Part shown: positions 1-64,000 of the stretch, piece by piece | Numbering within the stretch: position 1 is the stretch's first letter | Layout: each line of letters starts with the position of its first letter | Assembly: GCA_963845755.1 (NCBI GenBank) | Contig: CAWJTV010000011.1 | Span: forward strand, 64,001 to 128,000 | Reading direction: 5' to 3' | From: an uncultured Planctomycetota bacterium | GTDB taxonomy: Bacteria > Planctomycetota > Planctomycetia > Isosphaerales > Isosphaeraceae | DNA length: 64,000 bases | The notes under the pieces: generated by a model | What the model saw: the letters and a program-made list of their open reading frames with translations, nothing else | The model's database searches: none | Told to the model about the DNA's origin: nothing | Program-made: the position numbers and the translations under genes

Positions 1-723
1 CATCAGTGACATCGCGCTGTTGAACTCCCTATGGTTTCTCCACGATGAGAACCCCATAAGGTGCGAGCTGCGAAGTCGCGCCGTCGAACCTGAGGCGGAT
101 CTGATCGATAACGCCCGTCACGCCCAGCGCGTTTTTGGGTTCCGTGCCCGGAGCAATCCCGAGCGATCCTCTTGGCCTCGAAAGGACAGCCCGCGCACCG
201 GCCGCTTAGGACGTTGAAGTGTTGCGCCATGATCAATGCTCCTGAGCCGGAATGGCCTTTCTCATTCTTGTCATCGTCTCGGATCGGCTCGATGACGGCA
301 AGGTCGGAGCCCGCGAATCCGCGCAATCTCTCGAATGGCTGAGATCCCAGCCGAAGGGCCATGATCTCCGGCCAATCGTCGGGATCGACTCTTTCCAGGG
401 AAAAATTCCGATTGCCGAGTCAAGTCTGAGACGGAAGGCCGGTAAGAGAGAGTGTGCGATCGAGAAGCCGATCGACGCGGTCGCGGGGGAGCGGATGACG
501 AGGCCGCCCTGGAATCCTCGGCTCTCGGATTCCTGGACACCCGTCGAATTCGGAAACCACAAGTCTTGATTTGTTGCGGCCGCGGTTTCCGCGCGGCTCG
601 CAGGTCGAAGAGTGAAGTGGGAAACGCTCTTCCGAGGATCTCGGAAGTCGGGCGGCGTACGCCCTCAACGAACGGCTTCACCCTCAACGATTCTCGGGTT
701 CACCACAATCGAGGAGAAACGCG

Positions 724-1434
724 ATGAATACGCTGCGCCGATCGTCTCGGAAGGCGAAGATCCGCCTGGAGTCCCTCGAGGATCGAATCACCCCGGCCGC
801 TCATCCCGGCAGCGCACACCTGGCCGCCCTGCTGGCGCACACCAACGTCATCGTCAAGCGGGAACCGCCACCGCCTTTCTCGAACCCACCCGGCCACAAG
901 GGTCACGAGCTTCACCGCTTGCACCGCAATACCCAGCCCTCGACCATCGGATACATGCCGGGCACCATATCCGTGAACACGATTCCGGTCTCGTTTCAGC
1001 CGGCCGTGGTGTTGTCCACGAAGCCGACCACGAGCGGCGAGGGGACAACCTCGATCGATGCCACGGTCAGCCCCAACCCCACGATCACGCCGCCCGTGAG
1101 TTCGCCCTTGCCGGCCAATCTCGCTGCGCCGCTGGTGCAGATCAACGAGGCGTTTCAAGCCGTGAGCGGCAAGACTCCATTCTCCTCACCTTATGGGAGC
1201 CAGATCGAGATCGAAGGCTCGAGCGTGGGCGTGGAGATCCATGGCAATGACGGCGACCTGGACAGCCTCCTCGTCGACATGGACAAGCTGGGCTTCCAAC
1301 TCAGCAGCACCAGTACCACGACCGATACAATCGCCGGGCTGATCCCCATCGACGCCCTGGCGAAGGCGGCCGAGGACGCGCTGACACTCAGCGTCACGCC
1401 CGAGTATCTCCCTCAGTCATTCGGAACGCTCTGA
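724..1434 (+). CDS. Planctomycete secreted protein with LEPR-XLL-like N-terminal motif
   Basis: 236-aa ORF with GAGGAG upstream. Basic N-terminus followed by RLESLEDRIT; Pro/Thr/Ser-rich linker. Confidence 0.7.
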   Translation: MNTLRRSSRKAKIRLESLEDRITPAAHPGSAHLAALLAHTNVIVKREPPPPFSNPPGHKGHELHRLHRNTQPSTIGYMPGTISVNTIPVSFQPAVVLSTKPTTSGEGTTSIDATVSPNPTITPPVSSPLPANLAAPLVQINEAFQAVSGKTPFSSPYGSQIEIEGSSVGVEIHGNDGDLDSLLVDMDKLGFQLSSTSTTTDTIAGLIPIDALAKAAEDALTLSVTPEYLPQSFGTL

Positions 1435-1467
1435 TCGCCGCGGTCTCCGGCACCAACCCGAGGGTCG

Positions 1468-2070
1468 TCAAGACTCGCCGTTGAGCCGCTTGACCTCGTC
1501 GCGAATGAACCCGAGAACGCGACTCTTGGCCTTGAAGACGGTCATGACGTTCATCCCCAATCGCGCGGCCACTTCCTCCCCGGGCCGGCCCTCGCTTGCC
1601 GTCAAGCGGAAGGCTTCCCAGGTCTGCGGCTCGACGCGATTGCGAACCGTGGCGCAGGCGCGGGCGACCACCTCGCGGTCGAATTCCTGTTCCAGGTGCG
1701 CCATCAGGTCGGAGCGGGCCTCGACCGTTTCCAGGATCTCGATCACGCGGTGGTCGCCGCTACCGACGCCGGGACGACGACGATCGGCGAAGAAATCGCT
1801 CAGTGCGTGCTGGGTCACCGATCGCAGCCAGCCGCGGAACGTCCGGGATGGATCGTAGCTGAACGTCTTCAAGGCTCGGGCGAGCCGAAGCAGCACGTCT
1901 TGGGTCACGTCCTCGGCGTCGGCCGCTTGCAACCCGCGCTGGCGGCACCAGTTGCGGATCTTCGGGCCATAGCAGGCGACGAAGCACTCCCACGCCTCCT
2001 GATCCTGGGAGCCTTGGCCGACGCGCCACAGAAGCGTGGGACTGGTTTCGTCCGACGGCAAATCCTGCAT
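1468..2070 (-). CDS. ECF-family RNA polymerase sigma-70 factor (planctomycete type)
   Basis: TSPTLL..DQEAW..F...Y, DAEDVTQDV (region 2), FRGWL, and a region-4 HTH (EEVAARLGM...VFKAKSRV). Confidence 0.9.
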   Translation of the reverse strand: MQDLPSDETSPTLLWRVGQGSQDQEAWECFVACYGPKIRNWCRQRGLQAADAEDVTQDVLLRLARALKTFSYDPSRTFRGWLRSVTQHALSDFFADRRRPGVGSGDHRVIEILETVEARSDLMAHLEQEFDREVVARACATVRNRVEPQTWEAFRLTASEGRPGEEVAARLGMNVMTVFKAKSRVLGFIRDEVKRLNGES

Positions 2071-2424
2071 GGTCTCTTGACCTCAGGCCAGATATCCGGA
2101 CTGTATTCTGCGCGTGGCCAATCCCCGTCGGCAAGTCCTTGCCGGGTATCGCTCTCTCGCCCGAATCACCGCCGTTCCCGCGGCTGGGACGCTTCACCGT
2201 CGTCATGCCGGCGAATTCGGTCGGCCAGAAAAGGCGAGCCGGGAAGCCTGCGACTCGCGATCGCTCGGTTAACGAAAATTCGTTTCGCACGGCTATTGCG
2301 GCCCCCTCGCGATTGCCGTTCTGGCGCGGGCATTGCGGTTGTTTGATCGAGAAGTTAAGATCCCTGCAATAACAGGATCCTTCAGGATCAAACCCACTTC
2401 ATGCTTGCTCTCGGGCATCGTCCC

Positions 2425-2937
2425 ATGAATACGACTCGATTGCGGATCGCCGTTCTGGGCTGCGTTGCGCCCTCGCTCATCGCAATGCTCACGGTCAATC
2501 GCGAGGACGAATCGCCGCCGTGCGGCCCGGTCTGGGGACGGGTCAGCTACAACGGTCGTCCTCTACAAAAGGGGGCCATCCTATTTGCCCCGTTGGGGGC
2601 GGAGATGGGTGACTGGGCCATCGGGCCCCTCGGCAAGGATGGCCGGTTCTCCATGGACCCGAACTGGCGCCGGGGTTACTCCGAGAAGGTCCGATTCCGA
2701 ATCTGTATCGTTCCGTTTCCCTGCACGTTCACGGCGGACGACGTATCGCCGTGGCCGAGAGGAGAACCGCGGTGCGACATCGGCACGGCCTCGCCGCCTG
2801 GCGAGACTCTCGACGTTCCCCGGCAGACGTTGGTCGATCTGCCAATCCCCCGACGGTTCACCAAGATCTGGACCTCGGGGCTCACGGTCACCCTGGACCA
2901 GGACTCCGCTCGCGTCGACGTCGAATTGAAGGATTAA
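2425..2937 (+). CDS. Planctomycete exported protein, carboxypeptidase-regulatory-like domain
   Basis: VWGRVSYNGRPLQKGAILFAP ... IPRRF...TSGLTVTL pattern typical of this planctomycete family; hydrophobic N-terminus. Confidence 0.65.
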   Translation: MNTTRLRIAVLGCVAPSLIAMLTVNREDESPPCGPVWGRVSYNGRPLQKGAILFAPLGAEMGDWAIGPLGKDGRFSMDPNWRRGYSEKVRFRICIVPFPCTFTADDVSPWPRGEPRCDIGTASPPGETLDVPRQTLVDLPIPRRFTKIWTSGLTVTLDQDSARVDVELKD

Positions 2938-3133
2938 CAGGAACTCGATTTTTGAAGAGACGACGAGAGCGGGGCCGCGCTCGAGAGAGACTGGAAAGAC
3001 GCGGCTCGGAGGGCGCCTCCCTTTCCCCGCTCTCCCTGCCGTCCTGGAGCGAGCGGCGGCGCGACCAGAGTCGCGAGCGCCGCTGCCTGAGGACGACCAT
3101 CGTCTCGATCGACCCAACGAACGGAAGGCCATC

Positions 3134-4696
3134 TCAATTGCAGGAGAGGCAGGTCGGGACAACGACCGGCACCATCGTGCACTGCTGGACGGCGATCTGC
3201 CGCGGGACGAGGCGAGCGACGCACCGATTTACGGTGACGGGGACCTGCTCGGAGACACACACCGGCACCTGGCGCGACGCGGTCTCGGCCACCATCCGGC
3301 ACGTCGTGACCGGGACCCGTTCGGACCGCTGTTCGCTGACGTACTGGCAGGTAGTGACGGGGATCGTCTCCACCCGCTCCTCCGCCACCATCTGACACGT
3401 CTGGACCTCGTACGGCTCGACGTGCTCCTCGGCGACATACTGGCAGGTCGTGACGGGGATCGTCTCCGCCCGCTCCTCGGCCACCATCTGGCACGTCCGC
3501 ACCTCGTATGGCTCGACATGTTCCTCGGCGACATACTGGCAGGTGGTGACGGGGATCGTCTCCACCTGCTCCTCGGCCACCATCCGGCACGTCCGCACCT
3601 CATAAGGGTTCGACATGCTGCTCCGCGACGTACTGGCAGGTGGTGACGGGGATCGTCTCCACCCGCTCCTCCGCCACCATCCGGCAGGTCTGTACGGGGA
3701 CCTTGCGGATCATTGTCTCACGGACGTAGCGGGTCTCGCTCACCGTGCGGACCGTCGGCCGCGACACGAAGACCCGCTGGCTGACGACCCGCGGCGCACA
3801 CTGGACGGCGACGGTCGCGGTGACTTTCTTGTGGTGAAAGCAGCTAAAGAGCCCGCGTTTTTCGCAACCGCAATCCTCGGCGGGCACGCGGACCTTGCGC
3901 TCGACGATCGGGCCTGGCTCGGTGGTGTACTGCCGCTCGTAATATCCGCACTCGACGACTTCCTGGCGACAGGTTGTCACCGGACGGCGGACGATGTACG
4001 ACTGGTTGACCATCGCTGTCTCATACACCGGCCTCATCACGGTCGTGCGCCGCTCCTGGTTGACCGTCTGGTAAACCGGCTTCATCACCGTATAGCGCCG
4101 TTCGCGCTGTTCGGTCTGGTAGACCGGCTTCATGACTGTGTAGCGCCGTTCCTGGTTGACCGTCTGGTACACCGGCTTGCGGACCGTGTACCGCCGCTCC
4201 ATCTGCTGGGTCTTCACGACCGGTCGGTAGACGGTATAACGCCGTTCGTGGTTGACCGTCTGATAGACCGGCTTCATCACGCGGTAGCGCCGCTCGCGGC
4301 GCTCGGTCTGGTAGACCGGCTTCATCACGCGGTAGTGTCGCTGCTGATTGACCGTCTGGTAGACCGGCTTCATCACGGTGTAAGGTCGTTCGACATAGGA
4401 GGTTTCTGCGACGGGCCTCATGACGGTATAATTCTCCGTCTTGTAGGCCATGCGATAGCGCGTCTCCATGACCGTCATCGGTTCCGAATCGTAGACGGTC
4501 TCATAAACGGTCTGGTAGACGGTTTGCACCTGGGGGGCCAAGGCCACCACATTGCACTGACTTTCCACCACGGCCGGCGGCGCACAGCGGTGGCAGGCGC
4601 CCCGCCATAGGTGGCCCAGGCCGGCTCCGAAAACCCCCCGAAGAAGGAGACGATCGCCCCAGCGATCAGATACATCCTTTTCGTGAACGTGAACAT
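3134..4696 (-). CDS. Secreted 16-aa-repeat (Val/Thr/Tyr/Cys-rich) protein, split by two frameshifts
   Basis: Signal peptide in ORF 4475..4696, repeat body in ORF 3600..4877, repeat tail in ORF 3134..3616. The repeat phase continues across shifts near 4605 and 3605. Confidence 0.75.
3290..4430 (-). repeat. Coding tandem repeats with 48-nt period (two blocks)
   Basis: ACCGGC recurs at 4027/4075/4123/4171. Units RRYTVMKPVYQTVNQE (about 4020-4430) and alternating ETIPVTTCQYVAEEHV/EPYEVRTCQMVAEERV (about 3290-3700). Confidence 0.9.
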
Positions 4697-5216
4697 GCAT
4701 GACTCCTCGGCGGATTCTGGGGCCTCCTTGCCGCTCCTGTGGGTAGTGGCTATTGATGCGCAATCCGCTCAAGGCCATCGCGCCGAGCAGCCGAAGTTTG
4801 TCAATTGCGCACTTGCGCCGATGGCTCACGGTGATGAGTATATCATCCGTCGAATCGCAAAATCGGACAGAAACCAAGATTCACCAAAGTGCGAGGTCGC
4901 CCTGTGCCGATAACGACGAGTTGAGCGTCGTCTTCGACAACACCTCCTCCAGAGCAAGGGATGTGCCCGCGCAATAGCCTGGCGTGGGGGCCGGGCCGGC
5001 GCTGACGGAGAAAAGCTCGACAGGGCCGTGCTTTACGATTGTTTCGCGAGCCTTGGTCCAAAGACTCCGGAGGACTGGAACGGCGCTCGGCCTTGAACTT
5101 TTTACATGGCCGAAAATGCCAACCGATCTCGTCGGTTTCGGTGTTACCAGCTCCGAGTCCCCGGTTCGAAATCAACCGGCAACTCGAGCGGCTCACGTTT
5201 GGGTTGCACACGGGTC

Positions 5217-5281
5217 CGTGTGTGTTCTGTGCGCACCAATCCCCATGGCAGGCGATCTCCGGTGCTCGCAGAGCACGCTAC
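5217..5281. repeat. Degenerate GTAG-type REP doublet
   Basis: Right arm GGTGCTCGCAGAGCACGCTAC closely matches the arm at 53875-53895; the left arm is decayed. Confidence 0.6.
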
Positions 5282-5348
5282 TGCGAACACAGCACCTGGT
5301 TCCAACCCCAAAACCTCACGCCCTCCCCGTTCCAAATCGTTAAACGTT

Positions 5349-6392
5349 CTAGGCGTCCCCCAGAGCCCGCAACGTTTCGATGGCCTGGCTACGGACGCTG
5401 ACGAGGCCGGAGGTGGTCAGTTTTTCGAGCTCGGCGCGGAGGGATTTGGCCAACTGGGGCGCCCCGTTGCGGACGGATGATCGGAGCGCTTCGATGGCTT
5501 CGAGTTGAATGGCCTCGATCTTGTTCTGCTTCTCCGTGGCCGACTCCATCCCGATCACCTTGTTGAGGTCGGAGGTGGAGAGCATCTCGCGAAGGGTGGC
5601 TTGAGCGGCGGAGTCGCCGCGCCGGCCCAGCGCGATGGCGGCGTTGTAGCGAGTGAATCGGTCTTCGTCCGAGTGGATACGATCGCGGAGGATCGGGCTG
5701 ACCTCGGGACCGCCGAAGAATCCCAGGGCGTAAACGGCCATCTGGCGGAGTTGCGGATTGCTATCGGCGGCCGTCTCGCCAAGAGCCTTGACGGCGCGGG
5801 GATCGTCGAGCTTGCCATCGAGCCGGGCTGCTTGTTTGGCCAGGCTCCCGACCGCGGCAATCCGGATGACGAGATCGAACTGGGGTTCCATCGCCCGAAT
5901 GAGCGGGACGAGCGGGTTGACCGGTTGACCGCTCTGCGTCTGGGCTTCCAGCGTCTGGAACGTGCCCAGGGTGAGGGCCACGTACTGGGCCAATTTCGGG
6001 TCGTCTCGCAGTTTGGGGTTCTCGTAGTGGTCCAGCTCGCGGGAGAGCAATTCCGTCAACGCGCCGAGGAGCTTCGGATCGCCGGAAACCGCCGGATCAT
6101 TCTGAATCAGGCTGGCCAACTCGAAGGCCGATCGCCAGTTGGCCGTCGGAAGCTGAAGCTGCCGGACGTACTCCATGGCATCGCGTTCGCCGCCGGCCAA
6201 TTTGCCGAACAAGAGCCAGACGATGATGACCACCAAAACCACCAGCGCCGGAATGACGAAGAGCTGCACGACGAACCCCGCCGACGGAGCCTCGACCGGC
6301 GGCAAGTCAGGCAACGGCGGGGGCTTGTCCACTTCGGCCCCGAGGTTGGCAAAGGGATCACTGGTCGAATTGGAAGCGATCGGATGGCTCAT
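5349..6392 (-). CDS. Membrane-anchored HEAT-repeat protein
   Basis: One N-terminal TM helix (LFVIPALVVLVVIIVWLLF), then repeated R..A..ALG helical motifs. Confidence 0.8.
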   Translation of the reverse strand: MSHPIASNSTSDPFANLGAEVDKPPPLPDLPPVEAPSAGFVVQLFVIPALVVLVVIIVWLLFGKLAGGERDAMEYVRQLQLPTANWRSAFELASLIQNDPAVSGDPKLLGALTELLSRELDHYENPKLRDDPKLAQYVALTLGTFQTLEAQTQSGQPVNPLVPLIRAMEPQFDLVIRIAAVGSLAKQAARLDGKLDDPRAVKALGETAADSNPQLRQMAVYALGFFGGPEVSPILRDRIHSDEDRFTRYNAAIALGRRGDSAAQATLREMLSTSDLNKVIGMESATEKQNKIEAIQLEAIEALRSSVRNGAPQLAKSLRAELEKLTTSGLVSVRSQAIETLRALGDA

Positions 6393-6593
6393 GAGTGCGG
6401 TTGCTTCATCGTCGGAATTCCAAGGTCAATCATGACATCGGGCGGAATCGCTCGGGGCGTTCCGGCCCGATCTCCCCAAGTTCAGTGTAGAGATTCCGGC
6501 CAGTACGTCAAGCAAGCCGGGCGGGCCGAGTCGGTTGATTCCTGCGTGAGTACGTCCCGTCCGCACAAAGGAGGAATCGGATCGTCTCGTGAG

Positions 6594-9500
6594 CTAGGGC
6601 CGCCCCAAGTGGCGTCGGACGAGCGGATGGTGACGAATGTCGAACCACATCGGGAGAACCGCTGGCCTGCGCTCAGGAAGGGCGCGCGTTGCCTGGTCGG
6701 CGGCTTCGGCCTCATGGTTCCTGGCCTGGGTCGTGTGGCCCTTGAGCTTGGTCAGGTGTGGAGGCCCGTGCCCTTTGTCGCCCGCTTTGAGATGATGCTT
6801 CGAGGGGAATTGCGGAGAGAATGTGTTGCCGGGGATGTTCGTCGCGAGTCCTGAGCCTAATGCCGTACCTGGGGTTTCAGTCCCGCTGGAGTTCGGCGTA
6901 CCAGTCGTTTCCAAGCGAGTACTCTCGGTGTTGCCGGATGTCACGGGAGAGCTCGTGGTCGCCTGGCTTCCCACAGGCATGGTTACTAACACATGATTGG
7001 ACGCGATGGAAGTCTCGGAGTCGGAGGAGACGGCTGGGTCGATGAAGATCCCGCTGAGCACCGCGTTCACGCCGGCCTCGTGCGTGAACGTGATCACCAC
7101 GTCGCCTTGCACCGCCCAATTCAGGTACACCCCGTTTGTGAACGAGGAGACCGTCTCGGTGTCCAGGACCGTCCCCGTCGCCGCGTCGCTGATCTGGATC
7201 TGCTCGACCCGGCTCGGCGAGCTTTGCAGGTCGAGGAAGTACAGCTCGATATCGTGCGCCTTCCCGTCGATCAGGTCCAGGTTCACCGTGAAGCTGGTCG
7301 TGGAGTACCAGCACTCCTCGATCCGGCCGGAACCGCCCGGGTTCTGCAGCGCCTGGGGAGCCGTCGAGCTGGCTGACCAGACGTGGGTCAATTCGCCGCT
7401 AGGCGAGACGGTGGCATAGGGAGACAGGCTGGGCGTGTCGCCGATGACGTCGTAGCCCTGCGTGCCGTAGGTCCCGATCCAACCGCCTCGCGTCGTCGTG
7501 TCCGTCTTGAGGAACGAGGCCGAGGAGCCCGCGGGATCGATGAAGATCCCGCTGAGCACCGCGTTGGCGCCGGCCTCGTGCGTGATCGTGATCACCACGT
7601 CGCCTTGCACCGCCCAATCCAGATACACCCCACCGGTGAACGACGAGACCGTCTCGGTGTCCAGGACCGTCCCCGTCGCCGCGTCGCTGATCTGGATCTG
7701 CTCGACCCGACTCGGCGAGCTTTGCAGGTCGAGGAAGTACAGCTCGATATCGTGCAGTTGCCCGTCGATCAGGTCCAGGTTCACCGTGAAGCTGGTGGGA
7801 GAGTACCAGCACTCCTCGATCCGGCCGGATCCGCCCGGGTTCTGCAGCGCCTGGGGGGCGGTCGTGCTGGCCGACCAGACGTGGGTCAATTCGCCGCTGG
7901 GCGAGACGGTGGCGTAGGGGGACAGGCTGGGCGTGTCGCCGATGACGTCGTAGCCCTGCGTGCCGTAAGTCTTGATCCAACTGCCCTGGGTGGTCGTGTC
8001 CGTCTTGAGGAACGTGGCCGAGGAGGAGGTCGTTGCAGCCGGATCGACGAAGATCCCGCTGAGCACCGCGTTCGCGCCAGTCTCGTGCGTGATCGTGATC
8101 GTCACGTCGCCCTGCACCGCCCAATTCAGGTACACCCCGTTTGTGAACGAGGAGACCGTCTCGGTGTCCAGGACCGTCCCCGTCGTCGCGTCGCTGATCT
8201 GGATCTGCTCGACCCGACTCGGCGAGCTTTGCAGGTCGAGCATGTACAGCTCGATGTCGTGCGCCTTCCCGTCGATCAGGTCCAGGTTCACCGTGAAGCT
8301 GGTGGGAGAGTACCAGCACTCCTCGATCCGGCCGGATCCGCCAGGGTTCTGCAGCGCCTGGGGGGCGGTCGTGCTGGCCGACCAGACGTGGGTCAATTCG
8401 CCGCTGGGCGAGACGGTGGCGTAGGGAGACAGGCTGGGCGTGTCGCCGATGACGTCGTAGCCCTGCGTGCCGTAGGTCCCGATCCAACCGCCTCGCGTCG
8501 TCGTGTCCGTCTTGAGGAACGTGGCCGATGCTTGGTTCCCGGCCGTGATGTTCACAGTGAAAGTCCCCATCCTCCCAGTCGCGACGGCGTTGCCGCTCAG
8601 GTCGGTGACCGGCGTGCCGCCGAGGCTCACCGCGTACGTGCCGTTATCGTTGGCCGACCAGGAGCCGCCGGGGGGCGTGATCTGGTAGGTCACGACGAAT
8701 CCCTTCGCATTGCCGACCGCGTCAGTCGATCCGGTCGTCTCGGTGGAGATCACGGTCGCGGTGATCGGGGCGACGCCGCCGGGTGGGCTCACTTGCACGA
8801 CGGTGCCCGGTAGGCTGGTGCCCGCGACCGCCGTATTGTCGGTGTAAGTGACGGTGAAAACGTATGGGTTCGCGGAGGAGGCGTTGGAGGCCGTGACGTT
8901 GGGCGCACTCAGGCTGGCGGTCGGGGGTGATGTGTCGGCGATCGCGTTCGACTGATAGGCGCCAATATCCGTGCCGTTGGAGCTGGTCCGTGGGCCGTAG
9001 CCGCGCTGGTCGGTCAAGAGATCCTCGGGATTGGACCCGGCGCCGATGGCCGGGCTGCCCGTCTGCAAGGCAATGGTCGGGGTCGGGCCGCCGTTACTCG
9101 CAAGCCCCGCGGTGGCGAGGAGGGGGTTGACCCCGAGCAGGTTCTTCTTGTTGGTGCCCACTGTGCCGTTGATCACGGGAGTCTGGAACAGGCAGGACAG
9201 CGCATTGACGGGGCCGGAGTAATCCACGGGGCCGTTGCCGGCGAAGAGGGTGCTCACCGCCATGACGGTCCCCGCGACCTGGTCCACGCCCCCCACGGAA
9301 CCTGCGCCGGCCTGGGTGTTCAGGGCGATGGTGCTGTTGTCGAGGTCGACGGTTCCTCCGTCGATATAGCAACCGCCGCCGTGAGCGGTGCCCGCCAGGC
9401 CAGACGACCCCGAGGCGCCGTTGCCCAGCCCCAGGCTGCCTCCCTTGCCACCCGGGCCGCCACTTCCCGCCGCCCCCCCGCGAACCGAATTCTCGGCGAC

Positions 9501-12500
9501 GGTATTGTTGACCAGCGTGAGCGCCCCGCCGGCGACAAACAGTCCGCCCCCCTGACCCTGACCGCCATCGCCGCCGGGTCCGCCGTTTCCGCCGGTCACC
9601 CCGCCGCCTCCGAAGAAGCTGCTGCTTGTCCCGAAGATCAGGGGGATGCCGCCGTCGAGGCCGCCATGTTGGTGCGCGGGAGAGCCAGCCCGGTGCTTGA
9701 CGATCACGCCGGCCCCCCCAGACCCTCCCGACCCCCCACCAAGACTACCACTGAGACCGCCCGCGAGGGCGCCGGAACCGCCGGCGCCGCCGGAACCGCC
9801 GGCGCCACCGTTGGCCGCGTTACCGCTGAAGGTGTCGCCGTCGAACAGGACGGTTCCTGCCGCGAGGAACAAGCCGCCCCCTTGCCCGATCCCGCCGAGG
9901 CCGCCGGTGCCGCCGCTGCCCCCGACAACGACCGACCCGCCGCTGCCCCCGGTGATGAGCGAGCCCAGGCCACCGAAGCCACCGGGACCGCCGCGTCCGC
10001 CGGCCCCGCCCTGGCCACCGATGGCCTGATTGTCGCTCAGGGTCGTGAGCGCCAGGGTCAGCGCCCCACCGTCGACGTAAAACCCGCCGCCCGCGGCCGC
10101 ACCGCCGGGACCGCCGACCCCGCCGAGGCCGCCATTGCCACCGTGTCCGAAACCGGTCGGGAATCCGCTGCCGGTCGTCGGTAATCCCGGCAGGCTGCTG
10201 CCGGTCGGCAATGAGAACGTGGTGCTGGCCACCAGGCTGCTCCCCGGTCCACCGGCGCCTCCGGCTCCGCCCTGGCCCCCCACGGCGGAATCGCCCTGAA
10301 GCAGGTCCTTATTGAGAGTCAGGCTCCCCGCCGCGAGATAGAAGGCCCCGCCAGCCGCAGCTCCGCCGGCCCCACCAGGACCTCCCGAGCCGCCGGCTTT
10401 GCTCTCTCCGCCGATTCCACCGGCTCCGCCGAATCCGCCGGCTCCGCCGAGGGCTTCGTTGGTGGCGAAGGAGTCGTTGGCCCCGAAGAACTGGCCGCCC
10501 GCCACGTAGAGGCCGCCGCCGGCCGCCGTCCCCCCTCGACCACCGCCGCCGCCGGTTACCGCCGCGCTGGGGTGGGCGGTATTCCGGGCGCTGCCTTTCC
10601 CCCCATTGCCACCATCGCCCCCGAGGGCGAAGTTGCCGCTGATCGTGTCGTTGTTCAAGCTCAGGGTTCCGGCGGCCAGGTAGATGCCGCCGCCCCGGCC
10701 GGGATCGCCGTTCCCGCCGCCGCCGGCCGCCTTGCTGCTCCCGGCCGCTGCCCCGCTGGCGCCGGCGAGACCTTGGGCCCGGTTCTTCGTCAACGCGACG
10801 TGGGTCATCTCGACCGTGCCGCCGTCGATCAGCAGTGCACCGCCCAGCGCGGCCGTGCCCCCGAGGATGCCGCCCCCCGTGGCATTGCCTCCCTCGATCG
10901 ACAGGCCCTGGAACACGACCGTCACGTTCGCCTGACTCGTGCCCACGACCTCGAAGACCCGGTCGCTCCAGAGAGCCAGTCCCGGCTCGATGATCGTGCT
11001 CGTCTCCCCCTGGCCGACGATCGTCAGGGTCTTGTTCGGCAAGCTCGAGGTATTCTGGATCACGATCTGGCCCAGAGTCGTATCGGTGAGAACGTAAGTC
11101 GCCGTCGACAACACGATGGTGTTGCTCGCGTCGCCATTACTCTCGGCGGTGTTGATGGCATCGCGCAGGCTCGCATCGGTCGGCACCGGATAGAACGTCC
11201 CCGATCCGGGCGTCGGATTGGCGACGACATTGAAGGCCCCGGTCTTGACCGACGGGAAGTCGGAATCGGTAATCTGGAACGTGTAGCCTGTGCCGATCTT
11301 GTTGAGCGTCAGATTGTCGAAGACCGCCTGGCCGTGGCTGGCCCTCACGGTGAGCGTCCCGCCCAGGGTGGCGCCGGTGGGGTTGTTCGCCAGCGCGATG
11401 GTCATGGTGCCACCGTACTCGGGGTCCACGCCGCCCTGGACATCCTCGGCCGAGACGACGACCCCGAACGGGTCTCCAACGATGACGTTGCTCGGGGGCT
11501 GAGCGGTCACGACCATCTGGGTGGCGGCCCCATACGCGACCAGGTCGGGGATCAGCAGGTTGGCCTTCGGGCTGCCCAGGCCGGTGACCTCGTCGTAGCC
11601 GGGTCCGGCCTTGAACCCGCCGTTGCTGCCGCTGGTGATGTCGTGGAAATCGTTGCTGGAGACGGTATAGATGGCCGGCAGCGTCTGGCTGGGACCATCG
11701 AGGCTCGATGCCCCCGCCAGCACGCGTCCTTGATCGGCAATGGCGATCAGGCCCGACCAACTGGGTGCCGCGACGCTCGTGCCACCGATCGGGATCCATG
11801 CGCTGCCGTCCTGGGTCTCATCGAACGTGTCGTAGACGGCAACTCCCGTGTTGGGGTCGGCGTCCCAGGCGACGTCGGGGATGGTCCGCTTGCCGGTGCT
11901 CTGGACGCCGTCCTGGTAGGCCGGCTCGCTTTCGAACTGGCTCGTACCGCCGCCGCTGCCGGACCAGGCGGTCTCGCTCGCGATGGTGTTGTTCGCATTG
12001 AGGTCCAGCGTGGTCCCGCCGGTCGCCAGCACCTTGGGCGAGTAGGCCGGATAGTACCCCGGGGAGCCCGAGTCGCCCGTGGCCGCGATGAAGGTCACCC
12101 CTTGATGCCCACTCGGCGTGGTGAATGTGCTGTCGTTGGAGAGTTCACTCGAGACCTCGTCGAGCCCCCAGCTCATCGACACCACCGACACGCCGGGGAG
12201 ACTCGCCGCCGTCGCCACCGCCGTGAACAGGTCGGCATTGTTGGGGTCGGAGTCGGAGCTGGCCTCGACCAGATCGATGTTTGCCCCGGGAGCCATCGCA
12301 TGCGCCCATTCGATATCGAGGGCTTCCTCCATCTCCCAGTCCCCGTTGCCGCTGCCGGCCGATGGGTCCGTGCCCGGTAGGTTCGTGGTCTGGCCAGACT
12401 GGTTGAACTTGGTGAAGCTGGGCGGATCGGGCAGGCCGAATGTCTGATCGAAGACCGCCAGGTCGCTGCTGCCGAAATTGGGATCCGTACTATCGACGAA

Positions 12501-12833
12501 GTCGGGATCGTCGTAAGCGTCGACGATCGCAATGGTCTGGCCGGACCCATCCCCCTGGACCGTCCCGTACATGATGTTATTCAGGCCGTACGCCGTGCGA
12601 ATCTGGTCGGGGGCGTAGCCGCCCACGGGACCGCCGCTGATCTGGGGCTCGCCGTCTCCCGAGCCGGGCGTCGAACCCCATGGGCCGGGCATCGACACGT
12701 GACCACCGATCACGATCGGCAGCGTGATCGATGACGACGCCAGCAGGGTCCGCTTCTCCAGGTCTTCCAGAATCGGACGGAGGGATGGCTTGCGGATCGT
12801 CCGGAGACGATGCCATCGCGGTCGGGAGGACAT
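6594..12833 (-). CDS. Giant secreted S53 (sedolisin-like) peptidase with Gly-rich region and three C-terminal repeat domains
   Basis: 2079-aa ORF. LEDLEKRTLL export-type motif; EEALD, ATGDSG, GGTSVAAP, DITSGSNG/GYDEVTGLGSP motifs; NGGPTPT..L..GSPAI...DQRG..R...DIGAY (choice-of-anchor-Q-like). Confidence 0.9.
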   Translation of the reverse strand: MSSRPRWHRLRTIRKPSLRPILEDLEKRTLLASSSITLPIVIGGHVSMPGPWGSTPGSGDGEPQISGGPVGGYAPDQIRTAYGLNNIMYGTVQGDGSGQTIAIVDAYDDPDFVDSTDPNFGSSDLAVFDQTFGLPDPPSFTKFNQSGQTTNLPGTDPSAGSGNGDWEMEEALDIEWAHAMAPGANIDLVEASSDSDPNNADLFTAVATAASLPGVSVVSMSWGLDEVSSELSNDSTFTTPSGHQGVTFIAATGDSGSPGYYPAYSPKVLATGGTTLDLNANNTIASETAWSGSGGGTSQFESEPAYQDGVQSTGKRTIPDVAWDADPNTGVAVYDTFDETQDGSAWIPIGGTSVAAPSWSGLIAIADQGRVLAGASSLDGPSQTLPAIYTVSSNDFHDITSGSNGGFKAGPGYDEVTGLGSPKANLLIPDLVAYGAATQMVVTAQPPSNVIVGDPFGVVVSAEDVQGGVDPEYGGTMTIALANNPTGATLGGTLTVRASHGQAVFDNLTLNKIGTGYTFQITDSDFPSVKTGAFNVVANPTPGSGTFYPVPTDASLRDAINTAESNGDASNTIVLSTATYVLTDTTLGQIVIQNTSSLPNKTLTIVGQGETSTIIEPGLALWSDRVFEVVGTSQANVTVVFQGLSIEGGNATGGGILGGTAALGGALLIDGGTVEMTHVALTKNRAQGLAGASGAAAGSSKAAGGGGNGDPGRGGGIYLAAGTLSLNNDTISGNFALGGDGGNGGKGSARNTAHPSAAVTGGGGGRGGTAAGGGLYVAGGQFFGANDSFATNEALGGAGGFGGAGGIGGESKAGGSGGPGGAGGAAAGGAFYLAAGSLTLNKDLLQGDSAVGGQGGAGGAGGPGSSLVASTTFSLPTGSSLPGLPTTGSGFPTGFGHGGNGGLGGVGGPGGAAAGGGFYVDGGALTLALTTLSDNQAIGGQGGAGGRGGPGGFGGLGSLITGGSGGSVVVGGSGGTGGLGGIGQGGGLFLAAGTVLFDGDTFSGNAANGGAGGSGGAGGSGALAGGLSGSLGGGSGGSGGAGVIVKHRAGSPAHQHGGLDGGIPLIFGTSSSFFGGGGVTGGNGGPGGDGGQGQGGGLFVAGGALTLVNNTVAENSVRGGAAGSGGPGGKGGSLGLGNGASGSSGLAGTAHGGGCYIDGGTVDLDNSTIALNTQAGAGSVGGVDQVAGTVMAVSTLFAGNGPVDYSGPVNALSCLFQTPVINGTVGTNKKNLLGVNPLLATAGLASNGGPTPTIALQTGSPAIGAGSNPEDLLTDQRGYGPRTSSNGTDIGAYQSNAIADTSPPTASLSAPNVTASNASSANPYVFTVTYTDNTAVAGTSLPGTVVQVSPPGGVAPITATVISTETTGSTDAVGNAKGFVVTYQITPPGGSWSANDNGTYAVSLGGTPVTDLSGNAVATGRMGTFTVNITAGNQASATFLKTDTTTRGGWIGTYGTQGYDVIGDTPSLSPYATVSPSGELTHVWSASTTAPQALQNPGGSGRIEECWYSPTSFTVNLDLIDGKAHDIELYMLDLQSSPSRVEQIQISDATTGTVLDTETVSSFTNGVYLNWAVQGDVTITITHETGANAVLSGIFVDPAATTSSSATFLKTDTTTQGSWIKTYGTQGYDVIGDTPSLSPYATVSPSGELTHVWSASTTAPQALQNPGGSGRIEECWYSPTSFTVNLDLIDGQLHDIELYFLDLQSSPSRVEQIQISDAATGTVLDTETVSSFTGGVYLDWAVQGDVVITITHEAGANAVLSGIFIDPAGSSASFLKTDTTTRGGWIGTYGTQGYDVIGDTPSLSPYATVSPSGELTHVWSASSTAPQALQNPGGSGRIEECWYSTTSFTVNLDLIDGKAHDIELYFLDLQSSPSRVEQIQISDAATGTVLDTETVSSFTNGVYLNWAVQGDVVITFTHEAGVNAVLSGIFIDPAVSSDSETSIASNHVLVTMPVGSQATTSSPVTSGNTESTRLETTGTPNSSGTETPGTALGSGLATNIPGNTFSPQFPSKHHLKAGDKGHGPPHLTKLKGHTTQARNHEAEAADQATRALPERRPAVLPMWFDIRHHPLVRRHLGRP
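7030..8530 (-). repeat. Three near-identical about 500-nt intragenic repeats
   Basis: Units S-A-[TS]-FLKTDTTT...NAVLSGIF[VI]DP; periods 498 and 507 nt (matching antisense ORF ends at 7419, 7917, 8424). Confidence 0.95.
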
Positions 12834-13638
12834 GGGGATTCTCCTGGGTGCGGGGCACTCTTGATTGTTGAAGGCGAACCGACCGCGATCGATCCCCGAA
12901 GGATCGAAGCTTTCAGATGGGATCGATGGATGACGGGGACGGGCGCGGACTCTGCGTTGGCGGTCCAGCGGGACCAGTCGTGGACCGCACGCGCCATCAA
13001 TTCATCGGGTTTGCACGGATGACGTCTCTCGCTTGCAATGCCGTGTGAAGGAGACGATTGCCGGTGTATCGGCAAACGGCCTGGAAGGTCGAAAGCCTCC
13101 TGGGCGAACACAACGATCCTGACAATAGCGAATGACAGTCAGGAGGCAGACAAGGACATCGTCGCGGCCTGCGATCCTCGATGAAACAGCTTTCAAGATA
13201 ATGACTTCAGCCGAACGGAATGCAGGCGGGTACGGAGCTCGGGCAGGGCCTTTGGCGACACCGCACCTCAAGGGTGCGAGGGATTCAAGACCCGGCATCT
13301 CCAACAGATTTACGAGACATAATCGGAAAGTCAAGCCGAGCCGTTAAGATTTGCAAATGATGCTCGACGCAGTGAAAGGACCCAGATTGCCGCCACCTCA
13401 ATTCGGAGGCAGCCTGAAAACCACGTCGGCGCGGAACCCGCAACTTCTCAGGATAGCGAACGCGCCTTGTGCCTCCTCTTCAATCGTGATCTCGCCATAT
13501 TGGGAAACGAACTCCTTGCATCCGGTGGCAATCCTTGTTCCAATGCGCAATCAGCACAGTTCAATGGCATGATGCTCGATGTGCTCTTTGGGTGGCGCGC
13601 CTCTCTGGATGTCCTATCCGGTCGGGAGAGGGGATCAC

Positions 13639-14238
13639 ATGGGCCATCACCGGGATTCGCACGCGAGTCCCATTCGCTCCGTCGAATTTCACCTGAAACG
13701 CCTCGCGATGCGGTGGAACTTACCCGCTATCGAATGCGAGGACTGCACCCAGGAGGCCTGGCTCGCCCTGCGGGAAGAGCACTCGGACTGGGCGCCCGAC
13801 GAGCCGAGGGCCCTGACGTGGCTTGCTGCCGTCGTCCTCAACAAGGCGCGGGACTTCCATCGCCATCAGAAACGACACCCAGTCCGGCATCTCGATGACT
13901 TGCCCCCGATTTCCGTATTCGACGCCGTCCAATCACTGCCAGAGTCCGACCAGAACGGCCAAGATCGAGAGGTCATTTCCAAGCTTCGAGACAGTTTGAA
14001 CCGACTGAGTGAAATCAATCGTGAAATTCTCATATCGCGGATATTGCTTGGCTTGACCTATCGGGAGATTGGCGTGGCCATGAACCTGGGGGCGGAGCAA
14101 GTCAAGAAGCGCCACTCCCGAACCCTGCGTCGATTGCAAAAGGAGTTACGCCCGCACATGCGAGGGAGCGACGATGCTGGGGGGGGGGTAAATGGAACTT
14201 CCCATTCCGAATCCTGCTCATTTCGGGCTCTCCCGTAG
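13639..14238 (+). CDS. ECF-family sigma factor (divergent)
   Basis: EDCTQEAWL, LTWL..V..NKARDF.R; region 4 LNRLSE..REIL....L.GLTYREIG..M......VK.R.SR. Confidence 0.8.
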   Translation: MGHHRDSHASPIRSVEFHLKRLAMRWNLPAIECEDCTQEAWLALREEHSDWAPDEPRALTWLAAVVLNKARDFHRHQKRHPVRHLDDLPPISVFDAVQSLPESDQNGQDREVISKLRDSLNRLSEINREILISRILLGLTYREIGVAMNLGAEQVKKRHSRTLRRLQKELRPHMRGSDDAGGGVNGTSHSESCSFRALP

Positions 14239-14573
14239 TTCGGGCTGGAGAGCCAGACTTCGGTGACTCTCCTACCGCTTCAATCCTGCAAAATTATGCA
14301 CGAATTCTTTTACACCTTGTCTCGCAATAAGTTGCGTCCGAGACCCACCCGATTGAAAAATCGCGGCTCGATCACTTAAGAATCGCCTAAGTCCTTAGAA
14401 AATCAGGGCTTGCGGCACGCAATCACTCCAGAGGCGCCGTACTCGATGTCGATGTGGGGCGTCCCCTTATGCGATTTATAGAGTAGAGGGACTAAGCCCG
14501 CTTTCGATCGGGCAATGGGCGAGGCAGTCGTCCGAAGGGGTCCTTTGTTTTTTTCCTGCCAAGGGGTAAGGCA

Positions 14574-15515
14574 ATGACCCCATCAAGAGGAGCTCAGGTT
14601 CCCCGTCTTGGATTCACCTTGATTGAGGTCTTGGTCGCCATGGCGATCATTGCCATTCTCTGCGCGATCCTGATACCCGCGGTTCTGCTCGTCCGAGAGT
14701 CAGCCCGCCGAATATCCTGCACGAACAACTTGTCACAGCTCGGCGTTGCCCTGAACTCGTATCTCGGGTTCTATAACGATGTCATGCCGGCGCCGTCCAA
14801 TGGCTACTCGGTCCATGTCGTCCTGCTCCCGATGCTGGACCAGGGCGCCCTGTACAATATGTTCAACCTATCGCAAACGTACATGCCGACGCCGGGGTAC
14901 CGAGTTAGCTCCACGATCTCCTCCTGTTTGGTCGGTACGTTCGGCTGCCCGTCCGACTCGGAATTCGGAGTAACCGGCAACGTGAACTACGCCTGCAACA
15001 CGGGTACTGGCTTGATCTCGTATGGGATGAACGGAGTGTTTACTTACGGTGTATGGTCCAAGGCGATACCCGTGAGTAGCATCACCGATGGCACCAGTAA
15101 CACGACGGCGATGTCCGAGTGGTTACTTGGGCTGCCGAATCTCGGGAGAGATCCCAGGCGCACAGTGTTCATTACGTCATCCGGCCCTTACGTGACTACG
15201 GACGGCCTGGCTCGCGATTGTCGTGGAATTGATATGTGGCTCGCTCCGCGAAGCAACAACAAGGGCACGGCGTGGATTGCCAACCAGATGTCCTTTACGT
15301 TATACAACCATGTTATGAACATTAACGAGTACAGTTGCCTCCCGGGTGGCGCCATGCCACTTGGTGCTCTCACCGCCGGCAGCATGCACAATAGCGGGGC
15401 GAACTCGTTGTTCGTAGACGGTCACGTGAAGTGCATCTCGTCCGGGATCGACCTCAAAGTCTGGAGGGCCGCCGGCAGCCGAGACGGTGGTGAGGTGGTC
15501 ACATCCGACCTCTAG
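14574..15515 (+). CDS. DUF1559 / prepilin-type N-terminal cleavage-methylation protein with H-X9-DG motif
   Basis: GFTLIEVLV...PAV..VRESARR..C.NNL.QLG; ITDGTSNT; HNSGANSLFVDG. Confidence 0.92.
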   Translation: MTPSRGAQVPRLGFTLIEVLVAMAIIAILCAILIPAVLLVRESARRISCTNNLSQLGVALNSYLGFYNDVMPAPSNGYSVHVVLLPMLDQGALYNMFNLSQTYMPTPGYRVSSTISSCLVGTFGCPSDSEFGVTGNVNYACNTGTGLISYGMNGVFTYGVWSKAIPVSSITDGTSNTTAMSEWLLGLPNLGRDPRRTVFITSSGPYVTTDGLARDCRGIDMWLAPRSNNKGTAWIANQMSFTLYNHVMNINEYSCLPGGAMPLGALTAGSMHNSGANSLFVDGHVKCISSGIDLKVWRAAGSRDGGEVVTSDL

Positions 15516-15590
15516 GTCGGCATCCGCTTGCGCTCCTGACACGTGTCTCTTGTCCAACATCCATTTTGCCAGCAGCGGAGGAAGACGACA

Positions 15591-16034
15591 ATGAGGACAG
15601 CCGTGATTCTCGTCGCGGTAGTTGTGGTGTGCTCGCTCTCGACGATCGAGGCCCATGCTCAATCGGGCTATGCGCTCTCGGTGTGGTCACCGACGAACGG
15701 GCAAAACTACGGTAACGGGGCTTGGATGAACGTTAACGGGTCGTTCACGTACCCGTGGCCATGCGTGGGAATTACATGCTCACCCAACGTGTGGCTGACT
15801 TTGACGGGCGGCAATACGATGTGGTACAATGTGGATCTGAATGCAAACGGTATGGTGAGCTACGGCTATGGTTATGGCGGTATCGTGGCGACCTTAACCG
15901 TATATGCGAACATGCCGTGGGGATCCTATGACATGGATATCTGGCTGTCCGACGCGACATCGAACCCACCGGCCGGCAACGGCAACAATGTACTCGGAAG
16001 TCCAGTGTTCTTGACGATATCAGTGGGACCATGA
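15591..16034 (+). CDS. Small secreted beta-rich hypothetical protein
   Basis: GGAGG SD; signal peptide ending A-H-A; rich in Gly/Asn/Tyr/Trp. Confidence 0.7.
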   Translation: MRTAVILVAVVVVCSLSTIEAHAQSGYALSVWSPTNGQNYGNGAWMNVNGSFTYPWPCVGITCSPNVWLTLTGGNTMWYNVDLNANGMVSYGYGYGGIVATLTVYANMPWGSYDMDIWLSDATSNPPAGNGNNVLGSPVFLTISVGP

Positions 16035-16050
16035 TGGGCCCCCGGGGTGA

Positions 16051-16569
16051 TTGTCATGCCGAGTGGCCCGGTCCGCGGCTGGCCAGCGTCTGTGGCCAGT
16101 CTACGCGCTCGTTTCCACCGCCTCCGCCCTAGTCTGTACAACGATCTACGAGTATGGATCAGTCGGTGCCGCCCTGGCGGCAGTGCGTGGCCGCGCTGTC
16201 CATGTCGAACACACCACCAAGTCGTTCGGTGCGACAAAGGTCGGCTCCAATCGTAAGGTGGAATTTGTGCTGAACAATTTGCTGAATCGCCCCGTCCGAG
16301 TGGTCGCTTCGGAGTCGGCGTGTTCGTGCGCGTCGGTGGTTCGCCTTCCGGTTACTATTCCACCGATGGGTAGCCAGACCGTTATGGTCTCGGTGCAACC
16401 ACAGATCGTTGGTCGCCTCGAACAGACTGTCGGTTTGCAGATAGACGTCCTGGGTCACCCGCTCCTGCAACTCCGTGTGGTTGGTGAGGTGGAAGCGGGA
16501 GAAGAACCTGATCAAAAAAACGGAAGGACGGGAATAGTGAAGACGGAGAACCGCCGCCCCGCTTTTTGA
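16051..16569 (+). CDS. DUF1573 domain protein
   Basis: F.L.N....PVRV....SACSCA......IPP.GS..V.V Ig-like motif; start uncertain. Confidence 0.75.
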   Translation: MSCRVARSAAGQRLWPVYALVSTASALVCTTIYEYGSVGAALAAVRGRAVHVEHTTKSFGATKVGSNRKVEFVLNNLLNRPVRVVASESACSCASVVRLPVTIPPMGSQTVMVSVQPQIVGRLEQTVGLQIDVLGHPLLQLRVVGEVEAGEEPDQKNGRTGIVKTENRRPAF

Positions 16570-16636
16570 AGGGCTCTTATGACACGAACGGCCTGGACGC
16601 CCGACGGCTCTGCGATCTGATCTTCTTGAGGAACTC

Positions 16637-19293
16637 TCATGGCACGAACGGCGTGTGCGGCACCCGGGCGTGGCAGGTCGTCCCGGCGTGGAAACGCCTG
16701 GCATGAGGACCGCGACCGTAGAAGATGTGAGGGCGCCGGGGTCCCTCGAGCGCCGGCGCCTTGTGGCCCAAACGCTTCTGGAGCGGTCGCCGGACTCGAT
16801 AGGCGACGGCCGAAGTCAGGATCACTCCGAGAGGGATCGTGAGGTCGGCTTCGATCAGGTGTGATCGGTGTTTTCGACGGCGTGCGGGGACCGGGACTTC
16901 GGACTGGGCGAGGATTTCCGAGGACTCCGGCGTCCTGGGGCTGTGGTCTGCATCGGACACCCCGCCGAGCCAGGAGGAGATGGGCCCGCTCGGGAACCAG
17001 TTGACCAGGGAGAGCAGCCGGTCAACCCGCGCCAGGACCCGCGCATCTTCGCCGGCGCCGACCGTCTCGGGTTTGGCCGTCACAGCCAGGACGGCCGCCT
17101 CTTGCGGGACGGCCGGTTGACCTTCGGCGGAGCCGAGATTTTCGGGCGGATCGCCATTGCCGAGTCGCCACTCGGAGTCCGACGCCGACGTGTAGCGGAT
17201 TCCCGGCATCAACCCGTTCAATCGATCCGCCACGGAAGCCAGCGCCCCCTCGACCGTCGGGCCGACCGCGGCGACCTGCTGGGCATCCGCCCCCGGCAGC
17301 CCCATCAGGCCCGTGTCCATCGAGACCAGCAGCAAGCTGGAGGGGACGGGAGACGCGACGAGTGCTGTCACACTCGATGCCGCGCTGCCGCCGGAAATCA
17401 CCGCATTCGTCACCCCATCGGCTGCTCCCAGGCCCGATGTCGCGGTCGGGTCCGCCGAGAGCGAGCCGACCAGCGACAAGCTCAGCGCGGGTGCCTGGCC
17501 GACGCCGTTCTCGATGATCTTCTCGTAATCGAGTGCCAGCGGCTTGAGGGTCCATTGAACCACGGCGGGTTGAGACCCGACGGCGGTCACCCGCACGTCG
17601 TAGACCCCGGGCTGGAGTGCCATCTCGGAGTGGGTCAGTCCCGACAGGTTGTCCATGGTGAGGGCGGTCGTCCCGCCTGGCCCCGTGACTTCGAGATCGG
17701 CCTCGCCTGCGCCCACGAGGGTCTGGATCCCGTAAGTACCGGGGCAGATCACCACGAAGCGGTAGGCGGTTTCCTGGCCGGCGGCGAGCAGGGTGGTCCG
17801 CGAGATCGACGAGTCCCAGGTCACGTTGATCGGGCCGGGCCAGACGACGCCCAGATTGTCGGGGCGCTCGCTCCGGTGGGTGCGATGGTCCAGGTCGCCA
17901 GGACGCCCGACGGATTGCCCGACGGAGCGACCAGCGGTAGGCCGGAGGAATCGGTCAAGCCGCCTTGGACCGGATCGACCAACCGGTACGTCCCCGCCGG
18001 CAGGGGTTCGTCGAAGATGAACCCAAGTGCGTTCGTGGCGAATTGATCGCTCACGGCCGTGATGGGCCAGACCTGGCCCGAGGCGTTGACCACTTCGAGG
18101 GCGGTCTCTTGCTGGTCGGGAAGGAATAGAGGGGTCGCGTTGACCGGGCCGGAGAAGGTCAGGTCCAGTCCCGTCGGGGACGGTTCGAGGGAATCCGCGT
18201 ACTCCAGGGTGTGGCCCACCAGGGTGGTGGTGCTGACGGCCGGATCGGCGAACAACTGGAGGAGGAACCGGCCGCTGGGGCCTTCGAAACCCGCGATGCC
18301 CGGCGTCCCCGTCACGGGGTTGTAGCCGTTGAGCCATCCGGTCAGGTTCTTGGCGGCGGAGACCCCGACGTAATACGTTCCCGGCGCCAGGCCCTCGATG
18401 AGGAAGGGATCGGAGCGGTTGGTCGCCGAACCCGCGCCGGAGGTGTTTTCGGCCAGCACATCCCCCTTGGCGTCGAAGAGGGTCAGGCCGGCTGTCAAGG
18501 GGCTGCCGATGGCCTGCGACAAGAGCTGCGCATTCAATTGCCAGCGGTTCCCCGACGGCAGCGTGAACTGATAGAGGCTTACCGACGACGACGCGTTCTG
18601 GGGATCGACGAAGCCCGAAACGCTCCGCGTCGTCGGGCCGATGTTCCCCAACTTGATCGCGCCTCCCAGCGTCACTCCGGGGCCCAGGATCGTGAACTGG
18701 GCGATCGGCACCGGCTGGCTCCCCGCCCAGGCCGATGCCGGGTAGAACGAACCGAACACGGAAGCCAGCACAGTCCCCGGCAGGATGTCGAGCTGGTAAG
18801 TCCCCGGCCCCAGCCCCAGGTTCCCTGCCGAAGGCGAGATGCTGACCTGGGCCTGGGAGACGGTCCCATCGGCAGCCGTCTGGATGGTGACGTTCTCCTG
18901 CAGCGGCGACGAGGTGTTGCTGCCCAGCACGGGCGACCCCACGCCGCCGGGGCCGACCTGGTCGAGCTCCACCTCGGCGTTGTCACCCTGGCTGACATTG
19001 TCGAACGCGACGAGTGCGGGAAAGGTCTGACCTGGTTCGGTACCGAGTAAGCCCGAGAAGACATTGTCGATCGTGGTGACGTCACCCGGGTCGAAGGTGA
19101 TCGCCAACTGCTGAGGCGCCTGAAGCAGGACCGTCCCATCGGCCGGCTGAATCGCATCGATCCCGGGTAGGGAGACCGAGAGGAGATGCCGGCTCTCCAG
19201 GAGTTCCAGGGCGGGCCGACGACTCGCTGGCCGCTGGGAGCGGGTTCGGAGATGATACGACTTCCCATCAAGCAGGTTCATCGGGATATCCAC
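16637..19293 (-). CDS. Large LEPR-XLL surface protein with PPC-like domains and C-terminal TM helix, frameshifted near 17850
   Basis: PALELLESRHLL; YQFTL...LTLFDA.G..LA.N...DPFL...L.PGTYYVGVS. ORFs 17821..19293 and 16637..18337 join; C-terminal LGVILTSAVAYRVRR. Confidence 0.7.
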
Positions 19294-19311
19294 GACTTCG
19301 GTGATGCCCTG

Positions 19312-20832
19312 TCACCGGTGGTGTCTTCGGGGCGTCGAATGCCGCTGGTGGTGGCCGTGCCAATCCTCCAGGACGGCATCCACCGCCTGGAAGACGACCA
19401 CCACGTCCGGCATGCCGGCGGTCGAGCTGGGCTGCTGCCCCGTCTTGGAATTGCTCTGCGGAGTCATCGCGGTCGTCTCCGCGTCCTGCGTCGTGAAGCT
19501 GGGCAAAGCGCCGATTGATCCGCCACCATGGCCGGTGGGCGGGTTCGGCTGCGCAGGTGGCACGGTGGTCTTCCCCGCGACCGCGCCGCTATTCATCTGG
19601 AAAGCCCAGCCCGAGATATTGCCGATCGTGATCCAAATGGGCTGCTGCGGGATGAGGGGAGACTCGCCGGCACCGATGGCGTTCATGCTTGCCTCAATGG
19701 CGTTCTGGGTGGTGCCGCCGCTGTTGTCCGGCTGTTCAGGCACCACCGTGTTCGGCGGCGAGATCGGCGACTGGGACTGCGAGCCGAAATTGACCAGCAA
19801 GCCGTAGGCTCCAACGGTACCCACCGTGCCCGAGCTCGCCGCCGTGACCCTGATGTAATACTTCTGCCCGGCCTGAACGTTAATCGTCGTCGAGGGCGCC
19901 GCCCCGTAGACGCCCGTCGCGTAGACTTGGGAGATCTGGCTCAGCGACGAGTTGTAGACGGTCAGCCCGGGTGCCAGCGAGCTCAGGTTGGACGACTGCG
20001 CGGTGATCGCCATCTTTCCGGTCGTCGAGGAGGGGACTGTGACAACGTACCACTCCGCATCACCGGCGGTGGTATTGTCCAGGGCCGAGAGCGAGATCTG
20101 GGACTGACCGTTGATATAGGACGTGATATTGGTCGCGGTCAGAAACGTGCTGTTCCGCGTGCCGTGGTTATTGAACTGGTCGTACTGGTGCGCGCCATAA
20201 ACGGAATCGATACCGCTAACGTCGTCGCTGCTCAGGGTCTGATTGATCCCCTCGTAGGTGCCGTACATCACGGCCCATTGGACGCTCGAGTCGCCCAGGC
20301 CCAGGGCGTGGCCGAACTCATGCGCCGCCACGGTCATCAGGTCATACGTGTTGTTGATCGCCCAGGTCGCCGTCGAGTTGAACAGGATATCACCGGCAGC
20401 CGTGCCGCCATTGGCCTGCGGGGGCAGGAAGGTTTCGGCGAGGACGCCGGACGGCAACGGGATGGCGCCGATGCGGATGTCGCCGAACCGCGGGTCGTCT
20501 TGCTGATCGCCGCTGATGCCGTCCGCTTCTCCGCCATCCGGAACCAGGGACAGGTTGACATTGGCAGCCGTCTCCCAGATCGACGCCGCCTGTTCGATCT
20601 GAGTTTGCCAGGTCGCCGTGGAAGCCACCTTGTTGAGGGTCTGGAACAGAACGCTGGGCGTTCCGCCCACGCTGGTCCCATCGGGCATGAAGCTGTAGGT
20701 GATCCGGCTGTCGTAGGTCCACATGTCGCCGAGGGTCGAGTAGAGCAGCAGCCGACTCTCCAGATGTTCCGGGGCAGGGCGGGCGTTGCGAGACGGTGTC
20801 CACCGAGCGGAGGTGCGTCGAAGTCCCAGCAT
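19312..20832 (-). CDS. Matrixin-family (M10-like) zinc metalloprotease with PPC-like domain
   Basis: EHLESRLLL; ITYSF; GDIRIG; AAHEFGHALGLGD followed by Met-turn AVMYG. Confidence 0.88.
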   Translation of the reverse strand: MLGLRRTSARWTPSRNARPAPEHLESRLLLYSTLGDMWTYDSRITYSFMPDGTSVGGTPSVLFQTLNKVASTATWQTQIEQAASIWETAANVNLSLVPDGGEADGISGDQQDDPRFGDIRIGAIPLPSGVLAETFLPPQANGGTAAGDILFNSTATWAINNTYDLMTVAAHEFGHALGLGDSSVQWAVMYGTYEGINQTLSSDDVSGIDSVYGAHQYDQFNNHGTRNSTFLTATNITSYINGQSQISLSALDNTTAGDAEWYVVTVPSSTTGKMAITAQSSNLSSLAPGLTVYNSSLSQISQVYATGVYGAAPSTTINVQAGQKYYIRVTAASSGTVGTVGAYGLLVNFGSQSQSPISPPNTVVPEQPDNSGGTTQNAIEASMNAIGAGESPLIPQQPIWITIGNISGWAFQMNSGAVAGKTTVPPAQPNPPTGHGGGSIGALPSFTTQDAETTAMTPQSNSKTGQQPSSTAGMPDVVVVFQAVDAVLEDWHGHHQRHSTPRRHHR

Positions 20833-21212
20833 CGTAATACTCCGTTGCAAATCAGGGAGATTTCGCAGGGGATAGACTCAGACGGCGGAGGATCGATTTC
20901 GTCGCGCGGCTGAAGGCCAACGCCTCATCCGGCTAGGGAAGCTCAGGATCATCGCGGCTTCGTGATCCTCCACCGAACACAGTAGACGCACCTCCACTGC
21001 AACACTAGGTCAGGTTGGGAGATGCTGCCAAGAAAAGACGTGTTAGCCCGGTGGTCAGGCAAATTTGAGGGAGGGGCGTTGCGATCGAGCCACAAGTGCT
21101 GCCAAAAAAGGACATGAAATCGGTCGAACCTGGAGCTTCATCGGCTCAGAAAAGCCACTTCCGTCGCCCGGCGAGATCCGCGGCCGCGGAGCCGGTCGGA
21201 CCCGATGGGCCG

Positions 21213-21995
21213 TCAAACCGCGGCGCGGGTCGCCCGCTTCCGCCGCCAGATCATGGCGGCAGCCGCCAGGCCCCAGAAGGTCCAGGTCGTGGGCTCCGGG
21301 GTCGCCATCGGAACAACCATCTGCGGCGCCGACTGGATGATCTGATCGAAGCCGCTCGGAAGAATCGCCGCGCGCAGGGCGGCGGCGGCGGCCGGGCTGA
21401 ACGTCGAGTTCGGGCTGATCATCATGGCCCAGTTGGCCCTCGTCGAATCGATATAGTTGCCGGACTGGTCGTAATTCTCCCCGACGCCGAAGGCGAGCAT
21501 CAACTCGTGGGCGATATTGTGCGCGACAAGCCATTCGAGCTGATCGACCGATTGGGCCGATTGGGCCATCGGATCGATGAAGCTGAACCCGTTGCCGCCG
21601 ATGGCGGTTGTCCCAATAGCGCCGGGAAAGGCCAGGCTCGAGGTGTTCGAGACCTCGCTGAGCACATGGGCGGTTGGGATGCCGGGATTGTCTGTCAGAG
21701 CGACTGCAATTCCGCTGAGGCTGAAGGTCTGCTCGACACGCTGGAGGACCGTGCCGTCGAAACTCTGCTGTTGCTGCGCGGTGGGAGGGCCGCCGAAGAG
21801 GCCGGCGACGGCTGTGCTGTCGAACCAGGGCTGTGCGTTACCGGTTGTGATCTGGCTCTGGTCGGGATACGGGCTGGATCCCAGGTTGATGAAGGCGTCA
21901 ACGGGGGCGGACGAAATGAGCGGATCGGCGCCGGCCGTTCGCACCGCGGCGATCGACAGGATGATACCCAGAACGAGGATCCTCCAACCAGCCAT
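21213..21995 (-). CDS. PEP-CTERM-anchored secreted protein
   Basis: AGGAGG SD; signal peptide; C-terminal TPEPTTWTFWGLAAAAMIWRRKR. Confidence 0.85.
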   Translation of the reverse strand: MAGWRILVLGIILSIAAVRTAGADPLISSAPVDAFINLGSSPYPDQSQITTGNAQPWFDSTAVAGLFGGPPTAQQQQSFDGTVLQRVEQTFSLSGIAVALTDNPGIPTAHVLSEVSNTSSLAFPGAIGTTAIGGNGFSFIDPMAQSAQSVDQLEWLVAHNIAHELMLAFGVGENYDQSGNYIDSTRANWAMMISPNSTFSPAAAAALRAAILPSGFDQIIQSAPQMVVPMATPEPTTWTFWGLAAAAMIWRRKRATRAAV

Positions 21996-22639
21996 CGCGA
22001 ACCTCCTGTTCGAACCCCTGGGGACTGCCGTTATAACGATCCTGCCGCATTCCCTCTTTGGATGGGACGCCAAGGTTTTCGACCGGCGCGGAGACTATGT
22101 AGCCAGCGGCCGGCTTCCGCTCGGGTCGAATCCCACTGATCTGAAGGGAAGGGAAGAGCCGACGAAATCGAAGGGATGCCTCCCCAGTTAGCAAACTTCA
22201 TGCCGAGATCAAGTCCTCACCGAATGACCGATGCTTCAGCGGGAGAAGATTGTCGAAACTACCGATTCGGCCGGCTGTTCGGTTTTTTCGCCCGGGAACC
22301 TCGGGGTGCCGCCCCGGACCGGTCCGGGGCGCGCGAATGTTCCACAACCTGGTGCTTTTTACAAACCCTTGGATATCTTGGGAGAGAACGAGCAGACTCA
22401 CGTCCACGGCGTGGGGGGCCGGTACCGATCAGCCTGCCACCGGACAAAAGCGATCTCCGGCGGAACTTTTTCCCCGGCAGCGGCACCTTGAGAGAGGATC
22501 GGTGTTGGTCCATGCCACTTCCTCGACGATTCTGGTACGGGGTTCTGGGAAGTTGGAAGTTGGGTCTTGATCATCGTCGGATCCGTCGATTATAGTGATC
22601 CCTGTATTTGTGACGGTCGTTGATTGGACCAAGGTTGGG

Positions 22640-23002
22640 ATGACCATGCCGCGGTTCGTTCGACAATTCCTGTTCGCCTCACTGGTCGCTTGGCACGCCG
22701 CGGTCATGCTCTGCGGCCCATACCTGCACGAGCTGGCCGGTTCCGGGCACGGCAACGGCGCGGTCTCGTCGAAGGAACAGCGTCCCGACGGCCCCGCGCA
22801 ATCCAACCGCGACGTCACGGACGGCTGCCTCATCTGCCATTTCGTCGCGCAGGGGCAATTGCCGGTCACCTTCTCCGACGGCCCGTCGATCCAGCAGATC
22901 GACGCCCTGACAGTCCCCCCACTCCCAGTCGCACGACCCCTCTCGAACCGGCTCCCAGCCGGCCCTCGCGCTCCGCCAGGGGCGGCCTCCAACCTGTCCT
23001 GA
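22640..23002 (+). CDS. DUF2946-like small exported protein with CxxC and C-terminal RAPP motif
   Basis: Hydrophobic N-terminus with His residues; GCLICH; Pro-rich tail GPRAPP (RAPP codons 22967-22978). Confidence 0.75.
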   Translation: MTMPRFVRQFLFASLVAWHAAVMLCGPYLHELAGSGHGNGAVSSKEQRPDGPAQSNRDVTDGCLICHFVAQGQLPVTFSDGPSIQQIDALTVPPLPVARPLSNRLPAGPRAPPGAASNLS

Positions 23003-23392
23003 CCGGCGTGAGAGCGCGGTCCTTACAGACCGGCCGCCGGCTGGCGTGCGCCACCCTACCTACCGCGAGCTCCCCGATCGAGCCCCGGCATGGGGCCGCG
23101 CACTCGCCCCGACCGATCGCCTCCGGCGCAACGGCGCCGCGGACCGACCGGCCCGCCGATCCCTGGTCAACGGATCGTTAACGCACGGTCCGGTCGCCGA
23201 TCCGGCCCGGCTGATCCCGGCCGGATCGGCTGCACGTGCAATCACCCCTGCGCGTGAGTCGACACGATCCCACCAAGACGGAGCGGCAGCTCGTGGCCCC
23301 GCGCGGTCCGCGACCGTTGATAACGGCCATATCCGGCAAAAATTGACATTGGAATTTGTCCTGATCCGATTCTCATCTCCGAGGAGTTCCCT

Positions 23393-24497
23393 ATGCGTAA
23401 TGATCGTTCGCGGACCGCAAGACCAGGCTTCACGCTCATCGAGCTCCTGGTCGTGATCGCAATCATCGCGGTCCTGATTGCCCTGCTCCTGCCCGCGGTT
23501 CAGGCCGCTCGCGAAGCCGCTCGCCGGGCCCAGTGCGTCAACAACCTGAAGCAGATCGGCCTGGCGCTGCACAACTATCACGACGCCATCAGCACCTTTC
23601 CTTCCGGCTACATCGATTACCAAAACAACTCCATCTATACTCCCGACCTGGACATGGGACCGGGCTGGGGCTGGGCGGCCCTCGCGCTGCCGTTCCTGGA
23701 ACAGCAGCCCCTGTACAACGCGATCAATTTCAACCTGGGCATACGAAGCGCAAGCAACAGCACGGCCGTGCTGACGCCGTTGACCGTCTTCCAGTGTCCT
23801 ACGGATGGTTACAACCCGCAGCCCTGCATCCTCTACGACAGCACGTTCAGCAACCCCATCATCACGGTGGCGCACTCCAACTACGTCGCTGGCAGCGGCT
23901 GGGAGGAATGCTTTGTGAACGCCACCGGGAACCCCACACCATTCTACCTCAACACCAGCGACCCCAACGATCAAGACGGAGACCCCACGGACGGCATCCC
24001 TGGCAATGGCATTACCTGTGGGTATGGCGCGGCCGGCATCGGCATGTTTTCGCGCAGACAGTAACACGCGCAACGCCTCCGTCATTGACGGACTGAGCAA
24101 CACAATCGCCGTCGGCGAGCGCTGCACCGCCCACTCCCCAACCACCTGGGTCGGCGCCGTGACGGGAGCAAGATGCCCCGCGTGGATGGCTACCATCGGC
24201 TGGACAACCCCCAATACTCCTCCCTCCCAGTGCCAGAATACCGGAAATGGCACCGCCTACGACAATGCGGACTTCGACGAAGCCTTGTGCCTCGGCCATG
24301 GCAACGCCACGCACAAGCCCAACAGCGACAACCCGGTCTTCGACCCCGATACGTTTTGGGCCATGCACCCCGGTGGATGCAATTTCCTGTTCGGCGACGG
24401 CTCGGTGCATTTCCTCAAGGTCAGCATGAACCCGGGCGCGTATCAATACCTGATGACCAGAGCCGGCGGCGAGATCATCTCGGGAGATTCCTATTGA
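23393..24497 (+). CDS. DUF1559 prepilin-type protein, frameshifted near 24055
   Basis: [34 protein letters not shown]; second frame carries DGLSNT and [14 protein letters not shown]. Confidence 0.92.
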
Positions 24498-24581
24498 TGG
24501 CCGCGGTCCGCGCGCCTCAAACCGGTGGGCGCTGGCCATTCGCCTGGTTCTTCGCCCCGATTCCGAGGGAGGACTTGACTT

Positions 24582-25019
24582 ATGCGCGTGCAGACAGGTC
24601 TGGTTCTGTTGCTTGGCTTGCTGGCGTGCGCCGGCTGCAACAATGGGAAATCGACCGACGAGTTGATCGCGGATCTGAAGTCGGGCACAGAGATAGAGGG
24701 CGTTAAAGCGGCGCGCACCTTGCCGCGGGGAAGGGGCGATGCGGAAAAGGTCGTTCCGGCGTTGATCGAAGGCCTCACGCATAGGGCCAACGATGTCCGC
24801 CGCAGCTCCGCCCTCAAACTTGGCGAGTTTCACGAACTCGCCAAGGATGCCATCCCCGCGCTCCAGAAGGCGGAGCAGGACGACGCTGACGCCAGGGTCC
24901 GCGAAGCAGCCGGCATCGCCTTGTCGCGCATCGATCCGGAACGATTTCCCTACAAGCTCAAGGTCGGACTTCCCAACACGTCCAAGGGACGGCCGGCGGG
25001 AGCTTCGAGAAGACGCTGA
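24582..25019 (+). CDS. HEAT-repeat lipoprotein
   Basis: Lipobox CAGC; VPALIEGL...VRRSSA..LG; AIPAL....D....VREAA..AL. Confidence 0.8.
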   Translation: MRVQTGLVLLLGLLACAGCNNGKSTDELIADLKSGTEIEGVKAARTLPRGRGDAEKVVPALIEGLTHRANDVRRSSALKLGEFHELAKDAIPALQKAEQDDADARVREAAGIALSRIDPERFPYKLKVGLPNTSKGRPAGASRRR

Positions 25020-25309
25020 TTCGAAGGCCGTCGGTGCCGGCGCGCAGCCTCATCCTGACCACGGGACTGGAAGCTTTTCTCGTATGTGAAACGTGCTCGC
25101 TGATCTTTCAGTTGGCGGGCATGGCTTGTCGGTTGGAGACGGTGCTCTGCCGTGTTTTCTGGCGGATCCCCGGCTGAGCCGGCCATCCTGGGCCGGATCC
25201 CTTGTGTTGTGAACGTCGAACCCCGGGCCGGGACGCGTTCGCGGTGCGGACATCCCGCGCGCGCGCTCGGCCCTCATCTACCACAGCCCATTACTACGGA
25301 GACGCAACG

Positions 25310-25771
25310 ATGAACCGTCGCGAGATTCTCGGTGTCGCTGGGGCCAGCTTAGCGGGAGTCGCGCTCGGGGCGACCGAGTCCCGAGCCCAGCATCCCCACC
25401 ATCACGACAAGCTGCATGGCGATTGCCTCAAGGCCTGCGAGGCGTGCGCCACCGTCTGCAACGAGACGTTCCATCACTGCTTCGAGAAGGTCAAGGATGG
25501 TCACGGTGACCATCACGTCGTCACCATCCTGACCATCGACTGCCAGGAGTTCTGCGGCCTGGCGTCGGAGCTCATCGCCCGGGAAAGTCCGATGGTCTCG
25601 GTCATCTGCGCGGCCTGTGCCGACGCTTGCAAGATGTGCGCGGCGGAGTGTTCCAAGCACGATGACCCGCAGATGAAGGAGTGCACCGCCGCCTGCAAGG
25701 CCTGTGAGACCGCGTGTCGCGCCATGGCCAAGGCGGCCGGCGAAGCCAAACCCGAAGTCTTAGACCGCTAA
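25310..25771 (+). CDS. Tat-exported four-helix-bundle copper storage protein (Csp/DUF326-like)
   Basis: MNRREIL twin-arginine signal; HPHHH; 16 Cys mostly in CxxC/CxxxC arrays. Confidence 0.88.
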   Translation: MNRREILGVAGASLAGVALGATESRAQHPHHHDKLHGDCLKACEACATVCNETFHHCFEKVKDGHGDHHVVTILTIDCQEFCGLASELIARESPMVSVICAACADACKMCAAECSKHDDPQMKECTAACKACETACRAMAKAAGEAKPEVLDR

Positions 25772-25834
25772 ACCGGAGGGTGCGTGCGTACCGGATTCGT
25801 GTCATGATTCCTTGATTCGTGGTGGCCTTTTGCG

Positions 25835-27128
25835 ATGAACCCGCTTGCCTGGCTGACGAACCGGGGGGACGTCCTCACGCGGGACGTCCTTCCGGCCCTG
25901 GCGCCGTATATTCGCTGGCTGAGAACCCCGCTCGGCTCGCTCACCCTGGCGGCACTCGCCGCGGGCCTATGCGGGATGTTTCTGCACCCGCAAGGGTTCG
26001 TGGTGTTCTTCGGTGTCCTGGCGGTGATGACCCTGGGCCTGGCCTGGCCCTGGCTGGGCGTCCGCGGGCTGGAGGGCTTGCTGAGCTTCGACCGCCTCCG
26101 CTGCCGCGAGGGGGAATCGGTCCAGGCGAAACTGACCCTCCGCAACCGGATGTTCTGGAGTGCCTGTGGGATCGCGATCAAGGGAGGGTTCCACGCGCCA
26201 TCGGGTGAGCGTGGCGATGAGACCGCGCTGGTTGGCCTGGCGTCGGTGCCTCCCCGGCGCACAATCGTGAAAATGTTCGAGTTCGTCCCTCAAATCCGCG
26301 GCGAGTATCCCATCCGCCGGCCTCGGGTGGTCTGCGGCTTCCCGTTCGGCCTGAGGGAGGCATCGCGGCCGCTGGATGTCGCCGAGTCGCTGCTGGTCTG
26401 GCCCCGGACTTTCCCCGTCCCGATGATGCCCGAGACCGCCGGCGCCCGGGCGTCCGACGGCCTGGCCACCCGCGACCGCGCGGGCCAGTGGGGCGATCCG
26501 CTGGGCGTCCGGCCTTACCGCCGCGGCGATCCGCTCCGTCGCGTCCACTGGGTCCTGACCGCGCGGCACGGAGAGTTGATCGTCCGCGAGCTCCAATCGA
26601 ACGCCGTCCCTCGCGTCCAGATCGTGCTCGATGCCCACCCGGCCGCGCACCGCGGGTCGGGGCCGGACAGCTCGCGCGAGTGGGGCATCCGCATCGCCGC
26701 GAGCCTGGCCGAGGGTTGGATCCGCGAAGGAGCCGACGTCGAGATGGTCGTCGACCGGGGCCTGGTCCCGGCATGCGGCGGTTCGAAGCGGGCCCGCTCG
26801 GCGACCTTGCTCGACGCCCTGGCGCGATTGGCCCCGGCGTGTGACCGAACCCTCGAGGAATTGCTCCGCCTCCCCGAATGCCGTGGCGACGGCGGATTGC
26901 GGGTCATCGTCACGACGGACATCGCGGCTGCGCGACGACAGTGGACAAGAAGCCCGGCGACGGCCCAGAGATGCCTGGGTCGTGCTCCAGGCCGCGGCGT
27001 TCGGATCCGACGAGACCTCCGCTCCGACTGAACCCTTGCCGGTGGCTCCCTGGATCCGGATCGGTGGCCCGGAGCACGTGGCGGCATGTCTCCACCGGCC
27101 GGGAAAGGAGATTCTGCTTGGTGCCTGA
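25835..27128 (+). CDS. DUF58 family protein, frameshifted near 26925
   Basis: RG.Y......CGFPFGL; LVWP; GVRPYRRGDPLRRVHW..TARHGELIVRE. C-terminus continues in ORF 26631..27128. Confidence 0.88.
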
Positions 27129-29473
27129 TCGTCGTGAAGAGGTGCGGGTCTGCTGGACGACCCAGGCCATGGCGGGACTCGCCGCCATTGCGCTGGACCA
27201 AGCCGTGCTGGAGCCGGGCCGGTCGCGTGCCGTCGCCTTGACGTGGACGGTCGCCGCGCTCGTCGCGCCGATGCTGGCCGCGGGCTGGTGGCTGGGAAGG
27301 GCTCGGAGGACCCGGTCGGGCTCCTTCCCGATCGTCGCCCTCCTGATCGTGTTCGCTCTCCCATTCGTCGGCGAGGCGGTTCGGTTCGCCGTCAGCGGCC
27401 GCGGGGCGATGGCGGAGGTCCTCTTGATGGCCGCCTTGCGAAACCTGGGGCTCGGCCTGGCCGCGATGGCCCACCGGCTGTTCTATGCGCGACTGTCGGC
27501 CGTCGTCAGCCTGTTCCTGGTGACTGTGGCCTCGTCGGTCGGCGGCGACGCCGGACTGGCCGTCCTGGGGCCGATCGGCGGATTCGCCATGGTGGGGACG
27601 CTCTGGTTGATGCTCGTCTACTGGAACGGCCTGGCCCTGGAGTCGGGCGCGGGACCAGCGTCGCGGCGGCTCCCGCTGTCGGGCGCGGCCTGGGTGCTGG
27701 GGATCCTTGGGATGCTCGCCGCGGTCGCGGCGGTCGGGCCTTCGCGCGCGGCCACCGCGCTGGCGGGCCTGCTGCCCACCTCGGGCGGCACGGACTGGAG
27801 CGACCCCGATGCCCGATCGGGGGTCGGCGACGGCGACCACGAGGTCAGCGCCAGCGAGCACCCCGAATCGGTCGGGTTCACCGAAAGCGAGGTCTACCTG
27901 GAAACCGACCGGCCCAGCCTCTACGACGCGTTCAACGAGACGTACGGCGAGCCGTTCAAGCCCAAGAAGCAAGAGAAGATGATCGCCCTGGGACAGCAGG
28001 ACATCGGCCCGCAGGAGGAGCGACCGGCCGAGAACCTCCAGGCCGGTCGCGAGTTCGCCGCAGTGCGGCGGAAACCCCAACCGCATCCCCGACGGCCCGG
28101 TGAGCGGGCGGCCAAGGCGTTGGTTTACGTCAAGGGCCCGACTCCGCTGCACCTGCCCTTGACGTCGTACAGCCACTTCGACGGCACGGCCTGGCACGAG
28201 GAGCCCTGCTGCAACCGGCATCTCCCCGTCGAGCCGGAACCCCACGGTTCGTGGTTGAGACTGCCGTGGTCGGAGGCGCCATTCCTGGCCGGGATCGTCG
28301 CTCACCAGGTCAAGATCGGAACGCTCGAATCGAGCCCGATGCCGGTACCGCCGCACCTGACCCGGTTTCGTGTCGGCAGTGTCAACCGGCTCGACTTCTT
28401 CGGCTGGGCCCAGTTCGGAATCATCCGGATGACCGACCGGACCGTGCCGGCGGGGACCGTGATCGACTCCGAAGCGCGGACGGTCGACCCCCAGGAGCTG
28501 AAGTCGATCCCGTTCCGGCCGCGGCTGGACAATGAGGACGACCACAACCTCTCGTTCCAGGGAGATTATCGGATCGACCCGTCGGTGGCCGCGCTGGCGA
28601 GGAGTTGGGTTGTGGACCGACCCGAAGGCTGGTCACAGATTGAGGTCGTCATCGCCGCGCTTCGGAGTGGCTACGGTCACGATCGTTCGGCCACGGCTCC
28701 GTCCGGCTGCACCGACGTCGTCGCCGAGTTCTTGCTGCGCTCCCATCGCGGCCCCGATTACCTGTTCGCCTCGGCGGCGGCCGTGATCCTGCGGTCGCTG
28801 GGTTACCCGACGCGGGTCGTCAGTGGTTTATATGCGGCGCCGGGACGATATGACCCCCGTACGCGCCACACACCGGTGACCCGCGACGACGTCCACTTCT
28901 GGGCCGAGATCCGGCTGTGGAACGGCATCTGGGTCGCCATCGAGCCCACCCCTGGCTACGAGCTGTTGCGCCCGGTTCGCCCCTGGTCCGAGCAGATTGT
29001 CCAGGCGGCTCTGGGCCGCCGGGAGATGGGCACAAGGTCACGCCGCCGGCCTTCTGGCCGCGGTAGTCGGCTTCGGGGCGCTTGTGATCCGGCGACACGA
29101 CGTGCTCGATCGGCTCGCAACCCTCGGGCTGGCCCTGCGCATGGGACACGACCCGAGGCGGTACGTGATGTATGCGTTGAAGTTGATCGAGCGACGGTCG
29201 CGGCGGGCCGGCCGCGCGCGACCGCCGGGACTCACCCTCGGCCGCTGGTATTTCCCCCTCGCGTGGGAAGCGACGGGAGAGGACCGAACCGCGCTGGAAG
29301 GGCTCGTCCGGCTGGCCGACTGGGCGACCCACGCTCCCGACCGCTCAGGCCTGCCCGCACCCGCAAGCGCGCACGACATCCAGCAAACCTGCCGGTCCGC
29401 AGTGCGGGTGTGGACACAGGCTCGCTTCCGCCATGCCATGACTTCCCGGCTCGGAAAGGCGGCCATCTCATGA
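27121..29473 (+). CDS. Membrane-bound transglutaminase-like (TgpA/DUF3488-type) protein, frameshifted near 29015
   Basis: Several N-terminal TMs; YSHFDGTAW; FLL...RGPDYLFASAAAVILRSLGYPTRVVSG; HFWAEI; WVAIEPTPG. Tail is in ORF 28997..29473. Confidence 0.85.
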
Positions 29474-30447
29474 GGACGATGACGACCATGACGGTCCTGA
29501 TGAACGAGACCCATGCTGACCCGATCGAGAGGATCCGCGCCGCGCTCAACGGTGCACTGCGCGGCAAGGCCGATGTGGTAGAGCATGTGCTCGCCTGCCT
29601 GCTGGCGCGGGGGCACTTGCTCGTCGAGGATCTGCCGGGCCTGGGCAAGACGACGCTGGCCAAGGCCCTCGCGCTGGCGCTGGGCGGCAAGTTTGCGCGG
29701 GTCCAATGTACCCCGGACCTCCTGCCCGGCGACATCACCGGGTTCCGCGTGTTCGACCAGCACACCCGCGAGTTCGAATTCCTGCCGGGTCCGGTCTTCG
29801 CCGACGTGCTCCTGGCCGACGAGATCAATCGCGCGACCCCGCGCACCCAGAGTGCCCTCCTCGAAGCCATGGCCGAGCGACAGGTCACCGTGGACAACGT
29901 CAGGCACGTGCTGTCGGACACGTTCTTCGTGATCGCTACCCAGAATCCGGTCGAGCAGCATGGGACATACCCGTTGCCCGAGGCCCAGCTCGACCGATTC
30001 GCCGTGAAGCTGCGGATCGGCTACCCGGGACGCGATCACGAGCTGGCCATGCTGGAAGCGGCGGTTGGCCGAGGGATAGACGGAGACCGGTCCGTGGCTC
30101 CCGTGATGGACCCGGGCCAACTCCGAGCGCTTCAGGAACGTGTGGCGGAGATCGCCGTCGGCGCGGCGGTTCGCGAGTACATCGTCGCTCTGGCCCATGC
30201 TACCCGGACGCATCGGCAGGTCACCCTCGGACTGAGCCCGCGCGGATTGTTGATCTGGCAGCGACTGGCGCAGGCCCGCGCGTTCCTCGACAGCCGGAGC
30301 TACGTGACACCGGACGACGTCCAGGACGTCGCCGAACCCGTGCTGGGGGTCCGCCTCGGCGTCGAGCCCGACGCGATCGCTCGGATCCACTCCGAGATCA
30401 CGGCGTCTGTTCCGGTCCCCGTTTATGTCAAGACTGGTCCCGAGTGA
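29470..30447 (+). CDS. MoxR-family AAA+ ATPase
   Basis: ATGA overlap with the upstream gene; GHLLVEDLPGLGKT, RVQCTPDLLPGDITG, LLADEINR, GTYPLPEAQLDRF. Confidence 0.95.
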   Translation: MRTMTTMTVLMNETHADPIERIRAALNGALRGKADVVEHVLACLLARGHLLVEDLPGLGKTTLAKALALALGGKFARVQCTPDLLPGDITGFRVFDQHTREFEFLPGPVFADVLLADEINRATPRTQSALLEAMAERQVTVDNVRHVLSDTFFVIATQNPVEQHGTYPLPEAQLDRFAVKLRIGYPGRDHELAMLEAAVGRGIDGDRSVAPVMDPGQLRALQERVAEIAVGAAVREYIVALAHATRTHRQVTLGLSPRGLLIWQRLAQARAFLDSRSYVTPDDVQDVAEPVLGVRLGVEPDAIARIHSEITASVPVPVYVKTGPE

Positions 30448-30495
30448 GGCGGCTCTCGTGTGGCCCAACCCCTGAACTCAGAAAAAGGGCATTGC

Positions 30496-31002
30496 ATGAA
30501 GACATCATCCTGGTTATCCACGCCCGCGTATCGGGCGACTCTCGCGGCCGCCTGCCTGCTCGCACTTGCGGGTTGTCGAGGCGAGTCGTCCCCCGGCGAT
30601 GACGAAGACCACGTCGGCCACGTCATCCCCGCGCACAAGCCGAGGACGTTTCCGGAGGCCGTCCATCGCCTGCGTGAGCTGAACGATCAGATCGGCCGCG
30701 AGATCGGCGGAGGAGCATCTGCGGCGGCGTCCGGGGATAAGACCCTACACATCGCGCTGGACATCGCCAACTGGCTCCCCGAGATCGCCGCGGATTGTGA
30801 CATGCCCGAGACCCCCTGGAACGTGGTGAACACTCGGTCGGAGGTGCTGGCCGCGGACTACCAGGCCATCCTTTCCAACCCGGCGACGGCCGGCGCGGCC
30901 AACGAGTTGAAAAACACGGGAAAGGCGATCGCCGACCTCGAGGCCCTGCTGGCCGCCGCCGACCTCCGTTGGTTTGCCGGAACTCATCAGAAGCGAGGGT
31001 AA
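30496..31002 (+). CDS. Lipoprotein with His-rich N-terminal segment
   Basis: Lipobox LAGC; DEDHVGHVIPAHKP. Confidence 0.75.
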   Translation: MKTSSWLSTPAYRATLAAACLLALAGCRGESSPGDDEDHVGHVIPAHKPRTFPEAVHRLRELNDQIGREIGGGASAAASGDKTLHIALDIANWLPEIAADCDMPETPWNVVNTRSEVLAADYQAILSNPATAGAANELKNTGKAIADLEALLAAADLRWFAGTHQKRG

Positions 31003-31006
31003 CGTC

Positions 31007-32548
31007 ATGTTCGAGACCATCTTCTGGGGCGCGGTGCTCCGCGTTTCCCAGGCATTCATGCAGGCAGCTCCGACGATCCTGGTGGGGATCGTCGTGGCGG
31101 CGATCTTCCGGCGGCTGCTCGGGCACGGGGGGACCCGACGGCTCTTCGGCACCGGGACCCGGCGCGAGCTGCCGCAGGCGTGGCTCGTCGGGATGTTGAT
31201 GCCGATCTGCTCGCTGGGTGTAATCCCGGTCGCCCAGGAGATGCGGCGGGCGCGGGTCTCCGGGGGTGCGATCCTGGCATTCGCCATGACCGCTCCGCTG
31301 TTCAACCCGTTATCGATGCTCTACGGCCTCACGCTCTCGGCGCCGTGGGTCATCCTGTCGTTCGCATTCTGCACGATGCTGGTGGTGACGGCTGTGGGCG
31401 CGGCGTGGAACGGGCTCTTCCCGATGGCCGCATCGGAGGAACCGGCCCCGTCGCCGGTCGCCTATGGCGTGAAGCGAATGATCGCGATCGTCGTGGCCGC
31501 TGCGCGCGCGATCGTCGGCCCGTTTCTGGTTTACGCGGTGCTGGCTCTGCTGGGCGTGGCACTACTCGCCGCCTTGGTGCCGCACGGCAGCCTCATGACG
31601 ACCATGGAGCACAGCAACCCTTACGCCCCGCTGGCGATGACTGCGGTGGCGATCCCCGCGTATGCCACGCCATTGATGGCCATGTCGCAGCTCGGCTCGA
31701 TGTTCCAGCACGCCAACTCGGTCGGGGCGGCGTTTGTCCTATTGACCCTGGGCGCGGGAATCAATCTCGGGTTCATCGCCTGGGTCGGGCGGACCTACGG
31801 ACTGAAGCGCGGCCTGGCCTGGCTGGCTATCCTGGTGGCCGTGGTGCTCTCCCTGGCCTACGCGATCGAGAAGCCGCTCTATCCCAGCGAGATCCAGCCG
31901 GCCGGCCATACCCACGCCTTCGACATCTATTGTTGCCCGTTCGTTTCCGGTACGAGCCATTTGCCGGGGACCGTCCTGGCGAAACTCAAGGAAGACCTCC
32001 ATACGTTCGAGCGCTTCGGCATGACCGTTCTGGCCGTGCTCGCCGTGATGGGGGTGACGCTGCGGGCCCTTGACCGTCGATGGCGCATCGAGGACTGGCT
32101 GGAGCGATCCTCGGAGCCAAGCGAGCGACCCGAATCCCGCCTCGACGTCGCGCTCCCCGCCCCGGTCCTGGGCGTGATTGCTCTCGCCGGGCTCGTGGTC
32201 CTCAGCGGAGTCGGGTGTTACGCCTATTACCCCGCCCCTGAGGAGACCTTCAAAGAAATGTCGATTCTTCGAGCGGAAGTGTTGACCGCGGCGACCAGCG
32301 GCAACACGAAGCACGCCCTGCACTTCATCCCAATCTGGGACGACTGGACACGACGGCTCCAGGTGAGCGCCTTCCTCCGTGCGGGGACGCTCAGTCCCTA
32401 TCGGCGGATGAAGGCGAAAGTGTTTCGTGATCGCCTCGAATTCCTCAAGCACGCCGTCGAGGAGGGCGACCGGGAAGAGAGCCGTGAGTACGTCCAGGCC
32501 GTCGACCGGGCCTACCGCCGGATCGCACAGGTCTTCCTCGGAACGTAG
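31007..32548 (+). CDS. DUF318-type (ArsP-like) permease
   Basis: Multi-TM protein; GMLMPICSLGVIP, AF...AP..NP; GHTHAFDIYCCPF. Confidence 0.82.
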   Translation: MFETIFWGAVLRVSQAFMQAAPTILVGIVVAAIFRRLLGHGGTRRLFGTGTRRELPQAWLVGMLMPICSLGVIPVAQEMRRARVSGGAILAFAMTAPLFNPLSMLYGLTLSAPWVILSFAFCTMLVVTAVGAAWNGLFPMAASEEPAPSPVAYGVKRMIAIVVAAARAIVGPFLVYAVLALLGVALLAALVPHGSLMTTMEHSNPYAPLAMTAVAIPAYATPLMAMSQLGSMFQHANSVGAAFVLLTLGAGINLGFIAWVGRTYGLKRGLAWLAILVAVVLSLAYAIEKPLYPSEIQPAGHTHAFDIYCCPFVSGTSHLPGTVLAKLKEDLHTFERFGMTVLAVLAVMGVTLRALDRRWRIEDWLERSSEPSERPESRLDVALPAPVLGVIALAGLVVLSGVGCYAYYPAPEETFKEMSILRAEVLTAATSGNTKHALHFIPIWDDWTRRLQVSAFLRAGTLSPYRRMKAKVFRDRLEFLKHAVEEGDREESREYVQAVDRAYRRIAQVFLGT

Positions 32549-32631
32549 GCCTCGAGTCCCTGATTCGTTCGTGGACTGATGCGGGCTCGGACGCTTTGAA
32601 TCGCACACCAAGAACATAAGGACTCAAGAAG

Positions 32632-33051
32632 ATGCCTTCACGAACCCCGATGACTCGGCGCACGATGCTCTCCGGCTCACTGGCCCTGATGCTGGCCGGG
32701 TGCGGCGTACCGGAATCGAAGCCGATTCCGCCCGAAGAACGGGGGCTGAAGCAGTTCGCCGAGCTCTATCGCAACCTCGTGACCAAGAACCACCGCGGAC
32801 CCAAGTCGCTCAAGGAGCTCAACGTGAAAGGGCAGGGGTATCCGATGGCCGTCGAAGCCATCAAATCGGGCGACATCGTCGTCCAGTGGGGCGCCACGCT
32901 GACCCCGACCGGCGAGCCGACGGATGCCGTCCTGGCCTACATGAAGACCGTGCCCGGGCAACGAGAGCAGGTCCTGATGCAGGACGGCTGGACGATCAAG
33001 TCGATGACCGCCGACGAGTTCAAGACGGCGCCGAATGCCAGTCCTCAATGA
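32632..33051 (+). CDS. Small planctomycete lipoprotein
   Basis: TRRTML plus lipobox LAGC; VLAY.K.VP....VLMQDG motif. Confidence 0.7.
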   Translation: MPSRTPMTRRTMLSGSLALMLAGCGVPESKPIPPEERGLKQFAELYRNLVTKNHRGPKSLKELNVKGQGYPMAVEAIKSGDIVVQWGATLTPTGEPTDAVLAYMKTVPGQREQVLMQDGWTIKSMTADEFKTAPNASPQ

Positions 33052-33169
33052 GCCGGGTATCACCGAGAGAGCGAGAACTCCAAGCAAGAGGGGCCGAACC
33101 GCATCATGCCGGCCGGCCCCGGGGGAAGATCGCCGGGTGATGCCCACCCCACGAGAAGAGCCGTCAGGA

Positions 33170-34916
33170 CTACGGCCGGCGTTCCCGCGACTCGGTCTCG
33201 GAGGGCCGCGTTCGAAACGCGCTGGCCTGGAGCAGGACGGGCCGGCTGCCGGGTTGCCGGGCGTCGTGCTGCACTCGCCGCGCCGGCGTTACGTCCCTCC
33301 GGTGTTCCGCGGCGCCCCGCTTCGGCCGCGGGCCGGGCTTCGCGCGCCTCCATCTGACGCGATGATCCCCTCTCCGCCTCATCTCGGTGGGCGACTTCGG
33401 CCCGAGCGCCTCCGGCATGTTCTGCGGGGTGGCCGCCGGGATGGCCTGCGGGATGTGCCGCCGGGTGAGCCGCGATCGGTGAATGGGGCAAGCTCATCGT
33501 CCGGGGCCGGTTGGCCATGCCGGAGCGGGCCGCCTCGCGCTCCTGGTGCAGCCGCTGCTCCCGCAGCTGGTGCAACTGCGCCACATTCTGTCGCAACTGC
33601 CGCCGCTCTGCCTCGCTCACCCGCACCATCCGCAGGTTCCTCCCGGCGATCGGATCAGCGGCTAATCGGTTCAGCGGCATACCCATGGTCCGATGGTCGA
33701 TAACGGTAATGTTCCGCGTGATCGAGACGTTCCGCTCGATCCGAATCTGCTCGGCGTACGTCCCCGGCGGCCGAAACGCCACGTTGTCGCGGCGGAGGAT
33801 ATACGCCTCGCGGACCTGCGCAATCCAGCGCGGGTTCTGCCGAAGATTCACCACCGCATAGTACGAGAACAGCGGGTCGAAATAGGCCGGGCGGCCCGTT
33901 GCGAAGCTGAAGGAGAACCAGGGGACGATCCCGACGCTGACGAAGTTCTGGGCGTAGAAGTTACCGAAGAGGTACTGATTCGTGCTCGCCTGGACGAACA
34001 GGTTGCCGGTCACCGCCGAGCCGACGATGCTGATCGATGGTGTGAAGGCGAAGCCCGGTTGGGCGTAGACCGGCTGGGGGTAGTAGACCGGTGCGAACAT
34101 GAGCCCGCGGTTGGCCACGGGCAGGTCCCAGTAGCCGGGGACGAAGAGATACCCACTGGGAGTCCAGACGTAATGGGCGGGAATCCAGATCCAGTTGGGC
34201 TGGACGGCCGCCCAGAACCCGGGCCGCCAGGCGTAGCCGCCTTGCTGCCAGGACCAATAGCCCGGCGTCCAGGCCACGTTGGGTCCCGGCTGCGGCGTGT
34301 TCGGGCCCGACTCCAGGCTCTGCGGCGGCGGCGGGAGATACGTCGCCTGGCTCTGACCCTGGGGCTGGGCCTGACCCTGACCCTGGGCCGGTCCGGCACT
34401 TACGGGCATCCACGAGCCGGGGACCCACTGGTTACCTCCATCGACCTGATGCCAGTACCCGGGGACCCATTGGGTGCTCGGCGGCGGCTCGCGCCAGATG
34501 CCGCTGACCCACAGGTAGTCGTTGCGCGTGACGTCCCAGGCCCAGTATCCCGGAATCCACTGGATATTCTGGCCCGACGGCTTCTGGTCTGGTGGCATCT
34601 CCTGGATCGGATCCGGCGGTCCCTTGGGTACGATCGGTCCGGCCTTGGCGTCGTGAACCACCGGCGCGGCGAACGCCTCATGAACCGGCCCCTGCGTCAA
34701 GACCTGCCCCCCTTGCGGATCCGTTTCCGCACCCGGTTCCGCCGCCGGACTTCCCTGCGGGTTCGCCCCGTCCGTGACGGGGGTCGGATTCGGGGGCGGC
34801 TCATCCTGACCCCATGCCACCGAGGATCCCATCATCCCGACCGACCACCCCACCATCACGGCAAGAACGATCCGGCTGACAGGCCGAGATTGCCCGGGGA
34901 CTCGAGGAATCGACAC
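33170..34916 (-). CDS. YXWGXW/WXPGYW-repeat secreted protein, likely frameshifted near 33320
   Basis: AAGGAG plus GTG start; GPVHEAFA; repeated WIPGYW/WVPGYW/WTPGYW/WRPGFW. The tail probably lies in ORF 33170..33418. Confidence 0.8.
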
Positions 34917-35096
34917 GTCTGCTCTCCTTAGAATCGCGTGACTCAAGACCGCCGCATCCCACCGACGGCGAGGAATCCTCCCGACGGCGACTCCTCGTCG
35001 AGTCTGTCGGAGTTCCCGCAGGGTCGGGATTCTACCCGTCGTGCGAGAATCCGTCTGCCAGAGTCTCTCGGAATCGCCCCGTCCGGCCACCACGTT

Positions 35097-35901
35097 TTAT
35101 GCAGCGATGCCATCATGATGGAATTCGCGGGCGGCGATGGCAATCGTTCGTTCATCAACGAGTGCGAGATCCTGCGCGTACGCGATAAGTAAAGCCAGAT
35201 CAGCAATGTGGTTAAGGCGACGAGGGAGGCCGTTGGCGGCGCGGTGGAGAGCGGGCAAGGCGGCGGGAGCGAAGAGGGGGGATCGTGCTCCGGCGGCGGC
35301 AAGGCGTCCGAGAACGTAAGTCGATGCCTCGGACTCGGTCAAGGGAGCGAGGAGGCAGCGCGCCACGAGCCGATCGGCCAGCGTGGAAGGTAGGTCGAGC
35401 AAGGTCTCGGCGCTGCCGATCAACAACAACGAAAGGTCGGGGGATCCATCGGTCGCAAAGTTGAGCAGCAGCCGGAGGGCATCGAAGGTTGAACGGCTGA
35501 TCGATCAGGTGGGCCTCATCGACGACAAGGAGGGGCGCCGGCCCTGGGCGACTGTCGCGGCAAGGTGCCCGCGCAACTGCCGCAAAGACTCGGTCAAAGA
35601 CGCGGGAGGTGACGGTAGGCTGGCGAACTCCTCGGCCAGGTGTGCCACCAGGTCGACCGCGGGCAAGGCCGGGAAAGTCACGTGCACGACCGGGCCAACC
35701 CATCGACTCGATAGCCGGCGTGCCAGGAGCGTCTTGCCCAAGCCCGGCTCGCCGAACAACATCGCCGGACCTCGCCCCTGATCCAGCCGCATATTGCAGC
35801 CGTCGCAACACGCCCTCATGGCTGGACAAGGCCACGTAGGCCGACGGACTCACCGTCTCGTCGAACGGGCGACGTTCCAGGCCATAGTGGGTCTCGTACA
35901 C
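35097..35901 (-). CDS. ExeA-like AAA ATPase, several frameshifts
   Basis: YETHYGLERRPF; GEPGLGKT; LLVVDEAH; G.PRRLN.IAD.AL. These pieces lie in different frames. Confidence 0.82.
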
Positions 35902-36019
35902 GTTCCCGTCCTCAAGCCTTTGAGATAGTCCGAGAACCCCGTCGGGTGGATGAAATCGACCGAGAATCGGCCCGATCCCGGCAGGTTTCACCCGCTCGGC
36001 AAGGCTTAAGGACTCGATG

Positions 36020-36868
36020 TCAGACGAATGTCTCGGCCAGTCCCAGGAGGGGGACACCGCCCGCCTCGAGGATCTCGCGGGCGCGGAGGATCGCCCGCTC
36101 ACTAGTAAGGCCGTGGTGCTGGACGAGCACGGCGGCGTCTACCGAGCGATGGAGCACCGCCGCGTTCAAGCCGGTGAACAACGGGCCGCCGTCGAGGAGG
36201 ATCAGGTCGAACTCACGGCGGAGCCGGGCCAGGGAGCAGGTCCAGGCCGGTCCGGTGAGGAACTCGCGGGGCCGTGCCACGGCGCCCCGCATCGGCAGGA
36301 CGGCGAGATGGTCGTCGGCTGCGTCGATCAGGGCGTCGGAGAGGGCTCGGCCGTCCTCGGCGACATCATCGAACCCGACCGCGGGCCTCAAGCCCAACAG
36401 GCGCGCGAGCATGGGCCCGGTGAGGTCCGCCTCGACGAGCACGGTGCGGCATGGACGACGCGACAGGGCTCGGGCCAGCGCCAGCACCAGGGTGGTCCGG
36501 CCTTCGGCCCGGTGGCAACTGGTGAACAGGATGACCCGGAGATTCCGCTGCTGCTGGCACTGCAACAGGAATTCGGCCATCCTCTCGAATCGGTCGCCCC
36601 ACTCCCGTTCCAGGTTCAGGACGACCGCCGGCCATTGAAGCTCGGCGCCGGGTCCCGCAACGGTCGCCCTGGAGAATGACCCTGACCCGATCGCCCTCGG
36701 CGGTGCGGATGAGGTCTCCGGTCCCACAGCGAGGACCGGCGTCGCGATCGACTCCGGATGTGGTAGGCCCGGGGACACACGGGCGGGCCAATGAGGTGCC
36801 GGCGGTACGGCCTCGCGCGCATCCCCTTTCTCCCGCTGGGCGTAGGCGCGGTGCGAGCGCCTCATCAA
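36020..36868 (-). CDS. CpsD/CapB (BY-kinase-like) P-loop protein, degenerate
   Basis: VILFTSCHRAEGRTT; VLVEADL; FDLILLDGGP; VDAAVLV. Confidence 0.78.
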   Translation of the reverse strand: MMRRSHRAYAQREKGDAREAVPPAPHWPARVSPGLPHPESIATPVLAVGPETSSAPPRAIGSGSFSRATVAGPGAELQWPAVVLNLEREWGDRFERMAEFLLQCQQQRNLRVILFTSCHRAEGRTTLVLALARALSRRPCRTVLVEADLTGPMLARLLGLRPAVGFDDVAEDGRALSDALIDAADDHLAVLPMRGAVARPREFLTGPAWTCSLARLRREFDLILLDGGPLFTGLNAAVLHRSVDAAVLVQHHGLTSERAILRAREILEAGGVPLLGLAETFV

Positions 36869-37401
36869 CCTCCCTCATTGGCCGCCTCCTCCAGGCTGTC
36901 GTCGGGCAGCAGGTATCCCGGAAAGATGACGGAAACCTCCGCGTCGGCGATGGGTGCCCCGATCGCCGGCTCGAGGGGTCGAACCGCCCCGGAAGACGCG
37001 TCGATCGCGACAACAGCCGGCATCATCACAGACCGGCTCGATCCGAGCCGCGCGCCCCCCTCGTCGCGGGTTCGCGCGCCGGCCTCGGCGAGTTCACCCC
37101 ATGCTGGCAGGTTGACGGCCCGGGTCGCCAGGCTTGCCCAGCCCAGAGCACCGCCGCCGAGGATCGGCAGCAGGGCAAGGAGGGACCAGCCCGCGAGTCG
37201 CACGTGCCGACGGAGCCGACGCCGCGGCTGATGACGGCGTGGTGGCGACTGCCGCAATCTCTGACGGCTCACGGTCGGTTCCAGAGGACGGACCCGCGGC
37301 GCCTGGACCTTCGGTACCGCGATCAGCACGGCCAACTCGAGGCCCGGCGATCGTCCGGCTCGCTTGCTAGCGGCCGTTGGGTAGGTATCGGTTCGGCTCA
37401 T
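36865..37401 (-). CDS. Hypothetical membrane protein
   Basis: One TM segment; C-terminal VIFPGYLLPDD; stop overlaps the next gene's start. Confidence 0.6.
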   Translation of the reverse strand: MSRTDTYPTAASKRAGRSPGLELAVLIAVPKVQAPRVRPLEPTVSRQRLRQSPPRRHQPRRRLRRHVRLAGWSLLALLPILGGGALGWASLATRAVNLPAWGELAEAGARTRDEGGARLGSSRSVMMPAVVAIDASSGAVRPLEPAIGAPIADAEVSVIFPGYLLPDDSLEEAANEGG

Positions 37402-37836
37402 GGCGGCATTCCCCCGCGTTCCAGGCTGTCCCCATCGCGTCGCAGATTCAAGGTCGGTGCTGACCGATTGCCGCACGCCGACGCTTGGCGGCTCTCCCGG
37501 TCGATTTGTTTCATCGTCCCGTCAACCCGTCAAACTTGAACAGCCATGACGAAAATACCGAAACCGGGATCTTGCCGGATCAATTGGGTTAAAAAGCCGC
37601 TACATCCGCGCCAGCCGACAACATCACCGTGGCTTGACGTGATCGATTCCGCAGTCGCAGGAAAAGAGGCTCGGCCCTGGGTGCAACCAAGAGGCCCGAA
37701 TCAGGATCGCCCGGCGATGGACGGTTCCCAAGTCGGGCCTGACACGAAGACGGTGATAGGCTACGGAGCGATCGGGCACAACCGAGTTCAGAAGAGTCCA
37801 TCGCCGGAAGGAGGGATGGGATGGCAGTCCGTCGGC

Positions 37837-39396
37837 TCATCGTCCCCGGAAGAATCCGAAGAGGCCCCCCCTGGTTCGCATCGGTGAGCTGACCTGGGCC
37901 GGAGTGTTGGCGACCATCGCCGGTCGGCCGGATTCGTACTGGAGGACCGGCCGGAACTGCGGCGGGGCACCGGCCAGCCGACCTGAAGCGATCCCGCCGT
38001 TGGCGAGGTCCACCGATCGGACGTTGGCCTCGGTCACGTAGGGATTGTGCCCAGCCCATCGCGATTCCAAGAGTTCCAGCACGTTCAGCGGCGCGAACAT
38101 CCCCTCGCCGCCGACCGAGATCCAATCCGCCGCGTAGGGGTTGCTCTCGTCCACCCGGCCGTCCAACCCGTAGACCAGGCTATATTCGTAGAAGACCACG
38201 CGGTCTTTGTCCTCCTGGCCGTTGAGCATCGAACCGGCGTTCGCATGCAACTCCATCACGACGCCTACAGCGCGGGGACCGCGGCCGGGTAGGGCATGAT
38301 AGGTCGCAATATACTTGTAGATCCCGTGATTCCACACCTCATTGATCACGCCGCGGGGCGGGAACGCCCGAAGATTGGCCAGCAGCGCCTTGTGCTCGCC
38401 GCGGATATGGGTCTCGAGCATCGCGTGCACACGCGACACCTGGTAATCGGTCGGATCGGAACCCGGCCGCGGCGGGCCCGGTGGGATATCCGTGGCATAA
38501 TCGCCGATCCGGTGGTTGAGATGGTTCTCGCCCAGCTCGACCCACAGGGCTTTGAGCTCGTCCTTCGTCAGCCCCGACCCGGGTGCCGGGACCGGCTCAT
38601 TCAGCAGGATGGAGGCCGCCGCTCCCCCCAGGCAATGGCCGGGCCATCGGGAGACCCCGTTGGTCTGGCTGTACGCCGCCTCCCACTGCCGTGCCCCTGT
38701 TCCAAAGAGCTGGTCGTACTTGAGCAAGGGCGATTGGGTGAGGAAGATCGTCAACTGGCCGCCGTGCTCCTTGTCGGGTCCCAGCCAGGTCAGGTCGTCG
38801 AAGAGGTTCGGGAACCAGGTCGCCTCGTCCCCGGGCGCCGGCTGGGTCTCGAGCAAGCCGTTAGGCCCGGCCATCACGATATCCACTCCGGGAGGGATGT
38901 AAGTCCCCGGAGTCGCGATCAACTGGTCGTCACCATTGACGATCATGGTGTCAACCACGCCATTGCCACCGGCCCAGGGCTCATGGATCGAGTCGGCCTT
39001 TGTGGGCCAGTAGTAGAAGTTCCAGGGCTTCTTGAGACTCTGGCCGACCTGGACAAAGGTCGTCTCCACTGTGTACGACTTCTTGGCCCCCTCTACCTTG
39101 AAAGTGACCCACCCCTGGTGATCCCGGCCGATCTCCTGGCCATCAGTCAGACTCTGACCATCCGCGAATCTCATCTCGACCACTCGCCCGAGACTCGCTT
39201 TGATTTTCAACTCGCCGCCGAACCGTGTCGGAATGTACACACCGAAGTAACGGTCGCCGGTTTGCACATCCGAAGCGCCTCCCAACGGGACACTTGTCAC
39301 GTGCTCGGTGGTCTGCGCGTGAACGGCCACACCCATCAGGATTGTGGCGGCCAACGCCCACACCAAGAGACTACCGAGCCGGTTGCCACTGCACAT
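37837..39396 (-). CDS. Secreted protein with transglutaminase-elicitor-like Cys motif
   Basis: Signal peptide; PWNFYYWP; SPLLKYD; WPGHCLGGAAASIL..EP; EVWNHGI. Confidence 0.7.
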   Translation of the reverse strand: MCSGNRLGSLLVWALAATILMGVAVHAQTTEHVTSVPLGGASDVQTGDRYFGVYIPTRFGGELKIKASLGRVVEMRFADGQSLTDGQEIGRDHQGWVTFKVEGAKKSYTVETTFVQVGQSLKKPWNFYYWPTKADSIHEPWAGGNGVVDTMIVNGDDQLIATPGTYIPPGVDIVMAGPNGLLETQPAPGDEATWFPNLFDDLTWLGPDKEHGGQLTIFLTQSPLLKYDQLFGTGARQWEAAYSQTNGVSRWPGHCLGGAAASILLNEPVPAPGSGLTKDELKALWVELGENHLNHRIGDYATDIPPGPPRPGSDPTDYQVSRVHAMLETHIRGEHKALLANLRAFPPRGVINEVWNHGIYKYIATYHALPGRGPRAVGVVMELHANAGSMLNGQEDKDRVVFYEYSLVYGLDGRVDESNPYAADWISVGGEGMFAPLNVLELLESRWAGHNPYVTEANVRSVDLANGGIASGRLAGAPPQFRPVLQYESGRPAMVANTPAQVSSPMRTRGGLFGFFRGR

Positions 39397-40053
39397 GCTG
39401 CCTCCCGAAACCGGTGTTGATTGAACTCGTCTGATCGCGCCGACGCTGGATAGAAGGACTCCGGCTCCCGATTCTGTTGCTTAGCAGATCCCCACAAAAC
39501 GGGACGAATTTTCGGTCTTTCGACAAACTCGTCCTCATTCTTGCGCCAATGTCTCGTAAGCGAATCAGAACCGATCGGAGCCAGGCGCGGTTTGCCGGAA
39601 CCCCCCCTTTTCGTTCGGCTGAGCAACCGGCAGCGGTGGATAGCAATTCGCCAAGTCTCTCCAGCTATCTTCTAGAAACTCGTCAAAGCCCCTAGAGTTC
39701 GTCAAGGCGGCATTTTGTCGATTTTCTCAAGTTCAGTGAATCATCGGCAGCGGTGAAGCCGATAACCTTCAACGGCCACCCCTGGGGTGGAGAGCGAGAG
39801 TCGGCCAAGACGACCGGCTTGAGGCTTCCGCCACCGTGAAAGGCCTTTGTGATCAAATCCCCATCGCGGGTTGGGGATCCGGTTCGCTCGAGGGCGCCAA
39901 CGGCGCCGAGTCAGCGGACTCCAGTGGGGACGGTGGTGTTGGCGATCGGACGTTGTCCACCATCGGCCGTGCCGAACCATCAGGGGATCTTAAGCTCACC
40001 GACTCGATCGAGACATCGACCGACAACCTCTCTCTTCACAAGAGGACATCGCG

Positions 40054-40667
40054 ATGACCAGTGCGGTACTTGTTATTGCTTTGAGTTTGTCTGGCCAAAG
40101 CCCGCAAGGGGCCTGGCCAGCCGCTCAAGGCCCAGGCAAAGTCCTTCCGCAAGCTCAGGCGCCGGCGAAGATCGCTCCGGCGCCCCAGGCTCCAGCGAAG
40201 ATCGCTCCGGCACCCCAGGCTCCGACGAAGATCGCTCCGGCACCCCAGGCTCCGAGCAAGATTGCGCCGGCGCCCCAGGCTCCGAGCAAGATGGCCCCGG
40301 CACTTATGCCCCGAGCAAGATCGCCCCGGCGCCCCAGGCTCCGGGCAAGATGGCCCCGGCGCCTTATGCTCCGAGCAAGGTCGCCCCGGCGCCCCAGGCT
40401 CCGGGCAAGATGGCCCCGCACTTATGCTCCGAGCAAGATCGCCCCGGCCCCAGGCTCCGGGCAAGATGGCCCCGGCACTTATGCTCCGAGCAAGATCGCC
40501 CCGGCACCCAGGCTCCGAACAAGATCGCCCCGGCACCCCAGGCTCCGAACAAGATCGCCCCGGCGCCCCAGGCTCCGGCCAAGATCGCCCCGGCACCCCA
40601 GGCTCCGGCCAAGTATGTGCCGACCGCTGTTCCCCAAGCCCCGGTCAAATCCTCGGGCCAGTATTGA
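40054..40667 (+). CDS. Secreted Pro/Ala/Gln/Lys decapeptide-repeat protein, frameshifted
   Basis: MTSAVLVIALSL signal; KIAPAPQAP[AST] units that jump between frames; ends VKSSGQY*. Confidence 0.7.
40156..40612 (+). repeat. About 15 tandem 30-nt repeats
   Basis: Consensus AAGATCGCCCCGGCRCCCCAGGCTCCGRSC; several units have lost bases. Confidence 0.92.
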
Positions 40668-40744
40668 TGGGTGAGTGACGCGCCGACCGGATTCACGGTC
40701 AACACGTTACCCATCGTGCTGAGGCCGACGGGTTCAAACAATCG

Positions 40745-40790
40745 CGGTGGCGACTCTCCATCGGGAGGGTCGTCGCCGTTGTTGTCTTTC
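40745..40790 (+). terminator. Probable intrinsic terminator
   Basis: 15-bp stem with three G-U pairs (40745-40759/40764-40778), 4-nt loop, then TTGTTGTCTTT; lies between convergent genes. Confidence 0.65.
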
Positions 40791-40897
40791 GAACTCCGGC
40801 CTGCGGACTGACCATGCCTACCCAGCGGACCGATTCGATCTACGATGACGGGCGGAAGTTGGTCGCATCGACCTGAACGCGATAACGAAATGCCGGA

Positions 40898-41308
40898 TCA
40901 ATTCCGCTCGGGGTCGGACGCGGTCGAAGGGAGGACGGGGTCCCCTTGACGGAGGGTGTTCCAGATCTCGACGAAAGCTTGAGCCTCGGCGTCACGCCAG
41001 GAGAGGCCGGTCTCTTCCAACTCGTTCGCACGGCAGCCCCACCGTTCGCGCCACGGGACAGGCCAGCCTGCAACCACGCCGCGATAAGCCAGAGGGTGGA
41101 CGACCGAAAGCCGATCGGCTGGAGGCGCCGAAAAGCGATGATGAGGAACGTCGGCGGATCTCGACGTTCTTGATGGGGAAACCGATTGCGGCTCGGGCTC
41201 AATCGCGACGGCCGCGTCCTCGTCCCCCATCAGCAGGGAGAGCCGTCCTTGGACACACCGAACTTGAGGTCCGTCCGGTCCTCGTCTCAGGGTCCGAAGA
41301 TCGCTCAT
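40898..41308 (-). CDS. Conserved-looking hypothetical protein
   Basis: 136-aa ORF with VAGWP..WRERWG.RANELEE.GLSWRDAE motif. Confidence 0.6.
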   Translation of the reverse strand: MSDLRTLRRGPDGPQVRCVQGRLSLLMGDEDAAVAIEPEPQSVSPSRTSRSADVPHHRFSAPPADRLSVVHPLAYRGVVAGWPVPWRERWGCRANELEETGLSWRDAEAQAFVEIWNTLRQGDPVLPSTASDPERN

Positions 41309-41473
41309 GGGATCACCCCCAACGTGCTCCCCTGGTGGCTGGCCTCCAAACCTCCAGTCGCCCCTACGTGAATATCCTCTTTAGTCATTCTTCGGTCATG
41401 GTCTGGTGATTGTCCACCGCTACGCCGATAATTCATCGTTTTCTCCCCATTTTTACATTCCTCCAACCGCCGG

Positions 41474-42922
41474 GTGGATGCAATGATGCCCGTAGACAAC
41501 GCGACTCCGGGAATTGGTGACGCGGTGTCGGCCAGCGCGGATCGGATGCCGGCTGAGTTCGGCCTGGCGATGGCAACCTTCATGGTCGTGGCGAGCATGG
41601 TGGGAACCGGCGTCTTGACGACCTCGGGCTACACGGTCGCCAGCGTGGGCAGCAACCAGTGGATGCTGCTCCTCTGGGTCGTCGGGGGGCTGACCGCAGT
41701 CTGTGGGGCGTTGACACTGGCGGAGCTCTCGGCGGCCCTGCCGCGGACGGGTGGCGACTACGTGTACCTCTATGAGGCGTACGGGCCGTTGCCGGCATTC
41801 TTATCGGGCTGGGTCTCGTTTGTGATCGGGTTCGCCGGTCCCGGCGCCGCGGCGGCGTTCAGCTCGGCGAAGTACATGCTCAGGCCCTTCTTCAAGCCGG
41901 GCGCGGAGGTGGTGATCCCGGAGCGTTCGCTGGCGACACTTCTGATCCTGGCCTTCGCAGCGATCCATGTCTCAGGCCGTCGCCAGACCGCCCAGGTGCA
42001 GGTCTGGATCACGGTAGTGAAGCTGATGCTGCTCGTCGGGTTCGCCCTGGTCGGCATGGCGGTGGGTTGGCCGCACGCGGCCAATCTCGTCGATCCGACG
42101 CCGGTGAACGGCTCCCTCGCCCTCGGCATGCTGATGTCGCTCGTTTACATCTATTACGCATATACGGGCTGGAATGCTGCATCCTACCTGGCGGGAGAAG
42201 TCCGGGAGCCTCAGCGCCTGCTGCCGCGGGCGATCTTGCTGGGAACGGGGGGGGTCCTTCTCCTCTACCTGGCGGTCAATGTGGTCTACGCGTTGGCCCT
42301 CACGCCCGCCGACATTCGTGGCATCATCAACGACCCGGGGAATCATCGGAATCCGGACGCCGTAGCACCGATTGCCGAGATCGCCGCGGCGCGGCTCTTC
42401 GGAACCCGGTGGGCTGCTCCGCTCGGTATCGCCTTTGGCGTGATGCTCTTGTCCAGCCTCAGCGCTTACCTCTTGATCGGGCCCCGGGTCCTTTTCGCCA
42501 TGGCCCAGGCGGGCCAGTTTCCGTCGATCGCCGCCCGCCTGACCCGGCGGGCCAGCACCCCTGCCATCGCCACCGCGTTCCAGGTCGCAGTCTCGCTCAT
42601 CTTGCTCTGGATCGGTTCGATCGAGAGCCTCATCTTGTATGCCGGCGTGGGCCTGTCGATCTTCTCGATGCTGGCGATGAGCTCGATCTACATCCTCCGC
42701 CAGAGGCGCCCCGAGTTGCCCCGGCCGTTCCGCACGCCCGGTTATCCGATCACGCCGGCGGTTTACCTGGTCTTGACCGGTCTCATGACCCTTGCCGCAT
42801 TCTCCCAACGCCCGAAGGTCTCGGCCTATGCCCTCGCGAGCATCCTGGCCGGCGTCCCGGTTTATTACCTCTGGGAGTCTCTCAAGCGGAGGAAGCCGGC
42901 TGATAGACCGCTCTCCGATTGA
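41474..42922 (+). CDS. APC-family amino acid permease
   Basis: SMVGTGV; AELSAALPRTGGDYVYL.EAYG; YAYTGWN; R.RPELPRPFRTPGYP; about 12 TMs. Confidence 0.95.
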   Translation: MDAMMPVDNATPGIGDAVSASADRMPAEFGLAMATFMVVASMVGTGVLTTSGYTVASVGSNQWMLLLWVVGGLTAVCGALTLAELSAALPRTGGDYVYLYEAYGPLPAFLSGWVSFVIGFAGPGAAAAFSSAKYMLRPFFKPGAEVVIPERSLATLLILAFAAIHVSGRRQTAQVQVWITVVKLMLLVGFALVGMAVGWPHAANLVDPTPVNGSLALGMLMSLVYIYYAYTGWNAASYLAGEVREPQRLLPRAILLGTGGVLLLYLAVNVVYALALTPADIRGIINDPGNHRNPDAVAPIAEIAAARLFGTRWAAPLGIAFGVMLLSSLSAYLLIGPRVLFAMAQAGQFPSIAARLTRRASTPAIATAFQVAVSLILLWIGSIESLILYAGVGLSIFSMLAMSSIYILRQRRPELPRPFRTPGYPITPAVYLVLTGLMTLAAFSQRPKVSAYALASILAGVPVYYLWESLKRRKPADRPLSD

Positions 42923-42999
42923 TCCCGAGCAGCGTTCGCCTGTTAATCTGGCCCATGCCCGCAGGGCGAATGGTGTGTCGATAAAGTCGCGAGGGCGAA

Positions 43000-43455
43000 T
43001 TATTGGGAATCCGTGCCGCCGGTATGCGGATCGAATGTGACGCCAGGCCTGTTAGCGAGGTCTGCGAGTTTCTTGCAAACTTCTTTCACGTGTTGCCGCT
43101 TGGCCATGTCTGGGTCGTTATAGGAAGCGTGATTGATCTCGGGCGCGATCACATGGCCGGGCAAGTCGCCTTCCTCTTGCTTGGGGTGTAAGGCTAATCC
43201 GGCAGCCAGCAAGTCTCGGGCAACCATCCTCGCGACTCTGAAATGACCAGCGGCCTTGTTCGTCGCGGCGACTAACTCGTAAGCTGAAAGTTGGCGTTCG
43301 CGATAGAAAGAGATGCCGTCAGTGTCCCCTTTATTTGGCCTGAACGCCCCAGCCTGAACCGGGGGGGCCTTCTCGGGATCGAAGTATCCTGGAGTGACGG
43401 GGATTCGTCGGAGGATGGTCTCGTCCGGGTCAATCGGGAGCGTAGCATCGCTCAT
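43000..43455 (-). CDS. Hypothetical protein, putative ADP-ribosyltransferase-like fold
   Basis: DETILRR ... F...D.DGISF ... PGH spacing resembles R-S-H ART-like toxins. The ORF is clear; the function is inferred. Confidence 0.55.
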   Translation of the reverse strand: MSDATLPIDPDETILRRIPVTPGYFDPEKAPPVQAGAFRPNKGDTDGISFYRERQLSAYELVAATNKAAGHFRVARMVARDLLAAGLALHPKQEEGDLPGHVIAPEINHASYNDPDMAKRQHVKEVCKKLADLANRPGVTFDPHTGGTDSQ

Positions 43456-43520
43456 CCTTGGTAACCCGATGGGCTCCTCGGTGAGTTCTGGCGGACGTCA
43501 TCTATTAGCAACTGCTTGGA

Positions 43521-43928
43521 TCAGGTCGCTCCGTGTGTAACGATCCCGTCTCCATCGACACGCATCCACTCGGCATAATAAGGCGATCTGATCTCGATTT
43601 CCAAATACTCAGGGTCCTCCCAAGTGAAGAGGATGGTCCCGGCTGGCGTCGGTGCGACGGTTGTCGGTGCTGAATGATCGATCCGCCCGAGATAGTTAGC
43701 CAAGTCGATCGCGCTATCGACTAGTTCGATGGAGGGTGCTGCCGCTCCCAAGCCGTCCCAGTTGTCCCCGAGTCGCCTGAGTGGTTCAAGAGCCCGGACG
43801 ACCTTTCTCCACGTGTCGCGCGAGTGGTGAACAAACCCCACGAGAGCAATCGTGGTCTTCAGATAGGGATCCATCGGCCGGGTATAGCCCGACAACGCCT
43901 GGCCCGGGCTGTCCAAAGTGGCAATCAT
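43521..43928 (-). CDS. Hypothetical protein with NWDG.GA motif
   Basis: ATG immediately after the TIGR04255 stop; L..L.DNWDGLGA..P ... P.P.G.I.F.W. Confidence 0.65.
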   Translation of the reverse strand: MIATLDSPGQALSGYTRPMDPYLKTTIALVGFVHHSRDTWRKVVRALEPLRRLGDNWDGLGAAAPSIELVDSAIDLANYLGRIDHSAPTTVAPTPAGTILFTWEDPEYLEIEIRSPYYAEWMRVDGDGIVTHGAT

Positions 43929-43929
43929 G

Positions 43930-44751
43930 CTACTTGATCCTCCAATGCTTATGAGCTGCATCTGAAGAAAGACTTACGAACGTTTGAACCAACGCCCGGT
44001 GGCCGAGTTCGAGGCCCGATGCGATATCACGGCCGGGAGTCTCTTGTTCGATCGGACCACGGGCGGTCAACTGCAAGACCAGGAGTTCCTCGCCTGTCCC
44101 AAGATTCTTGCCGTGTTGCCCGAAGACATGGAGTCTACCTCTCTGAGGCACGATCTCGTAATGCCATTCTCCAGTAACGCTTTCGAGTCGGACCATGCCG
44201 TGCCGAGCCGGCGGGATATAGAGCCCGGGCAACACGTTATGCCAATCGTCCTGTGAAGCCCAGAGTTCGCCCTTTGGAATATGATTTATATATGTAACTT
44301 CCCACTGATTCGGGGAAATATTCTCGAGCCCAGCGATGCCAAGGAAGTTGCGAAAGCCCTCGAGTTTGCCCATGAATTCTGGATAGATCGTCTCAAACCT
44401 GGGATAGCGAGCGTCTTTCTTCCTCCAATTATAAAGAAATCGATTATTCTGAATTTGTATCACTCTGTCGTCCGATTCAGAAATGATTTGCAGCCGGACG
44501 GAAGTCTCAGACACAACCTTGACTTGGAGCATCGGCAGATTCCAAGACCTCTGCTCCCCAAACCTCTCAAACTGCTCAATGAGCGGCGGCGCCTCGGCTG
44601 TCTTTGTCCAGTTTTGGTCCAAGCAACTCTTCCAATACCACCCGAAGTGCCCGGCCGTCATACCGGGGGTTGGCGCGAATTGGACGCCCAATACGGTCTC
44701 GATGACCGGGGGATTCTCGAATCCAGGGAGATCGTTCGACTGGTCTAGCAT
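43930..44751 (-). CDS. TIGR04255 family (sporadically distributed) protein
   Basis: FENPPVIETVLGVQF; IQIQNNRFLYNWRK...YPRF; EVTYINHI. Confidence 0.85.
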   Translation of the reverse strand: MLDQSNDLPGFENPPVIETVLGVQFAPTPGMTAGHFGWYWKSCLDQNWTKTAEAPPLIEQFERFGEQRSWNLPMLQVKVVSETSVRLQIISESDDRVIQIQNNRFLYNWRKKDARYPRFETIYPEFMGKLEGFRNFLGIAGLENISPNQWEVTYINHIPKGELWASQDDWHNVLPGLYIPPARHGMVRLESVTGEWHYEIVPQRGRLHVFGQHGKNLGTGEELLVLQLTARGPIEQETPGRDIASGLELGHRALVQTFVSLSSDAAHKHWRIK

Positions 44752-44921
44752 ACGTGCATCCTGCGACTCTCGGCCTAGGGATTCCCATCTCTACAATACT
44801 ACGGCGTGGGGCGACCTCCAACGGGTCGGACCGATTTTCACAAGAGCCAATTCCGCCAACAAGCCACGCCACGGCGCGACGGGACGATGATCCGCGAACC
44901 TCATCGCGGCCGTCAAATGAC

Positions 44922-47395
44922 TCAGAAGTGGGATGCGTGGACCCGGCGGAAGTTGAGTTGGGGCGTTTGGCTGTCGGCCATGGCATCGCGGATGCCGCCG
45001 CGAAGTGCGTCGATCAGGTCTTCCTCCGGATGGCCGTCGGCCGGGTAGTCGACCCACTGGCCGCCACGGCGCTGCTTGGAGTAGTTCCGGAAAGCGTCCT
45101 TCAGCCGCGTGCACCGCGGGTGAATCGTCAGGTTGCCGGTCTCCAGGAGCAGCTCGATCGCGTCGAGGCCATCCAGGACCAGGTGTCGGGGCCAGCGATC
45201 GAGGATGCGCGTGCCGAAGACGCGTTCGTATTCGCCATAGGCGGCCGGGCCCAGCGAGGACCGCGCTGTCGCCGCGGGGTCGACACGGACGGAGTCGATC
45301 CGGCCACGGCACGGCAGCTCATCGGCCAGCGCCTTGATGGCACGGGCATTCTTCTCGCTTACCCGATCAATCGCGTGGTAATCGCCGAAGACCGTCACGC
45401 GCGACCAGCCGGCCGCCGGATTCGGTCGGACCTGGAAGAAGACCGCTGCGGTGTGGCGCGACGTACCGGCGTCGATGGCGCAGCGGACCGGGTATCCGGG
45501 GTGATACTCGGCCTCGGTGGAGACGTGCCGGGCAGGGTCGAAGTTGGCGAACCAGACGCCTTCGGTCGTCTCCAGGAACTCGGCGTAGATCTCCTGGCGG
45601 CCCAGCCGGGTATGCTCGTACAGGCTGACGATCTGATCGACGAACTCGCGGGGCAAGTGGACCTGGTTGTCGTAAGTGGTTTCGGTCGTCCGGACGGTGG
45701 TCGGCTCGCCCAGGATTCGCTTCAGGACGGCGACGCGGCGCGGCGTGGTCGTGATGAGGGCCTGGGGATTGGCCCCGTCCCGCAGGGCCAGCATCGCCAG
45801 GTCCCAGGTCATCTGGGCGCGCTTCCAGCAGTTATGGACCAGGATCCCGTTGGCATAGAACTCGTGGGCATCTTCGACGTGAAGGTCGTAGACGGGTGCC
45901 CTATCGGGAAGTTTCTCGATCCTTACGACGGAGGGCGGACTGCTGGCTCCAATGAATTGCCTGACAGCGTCGCGAGCACGTGATCCGCAGGTGTAAATTG
46001 GCTGACGAGAATGGTTGTTGACAGATGGGACACAACTTTGCCGGCCTGCGCTTGATGCGCCGGCGCACGCGATAGGCATCCCCACATTCTCGTGAGCACG
46101 TGACCGTTCGAGGATCGCGGCTCGGAATGGAGTGCCACAGATCGCACACGGCTTCTCGGTTCGCCTCCGTTGAGAGACCTTTGGCTTCTTCGGCCTCGGT
46201 TTAACTCTGCCGGTCCGGTAATAGTACCGTTGCGCACACCGGATGTTGCAGAACTTCGCTCGCATCCCAGTGCTCTGGTAGACAGTTCCGCACCCGACAC
46301 AGACGACGTCGCGCGGCTCCCTTTCGCCCCACTGCTTCCATGAATTCTCCTGAAACTGCTCCTTGGACCATGCAGCCCAACCCTTGGGCCTATGTCGTTT
46401 GAGATGTACCGAGCGAGGAATCGCTTCGAGGTTTTCCGGCGCCCAGTTCGTCTTGTCCTCATCCTTATGGTGGACGTCGTATCCTCTTGGGATTTCTCCG
46501 CAGTGAGCGCGGTAAACGGCGCGATGCAGCATCCGCCCGTTTCGGGACACATAGTACCCGCCGTTGAGATACCAACGGATCCCTCCCCAAGACACGACGC
46601 GAGGTGACGATTGTCCCATGCATTGATTCTATCGCCATGCTGCAAAAGATCAATCCGAATCCACCCCTTTTCATCGATGAATACAAGATGGTTGGCGGTG
46701 CCTTCGAGCGTTCGTCCGTCGGAGAACGTGACCCGGTAGATTTCGGCGGAAGGATTGGACTGCCAGGAATCGAGAACGCGGCGGGGGCCGACGCGGGTCC
46801 ACACGTGCTCGCCGGCTCGCACCGATTCGATCGGCCTCAAGCCTTCGATCGTCTGGACGAGGGTCCCCGCGACCAGGCACGCCAGCTCGTCGGCCCAGAG
46901 GGTGTCGAGGTTCAACCCGCGGGCGCGCTCGGGCTCCTCGCCGCTGAGACAGACGGCACGGGCGCCGTTGGGCCAGGTGACGCGGCGTTTGGACGGCTCG
47001 AACCGAGGCCGGCACCACGGGGACGCGACCGCGAGCAACCCGGAGGGGCCCTCGACCATCACATCGCGGATATCGGCGTTGGTCGGAGCGATCAGGCCGC
47101 CGAGCTTCATGATGCCGGACTCGACCCGGGACTGGATCCAGCAGGCCCCTCCGCGCGTCTTTCCGGCACCTCTCCCGGCGATGTATCCCCAGACGCGCCA
47201 GTCACTTGCGGGCGGACGCTGGGCGACCCGCGCCCGGGGATGAATACGGCACGCGCCGGCAGGCAGCCCGCACGGGCAGGATTCGGCGTACCAATCCCAA
47301 ACCGAGCGGTCGGCCACCAGGGGTGCGAGCGTGCCGAGGCGGGCCTCAGCTCGCGCAATCCGCGCTGCCAGTCCGATCACCGATCTGCTCCTCAA
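44922..47395 (-). CDS. Phage-type terminase large subunit containing an intein (1-nt deletion at 46119-46120)
   Basis: AR..Q.PP..DW..W...AGRGAGKT (Walker A); LWADELA (Walker B); ITTTP; RLGRQEIYAE; RNase-H-like domain IDAG...D.IDALR. Confidence 0.9.
45831..46879 (-). mobile_element. Intein (350 aa after restoring one base)
   Basis: Starts CLVAGTLV (block A); GTANHLVF (block B TxxH); VYDLHVEDAHEFYANGILVHN (blocks F/G); +1 residue Cys. Span 1049 nt + 1 = 1050. Confidence 0.92.
45901..46619 (-). CDS. HNH endonuclease with three C-terminal zinc-finger-like modules, nested out of frame in the intein
   Basis: Own ATG at 46619; LHRAVY...GEIP.GYDVHHKDEDKTNWAPENLE; CVGC..FCNIRC, CAIC..TCSREC, CPIC..TCSRRC; TAG at 45901. 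Confidence 0.85.
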
Positions 47396-47740
47396 TCTGG
47401 GACATGCGGCGCTCGAGCCCCGCGTAATTCGAGATGGCCATCATGTCGGAAAGGATGGCCCGCAGCGCTGTCAACTTGACGGACTCGGACTCGGCCTCCC
47501 GGGCGAGCACGATGATCCCATCGGCCGCGCGGGTGACGTTCTTGGACATCCGGCCGATGGCCCGGTCGACGGCACGGCGGCGATACGCCTTCACGGCGTC
47601 CTGGACCCTGGGCTCCTTGGCCCATCGGTAGGCCGTCCGCCTGGCGACCTGGTGCTCCCGCGCCACGAGGCGACGGACGTTCCCTGGGCGATTGCCAGGG
47701 CGAGGTTGGACTTCTTGCCTGGGGGATGCGGTTCGGTCAT
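47346..47740 (-). CDS. HTH protein, putative terminase small subunit, frameshifted near 47663
   Basis: MTEPHPPGKKSNLALAIAQGTSVASW joins AREHQVARRTAYRW (HTH) if one G is added; overlaps the terminase start. Confidence 0.7.
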
Positions 47741-48156
47741 GGCGTCAATTGGCAGTCAACGGCAAGGATCCGTCGGCACTCCAGCGCCCCACTCGCGGTT
47801 CTCAGCCCGAGGCCCAGGCTGGCCGGCATGCCCGCGAGGGGCGAGGAAGTGACGTCAAGCAGGATCGAGCACGAGACTCCGACGCGAAGCTCGACGGTCC
47901 GACCGCACCGGCACGCTGCCAGGGGCCCGACTGCCGATCATCGACAGTCGCTTTCACCGTCGTTACTTACAGGATGCCGCAACTTTGGAATTTCGTTAAT
48001 GCACCTACGACGGTTTCTAGCTGTTTTCGCGGCGCAACCCTCGGTATCAACACGAATTAAGAATTTTCAAAAAATTTTTTGCGCTGGAGATTAGCTCAGC
48101 TCATCTCCTTATCAAATGTTTACCAAGGCGTCTTTTTCCTCTTCCCCCGACGGCGG

Positions 48157-50029
48157 TTAGCGGGTTGCTGGGGGTGGCCCGTGGCCCACCGGGGGCAGGA
48201 AGTGCGGCCGCGCCGTGTCCACCGGCAGGACCTCGCCGGGGGGTCGCGTCGAGCTGATCTCCTGGGCCGGGTACCCCAGGGCGTGGAACAGCTCGAACTG
48301 CGCCCGGTTGTACTCGGAGACCGTCGTGAAGTATTCCTCGAAGGCCACCCACAAGAGTTGGAGCGCAAAGACCGCTTCTTGTGGACGGTTGATCAGGACC
48401 AGGACGTTGCCGAACCGCTTGATCTGCGTCAGGCCCTCGAAGTTGCCGTTGAGATTGATGATGCCCGTGCGGAGGGCGCGATCGGCCTGGAGGACGCGGG
48501 TGGCCGCCAACTGGACGCGCGCCAGGGCCCGGTTCACGTCCGCCGCCACCCGGTCCTGCGCGCGGTAGAGATCGACGATGGCCTGCGATTGCTGGGCCCG
48601 TTGCCGCTTGATCATCGCGAGGTTGCCGAACCCGAAGTTCTGGAGCTGCCACACGAGCTGGACGCTGACATCGTCGCGGCCCCTCCACTGGTTCATGAGG
48701 CCGTTGGGGCCCAGGCCGAAGATCCCGCCCTGGATCAACATCCCGCCAGGGGACTGGAAGCCGCCGATCACGACGGTGGGGAGGGCCGGGCGCATCGTCT
48801 CCCGGCGGATCCCCGCCGTCGCGGACTCGATCATCGCTTTGCGCGAGGCGACCTCGGGCCGGTTGGTCAGGGCGACGGACATCAGGTCCTCGAGCGAGCG
48901 GCCGGGGTCAACCAGCGTGATCTGGAGGTGGTCGTGCTCCAGCGGCTCGACGACGGCGCGGGGTCCAGCCGCAGGACCTGCGTCAGGTTGGCGCTTGGAC
49001 CCGCCACTGCTGCCGGGCTGAGACGGCCCGCTGCTGGAGGTCGGCGACCATGTTCTTGGCCCGCTCGACCTCGAACTCCACGACCAGGTCGCGGCTCATC
49101 GAGGCGAGCCGCTCGACCAGCTCGTGCCCCCGCTTGACGCAGTAGAGCGCACCGGCGTACTTCCCGCGATACTGGTGCACCAGGAAGTAAGCGTCGGCGG
49201 TCCGGAGCAGGGCGTCGTTCTTGGCCGACTGGACATCCCAGTGGCGGGCCTTCAGGGCCTGCCGGGCCACCAGGGGCTGGTAGATCGCATCCGTCGTGGC
49301 GATGGCCCCCCAGAGGCCGCCACCGCCGTAGAAGTAGTTGGCGCTGACCGCGGTCATAATGCCCTTGTTGAAGTCCGGGCCGCCGCCGTCGTGGCGGAGG
49401 TAGTCGGCGCCGACGTTGATCCCGGGGAGCCAGAGGACCTTGGCCTGCTGGAGGTCGGCCTCGGCGACCCAGACGCTGGCCTGGGCGGCGGCGACGATCA
49501 GCGGCCGGGCGTCGGAGAGCCGCAACGCGGTCGCCAGGTTGATCGGAAAGCGGAGGTCGGTCGGCACGAACGGCGCTGGGTCGAGCTTGACGGTCAACTC
49601 CAGGGGGGAGGGTGGCAGTGCGGCCGCATCGCTCCTCTCCTGCGCACGGCCCGGAGCCGCTCGCGACGGCAGGGGCGACAGCACATCGTGGTCGTCCACG
49701 CTCGCTGGGCGGTTGACAGCCGATGGCGCGGTCGTCCCCGGCCGTGAGGATGGCCCTTGCCAGTGGCCCGGTGACGTCAGAGGGATCGGCGGCGGGGCCG
49801 GTGGAGGCAAGTCCCGGCCACTTTGTCTCATGAAGCGTTGGATGACGGGGGACACCGTCAACGGCGGCAAGGGCGGCGGCTGTGTGGGAGGCGCGGGGTT
49901 CGTCGGCGTCGCGCCGGTCGGGGGCTGGGCCGCGCGCGCCGGAGACCCGAGCCAGGGAAGCAGCGAGGCTACGATCAGCATCCAGGGCCAGGCAGATCGT
50001 TGCCTCATTCGAAATCCCACTCCCATCAT
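48157..50029 (-). CDS. TolC-family outer membrane factor (paralogue 2), two 1-nt deletions near 48960-48995
   Basis: PINLATALRL; AL..RPE; YNRAQFELFHALG; colinear with the intact paralogue. Confidence 0.85.
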
Positions 50030-50105
50030 GATCGCTCGCCCCGATTAAGGCGTCGGCGGCTCCAACCCGTCCGGATTTCGCGGGGAACCCGGGGATGACC
50101 GGCGT

Positions 50106-51776
50106 TCATCGGGTGGCCGGGGGCGGCCCGTTACCGACCACCGGCAGGAAGGCCGGCCGGGCCGTGTCCACCGGCTGGACCTCGCCGGGGGGCCGGAGCC
50201 ACGAGACCTCCTGGGCGGGATAGCCCAGGGCGTGAAACAGCTCGAACTGCGCCCGGTTGTACTCGGCCACCGTGGTGAAGAATTCGTCGAAGGCCACGTT
50301 CAAGAGCTGGAGGGCATAGACCACCTCCTGCGGCCGGTGGATCGGGACCAGGACGTTGCCGAAACGGCTGGTCTCGGTCAGGCCCTCCAGGGATCCGTTG
50401 AAGGTGATGAGGCCGGTGCGCAACGAGCGATCGGCCTGGACGACCCGGGCGGCCGCCGACTGTACGTCCGCCAGGGCCCTGGTCACGTCCGCCGCCACCC
50501 GATCCTGGTTCTCGAACAGCTCGATGATGGCCTGCGACTGCATGCCGCGCTGCCGCTTGATCATCGCCAGGTTCCCCAGGCCGAGATTGGAGAGCTGCCA
50601 TATGGGCTGAAAGCTGAAGTCATCGCGGCCAACCCACTGGTTCATGCTGCTGTTGGGGCCCAGGGCGAAGATCCCGGCCTGCAACAGCTCGAGGGGGGTC
50701 TGGAAGCCGTTGAGCGCGACGTTGGGAATGAGCATGCGCACCCTCTCGCGGCGGATCGCCGCCGCCGCCGCCTCGACCATCGCCTGGTGCGAGGCGAGCT
50801 CGGGCCGGTTGGTCAGAGCCATCGGCATCAGGTCCTCGAGCGAGCGGCCGGGGTCAACCAGCGTGATCTGGAGGTGGTCGTGTTCCAGCGGCTCGACGAC
50901 GGCGCGGGGGTCCAGCCGCAGGACCTGCGTGAGATTGGCGCTCTGGACTCGCCACTGCTGCCGCGCCGTGACCGCTTTCTGCGAGAGGTCGGCGAGCATA
51001 TTCCGGGCCCGCTCGACCTCGACCGCCGGGACCAGGTCGCGGCTCAGGGTGGCGATCTGCTCGACGAGGTCGTGCCCCCGCTCGACGCAGTAAAGCGTCC
51101 CGGCATACATCCCGCGCACCTGATGCACGCGGAAGTAGGCGTCGGCGGTCCGGAGCAGGGCGTCATTCTTGGCTGTCTGCACGTCCCAGTGCCGGGCTTT
51201 GAGGACCTGGCGGGCCACCAGGGGCTGGAAGATGGCATCGGTCGTCGAAATGATTCCCAGGGCCGGTCCGGTCATGCCGGCACCGGCGTAGAAGAAGTTG
51301 GTGCTGGGCGAGGTCAGGATGCCCTTGTTGAAGTCCGGGCCGCCGCCGTCGTGCCGGATGTAATCGAAGCCGATATTGAGGTTGGGGACCCAGAGGACCT
51401 TGGCCTGAGCGAGATCGGCCTCGGCGACCCAGACGCTGGCCTGGGCGGCGGCGACGATCAGCGGCCGGGCGTCGGAGAGCCGCAACGCGGTCGCCAGATT
51501 GATCGGAAAGCGGAGTTCGGTCGGCAGCGGTGTCGCCGTCGGGAGCGTCAGGCCGGTGTCGAGCGGGCTCGGGCCCATCGCCCCGGTCTCGCTCGGCGCC
51601 GAAGCCGGCGGCGAGGGCTGGGCTCGCCGACTCCGATCGGGAAGGACGACCGGGGGCGCCGGCGAAGGCGGAACGGGCGTCTGCGCCGTGCAGGGGGTGA
51701 ACCCGACCCACGAAAGCAGCATAGCCCCACCGAGCATCCCCCTCCAGGTGGATTGTCCCATGACCCCATCCCTCAC
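50106..51776 (-). CDS. TolC-family outer membrane factor (paralogue 1)
   Basis: Intact 556-aa ORF with the same motifs, in an RND operon. Confidence 0.88.
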   Translation of the reverse strand: MRDGVMGQSTWRGMLGGAMLLSWVGFTPCTAQTPVPPSPAPPVVLPDRSRRAQPSPPASAPSETGAMGPSPLDTGLTLPTATPLPTELRFPINLATALRLSDARPLIVAAAQASVWVAEADLAQAKVLWVPNLNIGFDYIRHDGGGPDFNKGILTSPSTNFFYAGAGMTGPALGIISTTDAIFQPLVARQVLKARHWDVQTAKNDALLRTADAYFRVHQVRGMYAGTLYCVERGHDLVEQIATLSRDLVPAVEVERARNMLADLSQKAVTARQQWRVQSANLTQVLRLDPRAVVEPLEHDHLQITLVDPGRSLEDLMPMALTNRPELASHQAMVEAAAAAIRRERVRMLIPNVALNGFQTPLELLQAGIFALGPNSSMNQWVGRDDFSFQPIWQLSNLGLGNLAMIKRQRGMQSQAIIELFENQDRVAADVTRALADVQSAAARVVQADRSLRTGLITFNGSLEGLTETSRFGNVLVPIHRPQEVVYALQLLNVAFDEFFTTVAEYNRAQFELFHALGYPAQEVSWLRPPGEVQPVDTARPAFLPVVGNGPPPATR

Positions 51777-51898
51777 TGCATCAAGGGAGTCGCGGTACGA
51801 TCAGCGCGTCGGCCGCGCCGATAGGACCGGATCAGAGGATTTATCGACCGGGACGGGTGGCCGGAATGATAACGATTTTGCGGGATGGGCGGGATTGA

Positions 51899-53659
51899 TC
51901 AGGGCGCTTTCGGGGAAATATCGGGCTTCTTGGCGATCTCCGTCTCTTCGAGGACCTTCCGCCACGCCCTCGCCTTGTCAACCTGGCCCCAGGCTTCGTA
52001 GAGGCTCACCAGGCGTTCGAGTGCCTTGATGAGGTGGGGCTTGTCCTGGGGCGGTATTTTGTCCTCACGTTGTTTCATGCCCTCGTAGCCCGCAACGAGC
52101 CGCGGTTCGGCCTCGGCGAATTTCCGTTGCTCCAGGAGCGCCCGGCCCAGGAGTGACTCCGTGTCGAACGTCACCCAGTCGTCGGGCTGGAGCTTCTGGC
52201 GCATGGCCAGGCTCTCGCGCAGCTTCAGCTCAGCCTCGGCGAAGTTCTTCTGGGAGAGTAGCAGCGATCCGCGGACGGCGAGCGCCGAGGCGCGGGCGGG
52301 CGAATTGAGATCGCGTTCATAAAGTCGCCCCCCCTCGTCCGCGCGGCCAGCGAGCCGGTAGGCGACGGCCAGTTGATTGCGGCAGGCGGCCGTATCGGGA
52401 TGGTTGAGTCCCTGCATGGCTTGCCGCAAGCCGAAGGCCCGCTCGTACTCCTTGACCGCCTGCGTTGCGTCTCCCAGACTCAGGTACGCCAGGCCCAGCA
52501 TCTCGCGGAGTGAGGCTTCGGCCAGGGGCCGGTCCGTGAACGCTTCGCCGACCTGAGCCTCGGTCAGATCCACCGCCTTGCGCAGCGTCACGTCCTTGCC
52601 CTGGCCACCGGTCCAGAAGGCCTCCGTGAGCGACACCGACCCCGGCCGGCCGGCCGACAACAGCGAATTCTTGAGGAACGCGAGGATCGCTTTCTTCTCT
52701 TCTTCCGAGGCCCGCGCCGTCTTCTCCGACTCCCGGGCCTGTTGGAGTTCCTTCACGGCGGCCAACCACGCCACCTCTGCCTCGACGAGCTTGCCCGCGC
52801 CCGGGTTCTTCTCATTCGAAGTCGAATTCTTCCTCGTGCCGGCCTCCTGGCTCGAGTCGGATTCGTCGCTCGAGTCCGCTCCCTGACTCGAGTCGGGGCC
52901 CTGGCTCGATCCACCCTTGCTCGATCCGCCTTTGCTCGATCCGCCCTTGCTCGATCCGCCCTTGCTCGATCCGCCCTTGCTCGAAGACGTCTCATCTCCC
53001 GACTTGTCCGACCCGAAGAAGTAGGAGTAGCCCCAGGCGCCGACGACCCCGCAGACCAGGGACACGACGCCCGCGAACAATAGGATCCGCGTGAGCGAGG
53101 GTGACTGGGCCGACTGGCCGAGCCATTTCTTGGCGCCCTCGCCGGAGCCCTTCTGATCGTCGTTCTGGTCCTGCTTGCCAGGGGACCGGGCTTTCTTGGT
53201 GTCGCCCTCCTGCCCACCCTGGCTCTTGGAGCCCTTGCCCTGTTCGCCCTTGCCCTGTTCGCCCTTGCCCTGCTCGCCCTTGCCCTGCTCGCCCTCCTTC
53301 ACTTTCCCCTCCCCGTTCCCTCCGCCGGAACGGTCCTGCGATGGTCGATCCGGTTCGATGGGGACCATGACAAAGTTGGGATTGAACGCCTCGTTGGGCT
53401 CACGGATCCGGTTCGTCTGGACGACCATGATTCGATCGGGGTGACTCGCCCAATCGGATTGGATCGCCGGTCCCAACGTGATGATCGGGGCGGTGGTCTC
53501 GATGACCTGAGGGGACTCCGGCCCGCGGCTGCGGGGCGACTCAGACCCCTGTTCCGGCTCCTGGCCCTGGTTCGAATGGGACCCGTGTTCCTGGTCTTGA
53601 TCCTGGGGCGCGTCGGATCCTTGTTGCTGGTCTTGGTCCTGCTGATCTTGACGTTCCAT
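51899..53659 (-). CDS. Membrane-anchored TPR protein with low-complexity repeats
   Basis: Disordered Q/E/G/K/S N-terminus, one TM, then TPRs (LG.AY.SLG...A, HPDT...NQLA.AY). Confidence 0.78.
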   Translation of the reverse strand: MERQDQQDQDQQQGSDAPQDQDQEHGSHSNQGQEPEQGSESPRSRGPESPQVIETTAPIITLGPAIQSDWASHPDRIMVVQTNRIREPNEAFNPNFVMVPIEPDRPSQDRSGGGNGEGKVKEGEQGKGEQGKGEQGKGEQGKGSKSQGGQEGDTKKARSPGKQDQNDDQKGSGEGAKKWLGQSAQSPSLTRILLFAGVVSLVCGVVGAWGYSYFFGSDKSGDETSSSKGGSSKGGSSKGGSSKGGSSKGGSSQGPDSSQGADSSDESDSSQEAGTRKNSTSNEKNPGAGKLVEAEVAWLAAVKELQQARESEKTARASEEEKKAILAFLKNSLLSAGRPGSVSLTEAFWTGGQGKDVTLRKAVDLTEAQVGEAFTDRPLAEASLREMLGLAYLSLGDATQAVKEYERAFGLRQAMQGLNHPDTAACRNQLAVAYRLAGRADEGGRLYERDLNSPARASALAVRGSLLLSQKNFAEAELKLRESLAMRQKLQPDDWVTFDTESLLGRALLEQRKFAEAEPRLVAGYEGMKQREDKIPPQDKPHLIKALERLVSLYEAWGQVDKARAWRKVLEETEIAKKPDISPKAP

Positions 53660-53829
53660 TGAACTGCCCTCCCACAGTCAAGCCTGCTGAGATCGTACGC
53701 AACGCGCGTGCCGCGTGATCCGCCGGGCTCCAATTTGCGCATTTAATAATTCGCCGCCGCATAAGAGCCAGTGATCTCGAGCGCTGCACGATTTGGACTG
53801 CGCCTGCGCGAGGAATCCCCTGACCCTCT

Positions 53830-53895
53830 GTAGGGTGCTCTGCGAGCACCAAAGCGTGCCGGCCGCGGGGGATCGGTGCTCACAGAGCACCCTAC
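53830..53895. repeat. GTAG-type REP doublet (inverted pair)
   Basis: GTAGGGTGCTCTGCGAGCACC ... GGTGCTCACAGAGCACCCTAC, intergenic. Confidence 0.85.
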
Positions 53896-53931
53896 GTCTA
53901 TGTCTCGTGTGCAACGCAACCGTAATGCGCT

Positions 53932-55411
53932 CTAACCACCTCCCGCCTGGTCGGACGAGGTCTCTTCCGATCCCGCCGCGATCGGCGCCGGCGACTTGTC
54001 GAGTCGCACCGGGCCGCCGTCAGTGAGGATGGACAGCTTGCTACCGATGAGCACCTGGTCCGAGGTTTCGATCGGTACCCACTTTTCCTTGAGGAGCGCT
54101 TCCGTCTTGACGCGACGATTGGTGACCGCGATCCACTGGCCATCCGAGGGCCCCGTCTGGATCTCGGTACGAATCGCGCAGGCCTTCCACGTACCGCCAG
54201 ATGAAGGACTTGCCGCCGGCGAGGGTGAGGGCCGATTTCGGCAGCGCCGGACGGCGGGGCGCTGGACGTCAACCTCGCCGTAGGCATACATCCCCGGCAG
54301 GATCTGGCTGCCGGGATTGGGCAGGTCGATCTCGGCACGCATCGTACGGCTGTGGGTGTTGAGGGCCCAGGCGATGCGCGTCACGGTCGCCTGTAGCCAC
54401 TCGTCGCGATAGGCCCACACCTTGACGCGCGCCTCGGACCCGATATGGATGTAGTTGGCATCCCGCTCGGGGACGTCAACGTAGATCCGGACGATGTCCG
54501 TGCGATCGACCACGTAGATCGGTGCGGCCTGACGGCTGGGCGAGAGGTCGGGAGCCCGATCCATGGCCGTGGGGTCGCCGGAGGTCGGCAGGACGAAGTC
54601 CCAGGTGTTGGCATTGCGGGCTACGATGATGCCGTCATAAGGCGCCAGGAGCTTGAGGTAGCCTACCCACGCCTCGAGCCGCTTCGCCTCGCTCCGGGCC
54701 ACCGCCAGGTCGGCGCGGGCGACGGCGACGTTGACCTCGGCCCGCTCCAGTGTGGCATCGGCGGCCACGAGATCCGCCTGCGCCTTCAAGATCGCCGCCT
54801 TCGCGGCGTCCCGCGCGGCGATGTTCGACTTCCACTGATTGGTCGAACTCGAGGAGGATCTGGGGGTCAACCACGGTCCGATGGACCTCGCGGGTGAGCC
54901 GCTGGACCTGGATGTCCCAGCGTTCGACTTCGGATTCATACTTGCCGAGAATTGATTGCGTCTCTTCGAGGCGCGCCTTGGCCGCCTCGACCAGGGCTCG
55001 ATCGACTTCCACATCCTTCAGGGCAAACCGGACCCGCTCCGAATCCAGCTCGACCGTAGACTTCTTCGTCGTCAACATCTCGCGCAGCTCGGGCACGAAG
55101 AGGTCGGCGAGCACGTCGCCCTTCTGGACCTTGTCGCCGATATCCACGTTCCACTTCTCGATGAATGCGGACACCTTCGGGTAGATCGACGTGCGCTCGT
55201 AGCTCTGGACGAAGCTCGGCTGCCCGACCAGGCGGACGATCTTCCGGGGCCGGGGATGGATCATCTGGAGGGCCGGGGGCTCCAGGACGCTCGGCGCCGT
55301 CGGCTCTTCCTTGGAGCAGCCGTCCGCCGCGAGGGCGGCCAGGAGCCAGAGCCCGAGTCGGCTGCACCGAGCGGAACGAACCGTGATGTCAGGCCGAAAG
55401 GCGGTTTGCAA
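53932..55411 (-). CDS. RND efflux periplasmic adaptor (MFP), several frameshifts
   Basis: PKVSAFIEKWNVDIGDKVQKGDVLA; APYDGIIVARN; RTMRAEIDLPN....LPGMY. Confidence 0.88.
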
Positions 55412-55480
55412 CGCTCATCTCCCGTTGCAGGTGAGACGGACCGGGCTGGCCCGCCGTGGGAATCTCTGTCCGAGAACCCT

Positions 55481-55540
55481 GTAGGGTGGGTGAAACCCAC
55501 CAGGATCGGGGCGATTCTCGGTGGGTTTCACCCACCCTAC
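55481..55540. repeat. GTAG-type REP doublet (perfect inverted pair)
   Basis: GTAGGGTGGGTGAAACCCACC ... GGTGGGTTTCACCCACCCTAC; an outer inverted repeat GTCCGAGAAC/GTTCTCGGAC flanks it. Confidence 0.88.
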
Positions 55541-55580
55541 AAAGGCCGGACGCCGTTCTCGGACCGTTTCGCAGTCCTTG

Positions 55581-58500
55581 TCAGGGGGCCTCCTCTTCTT
55601 CCGCCGCATTGTCACCACCCTTGTCTTCCTCCTCGCCGCCGTTGCCCTCACCGAAGGCCTCGGGATCGTAGTGCGCGCTTTCGGGATTGGCCGGGTAGAG
55701 GGAGGGCGAGCGGGGTTCCTGGCGGCCGATCACCAGCGCGAAGATCGAGGGGAGGACCAGCAAGGTGGCGAACGTGGACATCACGAGTCCCCCGATCACG
55801 GCGCGGCCGAGCGGGGCCTCCATCTGGCTGCCGCGCTCCAGGGCCAGCGCCATGGGCACCATGCCGACGGTCATCGCGCAGGCCGTCATCAGGATCGGCC
55901 GTAGCCGTTCGCTGGCACCCATGATGGCGGCCTCGGTCGAGCGCTTGCCCGCCTTCCAGTGTTCGTCCATGAACGTGACCATCATCACCGAGTTGGAGAC
56001 CGAGACGCCCAGGCACATGATCGAACCCATGAACGACTCGATGTTAACCGTGGTCTTGCTGAAGTAGAGGATGGTCACGATGCCGGCGAGCACGCCCGGC
56101 ACGGCCCCGATGGAGATCAGGGCCAGGCGCGGGGATTGGAAATAGGCCGTCAACAGGACGAGGATGACGAAGACAGAGACCGCCAATCCGATCCCCAGGG
56201 CCTCGAACATCTTGCTCATCGGCGGCAGCGATCCCATCTCCTCCAGGCGGACGCCGCGGGGCAGCTCCCCGACCTCGTCGCACGCCTGGCGGACCTGCTT
56301 GGCGGCCCGACCCAGGTCCTCACCCTCGACGTTGGCGATCACGGTCAGGTACGCGCTGCGACATGTCGCGGTCGTACTCGCCGGGCCGCACGCTCTCATG
56401 AACCTGGCCGTCCTTCAACACGTCGCGGACCATCAGGGGAACATAGGGGTTGACCGACTCCAGCGGCAACTCTTCGAGATCCGACGGCTTCTCCATCCGC
56501 AAGGCCGGCACCTGGATCTGCACCAGGTAGTCGAAGCCGGTCTTCTCGTCGATCCAGTAATTGAGATTGGTGAAACGGGTCGAGGCGGTCGCCATGACGA
56601 GTGCACGCTCGACGTGCTTGAGGGTGACGCCGACCAGGCCCGCCAGCTCGCGGTCGATGGTGACCTCGACCGTGGGGTAGTCGAGCGTTTGCTCGAAGCC
56701 GACATCGCGGAGGAAGGGATTGCGCCTCAGCGCGGCGGCCACCTTCTCGGCATGCGCACGGATGGCATCATAATCGGTGCCGACGAGGCGAACCGCGATC
56801 GGCTTCGAGGAGCCGAAGCTCATGACCTGACTCACGATGTCGCCCGGCTCGAAACCGAAGGTGCTCTTGTCCGCCTGTTTCTGCGCCTCGTCCTTGGACA
56901 ATCCGCCCGTCTCCAGCCGGTTCGCCAGCCAGGGGCCCACCCGCTCGGGGAGGACCTTCCGGAGCCGCTCGCGGAACTCGTCGAGCTTGATCTTGCTGTC
57001 CTCCTTCAACTTGACGCGCAGCCAGCCGTCGTCGGGCCCGCGCATGAACAGCACCATGTTGTCGATGCCGAAGTTCGGGGCGACCTGGCCGACGAAGCCC
57101 ATCGTGATCGAGACGTTGTCGGTCCCCGCCTCGTTCTCGACCTCCTGGAGGCATTTGATCCCCATCTCGCGGGTCAGCTCGTAGCTCGACCCCGCAGGCG
57201 GTCGGAACCGCAGCACGAATTCCCCCTGATCGATCTGCGGGAACAATTCGGTGCCGACCTCGAGACCCAGCACCCCCAGGATGAGGCCGCACGCGCCGAG
57301 ATAGATCATGACCACCCAGAAGCGATGCGCGACGAACGCTTGCACGGCCGTGCGATAAGCCCCGCTGACCCGGTCGAACAGTCCGGGCTTCTTCTCGCCC
57401 TGTTCCTTCTTGTGCTTGAGCAGGTAGACGCTCATGATCGGCACGAATGTGCTGGAGAGCAGGTACGAAAAGACCATGGCGAAGCCGACCGCCAGGGTCA
57501 GCGGCATGAACAACGACCGCAGCGGGTCTTCCATGATGAACGCCGGGATGAACACCGACAGGATGCAGAGCAAGGCCAGCAGCCGCGGCACGGCCGTCGC
57601 GTTGCTGGCGTTGAGTACCGCCGTGGCGATGTTCGAGGTTTCCTCCATCTGCACGTGGGTGTTCTCGATCGTCACGGTCGCCTCATCGACCAGGATGCCG
57701 ATGGCCAAAGCCATGCCGCCCAGCGACATGATGTTGATCGTGTTCTGCGTCACCCAGAGTCCGAACAGGGACCCCATCAGGGCGAGCGGGATGTTGCAGA
57801 CGACGACCATCACGCTCCGCAGGTCGCGGAGGAACAGGAGGATCATCAGCCCGGTCAGGCCCGCGCCGATCGCGCCCTCGGTGGCCACGCTCTCGACCGC
57901 ATGCACCACCGTGGGCGACTCGTCGAACTCGAAGGTGATCTTCACGTCGGGCGGGACGGCGGCGCGGAAGGTCTCCAGCGACTTGTTGACGTCGGCGACG
58001 ACGGTGAGCGTCGAGCCGGTGTCCTTCTTGATGATCGGCAGGTGGATCGCCTTCTGGCCGTTGACGAGGGCATAGCCGTAGGTGATGTCGGTGTCGTCCT
58101 GGATGGTCGCCACGTCGCGGAGGTAGACGTTCTGGCCCAGCCGGAGCGGGATGTCGCCCAGGCGCTGGATGTCGACCACCGTGGCGTTGTTGTGGACGAT
58201 CGGCATCGCGTCCTTGACGTAGATGTTCCCCGACGGGATGACGACGTTCCCGTTCTTGAGGGCCTCGACGACGTGCTGGGGGTTGAGGTTGTATTCGAGG
58301 AGCTTTCGGGGATCGACATTGACGATGATCGACCGCATGTTCGGGCCGAATGGGGAGATGGCGACCGTGCCGGGGACGTTCTTCTGCACGAGTGGCCGGA
58401 TGATGTTCTGCGCCAGGTCGCCCATCGCCCCGATCGAAGTCTTGTCGCCCTCGCTGGTGAAGACGAGGTAGCCGATCGGGACGCTGCCGGCGTCCATGCG

Positions 58501-58920
58501 CATGATCATCGGCGGCAAGGACCCCGGGGGCATCCACGCCATGGCCCGGTCGGACATCGCCACGACCTGGGCCATGGCCTGGCCCATCTCGGTGTCGTGG
58601 AAGAAGCCGAGCTCGCACAAGCCGACCTGCTGGATGTTCCGCGATTTGATGTCCTGGATGCCGTCGACGTACTGAAAGTACAGCTCGAGCTCGTTGACGA
58701 TGAATCCCTCGATCTGGTCGGGACTCATGCCGATGAAATCGAAGAAGACGTAGATCTTCGGGGTGTTCAGCGAGGGGAAGATGTCCACGCGCATCTTCCC
58801 GTAGGCCAGGATGCCCAGGCTGATCAGAGCCAAGACCAGCATCATGAGGGTGATGGGATGATCCATCGCCAGGACGGTGGGATTCGCGGATCCGGCTTTC
58901 TTCCTGGGTTCGGCGGCCAC
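55581..58920 (-). CDS. RND efflux permease (AcrB/AcrD/AcrF family), frameshifted near 56355
   Basis: GAGGAG plus GTG start; NIMSLGGMALAIGILVDEATVTIEN; RLRPILMT; PLGRAVIGGL. Confidence 0.93.
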
Positions 58921-59351
58921 GAGTAGAACTCCTCGATGCGGCTGGCTCCAGTCGTTCGGCGAGGCGCCGCGCACATTTGCGATCGGCCGGAACGGTGGGC
59001 CGATTCCATCGTCGGACGGCGGCCGCCGTCACGCCCCGGTCTCGCAGAGTGATCACTCCCGCGCCTCGCCAGGCATCAACCGACGAGACGACTCCCCGGC
59101 TCTCGTTCCTCGCGCTGCGCGATCAACCTTTTGCAAGCAATTCCTGCGCCAGATGCGTCCCGGTGAGCTTACCTTCCGAACGACTTCACCGGCCGGACGA
59201 GCCGGCCGTGGTCGACCCTCCAGTGAGCTTTGCGCCTTCCCAGCCCAGGTTTTTTGCCCTTATCACCGCGACCCTCGCCGACTACAGTGATCGGGGCGGA
59301 AGATTCCGATTCGGCGGATTGCGCCGATAGTCGGGGCGAATACCAGGGAGG

Positions 59352-62069
59352 ATGGCGAGGTCAGGACGCCTCGCGAAGGTTCGATGCAACGAGCCGGAGT
59401 GGGGTGCACTGCGATCGCCGATCCCGAGAGGGTCAGCCCTTGCGCTCTTGTCGGACGCGGTACGCGGCTGGTTCACAACCGCGTTTCCGGAGGGCCCAAC
59501 GCCGGCGCAGGCACTCGCCTGGCCGCCGATCACGGCGGGCGAGCATGTACTGCTGGTCTCGCCGACCGGGACGGGCAAGACGCTGGCCGCGTTCCTGGCG
59601 ATCCTCGACCGACTCTTCCGTGCGTGGGAGAGGGGAACGCTGGCGCGCGGACTGTGCTGCCTCTATGTCTCACCCTTGCGGAGCCTCAACTACGACATCG
59701 AGCGCAACCTGACCGATCCGCTGGCGGGGATCGGCCGGCGGCTCGAGCGGGAGATCAGCCCGGTCCGGGTTGGGGTGCGGACTGGCGACACGTCCGCCTA
59801 CGATCGCCGTAAGTTGCGGGACGATCCGCCGCATGTGTTGATCACGACGCCCGAGAGCCTGTCGTTGCTGTTGAGCCAGGAGAGTTGGCTGGCCCATTGG
59901 CGGACCGTCGAGCACGTGATTGTCGATGAAGTCCACGCACTGGCGCCGACGAAGCGGGGAGCCGATCTGGCCGTCTCGCTCGAGCGTGTGGCGGCGCTGG
60001 CCGTGCGCGACCCCTGCCGGGTCGGCCTGTCGGCGACCTGCCGGACGGACGAGGCGATCACCCACTTCCTGGTCGGCCCGTCGCGGACCTGTCGCGTCAT
60101 CGAGGCACCCCCTCCTGCTGGCACGCCGCCCATGGAGATCGCCGTCGAGAGCTTGATCAAGCCCGGTGAGGCTCCTCATCGCGGGCTTAGCTACCGACGG
60201 CTGCATCGACGCCTCCGACGGATCATCGGGTCGAACCGGACCACCGTCGTCTTTGCCAATACGCGAGCCTTTGCCGAGAAGATCACGCATGATCTGCGCC
60301 TCCAAGTGGGGCGATCCGCAAGCACCGACGAGGTCGTGCCGGTGCTCGCAGAGCACCCGACAGGAGATCCGGACGAATTGGTGATCGCTGCCCACCATTC
60401 GGCGCTCGATGCCCGGCGAAGGCGGGCGATCGAGTCGGGGCTGAAGTCGGGTGCGGTCCGGGCGGTGGTGACCAGCACCAGCCTGGAGCTCGGCGTGGAC
60501 ATCGGCACGGCGGACCTGACGGTCCAGGTCGGGTTGCCGGGCGCAGTGTCGCGTTGCGTGCAGCGGGTGGGCCGATCGGGCCATCGCCGGGGTGCCGGAT
60601 CGCGCGGGCTCTTGCTGGCAGCGACGCCCGGCGAGCTGGTCGGCGCCGCGATCACGGCGCGAGCCGCACTGGCGGGTCGGGTCGAGCCGATTCGGGGGGT
60701 CGCCGGTCCGCTGGATGTCGTCTGTCAGCAGCTCATCGGCATGGCCTGCGCGGGGGAGCAGTCGGTCGGCGCGGCGTTCGAGGTGATCCGTAAAGCCGGG
60801 CCGATGAGCGGGCTATCCCGGGCCGATTTTGACGCCTGCCTCGCCTTCCTGGCCGGCGAACTCGGGAGCCCGGCCGGTGCGTATGAGCCCGAGCCGGGCG
60901 CACCGCCACGATGGACATCACCGCGGATCTGGAAGCACGCCGGTCATTTCGGTACTCGCAACCGGCGCGTGACGCGATGGTTCCGCAGCAACGTCGGGAC
61001 GATCTGCTCGGAGGAGTCGGTGCGGGTGCTGGAGGGGGGGGTTGCCGTCGGGACACTGGAGGCATCGTACGCCGAGCGGCTGGCGGCCGGCGACCGCTTT
61101 GTCCTGGATGGCCGCGCGCTGGAAGTCCGTCGGATCGAGGGCGCGATCGTCCACGCGCGGCCGGCCGGCGGCGAGCCGAGCCTGCCGCGATGGACCAGCG
61201 ATCGCCAGTCGTTCTCGCCCGAGCTGGCACGCGAGCTGGCCGGCTTCCGTGCTGAGGCGGCTCGCCGGCTGGCCGAGGAAGGTGCGGAGACGCTCCGCCG
61301 CTGGCTGCTCGCGGAGCTCGGCCTGGCCCCCGAAGCCGCCAGCTTGGTGATCGAGCTGTTCGAGGCCCAGGAGCAATGGAGCGAGGTCCCCGGCGCCGAG
61401 GACTTGTTGGTCGAGGAGTCGCCGGCGCCGGAGGGCCCCGGACGGATCTACACGTTCCACGCGCCGTTGCATCGCGCGGCGTGCGAGGCGATGGGGCGCG
61501 CCATCGGCGCCCGGCTGGGTCGCCGGCTCGGCCGAGACCTCGTGCTGGGGATCGCCGACCTGGGCTGGTCCATCCGCCTACCCGATGACGAAGCAATCGC
61601 CCCGAGTGAGCTCTCGTCGCTGCTGGATCTCGATCACTTCGTAGAAGACGTGCTCGAGGGACTGGACCGTGGCGAACTGCTGGCGAGGCGGTTCCGCCAG
61701 GTCGCCACGACGGCGCTGATGATCCTGCGCAATCCGGAGCCGGGGCGCCGGGTGCGCGTCGGCGGGTTGCACTGGGCCAGTACCCGATTGTACCCGCTGG
61801 TGCGGGCTGCGTGCCCCGACCATCCCTTGCTCCGCCAGACACGCCGCGAAGTCCTCGAGGACGTCCTCGACGTGCCATCCGCCCGGCACTGGCTCGAAGC
61901 GCGGCCGACGGTGCGGTTCCGTCGCCTGCCGGGCCTCTCGCCGTTCGCCGCCGCCTGGATCGAGCCGGCCGCGGCCGATTCCCTTCGCTACGAGCCGCCC
62001 GACGCCGCACTGCGCCGCCTGCACGCGCGGCTACTCTCCGCCAGCGGGGCAGGGGATCGCGAACCATGA
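59352..62069 (+). CDS. lhr: Lhr-core type DEAD/DEAH-box helicase
   Basis: SPTGTGKTLAAF; YVSPLRSL..DI; ITTPESL; DEVH; GLSAT; HHSAL; TSSLELGVDIG; QRVGRSGH. Confidence 0.92.
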   Translation: MARSGRLAKVRCNEPEWGALRSPIPRGSALALLSDAVRGWFTTAFPEGPTPAQALAWPPITAGEHVLLVSPTGTGKTLAAFLAILDRLFRAWERGTLARGLCCLYVSPLRSLNYDIERNLTDPLAGIGRRLEREISPVRVGVRTGDTSAYDRRKLRDDPPHVLITTPESLSLLLSQESWLAHWRTVEHVIVDEVHALAPTKRGADLAVSLERVAALAVRDPCRVGLSATCRTDEAITHFLVGPSRTCRVIEAPPPAGTPPMEIAVESLIKPGEAPHRGLSYRRLHRRLRRIIGSNRTTVVFANTRAFAEKITHDLRLQVGRSASTDEVVPVLAEHPTGDPDELVIAAHHSALDARRRRAIESGLKSGAVRAVVTSTSLELGVDIGTADLTVQVGLPGAVSRCVQRVGRSGHRRGAGSRGLLLAATPGELVGAAITARAALAGRVEPIRGVAGPLDVVCQQLIGMACAGEQSVGAAFEVIRKAGPMSGLSRADFDACLAFLAGELGSPAGAYEPEPGAPPRWTSPRIWKHAGHFGTRNRRVTRWFRSNVGTICSEESVRVLEGGVAVGTLEASYAERLAAGDRFVLDGRALEVRRIEGAIVHARPAGGEPSLPRWTSDRQSFSPELARELAGFRAEAARRLAEEGAETLRRWLLAELGLAPEAASLVIELFEAQEQWSEVPGAEDLLVEESPAPEGPGRIYTFHAPLHRAACEAMGRAIGARLGRRLGRDLVLGIADLGWSIRLPDDEAIAPSELSSLLDLDHFVEDVLEGLDRGELLARRFRQVATTALMILRNPEPGRRVRVGGLHWASTRLYPLVRAACPDHPLLRQTRREVLEDVLDVPSARHWLEARPTVRFRRLPGLSPFAAAWIEPAAADSLRYEPPDAALRRLHARLLSASGAGDREP

Positions 62070-62770
62070 AAAGCCGGCACATCGCGATGAACCCGTCTCG
62101 CGAGGAACCGGGCCTCTTCCGATGGGGCTCGTGGCAGCTCGCACCGGAGGGGGCGGCGATCCATCGGGAGGAGCGAACAGCGGTGATCGCCGACGTGCAC
62201 CTCGGTTATGAATGGGCCCGGGGTTCGGCCGGAGATTGCGTCCCGGCTCACTCCTTGAGCGAGACCTTGATCGGGCTCGATCGCCTGCTGGCCCGCGCGC
62301 CGATCGCGCGGCTGGTCGTGGCCGGCGACCTGGTCGAGTCGCCGCGATTTTGCTCCCGGACCGCCGCCGATGTGCGGCGACTCCGCGACTGGCTCGATTC
62401 GTTGGGTGTGAGCCTCACGATCCTGGAGGGGAACCACGATCGGTCGCTTTCCCTGCCCACCACCTGCACGGTCAACGGCTGGACGATCGGCCACGGCCAT
62501 CGGCCGTTGCCCGGAGATCGAACGATTTCAGGGCATTTGCACCCGGTCGTCCGGGTTGCTGGAAATGGCGCGCGGTGCTTCCTGGCCGGTCCGGACCGGA
62601 TTATACTGCCCGCGTTCTCACTCAACGCCGCCGGTCTCGACGTCGTCACGGCGCGCGTTCCCGCCGAGTGGCTGGAAGTCCCGATGTGCTGCATCGCCAG
62701 TACCGGCGATGATCTGCTCGACCTGGGTCCTCTGCCCATGCTCCGCCGCTATCGACATCTTGTCGTCTGA
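62066..62770 (+). CDS. Metallophosphoesterase (Lhr-associated MPE/PdeM-like)
   Basis: ATGA overlap with lhr; DVHLG, GDL, GNHD, HGH, GHLHP, LPAFS. Confidence 0.9.
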   Translation: MKSRHIAMNPSREEPGLFRWGSWQLAPEGAAIHREERTAVIADVHLGYEWARGSAGDCVPAHSLSETLIGLDRLLARAPIARLVVAGDLVESPRFCSRTAADVRRLRDWLDSLGVSLTILEGNHDRSLSLPTTCTVNGWTIGHGHRPLPGDRTISGHLHPVVRVAGNGARCFLAGPDRIILPAFSLNAAGLDVVTARVPAEWLEVPMCCIASTGDDLLDLGPLPMLRRYRHLVV

Positions 62771-62795
62771 GCGGCGACGCAGGTCGGAGCAACGC

Positions 62796-64000
62796 TCAGG
62801 CCAGGATCGAGTGGACCACCTTGCCGAAGGTATCGGTCAAGCGATCCTCGCGGCCGTTGTGGGGGAATGTCAGTCGGGTGTGGTCGAGGCCCAGCAGGTG
62901 AAGGATCGTGGCGTGGAGGTCGTGGACGTGCACGGGGTCGACCTCGGCGCGGAGGCCGATCGCGTCGGTGGCGCCATGGATCGTCCCTCCCTTGATGCCG
63001 GCGCCGGCCAGCCAGACGGTGAAGCCGTGTGGGTTATGATCGCGGCCTCGGCCGCTCTCGGACATGGGCATCCGGCCGAACTCGCCGCCCCAGATCACGA
63101 GAGTCTCCTCGAGCAGTCCCCGGCGCCTCAGGTCTTTCAACAACCCCGCGATCGGCAGGTCGGTCCGGGCGCACATCCGCGCGTGGTTGGCCTCGACATC
63201 GTCGTGAGCGTCCCAGCCGTTGACATCCCCCGAGTAAAGCTGGATGAACCGGACGTCCCGCTCGACCAACCGGCGGGCCAGCAGGCATCGGGTGCCGAAC
63301 TCGACCGTCTCCGGGCGGTCGAGGCCATAGAGAGTCTTCGTCTCCTCGCTCTCGCTGGCCAGGTCGACGGCGTCGGGCGCGGCCGATTGCATCCGGTACG
63401 CCAGCTCGTACGCCTGGATGCGGGCGGATAGCTCGGTGTCGTCGCCCCGCTCGGCGAGATGGCGGGCGTTCAGCTTGCCGATCAGGTCGAGCGTGCGGCG
63501 CTGGGCGACATCGGACATCCCATCCGGAGGCTCGAGGTCCAGGATCGGCCGCGAGCCCGACCGCATGACCGTACCCTGATGACTCGCCGGTAAGAAGCCC
63601 GCGCCATAGGCAGGCGGACCGCCCTTGATCCCGCCGGCCGGGTCGGGCAATACGACGAAAGCGGGCAAGTCCTGGTTCTCCGTCCCGAGACCGTAGCCGA
63701 CCCAGCTCCCCAGGCTCGGCTTACCCATCAGGACCGAACCTGTGTTCATCTGATAGACCGCTTGCGGATGGTTGACACTGTCGGCCCGGCACGACCGGAT
63801 GACCGCAAGCTCGTCGGAGCACTCGGCGATGTGGGGAAGGAAGTCGGAGACGGGCAGCCCGCTCCGGCCCGCGGGGCGGAAGATTCGCTTGGTGCCCAGG
63901 AGGGGGTTCGCCGCGACCTGCCGGCGGGTGGCCACGCGGCCGAAGCTCGGCGGCAGGGGTCGCCCGGCCAGGCGCTGGAGATCGGGCTTGGGATCGAACG
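62796..64000 (-). CDS. DUF1501 domain protein (5' end outside the window)
   Basis: PSLGSWV.YGLGTENQDLPAFVVL; CLLARRLVER.VRFIQLY; WDAH; TLVIWGGEFGR.P; GRDHNP; HVHDLHATIL. Confidence 0.93.
   Translation of the reverse strand, partial: FDPKPDLQRLAGRPLPPSFGRVATRRQVAANPLLGTKRIFRPAGRSGLPVSDFLPHIAECSDELAVIRSCRADSVNHPQAVYQMNTGSVLMGKPSLGSWVGYGLGTENQDLPAFVVLPDPAGGIKGGPPAYGAGFLPASHQGTVMRSGSRPILDLEPPDGMSDVAQRRTLDLIGKLNARHLAERGDDTELSARIQAYELAYRMQSAAPDAVDLASESEETKTLYGLDRPETVEFGTRCLLARRLVERDVRFIQLYSGDVNGWDAHDDVEANHARMCARTDLPIAGLLKDLRRRGLLEETLVIWGGEFGRMPMSESGRGRDHNPHGFTVWLAGAGIKGGTIHGATDAIGLRAEVDPVHVHDLHATILHLLGLDHTRLTFPHNGREDRLTDTFGKVVHSILA

Follow-up and report, generated by a model that had tools for sequence, protein, structure and literature searches.

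An HNH nuclease gene lying out of frame within a terminase intein was reported in 2015 for the brucellaphages Tb, Pr and their relatives. As described in the accessible part of that report, a zinc-ribbon HNH gene of ~228 codons sits out of frame in the middle of the large terminase gene (TerL) and was called intein-encoded (Virol J, PMC4422536). Available sections of a preprint describe actinophage inteins with a nuclease resembling endonuclease VII that lies out of frame (Gosselin, Arsenault, Gogarten, bioRxiv 10.1101/2025.01.02.630785), and the accessible text of another describes a cyanobacterial dnaX intein with a LAGLIDADG gene in the +2 frame (Phillips et al., bioRxiv 10.64898/2026.09.14.751524). 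Fractured genes, in which split inteins have a free-standing nuclease gene between their halves, are covered in the available portion of Dassa et al. (NAR 2009, PMC2677866), and ShiLan, a phage DNA methylase insertion with a hidden out-of-frame HNH, in that of Arsenault et al. (Genes 2025, PMC11855218).

Here we describe a locus within a 64,000-nucleotide stretch of DNA (the window) that very probably contains a non-canonical mobile intein in TerL, with its Hint halves in the TerL frame and a separate I-HmuI-like HNH_3/three-zinc-ribbon nuclease gene between them; protein splicing, separate expression of the nuclease and homing are proposed. The layout is real and is selected in many relatives, but it is not new, having been described before in inteins. 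A 1998 article by Gorbalenya, 'Non-canonical inteins', which Phillips and colleagues cite, reportedly describes inteins of this sort.

The terminase locus and its intein

The intein splits a minus-strand TerL, a phage-type packaging gene, at ...WADELA|CW.... The gene for the small terminase subunit, terS (47346..47666, minus strand; PHROG phrog_2538, E 1.3e-9), lies directly upstream. The TerL N-extein (46880..47395, minus strand) comprises ~172 codons, counted from a tentative start codon and ending ...DTLWADELA, and matches Pfam Terminase_6N at E 1.8e-10; intein-less homologues align across the junction. The C-extein (44922..45830, minus strand) begins CWKRAQMTWD, consists of 302 codons and a stop, and matches Terminase_6N at profile positions 108-211. 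It is 68-78% identical to the intein-less TerL of related genomes, and the homologues in three of these (G029, G035 and G015) read ...WADELACWQ... at the empty site. Additionally, precisely the 1049 nt of the intein are missing from a contig of a soil metagenome.

The whole intein (45831..46879, minus strand) has the sequence motifs of a class 1 intein. Its first codon, Cys1, is TGC at 46879-46877, block B reads GTANH, and the C-terminal end is ...VYDLHVEDAHEFYANGILVHN|CW..., with HN (...VHN, 45833-45831) followed by a Cys at +1. The N-terminal Hint half, with blocks A and B (46620..46879, minus strand; CLVAGTLV ... GTANHLVF ... LLQHGD), aligns with the Hint-N of 12 relatives. Pfam Hint_2 (E 1.1e-5), PT-HINT and Intein_splicing match this half at E 1e-5 to 2e-3, and none of the three reaches its gathering cut-off. 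The C-terminal half, with blocks F and G (45831..45932, minus strand; SVVRIEKLPDRAPVYDLHVEDAHEFYANGILVHN), matches Intein_splicing at profile positions 122-155 with E 2.5e-6 and also aligns with relatives. All of the coordinates that the initial annotation gave for an intein running from WADELA/CLVAGT (46879) past block B to VHN/CW (45831) check out. The N-extein and first intein half form a single minus-strand frame (ORF 47395..45923), and the second intein half and C-extein, which reach 44922, share the frame of the N-terminal part of the HNH protein.

The terS-terL pair is isolated. Its neighbors encode a permease for amino acids, a TIGR04255 protein and efflux proteins, and no portal, capsid or tRNA gene is found near it. 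The pair may be a relic under no selection. Lone terS-terL pairs with an intact TerL are also present in related genomes. Two ORFs elsewhere in the window (16637-18337 and 17821-19293), considered as a duplicate terminase locus on the basis of their matching lengths, are an unrelated gene pair.

A nuclease gene nested in the intein

Within the intein a second gene is encoded on the same strand, its codons beginning one base upstream of the intein codons. The first part (46120..46619, minus strand) opens with the ATG at 46619 and encodes an HNH_3 core, a helical region, zinc module 1 and half of zinc module 2. The second part (45901..46119, minus strand; ORF 46149..45901) encodes the remainder of module 2 and module 3, read in the third frame down to a TAG at 45903-45901; it has weak zinc-ribbon Pfam matches and aligns with the zinc modules of relatives. 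The 3' end of the gene extends ~10 codons into the C-terminal Hint half, and the HNH frame has a TAG stop 3 codons upstream of the ATG. An HNH and zinc modules in another frame, from ATG 46619 to the TAG ending at 45901, had been noticed in the letters of the sequence, and the HNH is confirmed here by Pfam HNH_3 (E 2.1e-12; 46.9 bits against a cut-off of 24.8; motif HHKDEDKTN...NLE). The His-Me residues H50, H51, K52 and N63 are invariant across 17 nuclease sequences.

The best solved match of the nuclease, which AlphaFold models with a pLDDT of 86, is I-HmuI (PDB 1U3E), by sequence profile at E 1.8e-4 and as the top Foldseek match (probability 0.99, E 6.5e-3), although with a TM of 0.29 the latter is weak overall. 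No second copy of the nuclease is found in its own genome. The family is spread widely over Bacteria, Archaea and cultured phages, and it includes free-standing homologues of equal length. No clear Shine-Dalgarno motif precedes the ATG at 46619 in the window. In the relatives, most nuclease starts are ATG or GTG with a Shine-Dalgarno-like motif at the proper spacing.

A base missing from the assembly

As assembled, neither the intein nor the nuclease gene is intact. The intein, at 1049 nt, is 350 codons minus one base, so one base is missing, and the change of frame within zinc module 2, recognized by homology, places the gap somewhere in a zone of ~46100-46124 (minus strand), where both TerL and the nuclease gene are broken. 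One added base makes the intein 1050 nt, restores both genes and brings ...CAICGTPFRA and DPRTVTCSREC together at the 13-residue spacing that module 1 has. In the initial annotation this base was a G added at 46119-46120. That one base repairs both frames is borne out, but its position is not fixed; a single insertion anywhere between the conserved Phe codon (46127-46125) and the TCS codons (~46100) has an equal effect.

We regard the missing base as a probable assembly error and not a mutation, since frameshifts also occur in this genome's rpoC (frames A/B/A) and rpoB (two frames). Indel errors are thus common in this assembly. A phrog_7301 homologue within the window is likewise split between frames. 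No public sequencing run covering the stretch was found (the best share of sampled words was 0.15), nor was any RNA run, and among the short contigs of four soil metagenomes that align to the stretch none spans 46115-46162. When this genome is annotated, the break in frame should preferably be handled as an error of the assembly.

Relatives with the same layout

The layout is found free of frameshifts in relatives. In a related Isosphaeraceae-type genome (G013) two loci, L002 and L006, have a continuous TerL ORF with the same type of intein and an HNH gene nested in the same relative frame, and in this genome a portal and a major head gene come after TerL. Among 18 host ORFs, 17 are TerL with Hint/Intein_splicing and have a Pfam match that bridges the overlap; the cultured phages represented are TJE1 (a Tetrasphaera phage), phiCDHM19, Highwayman and a Rhodobacteraceae phage. 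The full set of relatives comprises 72 from genomes and 201 from viruses. Classing with HMMs places both Hint halves in one open frame, +1 to the HNH, in 14 of the 70 genome loci and in 66 of the 80 viral contigs that were classed.

The loci with a full-length HNH, 94 in number, fall into 54 clusters at 80% identity: 37 are nested at +1, one is nested at +2 and none is in frame, a nested share that is biased upward because the loci were picked by similarity to a query mostly of nested copies. The nuclease is out of frame in 84 unbroken relatives, and no in-frame HNH occurs among the 94 full-length loci; homologues having only an in-frame HNH had been named beforehand as evidence against a dual-coding reading. 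In 11 of the 54 clusters Hint-N and Hint-C flank the nuclease but are not in one ORF, and in several of these split-like relatives Hint-N is followed by a stop, and a Met precedes a Hint-C of ~35 residues. Of the best 150 family representatives we scanned the longest 17; these carry extra HNH or zinc modules and have no Hint or terminase domains. In a tree of 33 nuclease sequences, good support is confined to 3 of the 30 inner branches. Nested and non-nested copies interleave in this poorly resolved tree with 9 changes, a number that does not differ from that given by shuffled labels (76/500).

Openness of the intein frame and selection

The initial annotation described the intein frame as stop-free for about 240 codons, and in the window it contains 0 stops in 166 + 72 codons, compared with 4 + 1 in the remaining frame. 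However, synonymous shuffles keep the intein frame open in 18% and 41% of cases for the two parts, so that the open frame of the window is by itself within chance and significance rests on the relatives. The intein frame has 0 stops in all 17 overlaps examined, one of which (L029) was listed as nested and later classed as broken or split-like; overlap GC ranges over 30-64%, and the third frame has 1-39 stops. In comparison homologues whose nuclease lies outside one open intein frame, the equivalent frame carries 2-19 stops in every case (23/23).

Substitutions between L011 and L012, a close pair, indicate which frame is conserved. Along the N-extein they peak at TerL codon position 3 (173/386, against 53 and 33), whereas in the overlap the peak is at TerL position 2, equivalent to position 3 of the nuclease codons (91/225, versus 27 and 44). 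As judged from these substitutions, purifying selection in the overlap is on the nuclease frame only in the L011/L012 pair; no close relative of the window copy was found. A check of homologues for open frames and for conservation in the HNH frame alone, which had been suggested for this locus, came out as anticipated for the 17 overlaps and this pair.

The middle of the intein frame is predicted to be a disordered linker between two confident Hint halves, as modeled for L006. In this relative the Hint halves have a pLDDT of ~95, and the 200-residue linker has a pLDDT of 32-41 with no secondary structure predicted. Taken with the frameshift-free relatives, the signal of selection in the nuclease frame and the ribosome-binding sites, the model supports the earlier proposal of a dual-coding element, in which a separate nuclease gene is accompanied by a tolerated linker.

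Alternative explanations

We considered whether the architecture is as described but the copy is dead, TerL and the nuclease both having been inactivated by a real one-base deletion in what would be a prophage remnant undergoing decay. The isolated terS-terL pair and the lack of read coverage over the break zone (46100-46124) are consistent with this. However, the frameshifted rpoB and rpoC are essential genes, no stop or defect besides the one break is found in ~2.5 kb of terS, TerL, intein and nuclease, and lone pairs elsewhere have an intact TerL, all of which make a dead copy unlikely. A canonical intein with an in-frame HNH masked by three indels, near 46620, 46120 and 45905, is close to refuted. 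The assembly does have indel errors, but this explanation requires three in 0.7 kb when one suffices, and the one-base repair favored in the initial annotation is the most economical. The stop ahead of the ATG in the HNH frame, the out-of-frame position of the nuclease in all 84 unbroken relatives, and the 17 long family members without Hint or terminase domains also argue against it.

A different possibility is that TerL is a fractured gene made as two pieces, which a split intein would join; the nuclease gene would stand free between them, and the open frame would be an accident of high GC. The split-like clusters, the stop after Hint-N and Met before Hint-C in several relatives, and the shuffling result for the window would all fit. 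The intein frame of the window is, however, stop-free across the whole overlap, no start codon lies just ahead of the Hint-C half in the TerL frame, and the nearest relatives of the window (L087 and L088) are contiguous, so a fractured TerL is very improbable here. It is also highly unlikely that the nuclease arises as an N-extein/Hint-N/HNH fusion, through -1 ribosomal frameshifting out of the TerL frame. The nuclease frame is indeed -1 to TerL in nearly all copies, and the window's ATG is without a clear ribosome-binding site. However, 14 of 18 elements, the window among them, have no X_XXY_YYZ slippery heptamer near the start, in most relatives a Shine-Dalgarno motif accompanies an ATG or GTG, and free-standing homologues of the same length exist.

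Comparison with known systems

The brucellaphage TerL intein, as far as the accessible text of its report goes, has the same out-of-frame HNH/zinc-ribbon overlap of the TerL middle as the window (PMC4422536). The author of the initial annotation knew of no standard description of such an arrangement, a statement that this report overturns. No brucellaphage is among the 25 phage records matching the nuclease family at E <= 1e-8, nor is one found at E <= 1e-5, so the brucellaphage nuclease is at best a distant subfamily.

The actinophage inteins, in the available sections of Gosselin et al., share their architecture and relative frame with the window and include TerL among their hosts. The same sections give an intein-frame middle predicted to be unstructured, as here, and propose the same origin, a free-standing nuclease gene invading an intein. 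However, their nuclease belongs to the endonuclease VII family (IPR004211) and that of the window is HNH_3 and I-HmuI-like. Pfam Endonuclease_7 gives no match to the window at E <= 1, T4 endonuclease VII (1E7D) is absent from the structure matches of the window nuclease, and no SEA-PHAGES phage is among the best 60 of 747 phage matches.

The dnaX intein, in the accessible text of Phillips et al., likewise has a same-strand overlapping nuclease under frame-dependent selection, and secondary invasion of a mini-intein is proposed. It differs in its LAGLIDADG family, its host gene and its cellular rather than phage setting. In fractured genes, as presented in the available portion of Dassa et al., the nuclease lies between intein halves, a state also found in relatives of the window's element, but the window has a continuous intein frame and another nuclease family. 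The ShiLan insertion resembles the window, according to the accessible part of Arsenault et al., in its out-of-frame HNH gene and in being open in the host frame; as described there it is without Hint domains, so that intein splicing does not remove it. Among solved structures the best relative of the window's nuclease core is I-HmuI, an HNH homing endonuclease that nicks DNA and is encoded in an intron of a Bacillus phage. It has other DNA-binding modules, whereas the window nuclease has zinc ribbons.

Proposed mechanism and implications

In the mechanism that we propose, ribosomes reading TerL would cross the overlap and produce ~240 residues of disordered linker, which would be removed with the intein at protein splicing. 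The nuclease would be made separately by internal initiation at the ATG at 46619, and could nick or cut intein-less TerL alleles near ...ADELA|CW.... Repair would then copy the intein and nuclease gene together, resulting in homing. The single base absent from 46100-46124 would, on this proposal, be an assembly error and not a mutation. Under such a layout the production of the nuclease would no longer be tied to the host protein, and the layout is plausible as an intermediate stage by which mobile inteins arose ('splicing first, nuclease later').

A broader and more tentative possibility is that the nuclease family is a long-standing partner of terminase inteins that moves among free-standing, nested out-of-frame and split-intein states. 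The free-standing state is found beside terS/terL in phages BP10, PAE1 and CL2, the nested state in the window and the majority of its relatives, and the state between split intein halves in L089, L090 and others. If this were the case, the near-constant relative frame would be imposed by a constraint on which of the nuclease gene's frames can stay stop-free, and the family would offer a natural series of intermediates for the acquisition of homing endonucleases by inteins, one open to testing in cultured phages. Among bacteria of the window's family, the lone terS-terL cassettes present in several copies might be homing targets within one genome.

What is new in this copy is the planctomycete-type host and the three-module nuclease. 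The follow-up adds the wide spread of the family, the split-intein-like forms, and four public phage records in which the nested gene is absent from the features listed under the match. For annotation generally, a run of ~200-240 junk codons in an intein should prompt a check of the other frames.

Anatomy of the terminase intein

The element interrupts the gene for the terminase large subunit (TerL), and all of its parts are on the minus strand of the window. The TerL N-extein extends from about 47395 to ...DTLWADELA (Pfam Terminase_6N, E 1.8e-10) and continues in the same frame into the intein, which begins with the Cys1 codon at 46879-46877 (CLVAGTLV...) and contains the block B motif GTANH. 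The nuclease gene starts in a second frame with the ATG at 46619; a TAG of that frame lies three codons upstream. Its first part specifies an HNH_3 domain (E 2.1e-12; 46.9 bits, cut-off 24.8), one CxxC...CxxxC module and half of another. The remainder of module 2, followed by module 3, is in the third frame, which closes at a TAG at 45903-45901. The frame of the first part of the HNH gene is also that of the C-terminal intein blocks (...VYDLHVEDAHEFYANGILVHN) and of the C-extein, which begins CWKRAQMTWD and runs to 44922. Coordinates and frames agree with the initial annotation, and its observation of an intein with a nuclease gene in another frame is confirmed.

Because the C-terminal blocks and C-extein are in the frame of the first part of the HNH gene while the rest of that gene is in the third frame, TerL and the nuclease require the identical one-step frame change. 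One extra base between the Phe codon at 46127-46125 and the TCS codons at about 46100 repairs both together. The G previously proposed at 46119-46120 is such a single-base repair; its exact place is one of several equivalent sites.

The assembled intein is 1049 nt long. Intein-less TerL homologues in three related genomes (G029, G035 and G015) are open frames of about 477-580 codons that run uninterrupted over the insertion junction (...DTLWADELACWQRA...), with C-exteins 68-78% identical. In addition, one metagenome contig (151 nt, depth 2) joins 45810 to 46877 via 17 other letters, a net loss of exactly 1049 nt. These empty sites show that the intein limits 46879..45831 are correct and that Cys+1 is native to TerL.

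The small subunit gene terS (47346-47666, PHROG-based assignment) and TerL stand alone in the window; genes for an amino-acid permease, a TIGR04255-family protein and efflux surround the pair, and the neighborhood contains no portal, capsid or tRNA gene. At least one intein-less relative (L179:8145-9928) likewise has a lone terS-terL pair, with no portal or capsid match adjoining. Intein-less TerL homologues are multi-copy in genomes of the window's bacterial family, with five matches each in G029, G032 and the window's own genome (G000), three in G015 and two in G035.

Relatives with the same layout

G013 (loci L002 and L006), a genome from the window's bacterial family, has an intein of this type in which the TerL frame is continuous. 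Its insertion site is five residues upstream of that in the window, at the Walker B motif (...HHYGW/C...HN/CDELAKW), and about 200 Ser/Thr/Arg/Ala-rich codons contain a nested ORF of 222-270 codons for an HNH and zinc-module protein, in the same relative frame as in the window. Portal and major head genes lie downstream of this TerL. Upstream of the dual-coding intein, the L006 TerL (390-4148, plus strand) also has an ordinary LAGLIDADG intein with the endonuclease in frame (Pfam LAGLIDADG_3, Hom_end).

We scanned 185,579 species genomes, giving 70 loci, and IMG/VR, from which the best 80 of 201 viral loci were taken; classes were assigned by HMMs for the two intein halves (Hint-N and Hint-C) and the nuclease. 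This search for homologous terminase inteins, suggested in the initial annotation, found both Hint halves in one open frame at +1 to the nuclease in 14/70 genome loci and 66/80 viral loci (best 80 of 201). Among the same 70 and 80, the nuclease is flanked by Hint-N and Hint-C not in one ORF in 3 and 9 loci, accompanied by one Hint half only in 1 and 2, and without a detected Hint in 52 and 2. A +2 relation was seen in 0/70 and 1/80, the sole case being L099, an IMG/VR contig with a GC of 0.59. A nuclease in frame with the intein, regarded earlier as evidence against the dual-coding reading, occurs in 0/70 genome loci and 0/80 of these viral loci. When the 94 loci with a full-length nuclease are clustered at 80% identity, 37 of 54 clusters are nested at +1, one is nested at +2, 11 have Hint halves outside one ORF, three have one half, two have no Hint and none is in frame. 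As the query alignment consists mostly of nested copies, the nested shares in both counts are inflated.

Pfam detects a terminase together with Hint or Intein_splicing, in a match spanning the overlap of the two frames, in 17 of 18 host ORFs. The terminases vary in type (6N/6C, 3/3C and T7-like). Insertion is at Walker B in the window, in L006 and L087, and for the first of the L019 inteins; most remaining loci have their intein in the nuclease-domain motif DH/xDAxRY.

The 11 clusters with separate Hint halves comprise L089, L090, L092, L134 and L156, as well as L097, L151, L152, L164, L022, L029 (initially counted as nested) and L032. The ORF for the extein and Hint-N closes at a stop, with the nuclease gene downstream in another frame. 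After the nuclease gene, L090 has a Hint-C half of about 35 residues (MKIKSIYYSGKADVYNMEV...HN/C) that begins with a Met and leads back into TerL. These arrangements look like split inteins.

Two further loci have unusual TerL inteins. In an uncultured Clostridium MAG (L019:3349-4059, plus strand, locus GC 31%), an HNH_3/zinc-ribbon ORF is nested, again in the same relative frame, in a second intein; its ATG at 3385 is preceded by AAGGAG. One gene here has two dual-coding inteins. In an uncultured Halobacteriales MAG (L007:394-1080, minus strand), an ORF of 229 codons runs antisense within the first of two inteins and contains an HNH-like motif (...EIVHHCDG...NDLDNL...). The accessible part of a 2025 preprint (bioRxiv 10.1101/2025.01.02.630785) describes inteins with LAGLIDADG and VSR-like genes in antisense orientation and no antisense HNH.

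Selection on the overlap

The TerL frame has no stops in any of the 17 overlaps examined (GC 30-64%), compared with 1-39 stops in the third frame. Synonymous-codon shuffles within each nuclease ORF gave a mean of 1-5 stops and left the TerL frame open in 0-30% of trials per locus, a conservative control since the amino-acid sequence is already moulded by the constraint. All 23 comparison homologues, which include three with flanking Hint halves (L018, L022 and L032), have 2-19 stops in the equivalent frame.

In the close pair L011 and L012, substitutions in the N-extein are highest at TerL codon position 3 (173/386, versus 53 and 33), as they are in the Hint parts. Within the overlap the peak moves to nuclease position 3, the second position of the TerL codons (91/225, versus 27 and 44), consistent with the amino-acid conservation expected by the initial annotation in the HNH frame only. 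Together with the stop counts, this shift indicates that selection acts on the nuclease frame and that the TerL frame is merely kept open. Unbroken relatives with the same layout and this selection support the dual-coding interpretation, its novelty aside.

Origin of the frame break

The single frame break in the window's intein is probably an assembly artefact. Both rpoC (G000:C34:567489-571586, over frames A/B/A) and rpoB (G000:C34:79366-83015, over two frames) are split in this genome; both genes are essential, which suggests that indel errors are frequent in the assembly, which has 49 contigs and a marker completeness of 87.9%. A phrog_7301 homologue (55581-58974, minus strand) is also broken: profile positions 4-753 match the ORF 56320-58974 and positions 815-1027 the ORF 55581-56399, which is in another frame and overlaps the first at 56320-56399; this is probably a further assembly frameshift. 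The split genes and the completeness favor an error in the intein as well, and a genuine deletion in a relic element is unlikely. None of the public sequencing runs contains the stretch (best share of sampled words 0.15), and short soil-metagenome contigs aligned to the window end at 46114 and resume at 46163.

Elsewhere in the window, a pair of same-strand ORFs (566 and 490 codons; 16637-19293, minus strand) overlap each other and happen to match the terminase pair in length. PPC and CopC-like domains are present in the 490-codon ORF, and a frameshift near 17821-18337 may have split a single secreted repeat protein into the two.

Nuclease, linker and proposed mechanism

The nuclease core is modeled with a pLDDT of 86. 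Among solved structures the nearest to it is I-HmuI, a nicking homing endonuclease (profile E 1.8e-4; Foldseek probability 0.99, TM only 0.29). In L006, an unbroken homologue, both Hint halves are predicted to fold together (pLDDT about 95), and residues 92-290 have a pLDDT of 32-41 and no predicted secondary structure. Most nested nuclease genes (L007, L019, L029, L077, L081 and others) have an ATG or GTG with a GGAGG-like motif at the right distance upstream; no clear ribosome-binding motif precedes the window's ATG at 46619. A -1 slippery heptamer is absent from 14 of the 18 elements searched.

We propose that the TerL message would be translated into a precursor with a floppy linker that splicing takes out, and that translation of the nuclease may be initiated internally. 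The nuclease would then cut or nick empty TerL alleles, with repair copying the entire element.

Known systems and phage records

The initial annotation knew of no standard description of the arrangement, but the layout is already in print. A 2026 preprint (bioRxiv 10.64898/2026.09.14.751524) describes a +2-frame LAGLIDADG gene with frame-dependent selection in a cyanobacterial dnaX intein and traces the idea to Gorbalenya 1998. The ShiLan insertion (PMC11855218) is a related case but not an intein. The window nuclease is of the HNH_3, I-HmuI-like type and not endonuclease VII-like. Brucellaphages do not appear among its phage matches listed at E <= 1e-5 or E <= 1e-8, nor SEA-PHAGES phages among the best 60 of 747. 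Given the published out-of-frame intein nucleases and this family assignment, the window element is an additional example of a known layout, not a new kind.

The layout is present in four public phage records: Tetrasphaera phage TJE1, Clostridium phage phiCDHM19, Acinetobacter phage Highwayman and a Rhodobacteraceae phage. Under the nested-nuclease match, records HQ225832 (L076), LK985322 (L077), OZ038341 (L080) and OP947163 (L081) list the terminase gene alone. For phi CD119 (L082), the annotation of this region gives ter1, ter2 and a hypothetical protein. Free-standing nuclease homologues adjoin terminase genes in phages BP10, PAE1 and CL2. BP10 (L078) and Highwayman (L080) are Acinetobacter phages, each of about 45 kb. 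In BP10 the nuclease is free-standing upstream of terS and TerL has no intein; in Highwayman the nuclease is nested in the intein. The tree places their nucleases as sisters (SH-aLRT 91).
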